Part shown: one piece after another, positions 1 through 64,000 of the stretch
Layout of the letters: each line of letters opens with the position of its first letter
Position numbering within the stretch: the stretch's first letter is position 1
Assembly (NCBI GenBank): GCA_000146465.1
Contig: CP001952.1
DNA length: 64,000 nucleotides
Strand: one strand, 5' to 3'
Program-made: the position numbers and the translations under genes
Notes under the pieces: generated by a model
Told to the model about the DNA's origin: nothing
The model's input: only the letters and a program-made list of their open reading frames with translations
Databases searched by the model: none

Positions 1-642
1 ACTCAAGGTGTCGTACACAATGTTGGATGCAGCATTTTCAGCACTGTTCAGAGCCCCTCTGATCCTATTCCTTCTCAGAGCTATCGATATCGTCATGAAA
101 CCATAAGCAGCAACAGCAAGAGCAACAATAAAAGAGGCAAGAACTCCAAGCTTCAGATACACCTCAAGCCCAACAAAGGTTAGCGAAGCCACCACTGGGA
201 ACAGATTCTGGATCGAAACCTCCACAAAGTCGCTGATTGCCTTGCTCTTTCGGGTGATGATGCTTTGGATTGTTCCCGATCCATAAGACTCAAACATCTC
301 CGTTTCCATCCGAATAAAGTACTCGAAAGTGGTTCTCAGGGTGTATCTGTAAACATACTGGATTGCACTGACAAACACAAATCCTTGCAACTCTGTGAAG
401 ATGATGCCCGTTAGAGAAATCACAAGAAACATGATTATCCTGCTTCGGGGAACCTCCTCCAAATCTAGGCCCTCGGATATGTAACTTATACAACTTGCAA
501 CTTTGACTTCAAAATACTTTCCTGCAAAGATGCTCAGGAGAACAGGAAACACAATGATTCTTGCCTGCGGGATCCCGAGGATGTACTTCCTGACAATGAT
601 GCTCAAAGTTTGGAGCTCGCTTACTTTCTTCTTTCCACCCAT
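1..642 (-). CDS. ABC transporter, ABCB-type (Atm1-like) N-terminal transmembrane domain; partial, gene runs past the window start
   Basis: Stop-free frame from minus-strand ATG at 640-642 to the window edge. Translation MGGKKKVSELQTLSIIVRKY...FVGLEVYLKLGVLASFIVALAVAAYGFMTISIALRRNRIRGALNSAENAASNIVYDTLS shows several TM helices and the ABCB TMD RR...AENAAS-type motif. Absent from the ORF track because it has no stop inside the window. Confidence 0.5.
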   Translation of the reverse strand, partial: MGGKKKVSELQTLSIIVRKYILGIPQARIIVFPVLLSIFAGKYFEVKVASCISYISEGLDLEEVPRSRIIMFLVISLTGIIFTELQGFVFVSAIQYVYRYTLRTTFEYFIRMETEMFESYGSGTIQSIITRKSKAISDFVEVSIQNLFPVVASLTFVGLEVYLKLGVLASFIVALAVAAYGFMTISIALRRNRIRGALNSAENAASNIVYDTLS

Positions 643-703
643 TTCCGTAATATTTTTCGAAAATATTTATTAGGCTTGTTTAGAACTTTGATCTAAAACA
701 CAA

Positions 704-892
704 TCAAGATGGCGTCTCTCCTGTTCCTTGCTTCTTTGTTTCTCTGGATTTTGCCATCAGAATAGACGTCTCCACATGCTGGGTAAGGATCTTCGACCTC
801 TGCTCCAGTTTTCTAAGGGCCTGGTCACACTCTGCAATGCTGTTCCTTAATACATCAAACTTCTCCTTCAAACTCATCCAGGGGCTTGACAT
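704..892 (-). CDS. Small hydrophilic coiled-coil protein (62 aa), hypothetical
   Basis: ATG-initiated ORF MSSPWMSLKEKFDVLRNSIAECDQALRKLEQRSKILTQHVE... lying in an otherwise 390-nt gap between two minus-strand genes, same orientation as both; no recognisable family. Confidence 0.25.
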   Translation of the reverse strand: MSSPWMSLKEKFDVLRNSIAECDQALRKLEQRSKILTQHVETSILMAKSRETKKQGTGETPS

Positions 893-1033
893 TCAAGATC
901 GAATAAGGCTCCTGGCCCATCTGAAACCCAAAGTCTCAGGACACTTTTTAGGATTGAACAGACAAGGCACAAAAGACAGGATCTTAAAAGATTAGTTTAA
1001 TTTCAAACTTCACAATGACCTTGTATATATGCA

Positions 1034-1921
1034 TTAGTACTTGCAGTCATCATCACCAGAGTCCGAAGGCTCGTTGATGTATATCACCCTCTGGTTCTTA
1101 CCTCCCTTCTCTGGCGGGATGTACACCTCCCTCGGATGATTGTCCACATCGATATGTGTAGAGATGTCTTCATCGCTTGTGTCATCAATTCCAAAGACTA
1201 TTGCTCCATTAACACTGGGCTTGGAAGCTATGCAAGTATCTACATACTGGCAAACATAGGAAAGCTTGTCTTCATCCCTAGGACTCGGGTACTCCTGATT
1301 GAGAAACAGATCCTTCGCCCCGGAAATGGCCTCGGATATTCCTGACTTGATGAAGTCTATTGTGTCTTCTGTCCCTCTCCACAACACACCTATTGACCTT
1401 GCACATTCCTTCGGCTCGCCAATTACTATCTTGGACATTATGTTTTCGTTATGAGATGGGCAACTCCACAGAAACAGATGGATTCCTATCTTCTTGTCCT
1501 TGTATGTACTGAGGAGATGCTCGTGGACAGTGGTTGTCCTTGTGCTCACAGGTTCCACAAGCTCACAGGAACTGTCAAACCTCTTTGTTGGCACAAGCTC
1601 GTTGACGTCGTAGTCCTTTGCATCGAATCCAATCTTCACCTTGTACTTCGATAGGAATTCGTTGTAAGGCCCCACCACCCTGCTCTTCAGGTAGTGTTCC
1701 ACAGCTTCTCTTTCATCCTTGCAATCAGAAAAGGCAGAGAAGATGGCATCTATCGTTCCTCTGTCAAAGTGTGCATACAGACTAACCAGATAGATTTTGT
1801 CGTCTTTTGTACATGCAGGATCTGCTTCGAAGCCCCCGAAGTTGTATTCAGATGCCAATGCAAAGCCTTCTCTGACCAACCCAATGAGAAGCAAAAGAGG
1901 AGATGATGTCATTAGAAACAT
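1034..1921 (-). CDS. Secreted hypothetical protein with N-terminal signal peptide, 8 Cys, Asp-rich C-terminus
   Basis: Track ORF 1034..2011 begins with GTG. The first ATG gives [26 protein letters not shown], a classic n-h-c signal peptide. C-terminal [17 protein letters not shown]...[10 protein letters not shown] acidic tail. No homology recognised. Confidence 0.55.
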
Positions 1922-2007
1922 GGTTTTGGTGCTTCTTTCTCGGAAAATATATAAATATTTTGTTTGAAACAGATGTTTTGGCTCCAAGGACTTTGTTTTG
2001 CTATCTC

Positions 2008-2772
2008 TCACACACCTGATTCACCTCCTCCGTCTGAGGTATCAATCCCTTCCTTTCCCTCCTGGATCTTCTTAACTGTGTTCAGAATGTTGAAAACTGC
2101 CAGGTTATTTCTGTCTTCTATCTTCTCGATAAACATCAAGAGAGCCGCCTCCATAGTAGACATTGAGAGTTTTGTCCAGGTAGTAGGAATTTCCCCTCTG
2201 TTGAGGTAGAAGTAATATCCCACTTCCTTCGACCTAATCCTATTGAGTGCATTCTCCACTCGGATTCCTCGGATTCCAGAGACATACGACTCGATCGATT
2301 CAGACACTCCTAATCCATTGCAGATTGACCGAAGTGCAATCAAAGACTCTATCTCGGCATCTGCCTGAAACACAACAATGTCAAATCCCAGGGATTGGGC
2401 TATCTCAATGGTCTGTCTAGGAAGTGGATCTAGCCTAGTAGAAGAGGAGACGTACTTATCAGACTCGGGGCGAAGATCTATCCAGGAAGAAAAACCCATA
2501 TCTCCAAGATAGTTCTTGAGTTCCTGGATGAAGCTGGAGGCCACTGAGAACTTGTGTATCGATCTGTTCTTCAATCGACTAAGGGCATGAGCTATCACAA
2601 GTGACTGGAGTGTTCCATCCAGATAGAGGAGTATTTTACTTCCACGAGGAAGCTTCCTGAAGTGTCGAAAAACCTTGTGAAGAAACTGCTTTTCAAAGCA
2701 TGTGTCGCAGTAGTCCAGATTACTTATTCGGATGTTTGGAGCTGCAGTGCAGATTATACATCTGTGTTCCAT
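2008..2772 (-). CDS. NCS2: Cytoplasmic tRNA 2-thiolation protein 2 (CTU2/Ncs2)
   Basis: Only the C-terminal 254 aa of track ORF 2008..3585 are coding. [57 protein letters not shown] matches the CTU2 N-terminal CxxC...CxxCF...KFR...GEKVLLAWSGGPSS architecture. The upstream Ser-rich part is antisense of the Spc25 gene. Confidence 0.6.
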
Positions 2773-3511
2773 GGATAAATTTTTCGATCGAAGATCACAT
2801 TTAATGGGCACGGAGCACACGCCGGCAAATGTCGAGAAGATAAAAGGAGTGATGGATGGGATCATAGGAGATCTGGAAGGGTATCTCGAGATGTACAAGA
2901 GCCATGCAAGGTTCCTCCGAGGTAGAATCAGCAGGGATAAGCAAGAAGGAGAGGTTCTTCTCCAAACAGTGACGTCCACACTGAACGAGATGAAGGAAAG
3001 GAACGAAAGACTAGTTGACGAAAGGAATGGACTTAGGCTGAGGATTGAGCAAGATGTAAGGGACCTAAGGGCTTCTGAGGATGAAAAACATGAGCTTGTG
3101 AACCAGATCCGAGAGCTCGAGATGGGAAATCTCAACCTTAAGGAAGTCTTCCGAGAGAAGAAAAGCATTGAAAACGCCTTTACAAAGAAGATGGAACTTG
3201 TTTCGGAAAGGAGTAGGCAAAGAGAGGTCCTTATGGAGGCGAAGGCCGAATGGTTTAGAAGATATTTGGGAATGGACATCATTCCTGTCCGGGAGAATGT
3301 AATCAAGATTGTCTTCAGCAGAATATGCCCTGAAGACAGTGTGGAGTGTTTTGTAACTCTGGACCTGTCTCTGGAAGGGCCTGTTGTTGATCTGTTTCCT
3401 AGGATGTATGATCTTGAAAAGGCCAACAACCTGTTCCGAGAGCACAGCAACTTCCATGACTTCCTAAGGACTGTGAGAAGGGAGTTCCGAAGAGAATACT
3501 CTGGGGTGTGA
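2771..3511 (+). CDS. SPC25: Kinetochore protein Spc25 (Ndc80 complex), coiled-coil plus C-terminal RWD-like domain
   Basis: C-terminus RYLGMDIIPVRENVIKIVFSRICPEDSVECFVTLDLS...NNLFREHSNFHDFLRTVRREF aligns with human SPC25 [38 protein letters not shown]...QENVRKTNNFSAFLANVRKAF. N-terminal coiled coil. Alternative ATGs at 2732 and 2804. Confidence 0.6.
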   Translation: MDKFFDRRSHLMGTEHTPANVEKIKGVMDGIIGDLEGYLEMYKSHARFLRGRISRDKQEGEVLLQTVTSTLNEMKERNERLVDERNGLRLRIEQDVRDLRASEDEKHELVNQIRELEMGNLNLKEVFREKKSIENAFTKKMELVSERSRQREVLMEAKAEWFRRYLGMDIIPVRENVIKIVFSRICPEDSVECFVTLDLSLEGPVVDLFPRMYDLEKANNLFREHSNFHDFLRTVRREFRREYSGV

Positions 3512-3584
3512 CTAGTAGTCTGGTTGATTAAAGATTTATTTTGTGATTGTTGAGGAAGTTGAAGACGGCGGCGAAAGAACCCCA

Positions 3585-4421
3585 ATGAAAAGTTACAATC
3601 TTGTGTACAAGCCAGAGCATGGGGAAAAGAGGTTTCTATTCACCAACATGGATGTCAAGGAGCTCTCTCCACCTGTGATGATTTCACGAGAGAGGCCTCT
3701 ACGAGAAGAGGTTGTGTTTAGCACAAAGAAGAAGAGTGAGCAAGTTGAATATGAGGATGAGGAATACAAGAAGCTGAAGGAGAAGGAGGGATGTTTGTTG
3801 ATTCTTGAAGATGGTGAGAGTAGAATATACTCGGGAAAGATGCAGGACCTGGGGGCAAGTAACTCGTGCTATTTTGTGTTTATCAACACCGGGACGTATC
3901 TGAAGGTTGTTCCTGTCCGCAAATGGTATCGCTTTAGCCAGAAGTCACAGCTGGACATTATCCAGGAGTACGAGGGCGAGGGTATTGGAGAAGAGAACGG
4001 AGACGGAGATGGGGATGGAACCTCAACGGAAGAGAGGGAGGAGATTGATTTTGATGACGACTTTGACGACGACGATGGAGAGGATGCGAATGTGTTTATT
4101 GTGAGGGAGAAGAGGCTAAACAGTGCAGGACGGCGGATGAGGAACATCATGGAGAACTACGAGGAGAAAGAAAGAAGCGAGAGTTCTGAGGAGAAGGATA
4201 CGAAAGGGGTTGAAAAGGTGGACAAAGTTCTTACAAAGGACGAGATTCGGGGAATGTTTAAGGGAGGAAGAATTGCTTTGAGAGATCTTCTTCGTGGGGT
4301 GAAGGTGCGATTTGGGCTCAACGACGAGGAGAAGGAGCTGGTGAAGGAGTTTATTAGAGAAAGTTGCACGTTTGAGACTGACGAAGGGAGCAAGGAGAAG
4401 TATCTTGTTTTGAGGAAATAG
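3585..4421 (+). CDS. TFIIF large subunit (Tfg1/RAP74)-like
   Basis: Track ORF starts with GTG at 3543; first ATG is at 3585 with gaaccccaATG upstream. N-terminal beta-rich domain, central poly-acidic tract (GDGDGDG, DFDDDFDDDDGED), C-terminal winged-helix-like KDEIRGMFKGGRIALRDLLRGVKVRFGLNDEEKELVKEF resembling the RAP74 C-terminus. Confidence 0.45.
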   Translation: MKSYNLVYKPEHGEKRFLFTNMDVKELSPPVMISRERPLREEVVFSTKKKSEQVEYEDEEYKKLKEKEGCLLILEDGESRIYSGKMQDLGASNSCYFVFINTGTYLKVVPVRKWYRFSQKSQLDIIQEYEGEGIGEENGDGDGDGTSTEEREEIDFDDDFDDDDGEDANVFIVREKRLNSAGRRMRNIMENYEEKERSESSEEKDTKGVEKVDKVLTKDEIRGMFKGGRIALRDLLRGVKVRFGLNDEEKELVKEFIRESCTFETDEGSKEKYLVLRK

Positions 4422-4467
4422 AGTGTTTGAGGGATTGAAAGATTTATGAATTTTGGATAGAGCCCTA

Positions 4468-4986
4468 ATGAGGCGGATATTAGAGGACAGACTGATGAGG
4501 TACTTGAGAGAAGTGGGATATGAGGTTGTTGAGAAGAGAGCCTTAGAAGTTTACATGGGATCTCTCGAGACTTATATGCTTGAGCATTTGAAAGCAGTTG
4601 TGTCTGTCTCCAGGCATGGGCTGAAGTCTCACTCTACCTTGCTGGATTTCCTACGCTTTATAGAGGGAAAAAGATTTGAATTTCCTTTCTTTGAGAATGT
4701 TGTGTACGAGGAAGAGGTTAAGGAGGAGGAGAAGGAGTTTGCCAGTCCTCTGGCGTCAAGTATTGAGAAGTACATCCACATATATGACTTCATGCCCAGT
4801 TTTCCGCCGATACATGCGTTCCGGCAGACGATTGTCAAAGCTGGAAACAAGGGCAGCAAGTCTATGAATGTGAAGAACAGATTGGAACAGAGTCTAAGGA
4901 CCGAAGGGAATCTTCTGAAGTTGATCAAGGCATCTGGATCTCTTCCGCCGTTTGTTAACTTCTTGTACAAGAATGAGTGGTCTTAA
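4468..4986 (+). CDS. TAF8: TFIID subunit TAF8-like
   Basis: Track ORF begins with TTG at 4453; ATG at 4468 has a CCC motif upstream. Histone-fold-like N-terminus, and YIHIYDFMPSFPPIHAFRQTIV matches the TAF8 HIPSWLPAFPDPHTYIKT motif. Confidence 0.5.
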   Translation: MRRILEDRLMRYLREVGYEVVEKRALEVYMGSLETYMLEHLKAVVSVSRHGLKSHSTLLDFLRFIEGKRFEFPFFENVVYEEEVKEEEKEFASPLASSIEKYIHIYDFMPSFPPIHAFRQTIVKAGNKGSKSMNVKNRLEQSLRTEGNLLKLIKASGSLPPFVNFLYKNEWS

Positions 4987-5088
4987 TGGATTAAAGTGGT
5001 TTATTGTTCTATGTTTATGGATTCCGGGGTTAGAGGGGGGAGAAGTGGAGTTTTGTGTGAGATTGCGGGGGATGGGGGACTTCCATGA

Positions 5089-5160
5089 GCATTGATAGTA
5101 TAGTGGTTATTATGTGAGCTTCCCAAGCTCATGGCCCGGGTTCGATTCCCGGTCAATGCA
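5089..5160 (+). tRNA. tRNA-Gly (anticodon CCC)
   Basis: GCATTGATAGTATAGTGGTTATTATGTGAGCTTCCCAAGCTCATGGCCCGGGTTCGATTCCCGGTCAATGCA. Acceptor stem GCATTGA/TCAATGC, anticodon stem TGAGC/GCTCA with loop TTCCCAA, T-arm CCGGG-TTCGATT-CCCGG, discriminator A. Near-identical in layout to eukaryotic tRNA-Gly-CCC. Followed by TTTT. Confidence 0.9.
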
Positions 5161-5164
5161 TTTT
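5161..5164 (+). terminator. Pol III oligo-T terminator of the tRNA-Gly gene
   Basis: TTTT run directly after the discriminator base. Confidence 0.4.
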
Positions 5165-5234
5165 GTCGGTGTCATTGGCGGGAAGATTTCCCTCCATACC
5201 TGGAATATATGCCAAAGAAGACAGGGAGAGGCTG

Positions 5235-7142
5235 ATGATAAAGAGGCTCCCTGAGGATATAGGGAGAAGAATAAAAGCCCAGCGATCCATTCCAAACACT
5301 TACATTGTTGTGAAAGAACTGGTGGAAAACTCGATTGACTCTGAATGCACATGGATAAGGATACAAGTCGATGACTCTATAGTGGTTGAGGACAATGGAT
5401 GTGGAATAAGCGATCTGCGTGATGTTGGAGTTGAGGGAAGTACTTCGAAGGAGTCGATGGCATACTATGTGCTAGGATGTGTCGACAGAGTCGAGAAGCC
5501 TTCTTATGGGTTCCGGGGACAAGCCCTTAGTTCTCTTTCGGAGGTGTGTGATTTGGAAATTATTTCCCGATCAGAACATCCGTTTGGACTCAAAAAAGAC
5601 TTTTCAACAGGCATCGTTTCAAGATGTGCGAGGGAGAAAGGCACAACTGTCCGTGTTCGAAATCTATTCAAGAATTGCCCTTTAAGAAGGTCGGCAAGCG
5701 AAAGCAGGCTAAAGAAGGACCTGGGAAGGATCTGTGCTTTGATTGAATCATACCGCTGTACCAACAAGATAAATTTCACCCTGTTCCACAAGAGAAAGGT
5801 TCTTCTAAGTTGTGGAGGGTACGAGACGCCGAGAGAGTATTTCGAATCCAACTATCCTTCCTTTGTCGGGAAGTATATGGAGCTGTGCAATGGGCAGGTG
5901 GAATTCTTTATGCTTCCGGCATCTGTCCGAGAGCCCAAGCAGCTGATGTTTCTGGAAAGAAGGCCGATTTCGAACAAAAGGATATCGGCTGCAATAAAGA
6001 ATGAATTCAATCTGTATAGCGAAGGAATCCCGACGTTTGTCCTGGTGATCAAGGGGTATGGGGATGTAAATGTATCCACGGACAAGAGCGAGGTTATATT
6101 TTCTGACGAGGGTGGGATTCTGAGTCTTCTGAAGTCTGAGATTGGCAGGTTCTTCTCTTCCGAGGTGCATATGCATTCTCGGAGCATTCCCAAGACTCTG
6201 GGAAGTTATTCTCCAGCCCGAAACGAAACAGAAGACAATAGCGGAGAAGGATTTATGGGAAGTAACTTCTCTGGAACAGCTGTGCACCATCCGGCTGTGA
6301 GACTATCACGAGTAGCTCCCTCCCTGGGAAAGAGGGAGAGAAAGCAGAATGAAATGACAGAAGAAAATGAAGAAAGGAGCAAGGATTCATCGTCGGTGGA
6401 AGAACCCTCATCAGGAATTGGGTCGCTGGACAACACCGAAGTGAAGCCTTCTTCATCAAACCTCTCTGAAGAGTTGGAGCCACCTCTCGAGGAGAAACAA
6501 CAAGAAGAAATATACGAAAACGAAGGCCATCTGGCAACAGGAGCATATTCATTCTTCAAATACGACGAGCTTGTCCATCCGAAGATTTCGTTTTCAAAGA
6601 GCGACTTCAACAGACTTGAAATCATAGGCCAGTTTAACAACGGATTTATCATTGCAAAACTGGAGAAAAACGAAAAGACCTATCTTATAGCTGTAGACCA
6701 ACATGCAGCAGATGAAATCAGGAACTTTGAGAATATCAAGAAAACATTTTACCTAAAGAAACAGAGTGTGATAGTCCCTGTGAAATTGGACCTCACACCC
6801 ATTGAGGAGATGATTGTCAACGAGAATTCAGAGGTGTTTGAAAAAAATGGATTTGTTGTGAAGAATGGCATGCTGGAGACGATTCCTGTTTACAGAAACC
6901 AGGTGTTTGGAATCAAGGAGTTCAGGGAACTTCTCGAGGATGTGAAGAACGAAGAATATGAATTCAAGAAAATTCGGAGCATAATTGCTTCAAAGGCATG
7001 TAGAACAAGCGTAATGATAGGCGACGCTCTTTCTGCAGCGGACATGAAGAGGATAGTAAGGAGCTTGGGCGTCTTGGACAGGCCTTGGAAGTGTCCTCAC
7101 GGAAGGCCTACGTTCATGATATTGAATGAGGCAGAGATATAG
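5235..7142 (+). CDS. PMS1: DNA mismatch repair protein PMS1/PMS2 (MutL-alpha endonuclease subunit)
   Basis: IKRLPEDIGRRIKAQRSIPNTYIVVKELVENSIDS (GHKL ATPase motif I). C-terminal DQHAADEIRNFE (DQHA(x)2E(x)4E endonuclease motif) and CPHGRPT. Track start 5163 is TTG and abuts the tRNA; first ATG is at 5235. Confidence 0.85.
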   Translation: MIKRLPEDIGRRIKAQRSIPNTYIVVKELVENSIDSECTWIRIQVDDSIVVEDNGCGISDLRDVGVEGSTSKESMAYYVLGCVDRVEKPSYGFRGQALSSLSEVCDLEIISRSEHPFGLKKDFSTGIVSRCAREKGTTVRVRNLFKNCPLRRSASESRLKKDLGRICALIESYRCTNKINFTLFHKRKVLLSCGGYETPREYFESNYPSFVGKYMELCNGQVEFFMLPASVREPKQLMFLERRPISNKRISAAIKNEFNLYSEGIPTFVLVIKGYGDVNVSTDKSEVIFSDEGGILSLLKSEIGRFFSSEVHMHSRSIPKTLGSYSPARNETEDNSGEGFMGSNFSGTAVHHPAVRLSRVAPSLGKRERKQNEMTEENEERSKDSSSVEEPSSGIGSLDNTEVKPSSSNLSEELEPPLEEKQQEEIYENEGHLATGAYSFFKYDELVHPKISFSKSDFNRLEIIGQFNNGFIIAKLEKNEKTYLIAVDQHAADEIRNFENIKKTFYLKKQSVIVPVKLDLTPIEEMIVNENSEVFEKNGFVVKNGMLETIPVYRNQVFGIKEFRELLEDVKNEEYEFKKIRSIIASKACRTSVMIGDALSAADMKRIVRSLGVLDRPWKCPHGRPTFMILNEAEI

Positions 7143-8420
7143 CCAATGGAGGACATAAGATTTATTTAACCATGAAGCCTTCGATCCCGCGGGCCTCATC
7201 AGGAATAACTCCGAAACTCTTTTGATGTCCTCAAGAACCACCTTTCCCCCCCTTTTGCTTGCCCTCAGGCTAGATATTGTCAGCAAGTTCATAGAGTATC
7301 TCAGCCCAGATTCCTCGGAGATCGAAACAAGGGCATCCACAGCACTGCCGTCGATGAGAACATCCTCCTCGAGTATTCTGTGTCTGATGATTGCTTCGAG
7401 ATCTTCTCGGTTGTATTTCTCCATAGAAATGATCAAGGCACGGTCAATAAAGTCTTTTGGCATTCCATAGGGACTTGTCTCGTCGGTTCCCTTTATCACA
7501 CACTCCTTCTTGTTGGTTGAAACGAGGATCACTGGGCAGAAGTCCTCCTCGATCGCCTTGTTTAGAAAGGCAAAGCTTTCGATGTCAAGCATGTGAACCT
7601 CGTCTATAAACAAAACTCCTCGGACCACCTCAGCCTTTCCCTCATTGATCCAGTTCCATACCTTCTTGTTCACTTCATCCCTTGTCTCTGTTCGAATTTC
7701 CCCCGTTTCTCCACTGAAAAGAGCAAGGTATCCTTCAGCCTTGTTGTTTATAACATCGATGTCATGAAGAGATATCTCTTGAATCTCCTCTCGGATCTTT
7801 ATCAATTCCCCCTCAGGACAAGGAACAAACCGTGCATCCATCCCTACCATCTCATTCTTCTTCACCATGCTCGTTCCAATCTTATACACTCTTCCTCTCT
7901 CCTTGATAATCCTTATAACATCCCCGGCGCTTACCTTCTCCTTATCAAGCTCATTCCTCATCTTTTCTCCTATGTCAAACGAAGACTCCATATCAACAGT
8001 CTTGAGAACAATTCTCCTTCCACTCAAGCTCACAACTTCTCCTTCAATCGTCCGCACAGACTCCTTAATCCTTAGCCCAACAGACTTCCGAAGAGCCTGG
8101 GTAATAGCCTCGGACTTACTCATCTCCAGACTATATATCTCTGTCCCGCTGATCGAGTTAAAATGCACTCCCCCTAGGCTTTTCGATAGTCCTATTGCCA
8201 ATGCGGTCTTTCCACTTCCTCGGTCTCCCTTAATCAGAACTATCTTTCCCCCTTTGTTGCTCTCCACCATCTTTCTTATAAGCACCATCGCCTTCCTAGC
8301 CTTAACCTGTCCAACCAGTCCATCCTTGTTGTACTCAACCTCATCCTCATTGCATCCAAGCCCCACAATGTGTGAGTGGAGACTGATTCTATTCACTGTC
8401 CCAACATCTCGGACCTCCAT
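6990..8420 (-). CDS. RVB2: RuvB-like helicase 2 (Rvb2/Reptin)
   Basis: ISGTEIYSLEMSKSEAITQALRKSVGLRIKE matches RUVBL2 [31 protein letters not shown]. Walker A GDRGSGKTALA. Track start 8456 is GTG; ATG at 8420 (MEVRDVGTVNRISLHSH). The C-terminal 50 aa are non-homologous and antisense to the PMS1 3' end. Confidence 0.85.
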   Translation of the reverse strand: MEVRDVGTVNRISLHSHIVGLGCNEDEVEYNKDGLVGQVKARKAMVLIRKMVESNKGGKIVLIKGDRGSGKTALAIGLSKSLGGVHFNSISGTEIYSLEMSKSEAITQALRKSVGLRIKESVRTIEGEVVSLSGRRIVLKTVDMESSFDIGEKMRNELDKEKVSAGDVIRIIKERGRVYKIGTSMVKKNEMVGMDARFVPCPEGELIKIREEIQEISLHDIDVINNKAEGYLALFSGETGEIRTETRDEVNKKVWNWINEGKAEVVRGVLFIDEVHMLDIESFAFLNKAIEEDFCPVILVSTNKKECVIKGTDETSPYGMPKDFIDRALIISMEKYNREDLEAIIRHRILEEDVLIDGSAVDALVSISEESGLRYSMNLLTISSLRASKRGGKVVLEDIKRVSELFLMRPAGSKASWLNKSYVLHWLYLCLIQYHERRPSVRTLPRPVQDAQAPYYPLHVRCRKSVAYHYACSTCL

Positions 8421-8482
8421 CAGGGCAAAGCCCTTAAGAAAAATTTCTTCAAGCACACAATCTTCTTGGGAAGTGATTTATT

Positions 8483-10309
8483 TCATCCTAACATCCTCTG
8501 GAACACCTCGTCTATCTCCCTCTTTAGCTTGTCCAGCTTAGACTCCATCTCTTTCCCCGGAATCACAAACTTCATCTTCATCAGGCCATAGAACACATCC
8601 TCGGTTTCCTTCCGGACAGTGGACCAGCTGAACCTATAGTTCATTATGGCATTCTTGCAGTTGTCAAAATACAGAATGATATTCCGAAGCATCATCCTTG
8701 TCTTTGTAAACGGGCAATAGTTGTCGTACTTCGAGTATCCGTTCTGCTGCAAAAAGTCCTCTTTTATCAGCTTGGATATGTCCAGAATAAGCTTCTCGGT
8801 CTCTGAAAGAGCGTTTTTCCCTACCAATTGGACAATCTCCGAAAGATCGTCATCCAGCTGTAGAATCTCCCTGCACTTTGTCCTGTTCACAATAAAGTCT
8901 GGATCTACTTTGTTGTAGTACGGCTCCAGGTTTGAGAAGTACTTCGAGTAGCTCAGGTTCCAGTTTATCGATGGAAAATGTTTTCTTTGTGCAAGTTTCT
9001 TGTCAAGCCCCCAAAACACCTGTACAATCCCAAGAGTTGCCGATGTCACCGGGTCCGAAAAGTCCCCTCCAGGAGGAGAGACTGCTCCAACTATTGTCAC
9101 CGATCCGGTTCTCTTGGGAGATCCAAGACATACAACAGATCCCCCTCTTTCGTAGAAAAATGCAAGCTTTGCTCCAAGGTACGCCGGATATCCACTGTCT
9201 GCAGGCATCTCTGCAAGCCTTCCGCTTATTTCCCTCAGTGCCTCTGCCCATCTTGATGTCGAATCTGCCATCATCGACACATTCATCCCCTGGTCCCGGA
9301 GGTACTCCGAAATTGTTATCCCCGTGTAGATCGACGCCTCTCTTGCTGCAACAGGCATATTAGATGTGTTTGCTACCAGCACAGTTCTCTTCATAATACT
9401 ATCCTCTTTTCCTCCTACTGTCAGCTTCGGAAACTCCATCAGAACCTCACTCATCTCGTTTCCTCGCTCTCCACACCCAACATATACAATTGCATCGGAG
9501 TTTGAGTATTTCGATAAAGATTGGGAAATCACCGTCTTCCCACATCCAAATGCACCTGGAATCGCCGTAGTCCCTCCTTGAACACAAGGAAACAAAGAGT
9601 CTAGAATCCTCTGCCCAGTAAACAATGGATGTGTGGCATTCCTTTTCTCTTCAATAGGCCGGGGAACCCGAACAGGCCATGTATGATACATAAACATCTC
9701 CACTCTTCCCTTGCTGGTCTCAAGCTCCATCACAACATCCTTCAAGGTATAGTTTCCACGGGCTGCTATGAAAACAACCTTTCCGCTCTCCTTTGGAGGA
9801 ACAAGAATCTTTGTTTCAATAAGACTGTTTTCGTAGACCTTCCCAAAAATGTCTCCCCCAACAACATAGTCTCCAACACTGACTTCGGGGACAAACTCGT
9901 ATTCTCGCTCTCTGTCCAATGAAGGAATGTTTACACCCTTGGGTATGAAGATCCCCTCAGACCTTTCTTGGATTTCTTTTAGAGGTCTCTGAATCCCATC
10001 GTAGATGCTTTCAAAGAGTCCTGGCCCCAGCTCTGCACACAACGGCCTTCCTGTCCGAACAATCACATCTCCAACACACAGCCCGCTGGTGTCTTCATAC
10101 ACCTGGATGGTAGCTCTGTCCTTGTCGATCTTGATGATCTCCCCTGCTAGTCCCTCATTTCCAACCTTCACAAGCTCGTACATTGCACATCCAACCATGT
10201 CACATCCGACAACAACAGGACCGCTGACAGAATAAACCTTTCCTTCCATCCCCTTTACTGGCTCTTCTATGCTTAGCTTTGCAAATGTTTGCTGTACAAC
10301 ATTCATCAT
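8483..10309 (-). CDS. VMA1: V-type H+-ATPase catalytic subunit A
   Basis: [49 protein letters not shown] and P-loop GAFGCGKTV; length 608 aa. Confidence 0.9.
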
Positions 10310-10380
10310 CCCCCTTGCCCAACCTAACTTTTTATTTCTCTAATTGTTTCGATTTCTCTCGATCCTTGCAAGCAGGATGT

Positions 10381-11343
10381 TCAAGTATTAGGAGTTCTGA
10401 TGCACAAGTCCATCATGTCTTTGATGAGTTCTCTTGGGCAATCTCTTCCATTTGCTACGAACAAGCTACTGAGACTTTGAGAGGCCGAATGTCTCTTTCT
10501 AGGATCAAAAGACAAAAGATTTCCGACAAAGTCGACTACCTCCTGCCCATAACATCCAAAGTCTTGCCCAAAGCTTGCCTCAAAGCTACCAGGTCTTCTG
10601 ATGTTCTTGAGATGGGGAAGACATAGCCCTGCAAAGTCTTCGTCTGCAGGATATCCTAGAAGTTTGAATATCCTATCAAGCTGGTCTATCTCTCCTTCCC
10701 CAGGTAGAATTGGCCCTCCCTTCAGCATCTCTCCAACAATGCACCCGACAGACCACATGTCAATCGACTCGTTGTAGGTTTCTGACCCAAGTAATACTTC
10801 AATGGCTCTATACCACAGGGTAACAACAAGATTGGTCATTGTGCTTCCAACAGCCCTTGCAAGCCCGAAGTCTGCTATCTTCAGATCTCCGCTCCTCATA
10901 AGAAGAATATTCGACGGTTTCAGGTCTCTATGGACTACTCCGATTCCGTGCAGAAACTCAAGTCCTTGAAGAATCTGGTATGTAAAGAACTTGGCCACTT
11001 CCATACCAATCCCCCCTGTCTTCAGAACAATGGACTTCAGGTCTATGTCACAGCACTCCATCACGATGAAAAAATCATTGATCTCGCATCCTTCCACCAC
11101 CTCCTCGATCCCCATCACATTCTTGTTTCTTGCATGCTTTAGAATCATCACCTCTCTCATGTATAGGATCGAAAACCCGTTGGTGTCGTGACACATCGAC
11201 GGATTCATCCTCTTTAGAGCAAACTCCTTCTTGTCTGTCTTCCGCCTCACCCTGTACACATTTCCAAAGCTACCCGAGGATATTCTGCAAAGTTTCTCGT
11301 ATTTCTCTATACTGTCACATTTACGTCCCCCCTTGAGTAGCAT
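10381..11343 (-). CDS. Cyclin-dependent kinase family Ser/Thr kinase
   Basis: GSFGNVYRV...HRDLKPSNILL...DFGLAR...WYRAIEVLLG: CDK/CMGC signatures. Confidence 0.75.
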   Translation of the reverse strand: MLLKGGRKCDSIEKYEKLCRISSGSFGNVYRVRRKTDKKEFALKRMNPSMCHDTNGFSILYMREVMILKHARNKNVMGIEEVVEGCEINDFFIVMECCDIDLKSIVLKTGGIGMEVAKFFTYQILQGLEFLHGIGVVHRDLKPSNILLMRSGDLKIADFGLARAVGSTMTNLVVTLWYRAIEVLLGSETYNESIDMWSVGCIVGEMLKGGPILPGEGEIDQLDRIFKLLGYPADEDFAGLCLPHLKNIRRPGSFEASFGQDFGCYGQEVVDFVGNLLSFDPRKRHSASQSLSSLFVANGRDCPRELIKDMMDLCIRTPNT

Positions 11344-11426
11344 TCCTGGGATTGTCTCTCTCGTTTTATCATTATCAGAACAAAGAAAATAACCATGGCG
11401 ATTTAATACTTATTTTTAGACCATCT

Positions 11427-12530
11427 TCATAGTTTGATGACCGAGATTCGTGGCCTAGGCCCCCTATTTCTCAGGTCTGTGGCTCCTTCATCATCACCTC
11501 CACTACTCGAGACATCTTCATAGCTTGCTTCGCTCTCCGACGGATATACCAGAGTGGCTCTCTCCCTTGTGCTTCCATCTGAAAGATGAAGAGTGGTGGT
11601 ATGACTAAGCCCTTTTTCATTCCCTCCCTGAAGCCCACTGCTTAAGGCCTTTGCTTCTGGCTTGAGAGGTTTTGAAGTCCTCTCGGTTGATACGCTAGCT
11701 TCCCTACTGATGGGACCTTCCAGCTTTCTATCAACAATCGGACTTGATGATGTCTTGGTCTCCTCCCCATCTTTTTTTGCATATACTATGTCTTCTTTCT
11801 TCTCCTTACTGCTCAAAGGGGATCGAGACACGGAGCCTTGGCTGCTCCCAAGATCAAGCTGCCCATTGCCATTCTTCATCGAGTTACTCTCCTTCAAGGC
11901 TTTACTTTTGTCCTGTGCTTGCTTACCATCTTCAATCAGTACCTCTGAAGTCGATGGCTTGAGAACGGTGCTAAAGCTTTCGTTAAGGAATTCTCCAATG
12001 AGTTTCTCAAGGCTCTCTCCACTCGAAACAACATTTTCAACTGTATTGCTTGAGCTGCTACTTGCAGGAAGCCCAGATACTCCAAAGCCTCTAGAAGAGG
12101 GTGTGCTGGAAGATTCAGGCTTCCTTTCGATCTCAGCGGACGAGCTGGGTTTGCCGGAAATAGAAATCCCGTGAATCTCTACCCCAGTTGCCTTTCCATG
12201 AAGATCAAGATCCCCCGAATACTTTGAGCCCTGGGAATTTATGACGCTGCTTACTCCCAAGCTCTTTTCAGGCAATTCCACATCACTAATGTCCCCAATC
12301 TGGGTCTTTTCTCCAAGATAGTATGGCTTGTTAAATAGAGACTTGGAACTTAGTGGGGTCCTTTCGGAATAACGATATGAGTACTTGGGGACATGGTATG
12401 TGCTTTCGCTCTTATTAAACTCATCTTTTTCCAAGCTAGACCTGTTGGAGGACTTGAGCTCCCCAACAATCTCAATCACTCTGTCCAGCTTCTTGTTTAC
12501 CATATCTATCTTTTGTTTCAGGACATCCAT
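11427..12530 (-). CDS. Ser-rich intrinsically disordered protein with N-terminal coiled coil, hypothetical
   Basis: 367-aa stop-free ORF; MDVLKQKIDMVNKKLDRVIEIVGELK followed by a low-complexity S/G/E/K-rich sequence. No family recognised. Confidence 0.4.
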   Translation of the reverse strand: MDVLKQKIDMVNKKLDRVIEIVGELKSSNRSSLEKDEFNKSESTYHVPKYSYRYSERTPLSSKSLFNKPYYLGEKTQIGDISDVELPEKSLGVSSVINSQGSKYSGDLDLHGKATGVEIHGISISGKPSSSAEIERKPESSSTPSSRGFGVSGLPASSSSSNTVENVVSSGESLEKLIGEFLNESFSTVLKPSTSEVLIEDGKQAQDKSKALKESNSMKNGNGQLDLGSSQGSVSRSPLSSKEKKEDIVYAKKDGEETKTSSSPIVDRKLEGPISREASVSTERTSKPLKPEAKALSSGLQGGNEKGLSHTTTLHLSDGSTRERATLVYPSESEASYEDVSSSGGDDEGATDLRNRGPRPRISVIKL

Positions 12531-12724
12531 CCTGTCGACGGTCTTCCTTTCGGCGAACTTCCCGCCGTTGTCTTCTTCCCAAACAGAGGCATTCTTCCCC
12601 TTTCGACAAGACCCATAGACTTAAGAGAGTTTCTCTTTGGTCCCATGAGATCTATCGCGAGTAGGACCATAACTATTCCGGTTGTGATGCATCCCATCAG
12701 AAAAACTGTTCTTTGGCCTTTCAT
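12518..12724 (-). CDS. Small single-TM protein (68 aa), hypothetical
   Basis: MKGQRTVFLMGCITTGIVMVLLAIDLMGPKRNSL... N-terminal TM helix then a basic tail. Sits in a 300-nt divergent gap; its stop overlaps the start of the 11427..12530 gene by 13 nt. Weak support. Confidence 0.2.
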   Translation of the reverse strand: MKGQRTVFLMGCITTGIVMVLLAIDLMGPKRNSLKSMGLVERGRMPLFGKKTTAGSSPKGRPSTGWMS

Positions 12725-12847
12725 CAGATGTTGTAAATAACTCAGCTCGTTTTATACCTGACTTCGAGACACTGTTTCATATCTCCCTTTCCCGCCATCC
12801 CAAGCTTGTTTCAGACTGGATCGAAAGAGTAGATGAAAGCACTCCCC

Positions 12848-13876
12848 ATGAAGGTATGTGTAATTGGTGGAGGACCTGCAGGACTGTACACTGCAGCTTC
12901 CTTACTATCGAGAGACGTCAATGTAACACTATACGAGAAGGAACCAGAGCTAGGGGGGCTGTACAGATACTCCTTGCTCCCTGAGTCGAGAATGTCTCCA
13001 TTTACGAAACTACTGGAGCACAAGAACTTTTCTTTGAAATTGAATTCCAAAATTGATCTTGAGAAGCTAAGTGGTATGGAAAAGGAATTTGATGCTTTCG
13101 TTATTGCTACAGGACCTGGAGGGCCAAGAAAGCTGGCAATTCCTGGAGCAGACCATTGCATCGGCAGTCTTGACATAGCAAAATCGTGGGCAGGAGAAGA
13201 GCCAAAATACACAGTAGGAAGCAAGGTTCTGATTGTTGGGATGGGAGACGTCTCTATGGACATTACAAAATATCTTTTTGGATGGGCCGGGCCTCAGTTC
13301 AAGTTTCCGAAAAATGCTCTTGAAAGAGTAAAAGAAGTTAGAGATGTAACCATCACATCTAGAAGAAATGTCTTGGAAAGTTCATTCTCCAACCATGGGC
13401 TGAGAAGCGTACTTGAAATTCCAAGGCTAGGATTCAGCTGGTCCTCGCCAAAAGACATATCTTGCCCGGACAAAGACAAGACCAAAGACCTTGAGCAGAA
13501 ATTCACTTATCTGCAGAAAGATGATGGGAAAAAAGACAATATTAATAAGTGGAAGGAGAGAAGACTAAGGCTGTTCCAAGGAGTCAGAGAGGGGGCCAAA
13601 AGACTCAGGCTGATGTTCAACACTAACATAAAGTCAATAGAAAGAGTTGGAAGGCAATACAAGGTGAAGATGGAGCAGGGTGGAATTCCCATCGAGGAAT
13701 ACTTCGACACAGTGATATCTAGTGTGGGCTTCAGCAGGGCAGATCCCAGAAGTTTAGGATTTACAAAGCCTGTGTATTATGTTGGATGGGCAAAGCATCC
13801 AAAGGGGAATGCCGAAAGAGCAAAAGAGGATGCCCAAGATGTTGTAAACAAAATAGTTGAAATGAAGAAAATGTAG
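12848..13876 (+). CDS. ARH1: NADPH:adrenodoxin (ferredoxin) oxidoreductase Arh1/FDXR, mitosomal Fe-S cluster pathway
   Basis: MKVCVIGGGPAGLYTA... FAD-binding GxGxxG at the extreme N-terminus. Track ORF starts at ATG 12833, but ctccccATG immediately precedes the second ATG at 12848. Confidence 0.8.
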   Translation: MKVCVIGGGPAGLYTAASLLSRDVNVTLYEKEPELGGLYRYSLLPESRMSPFTKLLEHKNFSLKLNSKIDLEKLSGMEKEFDAFVIATGPGGPRKLAIPGADHCIGSLDIAKSWAGEEPKYTVGSKVLIVGMGDVSMDITKYLFGWAGPQFKFPKNALERVKEVRDVTITSRRNVLESSFSNHGLRSVLEIPRLGFSWSSPKDISCPDKDKTKDLEQKFTYLQKDDGKKDNINKWKERRLRLFQGVREGAKRLRLMFNTNIKSIERVGRQYKVKMEQGGIPIEEYFDTVISSVGFSRADPRSLGFTKPVYYVGWAKHPKGNAERAKEDAQDVVNKIVEMKKM

Positions 13877-13894
13877 ATAGGCCTTCAAGGCATT

Positions 13895-14362
13895 ATGAAA
13901 AGAGAAGTTCCTGTGTCTACTATGTCATATCTGATCTGCGGCATTGTTGAATACCTACTGGAGCAAAAAAAAGATGTAGAAGCAAGTCTCAAGACCATAG
14001 GATACGAAATCGGCATAAAGCTTCTTGAGGTATGTAACTTTGAAAGAGAAGTACATATTCCAACACTTCTTTACAGAATTGCATTTGACTTTCTCTCCTT
14101 GGTTGGAGACAGTGACAAGAGGATTGACAAGTCTGAAGACTCCGACAAGACCTACTTCCTCACAGATGCCGATGGAGTCCTCTCAAGGTTCATGTCTGTG
14201 CCTACCGAATGGGATGGGTTTTCCGCAGATTCGGTTGTGTGTGGAATGATAGAGGCCGTTCTGATGGCATCTGGATACCGCTCCGAGGTCACGGCATTTC
14301 CAAAACCTTCGGAAAGTCTCTCCAACAGAGTTATCTTCCAGATCAACATTCTCGATCCATAG
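13895..14362 (+). CDS. TRAPP complex subunit, Bet3 family (Bet3/Trs31/Trs33-like)
   Basis: GYEIGIKLLE...YFLTDADGVLSRFMSVP...SVVCGMIEAVLMASGYRSEVTAF parallels Bet3 GFNIGVRLIE...LILENNPLVDFVELP...SNLLCGVLRGALEMVQMAVEAKF. Confidence 0.55.
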   Translation: MKREVPVSTMSYLICGIVEYLLEQKKDVEASLKTIGYEIGIKLLEVCNFEREVHIPTLLYRIAFDFLSLVGDSDKRIDKSEDSDKTYFLTDADGVLSRFMSVPTEWDGFSADSVVCGMIEAVLMASGYRSEVTAFPKPSESLSNRVIFQINILDP

Positions 14363-14411
14363 CATCCCCATGCTTCCTTCAACTAAATCTAGATTATATC
14401 TTATATTTTAT

Positions 14412-15176
14412 TTACATTTTACTTGGATTGACCTCGGAAACCACAAACCTTTTCATCTGACTCACCAAACTCGTAGATACATCAACATCACAAGATTCAA
14501 AGTCCCTTTCGTCGTTGGAGCAATCTCCAGACGACTCGGATCTGTCAAGAATCTTTGTGCTGTATTGCCTCACTCTCCTTCGTCTCTTAAACTCCTCTTT
14601 GGACAGGAATTCGTGGTCAAGCATCCATTTTCCTCCCTTTCCCCGTGTCCCTGGATCCCGAGGAACCTTCTTGAAACACTTGTTTAGAGACAGGTTGTGC
14701 CGTATGGAGTTCTTCCACACCGGATTTGCATATCGATAGTATTCAAACGAATCCTCAATCCACTTGTAAATCTCGCTAAGCGTGAGCTTTCCAGTCTTGC
14801 TCGTCCTTATGGCTCTCGTTATTATCTGTGCATACGAGAGAGAGGGCTTTGCTCTTAGGACATCGCAACCACCGAATTCTCTTGTCTTTTCTTCTTCCAC
14901 ATTCTCGTCCATCTCCTTCATTTCCAGGAAGTTACCGTAAAGACTTCGAGGATTTATCCTTGCATCGGGGCTTGAAGGCCTCATTCTATTCTCCATAAAT
15001 CTCATGTAGAACCTGTGGATAGCACTTTCTCCCTCAACCTCCTGTTCCAGGAACTCCCATAGAGAGGACTCTGCTTTTCCTCCTTCTTCCATACACAAGT
15101 CTTTTACATCCTGGTCCATATCCGACTCCAGAAGCTCTGTGTCCAAAAGATCCTGGAAGGTCGTGCTCCAGCTCAT
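14412..15176 (-). CDS. Forkhead-box transcription factor
   Basis: [78 protein letters not shown]: canonical forkhead/winged-helix domain. Confidence 0.85.
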
Positions 15177-15382
15177 ATCTTAGGATCAACTAGCAAATAT
15201 ATAAGCCATTTTGTACTTATTAAAATTGGCATAATAGTCCATATTTGGTACAACATCTATCTTTTTGATAAATTTTTAAGGCTTTCATTAATATCAATTG
15301 TGTTGATTGGCCTGAGAAAAAGTTTAATGGTTATTAATAACTAATCGAGGCTATTTACCATTGAAGGCCATGATCTCGAAGA

Positions 15383-17368
15383 TCATCCGGCACAGGGTTT
15401 CTTTTCCTCCATTCTTGAAAATCCAAAGAGATATTTCCAAAGAATAAGCCATACAACTGTTATTCCCAGAACCATAGCCAAAGACACCAGGAATCGTTTG
15501 AGCCAAGGGCCCCTGAAGAGAGATTGGAACTTTTTCTTAAGGCTTTTTTCTTCCTTAGTCTTATCATCGGACAACTGAAGCCTCACAGAGGGAGTAAGCC
15601 TTCTGTCCAGAAGAAGAATACTTATAATACTAATAATGAGAAAAGAAATAAATAACATTACGAGCATGGGGAAGATAGATCCGATATTCTCCTTCTCCTT
15701 CTTCTCCTTTACACTTTCTACTAGTAAATTACAAAATTTATCTATTCGAGACCTAAAGGGCTTCTGAACATAAAAGATAGTTTCATAAAAAAGTTCAAGG
15801 AAAGAAGAAATCGATTGGGGTAAAAAACCCAAAATTTCCTTTGGTAGTAGCAGGTTTTTTATGACCTTGGGAATTCCTAGAGTTACGAGTATTGGGACAA
15901 CCAAATTAGCTACAAAAGATAAAATCTTTCCAAGACCTGTAGAGGGTTCAGCCACAGAGACAATCATCATGCGAGGAAGACAGGAAGAGAAAAACATTAA
16001 TATTAGGTTGGTGAAAAAGAAAGGAAGGTTTCTTGTTTCTATAGTCCCGAAGCAATAGAGAGTTCCTAATCCTAAAGTGCATCTAATGACAATCATCAAA
16101 AACTCAAAAATTACCGACGAAAGCCAGAAGGTTGCAGTATTGTACAATCCTTTACTGATTTCTTCTCTGGTATAATGAAGACTTTTCTCTAGTATTGCAT
16201 TTGAAAAAGGTATCAAGCTAAGGAGAAAAACTAGGTCACGGATGCAAGCTACTTGACGCCCTGTCTTAGTATTAACTTCTGCAAAGAAGATTGCGATAGA
16301 TAATCCTAGGACTATGGCCAAGCTAAGTAAAATCTCCCGTGATCGAACCCCGCTTAAAATCAACTGTCTCTTGATCAAGAGGATGGCCGATGAAAGGCTG
16401 GGGACAAGGGAAATTCTAGTATCTTCTTCCACCTTGAGTTTTATCTCCTTAACTTTTCTTCTTTTTTCCTTTTCTTCCTTCATCTCCCTCAACATATTAT
16501 TGATCTGAGTCTCGTACTGTTGTGACTCTTTACTTCCTTTTGTGAAGAGGCTGAACAGAAATTCCATGTTAGTTTTTGATAAACCTGAATTGTAGATTCC
16601 CTTGGTATTCAGAAAATCAATGAACTTATCGGGCGGACCAGCATATACCTTTGCCCCTCTGTTCAAAAACAGGAGACTATCAAAAAGATTGAAGAGCTCG
16701 GGCCCTGGCTGATGAACCGTCAATATCACTATTGCGCCACTCCTTCGAGCATATTCCTTGACAAACCTTACCACCTTTACTGCCAGCCCTGAGTCAAGCT
16801 CACTTGTGGGCTCATCAAGAAGCACTACTCTCAATTTCCCCTCCAGTAAAAGCATCTTAATCAAAGCAGTAGCTATGTTTGTTCTCTTACGCTCTCCTCC
16901 AGACAACATATTCATCTTGTGATGGCGTACATCATTCAAATTGAGAACATCCTTAAGAACTATATCTATGACCTCGTTAATGCGTTCCTTGTCTTCGTTA
17001 GGGAAAGAAAACAGAACTGTATAGTAAATGAACTCGTCAAGAGTTAGATCTTCAATTGAGTATCCAGACTGCCTCCCACATGAATGCTCGCTGTGCCATT
17101 TGTAGTAGTCTCTTTCCTCGTTGTCTATTAGTATCTGCCCGCTTGTCATGGATTCTTCTGGAAATAGACCTGATATACCTTCCATTATTGTTGTCTTTCC
17201 ACTTCCACTAGTTCCCATAAAAGCATATATCTCTTCAGATCTAAACTCCACATCGACATCTTTAATCATTATATCAAACCTTTCATTATAGGACATGTCT
17301 TGGCCAGGAGCCACGAGAACAACATCCTTGAGTTGAAGATGATGATTTTTCATTGTAGGGCTTCTCAT
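15383..17368 (-). CDS. ABCG-type half transporter (NBD-TMD)
   Basis: Walker A GTSGSGKTT, signature LSGGERKR, Walker B VVLLDEP, then six TM helices. Track start 17395 is TTG; ATG at 17368. Confidence 0.85.
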   Translation of the reverse strand: MRSPTMKNHHLQLKDVVLVAPGQDMSYNERFDIMIKDVDVEFRSEEIYAFMGTSGSGKTTIMEGISGLFPEESMTSGQILIDNEERDYYKWHSEHSCGRQSGYSIEDLTLDEFIYYTVLFSFPNEDKERINEVIDIVLKDVLNLNDVRHHKMNMLSGGERKRTNIATALIKMLLLEGKLRVVLLDEPTSELDSGLAVKVVRFVKEYARRSGAIVILTVHQPGPELFNLFDSLLFLNRGAKVYAGPPDKFIDFLNTKGIYNSGLSKTNMEFLFSLFTKGSKESQQYETQINNMLREMKEEKEKRRKVKEIKLKVEEDTRISLVPSLSSAILLIKRQLILSGVRSREILLSLAIVLGLSIAIFFAEVNTKTGRQVACIRDLVFLLSLIPFSNAILEKSLHYTREEISKGLYNTATFWLSSVIFEFLMIVIRCTLGLGTLYCFGTIETRNLPFFFTNLILMFFSSCLPRMMIVSVAEPSTGLGKILSFVANLVVPILVTLGIPKVIKNLLLPKEILGFLPQSISSFLELFYETIFYVQKPFRSRIDKFCNLLVESVKEKKEKENIGSIFPMLVMLFISFLIISIISILLLDRRLTPSVRLQLSDDKTKEEKSLKKKFQSLFRGPWLKRFLVSLAMVLGITVVWLILWKYLFGFSRMEEKKPCAG

Positions 17369-17408
17369 ACACTGCTTTATAAACGGAATTATCAAAATTT
17401 TACTAAAT

Positions 17409-18047
17409 ATGGGTAATAGAAGATTATCAAAAATTTTTCTTCTAAAATCTATGTATTATAGTATTGCGGACCCCAAGCAAATACGAATTAAAATCCCAAG
17501 ACAAGAAGAACCCATGAATAAGCTTCCATCAAGGTTCCATGTTACCCTCAAAGTCCTTGAGAATTCCGGCAACGAAATTTCCAAAGACACCTATGAGAAG
17601 GACTTGAAGAGTATATGCACCCTGGAGTCCCAAGAACATGTTTCCTATCTGTTGCATCACTTGAAAGACTTCGATAAAATAGACAAGCAATTTTATATCA
17701 ACGTATTTAAAGAGGGAATCAGCCCTGTTTGGGAAGACGAGAACAATATGAATGGATGTGACTGGAGTCTTATGCTTAAGAAAGAGGTGTGCCAGAGATA
17801 CTTTGAGAGACTTCTTGTAAATCTATGTACAGGCTACTTCAAGACGTTTGAGCCCACCGGAATTGTAGGGATACACAAGGACAACAGATTCAAGCTTAGC
17901 ATATGGTCGAAGAACATTCCATCGACAGCAGATTGCGGGGCAATAATCAACGAGCTGAAGGCTGCACTGGAGATAGATTTTGTAATTACATTCCACTACA
18001 AAAACCATTCGAAGATACTGGCATATCACAAATCTCTTGATGCATGA
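17409..18047 (+). CDS. Translation initiation factor eIF4E (cap-binding)
   Basis: FKEGISPVWEDENNMNGCDWSLML matches the eIF4E core G(I/V)xPMWEDxxNxxGGRW. Alternative start at ATG 17514, which has agaacccATG upstream. Confidence 0.7.
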   Translation: MGNRRLSKIFLLKSMYYSIADPKQIRIKIPRQEEPMNKLPSRFHVTLKVLENSGNEISKDTYEKDLKSICTLESQEHVSYLLHHLKDFDKIDKQFYINVFKEGISPVWEDENNMNGCDWSLMLKKEVCQRYFERLLVNLCTGYFKTFEPTGIVGIHKDNRFKLSIWSKNIPSTADCGAIINELKAALEIDFVITFHYKNHSKILAYHKSLDA

Positions 18048-18172
18048 TAGGAATTTCCTGGAAAAGACCGGCAGCAGTATCGGGTGATCAAATAAAGAAT
18101 ATATCCTCCCAAGATTTTGAGCCTCTGAGAAAGCAATAGAGGGTAATTCAACCCAAAGAACACGGTTTATTG

Positions 18173-18427
18173 CTATATGTCGTCCAACTCAAAGAAGTTA
18201 CCTCTTCTCCTGAAATTAACACTAGGCTTGGAGTTTTTTTCTTCGATCTTTTTTGCAATCTCGATGTACTCGCTGTAGGAGATAGGCCTTCTTACGGAAT
18301 AGAAGTGCTGTGCAAGTGCACTTTGCAGCATCTCTCCCTTTTCCTTATTTATGTGCTTCAGCGTAGAAAGGGCCTCCAGTGACCTCTCGTCCAACACCCT
18401 ACGTATCAACTCGTCCGACTGGTCCAT
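18173..18427 (-). CDS. Small hydrophilic protein (84 aa), hypothetical
   Basis: ATG ORF MDQSDELIRRVLDERSLEALSTLKHINKEKGEMLQSALAQHFYSVRRPISYSEYIEIAKKIEEKN... fills a 420-nt gap between the convergent eIF4E and NOT1 genes. Confidence 0.3.
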   Translation of the reverse strand: MDQSDELIRRVLDERSLEALSTLKHINKEKGEMLQSALAQHFYSVRRPISYSEYIEIAKKIEEKNSKPSVNFRRRGNFFELDDI

Positions 18428-18467
18428 GGGTCCCGTGTGGAATTCATTAAACTACATCTGGTTTACT

Positions 18468-21400
18468 CTACAGTTTATTATAACCATGATTTTCAAGAGA
18501 CTTTAGAAACACACGGCAAAAATCAAAAGAGGAGATCTCATCATAACAAGCTGCAAGGGCCTTTGGTGCACCTGGTGCTTTCATCCTGATCCAGAGAATC
18601 GTCAGGATCTCCTCAAGATGCATTTTTCTTTCTATCATAAACTTGATACTTTCAATCACTGTAGACGAAATGGCATCCATCTCGTTAAGGTTGTCTATTA
18701 GATATACCCAGAGATTCTTTCCTATTCCAAGATCCGTCACCTTTACGGACGTCCTGTTTTGAAGAGCAGTTCGTAATCTGAAAAACGGATTCTGGCCCTC
18801 TACAGGCACAATCCGGTCTCGGAATTGATTGATGAAGTTCTTTACGTGGGGGTATTCCTGGGGACAGCAGTAGGCCAAATATGAGGAATACATCTTGACA
18901 TATCCAGAACTTCTCTTGAAGAACTGCATGATCTGTGTTATAGGATACATGAGCTTTGAGCTGTAAGATCCACACTTTAGGGCTTCCATTGCAAGAATAA
19001 CTCCTTCTTCAGAATCAAAGCATCTCAAGACAAATCTATGTCCTAGGATTTCTAGGAAGCAGGATGTAAATCCCGGAACCTGGGACGGAGATAGAACCTC
19101 TAGCACAGAGTAGACCAAAGACCTGTTTGTGGGCGTGTCCTCCATGATATCCAGCGTCTTGACAATGAATCTTGTGTAAAGCTTGAAAAATAGATAATTC
19201 CTCTTTCTATATGCCTCCAGAAACACAAACAAGCTTTCCTTGATCGACTCATAGAGCTTCTCCTTGATGAGTCCTGGAAGAGGATCTATTTTCAAATAAC
19301 AATATGAAGTAGGGATTCTGTGGTATCTTATAAAGTGGTCCCAAGACACCTTGAATGCAGATCGTATGTCCACAGATCCAGGATAGTTGGCCCTTTCCAT
19401 AAATTCAGGAAGAAACATCTCGGGAACAGTTGTAAACTTGCAGCTACGGACATACTCGTCGTAATCAGATGCCCCCTTTGCTTCGATGTGCATCATTAAA
19501 TTGCTAATCTTCTGGAAAAAATCAAAGACCCGAGGGTTGTCGCCATGTCCTGCAAGCATCTCAAGTGTGCAGATAAAGTCGTAGACCGTACAGATCTGCA
19601 CTTCTGCAGTTATAAGAGATGTCAGGAGCGAGATCACAAAGTCAAGATTCCCATCTGCAAGCGGAGTCTTCGAAAGGGCCTGGTCGTATTCCACAACATT
19701 GATTAGATTGTGCTCTATAAACTTACTCACAAGACTGACACTGAACTTCCGTGGGTCGTTGGAATAAATAAGCCAGCCCAGAACTTCCTTCTGAGTCTTG
19801 AATGATATCTTAAATATCTTCTCCATACATTCAAACAGGAAGTCCTCCTTGCTCCCGCTCTTGATAAGATGTCCTGTGATGTACCTGCACAACCGGATAC
19901 ATTCCTCGTCCTTATCCTCACTGCTCTCCACGCTCTCCAGTATTCTCCTAAATACTTCTTCTCTCCCCTCGTTCAAAAGCCCATGCCATTCGTCGGCTAT
20001 GATGTTCTTCTTCGAATATGGAATCTTCTTGCTTAGTTGTACAAGATGCGCCTTTATCTCCTGATACTCTCCGTTGTCAATTGCCTTGATTACTATCTTT
20101 TCAATGTGTCCAGGATCTTCAAGAAGAGAAAGGTGCATTCCCTTCGGCTCTCCATTGGAATACTCTAGATTGTTGTAGCAAGTACTGATCAACTCACTAA
20201 CCTTCGAAGCCCCCGACTTCTGGATAAGATCGCAGCACACCTCTTGATTCTCCTGGGCTATTTTAAACACTCTTTCGGTGGAAAAGTCTAGAGAGCAAAG
20301 CTTCATGAAGTATGAGACGTTTCCAGAAATGCATGCCCTGATCGGCTCCTGTGCAGAAACTAGACATAGGAACTTCGTAAGATTCACTACCATATTTCTA
20401 AACAGGATATATTCCATCCCCTTCTCAACCGCCATCGTCCTGAAAAGTTCCATTCCCGTTTGGATTGCAACAGAACATGCCTTCTCCACAATTGGCCCAC
20501 ATATTTCACGAACACTTAGATCCAGGGCAAGTGATATCACATGTCTAACCACAAGGTCTCTATCCTCAATAACATACTCTGCCAGATACTTCTTAGACTT
20601 CAGCCCTAAGTTCTTGAACTCTCTGGGGACAAGGTCAACAGAAAAGTGGTTGAACAACCCTTGGATCTCATCCCTTACAGGCTTTGGAGTACAGCTATAT
20701 ATCTCCGACAGAAGATTCAAGATGCTCATCATCCACGGGTTATTTGGAATAAATATGATTCCACTCTTTCCCTGCTTTAGAAAGCTCGTTATGAAGCTCA
20801 CTCCAAACCGAATCCTCCTGCACTCCACAGACTTCACAACAAACTTCTTGAAGTCAAACTGCTCAGAAGTTACAATTCGGTTCTTGGCAAGCATCACTCC
20901 TCCAAGGACATATCCCAAGCCCTTGGCAATTCCTATCTCATTTTCACTCCGGTAGTCCAAGAACATTTTAAGAAACTCAAAAGACCTTCGAACAAACCGC
21001 AAATAGAACTCCTTTCCCAACCCTTCTACAATAGCTACAAGCCTTCTTCCATTCTCCACCTCAATGTTCTGAATAATGTACAGTACCACCTCTTCCCTAT
21101 CTAGAATCCCTTTTTCAAGAAATTCTCCAAGCCTTTCAATTCCTCCTTCAGCCTCAATCTCAAGAGACTTGATCATCTCCTCAGTCCTTTCGTTCTTGGA
21201 GCCACACTTAAATATTAATTTCACTATATCCTCTTCATCAAGCAATGGATGGGAGGTGGAATCTACTAGAATCAGCTCTTTCTTGACAAGGATGCTATTA
21301 ACACTTTCTATTTCTTCTATCTCTGCAAGAATGGTTGGGCACGATGGGAGGAATACCTCGAGGCATCGGAATCCAAACGAGTACTCTCTGTCATTCTCGG

Positions 21401-22850
21401 GATATTTCAAGGATCCCTTTATATATTCAATAGCCATTCTGCGGTATGGCTTTGGAAACACTCCTTCCTTGATCAACCCTCCATACAGCAGTGCAATAAG
21501 GTCTGAGTTTGGGAGCTTGTAAAGAGATCCATAGTTCTCAAGTAGTGCCGAAAATATCCGAGATGCCAGCACCTTGCTCAATGCATTCCCTTTTAGAAAC
21601 TCCTTGATTTGATTAATGCTGCTTTCGATTCCTCTCTGCGAATTGATTATCTGCGAAATGAAATTGCTTGCTTCCTCCTCAATTCTGACCTCCTTGCTCC
21701 TTTGTGTACGGAGTCCATGGGGAATTCTAGATTTGAATTCATTATACATCCCAACAGTCTCAGGCTTCAGTATCCTTACATACTGCTCTACAGCCTTTGT
21801 AAAAACCCCCATAATCTCAACATTCAGAGGAAACATCTTCTCGGGCTCATTGGATTTCGAAATCTTAGAATCCAAATACAGCACTAATGACCTGACAAAT
21901 TCATCCTTTCGTGTCGTCAGGTTGTTTGACAGCCATATCCCAAGGTTCAAGTGGTCCCTGATCGAACTCAGCACAATAATGTCGAAACAGAGCTCCGGCG
22001 GATTCAGGAGTTCGGAAACAAGAGGAAGCATCTTGTGCTCTAGGAACATGTCAAGAATTCGAGACACAGGTATCCCCTCTCGGATAAGAACCAACGACTT
22101 CTGGAGCATCATCTCGGGATGGTTCTTAAATAATACATGCAAAATAAAGCTGTTTGGTGCTCCACGGGCAAAGCCGCTTAGAAGATCCTCGAAAATCCGT
22201 CCAAACTTCGGCTGTACAAAGCCAAGTCCTGCTGCACACCACTCAGGAGACTTCCGGGCAATCAGCTCAACTAATGGAATGGACCCAAGCATCCCAATGC
22301 ATTGGAAAAGTTCCACACAGTTGAAGTTGCTTTCATATCCCATCACATTCTTGAACCGATGGCTTCGTGAATCTTCAATACTGATGATCCTGCTGAAAAA
22401 TACATTTGAATACAGCTGGGTCCTCTTCTCGTCGCTCTCAATAATCAGCCTCAGAAAGTACATCTGTGCTCGTTCATTTTTCCATCTCTTGAAAAATATC
22501 TCATATGGAACAGTGATGATTCCACTGATGTGAACCCAGCAATCGACAATCACATACAGAGACTCTAGAGTCCATATGCTGAAGTTCACGTCCAGAAAAC
22601 ATGAATACACATCTCTCCAGTTGATCTCCTCAAGATTGCTTTTCATCGACCCAACGATCGCAGGGAGATTCCATTCCCTATCTGGAAAGTCTGCCATAAA
22701 TAGAATTGCTCTTGCCACCTCTTGCGGCGTAACCTCACGTCTTCTCTTTATCTTCTCTAGCACATCGTCCATAAAACCCCGGTCCACCTCCTTTGGATCA
22801 CTCTTCTCAAGTATATCTTTTATCTCATGCTTGTATCCTTTCTCGTCCAT
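18468..22850 (-). CDS. NOT1: CCR4-NOT complex scaffold subunit Not1 (CNOT1), shortened to 1460 aa
   Basis: Central segment IGIAKGLGYVLGGVMLAKNRIVTSEQFDFKKFVVKSV...FIPNNPWMMSILNLLSEIY aligns with the CNOT1 MIF4G domain [34 protein letters not shown]...FRPPNPWTMAIMNVLAELH. Remainder is alpha-helical repeat. The C-terminus is divergent. Confidence 0.65.
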   Translation of the reverse strand: MDEKGYKHEIKDILEKSDPKEVDRGFMDDVLEKIKRRREVTPQEVARAILFMADFPDREWNLPAIVGSMKSNLEEINWRDVYSCFLDVNFSIWTLESLYVIVDCWVHISGIITVPYEIFFKRWKNERAQMYFLRLIIESDEKRTQLYSNVFFSRIISIEDSRSHRFKNVMGYESNFNCVELFQCIGMLGSIPLVELIARKSPEWCAAGLGFVQPKFGRIFEDLLSGFARGAPNSFILHVLFKNHPEMMLQKSLVLIREGIPVSRILDMFLEHKMLPLVSELLNPPELCFDIIVLSSIRDHLNLGIWLSNNLTTRKDEFVRSLVLYLDSKISKSNEPEKMFPLNVEIMGVFTKAVEQYVRILKPETVGMYNEFKSRIPHGLRTQRSKEVRIEEEASNFISQIINSQRGIESSINQIKEFLKGNALSKVLASRIFSALLENYGSLYKLPNSDLIALLYGGLIKEGVFPKPYRRMAIEYIKGSLKYPENDREYSFGFRCLEVFLPSCPTILAEIEEIESVNSILVKKELILVDSTSHPLLDEEDIVKLIFKCGSKNERTEEMIKSLEIEAEGGIERLGEFLEKGILDREEVVLYIIQNIEVENGRRLVAIVEGLGKEFYLRFVRRSFEFLKMFLDYRSENEIGIAKGLGYVLGGVMLAKNRIVTSEQFDFKKFVVKSVECRRIRFGVSFITSFLKQGKSGIIFIPNNPWMMSILNLLSEIYSCTPKPVRDEIQGLFNHFSVDLVPREFKNLGLKSKKYLAEYVIEDRDLVVRHVISLALDLSVREICGPIVEKACSVAIQTGMELFRTMAVEKGMEYILFRNMVVNLTKFLCLVSAQEPIRACISGNVSYFMKLCSLDFSTERVFKIAQENQEVCCDLIQKSGASKVSELISTCYNNLEYSNGEPKGMHLSLLEDPGHIEKIVIKAIDNGEYQEIKAHLVQLSKKIPYSKKNIIADEWHGLLNEGREEVFRRILESVESSEDKDEECIRLCRYITGHLIKSGSKEDFLFECMEKIFKISFKTQKEVLGWLIYSNDPRKFSVSLVSKFIEHNLINVVEYDQALSKTPLADGNLDFVISLLTSLITAEVQICTVYDFICTLEMLAGHGDNPRVFDFFQKISNLMMHIEAKGASDYDEYVRSCKFTTVPEMFLPEFMERANYPGSVDIRSAFKVSWDHFIRYHRIPTSYCYLKIDPLPGLIKEKLYESIKESLFVFLEAYRKRNYLFFKLYTRFIVKTLDIMEDTPTNRSLVYSVLEVLSPSQVPGFTSCFLEILGHRFVLRCFDSEEGVILAMEALKCGSYSSKLMYPITQIMQFFKRSSGYVKMYSSYLAYCCPQEYPHVKNFINQFRDRIVPVEGQNPFFRLRTALQNRTSVKVTDLGIGKNLWVYLIDNLNEMDAISSTVIESIKFMIERKMHLEEILTILWIRMKAPGAPKALAACYDEISSFDFCRVFLKSLENHGYNKL

Positions 22851-23039
22851 CTACAGTGATCCCTTTATTTTCAAGGTGTAAAATTTGTCTTTTTATTCGC
22901 CGCCCAAATCAAACAACATACAGGAACAAAGAGGCTATTGTTTACATCTTTTCCCCTAACCAAAACTTACAAATCCAAGTGGATCCCAAGGCGGGACACA
23001 AGAAATACATAAAACTCTTGAAATAATCACGTTTTAATC

Positions 23040-23654
23040 TCAGCGGTACTTCTGAAGAACCAACGTATTTCTTCTTCTCCAGCAGGATCGGATGGACCCT
23101 CCCTTCGACTTGTTGAATCGGATTCCCTTTCCAAGTCCTCTGCTCTTCCGAGACGCAGACGTAAGGCCCCTGCACTCTCTGTGCTTCATCGTGTTCTTGC
23201 ATATCCAGTTTATCTTAATGTCATTTCTTATGGCCTGGTGATGTCGGTCGACCATTATCACCTCATAGTACTTGTAGGCTGCATCCTGCCCCACCCAGTA
23301 GGAGTTCAGCACCCCAAGGTTCGAGCACTTCTTCCCTGCTACCATCTCTGCTGTCGCCTGCTTCCGAAGCGATGGCTTGATCTGGTTGATTCCTGCATTC
23401 ACGCATTTTCCTCGTGTGTTACCGTTATGGTAATTCCTCTTCATATTCCCTTTCTTCACCCGTGCAATGTACAGCACATATCCTTGCTTTGCTTTGTATC
23501 CAAGGGTTCTGGCCCTTTCCAAAAATGTCGGCTTCTCAACCCGGAAGCACTCTCCTCTCTGCCTATACTCACACACTCGAATCCTTAGCAGATATCTCAT
23601 CACGTCAGACTGCTTGCGCCTGTGGATCTCCCTGAGGTAGTTGATAGCTCCCAT
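23040..23654 (-). CDS. RPL15: 60S ribosomal protein L15e
   Basis: [32 protein letters not shown]...[19 protein letters not shown]...[20 protein letters not shown]...[15 protein letters not shown]...[13 protein letters not shown]: full-length L15e. aaccccagaATG upstream. Confidence 0.95.
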
Positions 23655-23755
23655 TCTGGGGTTGCAAATTTTTCATTATTTCCATTTACATAAGAATCCC
23701 ATCGCCTGCTTCCCACCAACCTCGGAGATATATTCTTTCCCTTACCAAAAAACCC

Positions 23756-24334
23756 TCATTGCCTCTTTCCCCCGTCTCGGTATCCTTGCCTCCTTCCCTC
23801 TCCCCGCTCTTCATATCTTCCTTGGCTTCTCTCCTCTCTATCTCCTCGCCGTCTTCCTCCATCCTTCCTCCCGTTCCATCCTTCCCATCGTCCTTCTCCA
23901 GTTCCTCTCCTTCCTCCTTCTCGCTCTCCTCTGCTACCTCGTCTTCCTCTTCCTCCATCCCCTTCTCCTTCCTTCTTAATCTCACTGAACCCTCTTCTCA
24001 CTCCTCCATACTTCTCATCCGTCCATTCTGTTCCTCCCCGTGCAAACTCACTTTTCCTTCTCTGCATATTACAGTATTCCCTCCAAGTCGTCTCATTGAA
24101 CCCATAATTGAAGTAGTCCGTGATATCTGCCCCAGGTTTATTCCAAGGCTTATCTGTAAAGCTTTCTATGTCGTAGTCCAAGATGTTTTGCCCCTCGGCC
24201 TCTTCCTTCTGTTCTTCCTTTCCAGAAGCCTTGTCCACAATCAGCTCCAAGTCAGACGATGTATTCTCGTCTTCCTGGTCCCCAACAAAGAACTCTTCAT
24301 CGTTCTGCATCCAAAGGGCTCCGAAAACATTCAT
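23756..24334 (-). CDS. FIP1: Pre-mRNA polyadenylation factor Fip1 with RG-rich C-terminal tail
   Basis: [41 protein letters not shown] is the Fip1 motif. C-terminal [18 protein letters not shown]... The track ORF extends to 24499, but the upstream part is antisense of the RPB9 start; ATG at 24334 ([16 protein letters not shown]). Confidence 0.7.
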
Positions 24335-24406
24335 TTGAGCTACCCTCCAGATCAATCCTTCAACCGCAGATCCAAACTCTTTATCCACATCTTCCTCACA
24401 ACCCCA

Positions 24407-24733
24407 ATGAGCGATCGCTTCTGCAAAGAGTGCAACAACCTTCTCTATCCAAAGGAAGACGACAACACTCTGTTTCTTGCATGTAAGAACTGTGAACACG
24501 TCCAGGAGGCAAAATCACATCGCCTTTATGTGAGAAGCTTTAGGCCTAAGTATGCTTCAATAGAGCTGTACGCAAGGGATCTTGCTCAGGACCCAACACT
24601 TCCTTCCGTGAAAATCAACTGTAGAAGTTGTGGATTCAACAGAGGGCTGTACTTCCAGACAAGAGGCAGCGAAGACGACGTTGCATTGAATATTTATTAT
24701 CTGTGCTGTAGATGCCACCATTTATGGTCATGA
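24407..24733 (+). CDS. RPB9: RNA polymerase II subunit Rpb9 (two zinc ribbons)
   Basis: [32 protein letters not shown]...[16 protein letters not shown]...[26 protein letters not shown] matches Rpb9 FCRDCNNMLYPRED...FECRTCSYV...DPTLPR...C..C...FFQSQ. Only the last 108 aa of track ORF 23759..24733 are coding. caaccccaATG upstream. Confidence 0.8.
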
Positions 24734-24757
24734 TGCTTCTCTGTTAAAAGTACTCCA

Positions 24758-25573
24758 TCACAATAAATCTTTATGCTCTTCTCCTTCGCTGTCCGAACAT
24801 AAATCTAGATATCTATTCTTTGGCCCCGATACATCTCTTTCATCAGCTTTTTTCTCAACATACACGCCATCTGAGAGATATATTTTTTTCATCTCTTTTC
24901 TTCTTGCTTCTATATCCATATCTTCTTCAGGCCTCTCCATAAACGGATTGTATCTTCTAGCCTTCTGTTTTTGAGGCCGATAAGATTCCTGCGAATCCCC
25001 TTTCTTGAGGCCTGAACATAGACGGCACTCATCTCCGCAAATATCATTGTTTTGCCTCAATACCTCCATCAAGTAGGCTCCCTCCTTGCCTTCGCACATA
25101 TCTTCGATACTAGCCCTGTGTATCACTAGCTCTTCGCATACAGGCCTCATGTACAAGGGGGAATTAGACAAGGTCTTTAGAAAGTGCACTTCGTTAATGT
25201 CTGCCGGATCTCCGTATGTGTCGCATTCTCCTCCGCAATATGTAAACTTCTCTATTCGCAGAAAAAACTTCTTGCTTTCAAAGCTATATTCGTAATGAAA
25301 CCTGTCAACTGTGATGTAGCATCCCTGGATATCTTCAATTCCACAAGCTATCTCTCTTCGGAACATCTCTATCGATTCCTTTGCCAGGACTCCACCGATA
25401 AAATGCCTGGAGTCCGACACACACACCTCAAACGACCCGTCCTTAAGTTCCCGCCCAATCCTTGTCAACTGTCCATGGAACGACATTTGTTGCTCTTCCT
25501 TCCAATGCTCGGTGTTGTAAACCTGTTTGTAAATAGTTTTTTCGATCCAGAAGTCCCTGAGAAACAAAAGCAT
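24758..25573 (-). CDS. Cys-rich hypothetical protein (271 aa) with acidic C-terminus
   Basis: Long ATG ORF, hydrophilic, with CK2-like SDSEGEE acidic tail. No family recognised. Confidence 0.4.
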   Translation of the reverse strand: MLLFLRDFWIEKTIYKQVYNTEHWKEEQQMSFHGQLTRIGRELKDGSFEVCVSDSRHFIGGVLAKESIEMFRREIACGIEDIQGCYITVDRFHYEYSFESKKFFLRIEKFTYCGGECDTYGDPADINEVHFLKTLSNSPLYMRPVCEELVIHRASIEDMCEGKEGAYLMEVLRQNNDICGDECRLCSGLKKGDSQESYRPQKQKARRYNPFMERPEEDMDIEARRKEMKKIYLSDGVYVEKKADERDVSGPKNRYLDLCSDSEGEEHKDLL

Positions 25574-25646
25574 CCCTAGGATATCTTTTAATTATCCCAA
25601 TTACTCGGAATGCACTAAAAACATTTTCATAAACAATTTATTCGAG

Positions 25647-28184
25647 TCATTGGGGCCTTACAGAATAGACATAGTCGGAAATTCGGACTCCTTCCCCCTC
25701 CTCGGAGACATGGCTGCATCTTACCCTGATGGGGTCCTCGGTCTCCCTCATCAGAAGAATCTTTGTTAATGCATGCACAAAGTTCGACTGAATAAATCGT
25801 TTCAACAGCCGAGCCCCGTATGTCGAGGAATATGCCTTTTCAATCACATCGTCCTTCACTCTATCCGAGATCTCAAACGATATCCCCTTCTCGTCCAGCT
25901 TCTTCCTCAGCTGACCCATCTGATACTCAAGAATCTTGTACATGCTTTCTCTATCAAGATTATTGAAGTATATCACATTGTCAATGCGATTGACAAGAGG
26001 TGGCCCAAACCGGTTCAGCACCAATCTTTCAATTTCTTTTCTGTCTTCATCTCTAAGCTCTGGAGACCTCATCATTATTTCTTGGCCTAGGTTGGAGGTC
26101 ATAATCAGTACACAGTTCCTGAAGTCCACAACCGTCCCTTTTCCATCCGTAACACGTCCCTCGTCCAAGAGCTGGTATAGCACATTCAGAACTGTTTGGT
26201 GTGCCAAGTCCACCTCGTCCAATAAAATCACGTTGTAGGGCTTGTTCTTGATGGGCTCTGTGAGAGCTCCTCCTTCATTGTATCCTACATATCCTGCAGA
26301 TGCTCCAATTAGCTTGGTTATACTCATTTCATTTCCATAGTCGCTCATATCAAGCACAAGCATGTTCTTCTCGTCGTCAAACAACTCCATTGCAACTGCC
26401 TTGGCAAGCTCTGTCTTTCCAACCCCTGTAGGCCCAAGAAGAAGGAAAGCTCCAATCGGCTTATCCTCTCTGCTCAGTCCCACTCTGGATTGCAAGATAG
26501 AATCTACAATCGAATCCACTGCATGCCCCTGCCCAAATATCCGTCTCTTTATTCGAGAGCTCATCTCCATAAGCCTCTCATTCTCTTTAATGGTTAACCT
26601 CTTCACAGGAATTCCTGTCCATCTGCTTATGACCTCGGCAATGTTCACAGGAAGAATTACTTCTACACTCTCGAGTCTCTTGAGCTCACTCTCAATCACA
26701 GGAATCACATTCATCTTAAGGTCATATGCAACATATGTGTCTCTCTCAGCTTGGGCTAACCTCAGCTTAGTATCCTCCAACCTCTTCTTTAGCTTCTTGG
26801 CCTCGATCACATGTCTTTTCTCCTTCAGATATGCCTCTTCCATCGGCTCTATACTTCTCTTTACCTCTTCTATCTTTTCAACCACGTTCTCCAGCCTCTT
26901 CATTGTATGCTCGTCCTTTTCCCTTGCAAGATCAATTTCTAAGCTTGCCTTTTCAAGCTCCAAAGACCATGCCTTCGACCTTGCATTCAGAATCTCTTGC
27001 GGCTCGCTTTCTAGTGCTATCACTGCACTGGCACATGCCGTGTCCACCAAGTCAATTGCTACATCGGGAAGTCTTCTGTTCGAAATGTATTTCTTCGATG
27101 AGTTTGCTGCATACACAAGAGCATTGTCAGCTATCTTAACTCCATGATATGCCTCCAATCTTTCTCTAAGCCCCCGCAGCATCGTAATCGAGTCCTCGAT
27201 CGATGGCTCATTCACAACAACCTGCACAAATCTTCTCTCAAATGCAGGATCCTTTTCAACATACTTTCTGTACTCATCATGTGTTGTTGCCCCAATGCAT
27301 TTGATCGTCCCGGCTGCAAGCCCAGGCTTGAGCATGTTTGCTGCATCCATTGCCCCATCAGTCTTCCCGGCTCCCAACACAATGTGGATCTCGTCAATAA
27401 ACAGAATCACCCCTGGCGTTGTTTCAGCCTCCTTGACTAGACTCTTCAATCTCTCCTCAAAATCTCCTCTGTGTGCTGTTCCTGCAACCATCGACCCAAC
27501 ATCCACATTGTAGATCCTTGCATTCTGGAGAGTGGGTGCCTCGCCGTTCGCTATCAGCTGTGCGATCCCATTCACTATGGCTGTCTTTCCAACCCCCGGC
27601 TTTCCAACCAGTATTGCATTGCTCTTTGTCTTTTTCGACAGGATCTCAATGACCTGTCTTATCTCCTCATCTCTTCCAATCACAGGATCAAAAACATTCT
27701 GCCGTGCTTGCTCAACCATATCAACAGCAAATTTCGACATTGCATTTGTCGCATCGTCGGAATTTCGGGAATCAAATCTTTTGTTCTTCGTCTGCTCCTC
27801 AACTCTCTTCTTTATGTCTTCGGAATTGATGAGCAGCTCCTTGATACTTTTGACTGAAAGAAGCTGAAGCACCAATGCATTTACAGAGACATATCCATCT
27901 CCCCCCTTCTCGGCTGCCGCTAGAACCCTTGCAAGTGCTTCCCCAACCCGTGGCTCCGTACAGTTGTACTGCTTTGCAAAGCCTCCTATCTTTTTTATAA
28001 GTGCATTTTTAATGTCGTTCCTCTCAGTAGGGTTCAACACACTGTACAACACAGATGTCTGATCGTTCAGTATTACCTTCAGGAGATGCTCGGGCTCAAC
28101 AACATTGTTGCTATTTGCAATTGCCTCCTCCAGACACCCCCTTAAAGCGTTCTGTGCTCGCTCCGTATACCTCTTTGCATTCAT
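25647..28184 (-). CDS. HSP104: Hsp104/ClpB-type AAA+ disaggregase
   Basis: ClpB N-domain, then two AAA modules ILVGKPGVGKTAIV and FLLLGPTGVGKTELAK with a coiled-coil middle domain. 845 aa, no presequence. Confidence 0.9.
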   Translation of the reverse strand: MNAKRYTERAQNALRGCLEEAIANSNNVVEPEHLLKVILNDQTSVLYSVLNPTERNDIKNALIKKIGGFAKQYNCTEPRVGEALARVLAAAEKGGDGYVSVNALVLQLLSVKSIKELLINSEDIKKRVEEQTKNKRFDSRNSDDATNAMSKFAVDMVEQARQNVFDPVIGRDEEIRQVIEILSKKTKSNAILVGKPGVGKTAIVNGIAQLIANGEAPTLQNARIYNVDVGSMVAGTAHRGDFEERLKSLVKEAETTPGVILFIDEIHIVLGAGKTDGAMDAANMLKPGLAAGTIKCIGATTHDEYRKYVEKDPAFERRFVQVVVNEPSIEDSITMLRGLRERLEAYHGVKIADNALVYAANSSKKYISNRRLPDVAIDLVDTACASAVIALESEPQEILNARSKAWSLELEKASLEIDLAREKDEHTMKRLENVVEKIEEVKRSIEPMEEAYLKEKRHVIEAKKLKKRLEDTKLRLAQAERDTYVAYDLKMNVIPVIESELKRLESVEVILPVNIAEVISRWTGIPVKRLTIKENERLMEMSSRIKRRIFGQGHAVDSIVDSILQSRVGLSREDKPIGAFLLLGPTGVGKTELAKAVAMELFDDEKNMLVLDMSDYGNEMSITKLIGASAGYVGYNEGGALTEPIKNKPYNVILLDEVDLAHQTVLNVLYQLLDEGRVTDGKGTVVDFRNCVLIMTSNLGQEIMMRSPELRDEDRKEIERLVLNRFGPPLVNRIDNVIYFNNLDRESMYKILEYQMGQLRKKLDEKGISFEISDRVKDDVIEKAYSSTYGARLLKRFIQSNFVHALTKILLMRETEDPIRVRCSHVSEEGEGVRISDYVYSVRPQ

Positions 28185-28342
28185 ACTTCAAATCTCCTTC
28201 GTCCTTAAATACTTTTAGATGTCCAAAGTCATGAGGTTTTTCCCTCACTTTTCTGGAAAATTCTTGGTGGGTAGCTTCCAGTTCCAAAACTACAGGGTAA
28301 AGAAAAGAGAGTATCTACAACTCCAAGACTTTATTTTCTCAT

Positions 28343-28636
28343 TTACTGCTTCCTTAAGAGAGTAGGTGTCATAAATCCCATCATACACCCCAGAATGGAC
28401 AGAAGCACACGGTCCTGATTCTGGGACCTAGTGGCCATAGCCATAAACATAGGGATGAAGCTGTATATGAACAACGAGGGTATTGAGAAGATAGAGAGAA
28501 CAACCATTACCAGGGCCAAGGATGTATAGGCCACAAGAGGTGTTTCGTCCACATATTTCTCATAGTCCTCCTTCCGTATTTTACAACAGGAATCACTCAT
28601 TCTAGGGTAATAAATCTCTTGCCCCAAATTCTGCAT
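28343..28636 (-). CDS. Small hydrophobic membrane protein (97 aa, 2-3 TM), hypothetical
   Basis: TPLVAYTSLALVMVVLSIFSIPSLFIYSFIPMFMAMATRS...LLSILGCMMGFMTPTLL. Lies in a 450-nt gap between HSP104 and DPH5. Its ATG shares a CATG tetranucleotide with the DPH5 ATG. Confidence 0.25.
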   Translation of the reverse strand: MQNLGQEIYYPRMSDSCCKIRKEDYEKYVDETPLVAYTSLALVMVVLSIFSIPSLFIYSFIPMFMAMATRSQNQDRVLLSILGCMMGFMTPTLLRKQ

Positions 28637-29390
28637 GCTCTATCTAGTTGGATTCGGATTGCATTCGTACAAGGATATAACTCTCAGAGGATTGGAGGCT
28701 GCCAAGAGCAGCACAAGAGTGTATCTGGAGAACTACACATCAATCCATGGAGAACCGTTGGATGAGTTTGAAGAGCTTATAGGGAAGAAGGTATTCCTGG
28801 CAGACAGAGAGATGATGGAGCAAACCGACAAAATAGTTGATGAGTCCCTTGAAGAGGATGTCACCTTGCTTGTAGTGGGATCACCATTGTTCGCAACAAC
28901 TCACACAGACATAATCATAAGGGCGAAGGAAAAGGGAATAAGAGTCGAAGTTATTCACAATGCCTCCATAATAAACGTGTTGGGGTGCTGTGGGCTTTAT
29001 TCCTATACCTTTGGAAAGGTGGTGTCCATCCCGTACTTTGCAGGAAAATGGAGGCCGACAAGCTTCTACGACAATATAGTAAAGAACTATCAGAACAATC
29101 TTCACACACTATGTCTTCTGGACATTAAAGCTGACGAGCATAGGTTCATGAGCGTTAATGAGGCAATTGACCAGATCTTAGAAGCAGCCACCCTCACCGG
29201 CTCCTCGCTTATCAACGAAGACACAAGAATATTTGCAATCTGCAGGTTCGGATCTCCTACAGAAGAAGTTGCTTATGAAAGAATCGCCGACTTAAAACTG
29301 AGGTCTTTTGGAGACCCACTTCACTCCCTGATCATTCCTGCCAAGTTGGACAGAGTCGAGGAAGAACTGGTTGGTTCTCTGTTTGAATAA
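28635..29390 (+). CDS. DPH5: Diphthine synthase Dph5
   Basis: MLYLVGFGLHSYKDITLRGLEAAKSSTRVYLENYTS matches Dph5 [36 protein letters not shown]. ttgccccaaattctgcATG upstream. Confidence 0.85.
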   Translation: MLYLVGFGLHSYKDITLRGLEAAKSSTRVYLENYTSIHGEPLDEFEELIGKKVFLADREMMEQTDKIVDESLEEDVTLLVVGSPLFATTHTDIIIRAKEKGIRVEVIHNASIINVLGCCGLYSYTFGKVVSIPYFAGKWRPTSFYDNIVKNYQNNLHTLCLLDIKADEHRFMSVNEAIDQILEAATLTGSSLINEDTRIFAICRFGSPTEEVAYERIADLKLRSFGDPLHSLIIPAKLDRVEEELVGSLFE

Positions 29391-29457
29391 ATCTGTCTGA
29401 ATAGAAGCAAAAGTACAACGATTTATTAGAAAAATCATTATTATTACTTGTCTTGGC

Positions 29458-32400
29458 TTAATGAGCTATTTGTCCTGTGAATCCTGTGGCTGGAAGCTGT
29501 GGGGTTCCTGTGGTTGGTACGTTAGCGCCTGGGAACGAATAGGAAAGCCCATTCATTGTATGGTCGGGTTGCCCGGGCTGAACTTGTCTTGTAAATGTAT
29601 TGCTTGTGGCCGGAGATGCCTTAACTTCAGGCTTCAACGGGTTTTGTTGGCTGCTTGGTACCCCGGACCCCGGAATCTGGCCAGCCCCTGTGTTACTTGC
29701 CGTTCCCGTCCTCCCTGGAGTGGAAGATGCTCCTGCTTGGACTCCAGTTGAATTCTTTGTTGGGGTTGGAGTTACGGTTGGGTTTCCTTTGAACTTGACC
29801 TCCCCAAGAACTTGTGTCTTTCTAGGGTCGTTTGGTACAGATACAGAAATCTCAGTTGTTCCTGTAGGTGTCTTCTTGGTTTCAATCTGCTCAACGCTCT
29901 TCAGATTGGGAACAATCATCTGCTCTAGTATCTCTCCGCCAACTGTGTTAGGCTGGTGGGTCACCGTCGATATGTTGTTGAATATCATCTCGGTGATCGA
30001 CCCGACGTTGGTCTTGCTGTCAGGTAAAATGTTAGTTATCTGGCTATAGAAGTTTGTTCCTGTGATGTCTTTACGAGCTTCTGGAGATGCTTCGTTGTAG
30101 CTTATCATTTCCTTAATTGTAGAGTCTGGAAGCTGAGAAATCATGTTGAGGAACGTTTCTGTAGAAATGTTCATCCCTTTGGCATAGCTCTCAGCCTTAC
30201 TTATGATGTTGTTCCTGACCTGAGACTCAGTGCTGGTCGAGGTTGAAATGTGTTCGCTGATCAACTCCTTGTTGTACTCGTCGACTATTGCTGCCTTCTC
30301 TCCATCAATCTTTCCGTTGAATACATTCTTCTTGGCCACCTCATTTCCGTTCCCTGACTTTTGAATCTCGGAAAGCACATTACTTATGAAAGTCTCCTCA
30401 GATCCTTTCACCGAGTCGGTTACTGCCATGTCCAATGGAACGTCCGGGGATTTCTTCTTAAGCTCCTCGCTGACTGCTCCAACAGTCGAAGACCCAACAC
30501 TATTAAGACTCTCGATTGCCTGGTCCATCGTCATTATCTCGGGAACTCCATATGGAGAGGAAATCTCAACAAACTTGCTTCCATCAGGGTTTGTATAAAC
30601 CTCTGTTGTGATCCCTTCTAGGTTCTTTGCTTTCTTCTCTTCCTCAACTCTGGCCTTCATCTCAGAAGCTGCTGCAACCTCGCTTTCGTGAGCCAGCCTT
30701 CCATTAATCATCGGCCTCATTTCCTTTACAAATTCGTTCCATGGCGTCTGTATAAGCTCTCCATCCTCAATATCCAGCTCAGATGCCGATCCAATGTTTA
30801 AGCTCTTCTTTCCATCAGTCATCGTAGATGGAGGAACGGGATCAAGAGGAGATGGAAGAGGTAGGACAAATCCATCCACATTTGCCTCGTAGTATCCAAC
30901 ACCCTTATCGAGCTCGGGTCTCTCTCCTGTGTTGTACTGGTGTTCAAGTAGCGAGGTGTCCAGTTTCTGGTTCTCCATCAATTCCTTTGTTCCTTCAGGG
31001 AAGATAACCTTCCCTTTGTTCACCTTCAATGCCTTTGCTGCCTCAGAGATATGCACTGCTCCATTCTCCATCTCAATGACATTCAATCCACTCTCAACAG
31101 CTGTCCCAACAACCTTGTTTCTCACTTGATTCCTTCTGTTCTTCTGTCTGCTCTGTACAATCACTTCCTCTTCAGACTTTGGCTCTTCATTACTGAATCC
31201 CTTCAGAGGAAGTTTTACTTTTCCATCGGAAATCCCAATTCTGCTGGTGGTTGGAGGAATAATTTCCTTAACATTGAGGTTCGATGTAGAAGTCTCTTTC
31301 CTTAGTGCCTCAATGTTTGATTGGTGTGCCATCTCCTCCTCATACTTCTTGTTCAGCTCCTCAAGGTTCGATCCAACAACATTAAGTCCGGCATGTGCTG
31401 TAGCCATGTGATCGACAGCCTCTTGGATCGAGTCGTTCATTCCCATCGGCCCCAGCATCTTCATCACCTCCTCCTTTCTAACCTCTCTTTCATGGTTCAA
31501 TGTCTCCTCTGTTATCTTCTCTGCCTCTTCCCGTGCCTTTTCGGCCTGCATTATGTCTCCAGTGCTCTCGAAAACCTTTGTAAATGCACTCTTTCCCTCA
31601 TTGTTGATGATCTCCTGTTCTGCTGCTTTTGCAAGATGCTCCTCTGCCTCCTTTACTGCATTGTTCTCGTTGGCTTCCTTCTGCACTCTTATAGCCTCGT
31701 TTTGCATCTCTTCGTTCCTACGATTCATCTCCTCAATTGCCTTTTCGGTGGAAACCTTCGAAAGGAAGTTCAGAGCATTTGTCTTTCGCCCTCTCGGCTT
31801 GAGCTGTGCCTTGGCATTCTCCAGGTTCTCATGTGCCTTTGCAAGATCTTCTGCACTCGAAATCGCCACATCTGTCAGAATCTTCTCCTGAACAACAGGG
31901 TTCGACAACCCCTCAACACTTGCTGCTTCCTTCAATGCCGCCGCCTGGCTGAGCTTCTGAAGCGCCCTGTTAATAGGCTCGGTTATATGGACCTTAGAGA
32001 GGTAATCGCTTATGTCTCGTGCCCGTTCAAGTCTCTTCTCGTTAATCTCTTCCTCCTTCTTCTTCAGAGCCTTGGGCCGAAGTCCACTAGGTGTCCTTAC
32101 TATTTCCCTTGCGTTCTTCTCCTCAATCAAAGACCTATCTTCTGCACTTTGTGCTGCTGTTTGCCCTCCTCCGGCAATTGCTGCAGACCTGGTTGCATGC
32201 TGGTAATTGAGATCTGCTAGGCTCATGGCCTTTGCATATGCAACCTCCGGAGACAGACCACTTGCCAAAGCTTCATTGTACTTATCAATCAAAAATCCTG
32301 CTTGATAGGCTTCAAACCCTGCTTTTTCCTCAGGAGATCCCTTTTCGATATATTTCTCATACACACTCTTCACAAGCATATCCCTGTCTGCTTCAGAAAC

Positions 32401-33228
32401 AACATCCTTAGAATTTACTATCTTAGCAAGTTGAGCCTGAGGAATATAAGAAGGATTCACTAGTGGCTGAGAAATCGTATTTGCCCTCTTTTTCCTCAGT
32501 GCCTTTTTGGCATTGGCATCTTTAATCTCATCTGCAACACCCTGTGCAACAGGTACAGAATGCCCCATTAGAACCAACGAGGAATATGCATTTTCAGGAA
32601 TTTCATCATCTATTGGACTTTCGTTATAGGTCAGAGCGTTGATCTCTGCCTGCTCTTTGTTGGTCCTTCCAGTGGCCACTCCACCCGAGAAATATGTTTC
32701 TTCAGGGTTGGAATAGTCCGGTGGTGTCTCCACAGAAACAAGCTCCGACTCCAACGGTGCAACAGTGGCCGGCCTTGCACTTGGGCTTCCAAGAATAGAA
32801 CTCTCCACATCCTCTGCAACATCCGGTGTTATGGAACCGTCGTTGTAAAGCATATCAAGAGCATCGAGGTTTCCGTGAGCTGCCATGTTTGCAAGATCCT
32901 TTTCTTCATGGGACAGGTTCTCCGGATTGTTTCCATGACTGTTGATCATGTTCCGAAGTATCTTCTCATGGTTTTTATTATGAGGCTTGATGCTTCCTCC
33001 ATATTTCCTATGGCCTCCCTTATGATGGGTACGATGAACACGACGATTGCTATCGTCATCGTGGCGGCTATGAACCTTCATCTTAATACGGGCGTTGCGG
33101 GTAGATCTATTTCCATAGTCCATCCCCTTTCCTGTATTTGCTTCTTTGCTGCGATGGATGGCATCAGGGCTTACCTTGGTTTCACTCCGCACCTCCATGT
33201 TGTAGAGACAAAGTAGAAACAGTAGCAT
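29458..33228 (-). CDS. PTP3: Giant secretory protein, probable polar tube protein 3 (PTP3)
   Basis: 1256 aa. Hydrophobic leader MLLFLLCLY, which contains the only Cys. Basic His/Lys/Arg-rich N-terminal ~90 aa, long acidic Glu/Lys-rich predicted coiled-coil core, and a Pro/Thr/Gly/Ser-rich neutral-basic C-terminal tail. The CDS is certain; the PTP3 identity is an inference from architecture, length and the PTP3-Sec13-EF2 neighbourhood. Confidence 0.5.
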
Positions 33229-33450
33229 GCGTTCGTGTCATTTTCCCACTAGGTATTTAAATATTTTTCCTAAAACGCTTTCCCGACAATGTTTCGAAAA
33301 CTAGAGGTCATGCCCAATCGTCTGAGATAGACTCCTCTTCTAGCCTGATTATTTCCTCTCATTGGACATGGATGAAACGGACTCAGGCCTCTTGTGTAGG
33401 AGGGGAAATTGCTTCAAATATAAACATCCCAGCAAACAAATTAAATTTAT

Positions 33451-34269
33451 TCAACTCTCAATCTTCTTGAGACCCACTTCTTTGAACTCTCCACTACTGT
33501 CGGGCACAAAACACTTGAATCGGGAGTCTCCATATCCAACACTGAGACTAAATCCAGAAAAGCTCCAGGAAAGGCTATAGCATGGCTCATCCAGGACAAT
33601 CTTCTGCAATTTGTATTCTCCTTCATTTCTAGTGTAGATCATTACAGTGCCGTCTTCAGAACAGCTTGCCATGCAAAACAGCTTGAAGGAATTCGGCGGG
33701 CAGACAGAAACATCTCTTACAAATCCCTTATGATCCCTAAACCGTGCAACCTCTTCGCTTCCTTCCCACACTGCCACAGAGTAATCCATTCCTCCACTTA
33801 CAAACCCGTTTTCCGTAGCACTGACACATGAAACCCCAAACCGGTGGCTGAAGATCTCTGACTCTGTTACGCCAAAGGAGGAATCAACTGCTAGGACCCT
33901 TACATTTCCATCCGAACACCCACAGAACAAGGTAAACGAGCCTCCGTTCCATCTTCCCGAAATGTCGTTTACCGATCCATTAAGAAGCTGCTTTTCATAC
34001 TTCTTGTTGAACTTCCCGTTCTCATACTTCCAAACAATGACCTTCCCGCTGAAGTAAGATGATGCAATAAACTCACCTTGATTTAGAAAAATCGCTTTTG
34101 TTGCCGGGCCCGAGTTTCCATTCAGCTCCATCTCCAGAGCCAGGTTGTGAGGAGAGTCTGCAGTGCCCTTCGAAAAGACACGTACAATTCCATCGGAGCA
34201 CGACGTAACAATTTTCTTTTGGCTGAAGTCAGTCTCGATGCTATGGATAGTATCCTTGTGGATGTCCAT
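33451..34269 (-). CDS. SEC13: COPII/nuclear-pore WD40 protein Sec13
   Basis: HKDTIHSIETDFSQKKIVTSCSDGIVRVFSK / FIASSYFSGKVIVWKYENGKF / HKGFVRDVSVCP parallel Sec13 [31 protein letters not shown] / [21 protein letters not shown] / HSDWVRDVAWSP. agccccaATG upstream. Confidence 0.75.
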   Translation of the reverse strand: MDIHKDTIHSIETDFSQKKIVTSCSDGIVRVFSKGTADSPHNLALEMELNGNSGPATKAIFLNQGEFIASSYFSGKVIVWKYENGKFNKKYEKQLLNGSVNDISGRWNGGSFTLFCGCSDGNVRVLAVDSSFGVTESEIFSHRFGVSCVSATENGFVSGGMDYSVAVWEGSEEVARFRDHKGFVRDVSVCPPNSFKLFCMASCSEDGTVMIYTRNEGEYKLQKIVLDEPCYSLSWSFSGFSLSVGYGDSRFKCFVPDSSGEFKEVGLKKIES

Positions 34270-34452
34270 TGGGGCTTCTATATTTGGGAAAACAAATAAA
34301 AGATATTACATGCGATGAAACACAAGGTAGATGAGACAAGATAAATCCGAAGATGGGTATGGATAGGAGGATGAGTTGTAGCGGTGTGGGAAAACCGATG
34401 ATTAAGATACACCTGGGAATTTTAAAAGAACGGAAAAATTTTCACCCTACGA

Positions 34453-37005
34453 ATGGTAGATTTTCATATCAGCAAAGTTCACGAGCTTATGACGAACCAG
34501 AAGAACATCAGGAACATTTCTGTGATAGCACATGTCGATCACGGGAAAAGTACACTGACAGATTGTCTTGTGATCAAGGCAAAGATAGTTTCGAAGGATT
34601 CTGGAGGAGGCAGGTACATGGACTCTCGTGAAGACGAGCAGCAAAGAGGAATTACTATTAAGAGTTCGGCAATATCTCTGCATTTCCAGATTGAAAAGGA
34701 TGTTTTGGAAGCATATACAAAGAAGGAAGATACCAACGGAACCGAGTTTTTGATCAATCTAATTGACAGCCCAGGGCATATGGATTTCAGCAGTGAGGTT
34801 ACAGCAGCACTTCGAGTGACCGACGGGGCTCTTGTTGTTGTGGACTGTGTTGATGGAATTTGTGTGCAGACGGAAACGGTGCTTGGGCAAGCCATGGGAG
34901 AGAGAATAATTCCAACTCTTGTCCTCAACAAGCTCGACAGAGCTATTCTCGAGTTGGAGTATCCCCAAGAGAAGCTTGGAGAGGTTCTTAGGAGAAGGGT
35001 GGAGGGATTCAATGCCAAGCTCAGCACTCTAGGATACAACTTCAAGGTGGAGTCTCTGATGCCCGAGAAGAATGATATTTCGTTCTGTTCTGGACTACAG
35101 GGATGGGGATTTACCCTCAGGCATTTTGCAAGGTTCTATCTTGAGAAATTCAACATGAGTGGATTTGAGGGAGAAAAGAAGCTGACAAACTTCCTGTGGT
35201 CCCACAAGGTGTCCTGTACATCAGACGATCCGTTTGATCCAAACATCAAGCACATTGCCAAGCCTAATCCTGCACGATCTCCTTTTGTTGTGTATGTGTT
35301 AAATCCAATCTATAAAGTCAAGGACTTTTGCAACAACGGACAGATTGAGGAAATTAAGGAATACCTGAAATTCTATAAGGTAGACTTTAAGGGAGTTACA
35401 CTCACTGGAAGTGGAAAGTCTTTGTTCAAGGAGGTTATGAAGGCATGGCTTCCTGCAGCAGACTGCATCTTGGAGCAGATTGCGCTCAAACTTCCATCTC
35501 CGTTACAAAGCCAGAAGCTTCGATATGACTATCTATACGAAGGCCCAAAGGATGACGAGGTAGGAACTGCTATCATGAACTGTGATGCAAGCGAAGAAGC
35601 TCCGGTTACAATGTATGTCTCGAAGATGATTTCCTCAAACGACAACCGGTTCATAGCATTTGGAAGGGTGTTCTCTGGGAAGATATATCCAGGAATGAAG
35701 ATTAGGGTCCAAGAGCCGGGATATACACCGTTGCCAGAGGATTCTGAGGGATCCCCTCTGCTCCACATAAAGTCTGTCTTGAGAACTGTTGTTATGATGG
35801 GAAGGGGATACAAGGACGTGCCCAACTGTCCTGCCGGAAACATCATAGGGATTGTCGGGGTTGATGACTGTCTGAAGAAGACTGGAACCATAACAAACAG
35901 AAAGGACTCGTACAACATCCGATCGATGAAGTTTTCTGTGTCCCCAGTTGTTAAGGTGGCTGTCTCCACCAAAAGGCCAGAAGATCTTGGAAAGCTCCAG
36001 GAAGGGCTCAAAAAGCTTGCTCAGTCAGATCCTCTTTGCCTGGTCGAGAGAAATGACAAGGGCCAAAACACTATAGCTTGTGCAGGATCCCTACATCTCG
36101 AGATCTGCCTTAAGGATCTCCAAGATCAATATGCCAAGGTACCCATCATTTCCGAAGATCCGTTGGTGACATACTTCGAGGGCATATCATCCTCGATTAC
36201 AGAGCCTAAGATGACAAAGTCTGCAAACAAGCATAACAGAATTTACATGACTGTTGAACCACTCGAGGAGAAGATAGTTGACAATCTGAATGACGTCAAG
36301 TCCGACCAGATCAAGACAATGACAACCAACTTCCGAGAAATGCTTGACATAAGAGATGACTGGATCAAGAAGATATGGTGCTATGCACCCGAGATCAATC
36401 CCTTGAATCTTCTTGTGGATGGAACAAAGGGAATCTCTATCATCAACGAAATAAAGGAACACGTCAACACAGGATTCCGTGCAGCAGTCAATGACGGTCC
36501 ATTGATTGGAGAAGTCATGCGTGGACTTAAGTTTGAGCTCAAAGACGCAGTCCTCCACGCCGATGCAATCCACAGAGGTATCAACCAGCTGCTCCAGCCT
36601 GTGAAGAGTCTCTGCAAAGGACTCCTCCTTGCAGCAACCCCCATTCTCTACGAGCCAATATATGAAGTAGAGATAACCTCTCCAAACGACTTCTCCGGAG
36701 CTGCCACCACTATTCTTCTCTCGAAGAGAGGAACTGCAGAGGACTTCAAGACACTTCCTGGAAACGACACAACGATGATTACCGGGACTCTTCCTGTGAG
36801 GGAGTCCTTTACATTCAATGAGGACTTGAAGTCTAGGACCGGAGGAAAGGCCGGAGCATCCATGAGGTTCTCTCATTACAGCATCTTGCCCGGAAGCCTC
36901 GACGACCCAAATTCCTTGATGTTCAAGACCGTCGAAACTGTTAGGAAGCTCAAGAAAATGAACCCCGAGCCTCCAACAGCAGACTCCTTCTTCGACAAGC
37001 TTTAA
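34453..37005 (+). CDS. EF2: Translation elongation factor 2
   Basis: MVDFHISKVHELMTNQKNIRNISVIAHVDHGKSTLTD...; 850 aa, full G-domain plus domains II-V; diphthamide-region H present. Confidence 0.97.
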   Translation: MVDFHISKVHELMTNQKNIRNISVIAHVDHGKSTLTDCLVIKAKIVSKDSGGGRYMDSREDEQQRGITIKSSAISLHFQIEKDVLEAYTKKEDTNGTEFLINLIDSPGHMDFSSEVTAALRVTDGALVVVDCVDGICVQTETVLGQAMGERIIPTLVLNKLDRAILELEYPQEKLGEVLRRRVEGFNAKLSTLGYNFKVESLMPEKNDISFCSGLQGWGFTLRHFARFYLEKFNMSGFEGEKKLTNFLWSHKVSCTSDDPFDPNIKHIAKPNPARSPFVVYVLNPIYKVKDFCNNGQIEEIKEYLKFYKVDFKGVTLTGSGKSLFKEVMKAWLPAADCILEQIALKLPSPLQSQKLRYDYLYEGPKDDEVGTAIMNCDASEEAPVTMYVSKMISSNDNRFIAFGRVFSGKIYPGMKIRVQEPGYTPLPEDSEGSPLLHIKSVLRTVVMMGRGYKDVPNCPAGNIIGIVGVDDCLKKTGTITNRKDSYNIRSMKFSVSPVVKVAVSTKRPEDLGKLQEGLKKLAQSDPLCLVERNDKGQNTIACAGSLHLEICLKDLQDQYAKVPIISEDPLVTYFEGISSSITEPKMTKSANKHNRIYMTVEPLEEKIVDNLNDVKSDQIKTMTTNFREMLDIRDDWIKKIWCYAPEINPLNLLVDGTKGISIINEIKEHVNTGFRAAVNDGPLIGEVMRGLKFELKDAVLHADAIHRGINQLLQPVKSLCKGLLLAATPILYEPIYEVEITSPNDFSGAATTILLSKRGTAEDFKTLPGNDTTMITGTLPVRESFTFNEDLKSRTGGKAGASMRFSHYSILPGSLDDPNSLMFKTVETVRKLKKMNPEPPTADSFFDKL

Positions 37006-37087
37006 TAAAAAGTTATGGAGTTATCTAGAAAGTTCCGTTTTTATTTGGGCCGACATTCTGCCCGGAGAAACAATCTCCAGTGACGGC

Positions 37088-37375
37088 CTATTCCTTGTTC
37101 TTGAGCTGCTCCATGCCCTTGAGGAATTCAAACTTTGAATTGGACTCTATAGCTCTTACAATAAACTCGGGAGACATCCTCGAGGAGTTCTTCTTCTTTG
37201 CTTCCTTGAGGGTGAGTCCTACCACTTCTGCCAAAAACATCTCGATGGCCTTGCTTGCAACAACAGGTACCGAGGCCCCTATCTTTCCTATGTCCTCGTT
37301 CAGCTGCATTATCCTTTTCAATCTTGATATCGGGAACTTGGTTAGCTTTTTCTTTTGGGACTCCTGCCTGGGCAT
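37088..37375 (-). CDS. Histone-fold protein, NC2-alpha (DRAP1/Bur6)-like (CBFD_NFYB_HMF family)
   Basis: KFPISRLKRIMQLNEDIGKIGASVPVVASKAIEMFLAEVV aligns with DRAP1 [40 protein letters not shown]. 95 aa. A Dpb3/NF-YC relationship cannot be excluded. Confidence 0.6.
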   Translation of the reverse strand: MPRQESQKKKLTKFPISRLKRIMQLNEDIGKIGASVPVVASKAIEMFLAEVVGLTLKEAKKKNSSRMSPEFIVRAIESNSKFEFLKGMEQLKNKE

Positions 37376-37475
37376 TGTTTACCCCTTCCACTCTCTAGGC
37401 TTTAACAAAGATCAGATATGGAAGAATCCTCCTACCCTCCATATCGAGTTTATTCTCAAGATTTCCAATCCCAAA

Positions 37476-37826
37476 ATGGACAGGGAAGCCTTAAGATGCA
37501 GGGTGCTTACCACTCTTTCCAAGTCGTCGTTGTTCCGATTCATTGAAAACATCCTAGAAGAGGGCAAGGTGAATTCCATGGCAGTCAATATCACAGAATA
37601 TTTATTAAACAATAAGTACAGCAGAGAAAGAGCTCAGCAACATATATCAGACTACTTGGAAGACGAGCTCGAGAGGTCAGGGATAGACCTAGACGATAGT
37701 GTCGACGGTGTCTCCCTGGCCATTCTATTCGTATACGAAGAGCTCCTTGAAAATAAGTCAGAATTCTTTTTGAAGATTGAGGAAAAGGCTGGCCATACCA
37801 TTCCTCTTTCCGACTCCGACGAATGA
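37476..37826 (+). CDS. Small acidic hypothetical protein (116 aa)
   Basis: Only the portion from ATG 37476 (MDREALRCRVLTTLSKSSLFRFIENILEEG...) is taken as coding. The upstream part of track ORF 37080..37826 is antisense of the histone-fold gene. Confidence 0.3.
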   Translation: MDREALRCRVLTTLSKSSLFRFIENILEEGKVNSMAVNITEYLLNNKYSRERAQQHISDYLEDELERSGIDLDDSVDGVSLAILFVYEELLENKSEFFLKIEEKAGHTIPLSDSDE

Positions 37827-37833
37827 CTCTGGC

Positions 37834-38823
37834 CTAGAACTTAATACTCTTATAAAGCTTTTCCTTTCTGCTTCTTCTTTTTTCTTTCGCTTCCACTTCC
37901 TCCTTAGCAACAGCTTTTTCTTCGGGTGCCTCATCTTTTTCAGCCCTACTACTTTCCAGAGTAACTCTTTCTTCCAACTCCTCAATGTACACCGGCTTAG
38001 TGTACTGGTTCTCAGTGTTATAGATAACCTCTACACTCTCTTGAAGAATGCCGTTTTCAGCTATTCCAGCCTCTGCCTCAACCAGGGGCTCTCCCCAACC
38101 CCTAGGCTGGTATCCATACATACATCCCTCAGGTATTGGTGCATTCAGCCCTGGAATCCTTGCATTCGGATAGGATGGCGGCATTCCATACTTCTGCATT
38201 TTGAAAAGCCATGGCGGCGGAGTGGTGTTGTCGATTCCCAGAGCTTCCATGAGCTCAACGCTCATCGTACCAGAGGAGCTCTTCTTTATAAAGTAGTCCG
38301 TCCCCGGCTTGAAAAATTCTCCATAACTACTGAGATGCGGTTTTTCCTCTATGGAAAACGCCTCATACAGTATCCGTTGGTCGACCAAGGATTTCCCCAG
38401 TTTTGGATACAACTTTTCCCTTACCCTTTCCCGAAGACTCATCCCCGCCTCCCTTTCCTTCATCATTCTTCTTAACTCAGGAATCCCTGTCTTCATTACA
38501 TTCCAGGGAATCTGATATCCAGGCTTATGGTATCCATGCGGAAACATTCTTCCAGAGCTTGATCTCCAATTGCTGGGGACCGGAACACTACTCTGTCCCT
38601 TCATCTTATTGTGAGCTATTGGATCTGGGCATGTTACATCCTCAAACTCAAAAAGCTCTGGATATGGAACAACAAGCTTGAGGTCCTCATATCTGTGTTG
38701 CAATGCCCTTTTTTTCCTCTGCCTTTTATTCAAGGGATTTCTATTGGGTCTTATTTCGTGAATAAATCCATACTCATCATTGATCTCTGCTCTCATATGG
38801 GCTTTTGATTTTATTCTGTCCAT
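37834..38823 (-). CDS. SF3B2: Splicing factor 3b subunit 2 (SF3B2/SAP145/Cus1)-like
   Basis: LFEFEDVTCPDPIAHNKMKGQSSVPVPSNW matches SF3B2 HDVTAQDPKLLVHLKATRNSVPVPRHW (DUF382). PSP motif MQKYGMPPSYPNARIPGLNAPIPEGCMYGYQPRGWGEP matches MQRYGPPPSYPNLKIPGLNSPIPESCSFGYHAGGWGKP. Confidence 0.75.
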   Translation of the reverse strand: MDRIKSKAHMRAEINDEYGFIHEIRPNRNPLNKRQRKKRALQHRYEDLKLVVPYPELFEFEDVTCPDPIAHNKMKGQSSVPVPSNWRSSSGRMFPHGYHKPGYQIPWNVMKTGIPELRRMMKEREAGMSLRERVREKLYPKLGKSLVDQRILYEAFSIEEKPHLSSYGEFFKPGTDYFIKKSSSGTMSVELMEALGIDNTTPPPWLFKMQKYGMPPSYPNARIPGLNAPIPEGCMYGYQPRGWGEPLVEAEAGIAENGILQESVEVIYNTENQYTKPVYIEELEERVTLESSRAEKDEAPEEKAVAKEEVEAKEKRRSRKEKLYKSIKF

Positions 38824-38830
38824 TCATGCT

Positions 38831-57715: not shown

Positions 57716-58696
57716 TTAAATTCTATCTCTATAATACTCATATTCTCCATTTCTAAAGCACTCCACTACATATGAGACAATCCTTTCGACATCCACTTCC
57801 TTGGAATCCAAGGCTCCTATAAACTCAATGAGCTGCTCGCCCTGAAGCTCCAGTATTTTTTTTGCAAAGAACCTGAGGATGGCTGCAGCAAAGAACATAA
57901 AAACAGAGAAATCGAAGAACAGGAAAAAATCCCACATTCTTAGAGCCAACTTGATATCAAACCTTGTAAATAGCGTCAAATACCAGCCCACGGCATAAAC
58001 CCCGATATCTATGCTCTGATGTAGTAGATGGCCATACACCTCAGGTATTAAAGCCCGGAAAATCTCATCCTGCACTCTCTGCACCCGAGGAACCTTGCTC
58101 AGCTTCTTGTCAAACAAGGCTTCTAGATTGTTGTTCTTGATGATGCTGACAAGCATCTCAAAGGCTTCTTCCTCAGGGAAATACATTAAGAGCAATGCTG
58201 CAGCACTGGACATTCCTTGGCAGTATCCAACCTCCGGATTGTAATTTGAGTATGCTGTAAGGATATTGAACAATTCGCATTGCCCTCTTCCATATTCTCT
58301 GCTGAAGAGACAGTGTCTTCGGAAAGTCCTCTGAACATCCACATGGATCTGATGCTCATATCCACTCCTTTTTGATATTAGACTTGAGTAACTGAATCCC
58401 GAGGCCTTGGGAGTAAACAGTCCCCATAATCTGTACTTCAGGGAGAGAGGAATTCCTTGGTATATCAATCTTCTCGCAGCCTCGCTTCTTCGCAGCTTTT
58501 CTCCATTATTTTTGCATCTTGCTATGAGATCGTACCATTCGTTTTTGATGGAGACGGGATTGTCTCTGGCCTGGGAGTTGAAGCTATCTACAACGAATCC
58601 ATACTCGTTTGTGCAAAAAATCTCTTCGGACATACTATTGGCATTGTAGAGATCTCTTATGCATCTTTCGTTCTTCATGTTGTTTTCGAGCCGCAT
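57716..58696 (-). CDS. TBC-domain Rab GTPase-activating protein
   Basis: IYQGIPLSLKYRLWGLF (Arg-finger region) and YCQGMSSAAALLLMYF (Gln finger YxQ). Track start 58843 is TTG; first ATG at 58696. Confidence 0.7.
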   Translation of the reverse strand: MRLENNMKNERCIRDLYNANSMSEEIFCTNEYGFVVDSFNSQARDNPVSIKNEWYDLIARCKNNGEKLRRSEAARRLIYQGIPLSLKYRLWGLFTPKASGFSYSSLISKRSGYEHQIHVDVQRTFRRHCLFSREYGRGQCELFNILTAYSNYNPEVGYCQGMSSAAALLLMYFPEEEAFEMLVSIIKNNNLEALFDKKLSKVPRVQRVQDEIFRALIPEVYGHLLHQSIDIGVYAVGWYLTLFTRFDIKLALRMWDFFLFFDFSVFMFFAAAILRFFAKKILELQGEQLIEFIGALDSKEVDVERIVSYVVECFRNGEYEYYRDRI

Positions 58697-58885
58697 TTTT
58701 ATAAATAGAGGATCTGAAACATCAAGAAAAGGCTGATTGCCCTCCAGATAGATGTGTTGTAACTCTTTGAAGTCCCTGCCCCGTGACACATGTGTAGAGT
58801 CCGGCCTGAAAATCTTGTCTGCTAACGCCTTGGACTGAAACAATGCAAGAGATCTGTGTAAATTAAGAAAAACTCAATAGAACAT

Positions 58886-59467
58886 ATGCATCATAAGAGC
58901 ACAGTCAAAAAGACATTCAAAGTCTTGTTTTTCTTTATCCAGGCATTAGTGTTTATTTCAGGGGTTGGAGGGTCGATAGTTGGAACAACAGTCTATCTAA
59001 CTGCACACGAACTCCTTCAGATACCTAAAAAGGCACTTGTGATTTCGTACACATTGGGAATTCTAGAAGTGACATCGGGGATTCTTGGATACACGGCATT
59101 GGTGTCGAGAAGAAAGATTCGAATGCTTGTCTACATCCTAATCACACTTATCCTCATGAATGCCCAGGCCATGGCGGTGGTCAAGAACTCAGCTATCTAC
59201 GAGAAGTCACATTCATGGGCAGATCAAAGATGGAGTTTATTGAGTGAAGAACAACGAAACTTTATTCAGATGAAGTTTAGATGCTGCGGGTTTTTTAACC
59301 CAGCCGACAGAAATGGATCCAGCTGTGGAGGAGAGTATGGATGTGCAGAAACGATTGATAAGCTTTCCAAGAGTACGGTAAAGCTTCTGCAAAAAATTCT
59401 GATGTTTTTGTTCTTCTTGGAGTCGGTTGGAGTTGGAATTTTGAGTATGCTAAGACTTAGAAAGTGA
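58886..59467 (+). CDS. Tetraspanin-like four-TM protein with CCG motif
   Basis: TM1 VLFFFIQALVFISGVGGSIVG, TM2 ALVISYTLGILEVTSGILGY, TM3 MLVYILITLILMNAQAMAVV, large loop with FRCCGFFNPADRNGSSCGGEYGC (CCG plus 2 further Cys), TM4 ILMFLFFLESVGVGILSML. Confidence 0.5.
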   Translation: MHHKSTVKKTFKVLFFFIQALVFISGVGGSIVGTTVYLTAHELLQIPKKALVISYTLGILEVTSGILGYTALVSRRKIRMLVYILITLILMNAQAMAVVKNSAIYEKSHSWADQRWSLLSEEQRNFIQMKFRCCGFFNPADRNGSSCGGEYGCAETIDKLSKSTVKLLQKILMFLFFLESVGVGILSMLRLRK

Positions 59468-59614
59468 AACTGGGGGAATTCCGAAATAATAAAAGTAGTT
59501 AGCTTTTGGTTTGGTCTGGGCTTAGGAGAGTATAACTAGAAGAAGGATTGAGATGAAAAGGAGTTGTAGTGCTGCTTGGAAGGAACTTATAATTTAAAAA
59601 TTTGCCCCCTTATA

Positions 59615-60781
59615 ATGCACCAGGAAAATAGAAAGAAACGGATTCCAGGTATTCACTCATACCTAGCAGTTATAGGAGAGCTTCGGCAAGAGCTTGGGAA
59701 GGTTAATGAGTCGATAAACGACCTCCGAGATAAGATATCAGCTATTTACAAGCAGGAGAGAGAAAACTCCCCAAAGAATAATTTATACAAGAAGCTAGAA
59801 GAGCTGGGTAACGAGATAAAGGCATTGAAGGAGGATAGGTCGAAAGCATTTAACTCTAAAAACGATGTTGTGGGAGTATATGAGAATGTAAAGAGTGAGA
59901 TCCAGCCGGAAAAGGGAAAGAAAATGATGAGTGCACAGGAAATCGATGCGCGCATGAAGGAGATAAACCTCAAGCTGATTTCTTCGAAATGTGATTCCAA
60001 AACAGAAAAGATATTTGAGATGGAAATGGAAAATCTTAGGAAACAGAAGAAGAATATCGGGATGATGGAGCAGAAGAGCAAGCTTGCTGTAGATATGAAA
60101 GCCAAGCTTGATTCGTTGAATGCAGAGATTAAGGATCTGAGCCAGAAGATAGCAGAGAGGCAGTCTGTTGTAGATGGAATAAAGGCTGAGCTTAAAGAGA
60201 TAAGCGACCAAGGAAAGCCTAAGAATCCGGCTGTTGAGGGGTATGAGAAGAACATTCAGATACTCAAAGCCAAGAGAAGCGATCTTTCGGAGAAGATAAA
60301 GGCACAACAGGAGAAGATAAGAGAGAAGGAGGTTGAGTACGATAAATTCCTTGAAGAGATGGCTATTGCACAGGCACTTGAGAAGCAAAAGGAGGAGATT
60401 AAACAGAGAATAAATGCTCTTGAGGAGCAAAAGAACATTCTCTCTAAAGAGGAGTCGAAGCTTAATCCTTCGAAGTTTGATTCTATAATATTTAGAATGG
60501 GGTCTCTTAACCTGTCTGGAGAGAAGATCAGCCTTCCTGTCGATCTAGCTCTCTATCTAAGTCAGCATAAGATTCCAATTCCAACATCCCCTAGTCAAGT
60601 GGAACCTACTATTGAGACACTTAAGTCTCAGAAGGAAAACTTTGCAAACCAAGTAGTTGAAAAGAGGAAGGAATTTGAAAGCAAGATCTCTGACCTGGAA
60701 AGAAAGATATCCGAAGAGAAGAAAACTTTAATGGAGATGCCTCCTACTGATATAAAGGTGTTGAAGTTCAAGCGGGATTAA
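59615..60781 (+). CDS. Coiled-coil protein (Bfr1-like?), hypothetical
   Basis: Track start 59576 is TTG; ATG at 59615. About 390 aa of heptad-rich Lys/Glu sequence with repeated xIKxLxxKIxE units. Family uncertain. Confidence 0.45.
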   Translation: MHQENRKKRIPGIHSYLAVIGELRQELGKVNESINDLRDKISAIYKQERENSPKNNLYKKLEELGNEIKALKEDRSKAFNSKNDVVGVYENVKSEIQPEKGKKMMSAQEIDARMKEINLKLISSKCDSKTEKIFEMEMENLRKQKKNIGMMEQKSKLAVDMKAKLDSLNAEIKDLSQKIAERQSVVDGIKAELKEISDQGKPKNPAVEGYEKNIQILKAKRSDLSEKIKAQQEKIREKEVEYDKFLEEMAIAQALEKQKEEIKQRINALEEQKNILSKEESKLNPSKFDSIIFRMGSLNLSGEKISLPVDLALYLSQHKIPIPTSPSQVEPTIETLKSQKENFANQVVEKRKEFESKISDLERKISEEKKTLMEMPPTDIKVLKFKRD

Positions 60782-61639
60782 ACTTTGGTTGCATTTTGCG
60801 GTTTGATTTATTATATTTAGAAGAAACAGAACTTTCTTGGACACTTCCAAGTAATCCCTTCTTTCAGGAGATGTTTGCTGGATGTTAATTATCTTTTCCG
60901 GAAGGACTTGGCAGTGCACAGCCAATAATCGTCGATTTCATGGCGGGTGCTGTGAGTATTTTCTTTTTTTGCTTATGTGATAGCCGAACGATGCGGACTG
61001 TTTCTAGGGAGGGGAGTTCTGATGGCCTTGGCGAATAGTAAACCCCTGCATATCTCTCGTTCATCTTATCGAGTGTTATTCTTGTTAACATTTTCTCTTC
61101 TTTGTTTTTACTCCCCTTGGGCTTATTTTGTTTTATATAGACATATGCTTCTGGAAAGTTCTATTGGTACAAACTATCTACTAAGGGTTTCATTGGTTAA
61201 AAAGAGGGCAGTGAATCTAAAAAAATCATAGGGCTAGGAGTTTTACAACCGGTATAAAAAAGTAAAAAAAAGGCACCCCACTTACCACGTGGAGATGAAA
61301 CAGCCTTCATGCGGTTTTCATCGTGAATGTCCAATTCTCACTACACAAAATGGAGCAATGGGCATTCATCTGGGCAACACCCTCCACACAATTTCTTTCC
61401 TGGGAGATTAAGCAAGATCTGCTTTCTCCTTATTATCTAAGGTTTGTATCTTTTCCAAGGCTGAGCAACTCTGGAATGGAGAGACATCTATAAGAGGCCA
61501 GGCCTGTCTTTCAGTTAACCTCCGTCTTTTAGGAGATAAGACACAAATAAATATGTCTGATGATCCTTTACAAAAAGGAGATGCCCTTTTCAAACATTTA
61601 TGAAAACACCCTTCAAATTCACCGGAATAGAAATTAGAA

Positions 61640-63226
61640 ATGAAGAGAGAAGAAATAGATGATAGTAACGATTGCCGCATCTACCACGATGACTTCCGCG
61701 GCGGCAGACATAGGCCCATATCTGCACCGCCAGTGGATAAGTTCTTCATTGAGGATGAAGTGGAGCTTGGGGATATACAAACAGATTTGAACTACTCTAT
61801 TTTTTACAGAAGAAATTGTAAGAACGAGCCTCGACTGCAACCACCGAGCTTTTTTATAAGGGGGCAAAGCGGATATTGGGCTAGCCAATATGATGACTTG
61901 ATAACCAAGGCGTTCTCAAACACCGGGTTTTTTGACATAAAGGTTACTGGAGAGTCCTCTGCGGAGCTGGAAAATAACAGGTCTCTTGCAGAAAGAATTG
62001 ACGAGGATTACCCGGAATCTGAGAAGAGTAGTGAGTATAAGGGCACATCAAGAGCAACAACACCCATAGGGAATATGAATGTATTAGATACCGAGGCATT
62101 TAGTGCGATGCTAAATCTCAAGGGGGGAAAAGGAACAGAAACCACTTCCCAAGGAAGCCGTCCCTCTCCTCCCGATGGGGGTATTGAAGGAATTCCTATG
62201 GACAGCAAGTTTCTGAGAGAGCTCCTAGAAGTATACGAGGAGCAAAGTGGAAGAGGAAGTAAAAACATATTTGGAGGTAATACCATGAAAGAGATATGTA
62301 TCAATGTAAGCAAAGACCAGGAGGGAAGCAGATGCATCCAAAGAAAAATGGACAGCATTTCTAGGGAGGAGATTTCATGGTTCTTCAATAATATTGTAGA
62401 AGCGGCATCGGAATTATCTGCTAATCTGTTTGGAAACTACGTCGTTCAAAAGATTATACCTCTTTTAACCGAAGGAGAGAGAACAATATTAATAACAAAG
62501 CTGGTTGGGCAAATTCATCTTCTTTCTGTTCATCCTTATGGATGCAGAGTGGTACAAAAGCTGGTGGATGTTTCTTCGGATGTTGATTTTATCCTAGAGG
62601 AGGTAAAGGGCAACTTACTAGAACTAATAGAGGATCAAAATGGAAACCATGTTATTCAGAAATGCATAGAGAAGTGTAAAGACAGGAAAATTATCCTACA
62701 ACAATTTTCCGAGAACTCTCTGTTTCTGGCCACTCACAAGTACGGGTGTAGAGTCATTCAGAGAATGCTCGAGTTCTGCAAGAAGGACGAAATCAAAGGT
62801 ATTGTGGAAGTCCTCATAGGAAACATAAAGACACTTGTTGATGACCAGTACGGGAATTATGTTATACAACATATTCTGGCAGTTGGAAAAGAAGAAGAAA
62901 GGAACCTTGTCATCGAAAGAATAATTGAAAAGAGCTATGAGCTAAGTAAATGCAAGTTCTCAAGTAACGTTGTTGAGCAATGTGTTAAGCTTTCAAACAA
63001 TGGCCAAAGAGAGCAGTTTCTGGAGAAATTCTTGGAGCCTGTAGGTGGTAAGCCTGGGATGTATTCTATGTGCACCGACATGTACGGGAACTATGTTGTG
63101 CAGCGTCTGTACGATTCCTCTGGAGAAGGAGTACGGAAAGAGATTAAGAACACACTAAGGCCTTTTGTCAAGGACCTCAAAAAATCTCCGTTTGCAAGAC
63201 ATATCCTCTTCAAAATCAACACATGA
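61640..63226 (+). CDS. Pumilio-family (PUF) RNA-binding protein
   Basis: Eight Puf repeats with FGNYVVQKII, YGCRVVQKLV, QNGNHVIQKCI, YGCRVIQRML, QYGNYVIQHIL, FSSNVVEQCV, YGNYVVQRLY. Confidence 0.9.
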   Translation: MKREEIDDSNDCRIYHDDFRGGRHRPISAPPVDKFFIEDEVELGDIQTDLNYSIFYRRNCKNEPRLQPPSFFIRGQSGYWASQYDDLITKAFSNTGFFDIKVTGESSAELENNRSLAERIDEDYPESEKSSEYKGTSRATTPIGNMNVLDTEAFSAMLNLKGGKGTETTSQGSRPSPPDGGIEGIPMDSKFLRELLEVYEEQSGRGSKNIFGGNTMKEICINVSKDQEGSRCIQRKMDSISREEISWFFNNIVEAASELSANLFGNYVVQKIIPLLTEGERTILITKLVGQIHLLSVHPYGCRVVQKLVDVSSDVDFILEEVKGNLLELIEDQNGNHVIQKCIEKCKDRKIILQQFSENSLFLATHKYGCRVIQRMLEFCKKDEIKGIVEVLIGNIKTLVDDQYGNYVIQHILAVGKEEERNLVIERIIEKSYELSKCKFSSNVVEQCVKLSNNGQREQFLEKFLEPVGGKPGMYSMCTDMYGNYVVQRLYDSSGEGVRKEIKNTLRPFVKDLKKSPFARHILFKINT

Positions 63227-63337
63227 TCGGCTTCCATGTAAAATTTTGAGAATAAAGGTAAAGGTTTAATCGGACTCTTTTTTTACCAATTCCCCTGGGA
63301 TTCAACCAAGAAAGTAAAGTTGGTATGTAGCCCTGGA

Positions 63338-64000
63338 ATGACCAAGGGTTTAAATAACAGGGATGCAATTATAGCCATGATTCTTGCGATGATGGGGACA
63401 GGGATAACCTTTATGCCATATGCATTTAAATCCGCAGGATATCTTAATGCAATATTTCTTATGATGTTCTTTGGAATGGGGACGGCCGTGTCATGCTATT
63501 GCATTTCTTATGCAGCAAAGCGTTCAGGCCAGAACCATCCCACATATTCTAGCTTAGCATCCGATATTTCTACAACACTTGGGTATGCAGTAAACATTTC
63601 CATCTTCTTCAATGGATATCTTGCAGGTGTTAATTTCTACAGATATCTATCGGATCTAATTGTTAAGAACTCATACTATATCCAAAATCTTACCGGAGAC
63701 TACGAGAAGTCTCGGAAGGCTGTTGTTCTTGCCCTTTCAATTCCATTTCTGTATCTGTCCTTCAAGAAGACACTGTCGGGCCTTGTATTTACGTCTTATC
63801 TGAGTATTGCATCTGTATTATATCTGTCGTTTCTTATGATTTATCTATTCCTTGTTGTAGGAACCTCGTCTGTGGGCGGAAAGGCAAGACCATTTAACGG
63901 ATCCTTGGAGGAAGCCGTTCCCTTTTTCATTTCCTCTATGGTGTGCCAGGCAAATATGGTCAAAATATATACGGAAATGGAGAAGAAAGGCAACAGAAAC
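63338..64000 (+). CDS. Amino acid transporter, AAAP/Avt family; partial, continues past window end
   Basis: Stop-free frame from ATG 63338 to the window edge: MTKGLNNRDAIIAMILAMMGTGITFMPYAFKSAGYLNAIFLMMFFGMG... (Aa_trans N-terminal signature) with successive TM helices. Absent from the ORF track because it has no stop in the window. Confidence 0.55.
   Translation, partial: MTKGLNNRDAIIAMILAMMGTGITFMPYAFKSAGYLNAIFLMMFFGMGTAVSCYCISYAAKRSGQNHPTYSSLASDISTTLGYAVNISIFFNGYLAGVNFYRYLSDLIVKNSYYIQNLTGDYEKSRKAVVLALSIPFLYLSFKKTLSGLVFTSYLSIASVLYLSFLMIYLFLVVGTSSVGGKARPFNGSLEEAVPFFISSMVCQANMVKIYTEMEKKGNRN

Follow-up and report, generated by a model that had tools for sequence, protein, structure and literature searches.

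An Encephalitozoon Gene for Polar Tube Protein 3, Most Likely Eint_111330 of E. intestinalis: Homology, Synteny, Composition, and Domain Layout

Introduction

Microsporidia invade host cells with an apparatus in which polar tube protein 3 (PTP3) is a major component. The Encephalitozoon cuniculi protein has been characterized experimentally (Peuvel et al. 2002, as reported in PMC10931468, PMC10468886, PMC7040029, PMC10229552, and PMC10381864) and is described as a 1256-aa protein with an acidic core between basic termini and no Cys (PMC10381864 Table 2; PMC7040029 Table 3). For the family, a high molecular weight (>1100 aa) and an acidic overall pI have been used as the criterion (PMC10229552). 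In published work, orthologous PTP3 labels the whole tube, the tip excepted. Orthologues are soluble in SDS in the absence of DTT (PMC7040029; PMC10468886), and this solubility without a reducing agent indicates that they are not disulfide-linked into the tube. A cross-linked complex of PTP1, PTP2, and PTP3 has been reported together with a scaffold hypothesis (PMC7040029; PMC10468886), and in a V. necatrix pull-down PTP3 co-purifies with PTP2, PTP1, and ricin-B-lectin/PTP6-like proteins (PMC10931468). By cryo-ET, it was not possible to place a 137-kDa protein in the ~58 Å filament repeat (PMC11929483). The E. intestinalis gene, Eint_111330, is expressed at the sporoblast stage (PMC11972355), and in Nosema ceranae PTP3 has been used as an RNAi control target and as a LAMP diagnostic target (PMC10468886).

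Here, a 64-kb stretch of DNA, referred to as the window, was analyzed around an ORF that a sequence-only reading had called a probable PTP3. The homology, synteny, composition, and domain layout of the protein are demonstrated by the analysis itself. For Encephalitozoon, existing annotation and publications already cover the gene, its features, and its neighborhood, and no new biology is added to them.

Results

Identity and Neighborhood of the Gene

The ORF begins with ATG, comprises 1256 codons, and ends with a TAA stop at 29458-29460 on the minus strand (Table 1). With a computed mass of 137 kDa, a pI of 5.4, one Cys, and one Trp, the 1256-aa product has the size and acidity described for the family (PMC10229552), and its mass equals the ~137 kDa quoted in PMC11929483.

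Table 1. Coordinates of the PTP3 gene, its parts, and its neighbors in the window.
Feature	Coordinates	Strand	Evidence
Complete PTP3 coding sequence	29458..33228	-	ORF list, 71-74% full-length identity to annotated Encephalitozoon PTP3, 8-sequence alignment
Residues 1-15, short hydrophobic leader, putative signal peptide with the sole Cys (C7)	33184..33228	-	Hydropathy, conservation, closed upstream frame
Residues 16-75, basic His/Lys/Arg-rich, predicted disordered	33004..33183	-	Composition, AlphaFold2
Residues 76-146, small conserved helical domain with motif	32791..33003	-	AlphaFold2, alignment
Residues 147-175, acidic Pro-rich variable linker, insertion site in relatives	32704..32790	-	pI, gap-rich alignment
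Residues 176-650, Glu/Lys/Ala-rich, helix-rich	31279..32703	-	AlphaFold2 secondary structure, heptad score
Residues 651-900, family-wide conserved core, predicted beta-rich fold	30529..31278	-	39-sequence conservation, AlphaFold2
Residues 901-1150, disordered loop (about 912-941), helical domain (about 943-1094), beta hairpins	29779..30528	-	AlphaFold2
Residues 1151-1256, basic Pro/Thr/Gly/Ser-rich tail, poorly conserved	29461..29778	-	Composition, identity
5' intergenic region with conserved non-coding blocks, candidate ptp3 promoter	33229..33450	-	Five-species DNA alignment
Sec13 homologue, 272 aa, 5' neighbor of PTP3	33451..34269	-	PDB phmmer, synteny
Elongation factor 2 (EF2), 850 aa, syntenic	34453..37005	+	Pfam EF-G/EF2 domain set
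Diphthine synthase (DPH5), 251 aa, convergent, 3' side of PTP3	28635..29390	+	PDB phmmer, synteny

Proteins named "polar tube protein 3" in NCBI/UniRef are 74% (E. romaleae), 73% (E. hellem), and 71% (E. cuniculi) identical to this product, with 99-100% of the length covered, and an alignment of 8 sequences is collinear end to end. When residues 100-1150 were compared with 1.84e9 protein representatives (phmmer, single sequence, filter-free), only 48 clusters were retrieved, 20 of them with E<=1e-30. Ten of these clusters were looked up, and the seven that carry a name are all microsporidian: five are called PTP3 (V. necatrix, Nosema, T. hominis, and Tubulinosema), and two belong to unnamed proteins from Ordospora and Pancytospora. 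In phmmer, E values for the distant named PTP3s (Nosema, Vairimorpha, Trachipleistophora, and Tubulinosema) range from 9e-90 to 1e-32. A word-indexed homologue search, repeated with two alignment profiles, gave the same seven proteins each time and no distant members. A Pfam scan of the protein identified no family, and searching PDB sequences with a profile of the 8 sequences produced chance matches only (E of at least 0.55). Self-BLASTP revealed no internal repeats, and Tandem Repeats Finder reported only a trivial 15-nt match in the gene. Antisense ORFs within the gene, for example one of 299 aa at 31321-32220 on the plus strand, were taken to be spurious, the sense frame being the conserved one.

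The neighboring genes are those of other Encephalitozoon genomes. The top 20 PDB matches of the Sec13 neighbor are all Sec13 (best phmmer E 1.9e-27), EF2 is 90-92% identical to its E. cuniculi and E. hellem counterparts in the same position, and the best PDB match of DPH5 is a diphthine synthase (phmmer E 3.6e-60). The order EF2, Sec13, PTP3, DPH5, Hsp104 is identical in all four other genomes compared, namely E. cuniculi, E. romaleae, E. hellem, and a fourth relative. Sec13 and EF2 flank PTP3 in these genomes, as the sequence-only reading had stated for E. cuniculi chromosome XI. Their adjacency in the window is borne out by the Sec13 matches in the PDB and the Pfam domains of EF2; their description as downstream genes is not, since the higher coordinates lie upstream (5') of a gene on the minus strand.

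Taken together, the full-length homology (71-74% identity to the named Encephalitozoon proteins), the family search, the synteny, and the composition described below support the initial assignment of the ORF to PTP3. We put at roughly 95% the reading that the gene is the single-copy microsporidian PTP3 orthologue in an Encephalitozoon genome, most likely Eint_111330 on chromosome XI of E. intestinalis.

Leader and 5' Region

The only Cys of the protein is residue 7, located, as had been observed at the outset, within the hydrophobic leader MLLFLLCLY of the 1256-aa ORF. The hydropathy of residues 1-9 is 2.8, and F4, L6, and C7 do not vary among 8 species. The putative signal peptide has an h-region of only ~8-9 residues and is devoid of a basic n-region, and by the (-3,-1) rule its cleavage would follow V-R-S. 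This putative peptide is short and atypical, weak but not missing; for E. intestinalis PTP3, a SignalP probability of only 0.34 has been published (PMC11972355). An alternative start at Met11 was rejected because residues 1-10 are open and conservatively hydrophobic in 8 of 8 species and the frame further upstream is closed.

This closure was seen when 80 codons were read upstream of the ATG, which contain four in-frame stops. The first terminates the Sec13 ORF, and the remaining three interrupt the part that corresponds to a 47-aa N-terminal extension of E. cuniculi PTP3, which is annotated with 1304 aa in a newer assembly. Stops in the matching frame of the window suggest that the extension is probably non-coding, and the 1304-aa gene model of E. 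cuniculi probably starts 47 codons too early.

The same four stops indicate that the ptp3 5' region is non-coding. In a five-species DNA alignment, it contains an invariant GTTTTAGGAAAAATATTTAA at 33257-33276, corresponding to -48 to -29 from the PTP3 ATG, a motif with a single occurrence in the window; CGATTGG and TCCAAT are located further upstream. This strongly conserved block marks a candidate ptp3 promoter and is possibly useful.

Composition and Domain Layout

The mature part of the protein (residues 16-1256, 1241 aa) contains no Cys, which has a probability of about 4e-9 at 1.54% Cys, the frequency in seven neighboring genes. Relatives from Encephalitozoon, Nosema, and Vairimorpha also have a Cys-poor mature part, but this does not extend to every distant member of the family, where up to 23 Cys occur. 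Behind the leader, residues 16-100 are 23.5% K+R and 11.8% His, with a pI of 10.8. At the other end, residues 1151-1256 contain 13% P, 13% G, and 27% S+T and have a pI of 10.0; mean identity in this tail is 0.32, compared to 0.6-0.7 in the core. By analogy with A. algerae PTP3 (PMC10229552), the tail is a candidate O-glycosylation region. Segments over residues 101-1150 have pI values of 4.0-5.4 (4.05 for residues 101-175), interrupted by basic islands at residues 351-450 (pI 9.0) and 651-750 (pI 9.5).

Most of this layout had been anticipated by the sequence-only reading, which described a Cys-free mature part, a His/Lys/Arg-rich basic segment behind the leader, and a Pro/Thr/Gly/Ser-rich tail, and attributed the combination of an acidic core, basic ends, and 1256 aa to Encephalitozoon PTP3, in agreement with PMC10381864 and PMC7040029. 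The pI values by segment confirm basic ends and an acidic core; the two basic islands depart from that picture.

A full-length AlphaFold2 model from 8 sequences (pLDDT 50.5, pTM 0.24) was used for secondary structure only. The pLDDT stays <50 over all of residues 1-74, where block means are 24-32 as far as residue 70, and reaches 80-87 in helices at residues 85-146, where a run of invariant columns occurs at 107-127. One relative (P0007) has an insertion of about 100 aa in the linker that follows. Long predicted helices (381-438, 444-474, 484-556, 559-597, and 622-648) are confined to about residues 190-650, and the region from 176 to 650 is the only part of PTP3 that could be coiled coil. The heptad score, a crude home-made heuristic other than COILS or Marcoil, covers 14% of PTP3 and 36% of residues 350-650, compared to 83% of a tropomyosin control, and exceeds the 99th percentile of shuffled sequences only at 386-414, 490-535, and 597-656. 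By this score, PTP3 lacks the continuous heptads of the tropomyosin or myosin-rod type, which run for hundreds of residues unbroken by Pro or Gly, and residues 650-1150 are predicted to be globular.

In models based on a 39-sequence alignment, pLDDT is 80-95 over about residues 650-839, and block means are 76-91 over roughly residues 950-1090. The motifs LPLKGF, NTGER, GVGYY, and TPWx... form invariant or near-invariant columns at about residues 674-894 in the 39 PTP3 relatives. Comparison of the predicted folded domains with PDB structures returned no structural neighbor. The ~900 aa of coiled coil initially assigned to the protein is an overstatement: long helices are predicted only for about residues 190-650, the heptads there are patchy, and the remainder up to residue 1150 would form beta-rich and helical globular domains. 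The predicted folded, conserved core could guide structural work on the polar tube.

Discussion

By analogy with its orthologues, the PTP3 of the window would be localized along the tube, soluble in SDS, and able to interact with PTP1 and PTP2. The scaffold or ionic-bonding mechanism is a hypothesis from the literature and not a demonstrated one, and the cryo-ET result (PMC11929483) counts against it. In such a mechanism, the short N-terminal leader would take PTP3 into the secretory route, and the Cys-free mature protein would act as a non-covalent scaffold or outer-layer component. The ends, both basic and disordered (His-rich at the N-terminus, Pro/Thr/Ser/Gly-rich at the C-terminus), may bind acidic partners electrostatically, with acidic PTP1 and the acidic core of adjacent PTP3 molecules as candidates, and the long helices and the folded conserved core (about residues 650-1100) may supply length and specific contacts. 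The PTP3 layer would remodel during rapid tube eversion, which the proposed bonds would permit by being ionic and not covalent. A tentative extension, to which we give rather low odds, is that disorder and coiled coil do not make up most of PTP3. The folded segments at about 650-840 (beta-rich) and 943-1094 (helical) would then be the true core conserved in the family and could serve as polymerization or partner-binding units of the tube outer layer, and the recurrent His-rich basic N-terminus could be a pH- or metal-sensitive electrostatic latch released at germination.

The species call was derived from a published table that lists 1256 aa for both E. intestinalis Eint_111330 and E. cuniculi PTP3, and in which the lengths of the E. 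romaleae (1254 aa) and E. hellem (1284 aa) matches also recur (PMC7040029 Table 3). As the window protein shares no more than 71% identity with that of E. cuniculi, E. intestinalis remains. Length and the pattern of identities are the two grounds for this most likely assignment, no E. intestinalis sequence being among the matches retrieved and an exact look-up of the protein in the gene-position collection having returned no copy. Eint_111330, with the same listed length and a locus number in the chromosome XI series (PMC7040029 Table 3), is probably the same gene. The gene could instead be a PTP3 from another Encephalitozoon species, for example one still absent from the databases searched; relatives at 50-65% identity occur in Logan assemblies, which indicates that the genus is under-sampled. 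We regard this as improbable in view of a length of exactly 1256 aa, as listed for Eint_111330 (PMC7040029), and of the identity pattern. For PTP3, identity to E. cuniculi is slightly below that to E. romaleae and E. hellem; for EF2, where the comparison covered E. hellem only, it is likewise below that to E. hellem. Such a pattern would fit the place of E. intestinalis in the genus phylogeny.

Readings that question PTP3 itself fare considerably worse. Anncaliia algerae has a paralogue, PTP3b, that is 29% identical to PTP3 (PMC10229552), and the 48 family clusters differ widely in length and Cys content, so that a PTP3-like paralogue, which might occupy a different part of the tube, can be envisaged in place of a true orthologue. 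The full-length identity to Encephalitozoon PTP3s, the exact syntenic position in four genomes, and the retrieval of one protein per genome among closely related Encephalitozoon and allied species make this very improbable. The protein might, at the extreme, be a generic secreted or cytoskeletal coiled-coil protein that resembles PTP3 only through Glu/Lys-rich low complexity, as its helix-rich, Glu/Lys/Ala-rich region at 176-650 and the Pfam and PDB sequence searches would allow. However, the alignments are collinear end to end, the heptad signal is weak relative to tropomyosin, and the strongest conservation resides in specific motifs at 650-900 in 39 relatives, outside the Glu/Lys-rich helices; full-length identity, the family search, and these motifs effectively refute a merely compositional likeness.

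Among described proteins, E. cuniculi PTP3 (ECU11_1440, UniProt Q8MTP3) is a close counterpart: it is 71% identical from end to end and shares the length of 1256 aa when counted from MLLFLLCLY, the leader with a single Cys, the basic termini, the acidic core, the Cys-free mature part, and the flanking genes. The two differ in their low-complexity ends: an HHHHH run is present in E. cuniculi, and conservation of the C-terminal tail is only about 32%. At a greater distance, the PTP3s of V. necatrix (1354 aa, E 9e-90) and Nosema bombycis (1370 aa, E 3e-85) are collinear with the window protein over about 940 residues and share with it a Cys count of 0-2, enrichment in His at the N-terminus, and a basic C-terminus, although identity is only 27-29% and they are about 100 aa longer; V. 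necatrix has a true run of 7-8 His, whereas the His residues of the window PTP3 are scattered. PTP1 and PTP2 have no sequence relationship to PTP3, but they share its organelle and secretory route and are its partners in cross-linking and two-hybrid experiments (PMC10468886, PMC7040029). In contrast to these small (about 275-450 aa), Cys-rich proteins, which form a disulfide-bonded polymer and need a reducing agent for solubility, PTP3 is large, Cys-free, and soluble in SDS.

Identity and Genomic Setting

The 1256-residue open reading frame proposed to encode polar tube protein 3 (PTP3) from sequence alone proved to be real, and its assignment is supported by 74%, 73%, and 71% identity to the named PTP3 proteins of Encephalitozoon romaleae, E. 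hellem, and E. cuniculi, respectively, over 99–100% of length, together with a shared gene order. Four further relatives are 50–65% identical to the window protein. The E. hellem and E. romaleae matches have exactly the published lengths of 1284 and 1254 residues; the value reported for both E. cuniculi and E. intestinalis Eint_111330 is 1256 (PMC7040029 Table 3). Having this length yet only 71% identity to E. cuniculi PTP3, the window protein most likely belongs to E. intestinalis, although a look-up of its exact sequence gave no record. With residues 100–1150 as the query and no filter applied, phmmer retrieved only 48 relatives from among 1.84 billion cluster representatives. Ten clusters were looked up and seven were named, five as PTP3 (Vairimorpha necatrix, Nosema bombycis/pernyi, Trachipleistophora hominis, Tubulinosema); the other two are uncharacterised proteins from Ordospora and Pancytospora, both microsporidia. 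Neither a Pfam family nor a sequence relative in the PDB was found for the protein. Signal peptide apart, the defining features of the family were present wherever a clear test was possible. PTP3 is already annotated and characterised in Encephalitozoon and is, in this sense, already known.

Sec13 and EF2 adjoin the gene as the sequence-only reading had described, but they lie upstream of the minus-strand PTP3 rather than downstream. Sec13 accounts for all 20 top PDB matches of the 272-residue WD40 neighbor (best E 1.9e-27), and the 850-residue neighbor contains the EF2 domain set (Pfam), with 90–92% identity to E. cuniculi and E. hellem EF2, as expected between congeners. The order EF2, Sec13, PTP3, diphthine synthase, (small ORF), Hsp104 is common to three Encephalitozoon species (E. 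cuniculi, E. romaleae, and E. hellem) and a more distant relative assembled in Logan, and the window matches all four (Hsp104/ClpB, diphthine synthase, PTP3, Sec13, EF2), confirming the expected neighborhood. The diphthine synthase gene (DPH5) is two genes from EF2, its modification substrate, in 5/5 genomes examined, a proximity that may be a coincidence of a compact genome. ORFs antisense to PTP3 are most likely by-products of skewed composition, because the conserved frame is the sense frame.

Features of the window
Feature	Position	Strand	Remark
tRNA-Gly (CCC)	5089-5160	+	ARAGORN; only tRNA found in the window
Hsp104/ClpB	25647-28184		
Diphthine synthase (DPH5)	28635-29390	+	
PTP3	29458-33228	-	1256 aa
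ORFs within PTP3	31321-32220, 29600-30049, 31553-31891, 32875-33216	+	antisense; 102-299 aa
TATA-like element	33257-33276	-	29-48 nt 5' of the PTP3 ATG
Elongation factor 2 (EF2)	34453-37005	+	

Start Codon, Leader, and Upstream DNA

The frame opens at the first ATG past an upstream stop. A newer E. cuniculi assembly (GCA_027571585.1) carries a 1304-residue PTP3 model with 47 additional N-terminal residues, and one relative, P0004, has a similar extension. Both extensions correspond to stop-interrupted DNA at window 33229–33450 on the minus strand (7916–8141 in the syntenic locus L001). Within the window, the 80 codons of frame 5' of the ATG contain four stops: the first terminates the Sec13 ORF, and the remaining three interrupt the stretch equivalent to the E. 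cuniculi extension. Because these stops break the matching frame, the extension is probably a non-coding annotation error, and translation probably starts at MLLFLLCLY, which would give about 1256–1257 residues.

Leader residues F4, L6, and C7 are invariant in 8/8 close relatives. The hydrophobic run of this putative, atypical signal peptide spans just 8–9 residues and lacks a basic n-region; V13-R14-S15 is compatible with the (-3,-1) rule, and cleavage may occur there. The signal-peptide probability of E. intestinalis PTP3 is just 0.34, and low scores have been argued to be typical of microsporidian signal peptides (PMC11972355).

The non-coding DNA 5' of ptp3 is unusually strongly conserved across five species. 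It includes the invariant TATA-like 20-mer GTTTTAGGAAAAATATTTAA, which occurs once within the window, and, farther upstream, two CCAAT-type boxes: CGATTGG, some 100 nt from the ATG, and TCCAAT, some 140 nt from it. The conserved block is a candidate sporoblast-stage promoter.

Charge Layout and Fold

The whole protein has a pI of 5.4, a mass of 137 kDa, and one Trp. As had been noted, its sole Cys is residue 7, within the leader; at the 1.54% Cys pooled from seven neighboring genes, a Cys-free mature part of 1241 residues has a chance probability of about 4e-9. The His/Lys/Arg-rich segment behind the leader and the Pro/Thr/Gly/Ser-rich tail are both basic as described, with pI values of 10.8 for residues 16–100 (Lys+Arg 23.5%, His 11.8%) and 10.0 for residues 1151–1256. 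The intervening core is acidic, segments within 101–1150 having pI values of 4.0–5.4; sliding 100-residue windows reveal two basic islands inside it, at 351–450 and 651–750.

Among relatives, Cys scarcity (0–2) is a trait of Encephalitozoon, Ordospora, Nosema, and Vairimorpha PTP3s rather than of the whole family, distant members (P0015, P0017, P0031, P0038, P0041, and others) having 9–23. By contrast, basic C-termini are common across the family. N-termini rich in His are found in many relatives and are missing from others, some of which have only 0–4 His among their first 150 residues. In P0007, a relative from Logan, an insertion of ~100 residues with two Cys (columns about 209–322 of the eight-sequence alignment) falls in the acidic variable linker equivalent to about residues 147–175 of the window protein.

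The sequence-only reading had assigned about 900 residues to coiled coil, which was not borne out. With a simple heptad score and a cut-off at the 99th percentile of shuffled sequence, windows above the cut-off cover 14% of PTP3, 36% of residues 350–650, and 83% of a tropomyosin control. An AlphaFold2 model of residues 1–1200 from eight sequences, of low confidence (pLDDT 50.5), places long helices only between about 190 and 650. Coiled coil is thus possible for a patchy 300–450 residues at most. A second AlphaFold2 model (residues 640–1150, 39-sequence alignment, mean pLDDT 75.8) predicts a beta-rich domain at about 650–839 (pLDDT 80–95), followed by a helical domain at about 943–1094. Invariant or near-invariant columns among the 39 relatives at about 674–894 (LPLKGF, NTGER, GVGYY, TPWxEF, and one further motif) coincide with the confidently folded region. 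No tandem DNA repeats were found in the gene, and no internal repeats in the protein.

Comparison with Characterized PTP3 Proteins

E. cuniculi PTP3 is described as having basic termini around an acidic core, no Cys, and a signal peptide, with labeling over the entire tube (PMC10381864 Table 2); PTP3 has not yet been placed in the tube by cryo-ET (PMC11929483). In N. ceranae, ptp3 dsRNA reduces parasite load (PMC10468886). A simple model would have the basic, disordered ends of the Cys-free mature protein make ionic contacts that incorporate it into the tube, while the helices and folded core would provide reach and specificity. Such non-covalent bonding would permit the remodeling seen in tube eversion. 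E. cuniculi PTP3 is soluble in SDS without reducing agent (PMC7040029; PMC10468886). V. necatrix PTP3, purified via its natural His patch, co-recovers PTP2, PTP1, and ricin-B-lectin/PTP6-like proteins, the tip protein PTP4 being absent from the pull-down (PMC10931468). On cross-linking, a PTP1–PTP2–PTP3 complex is obtained, and PTP3 has been proposed to act as a scaffold (PMC7040029; PMC10468886).
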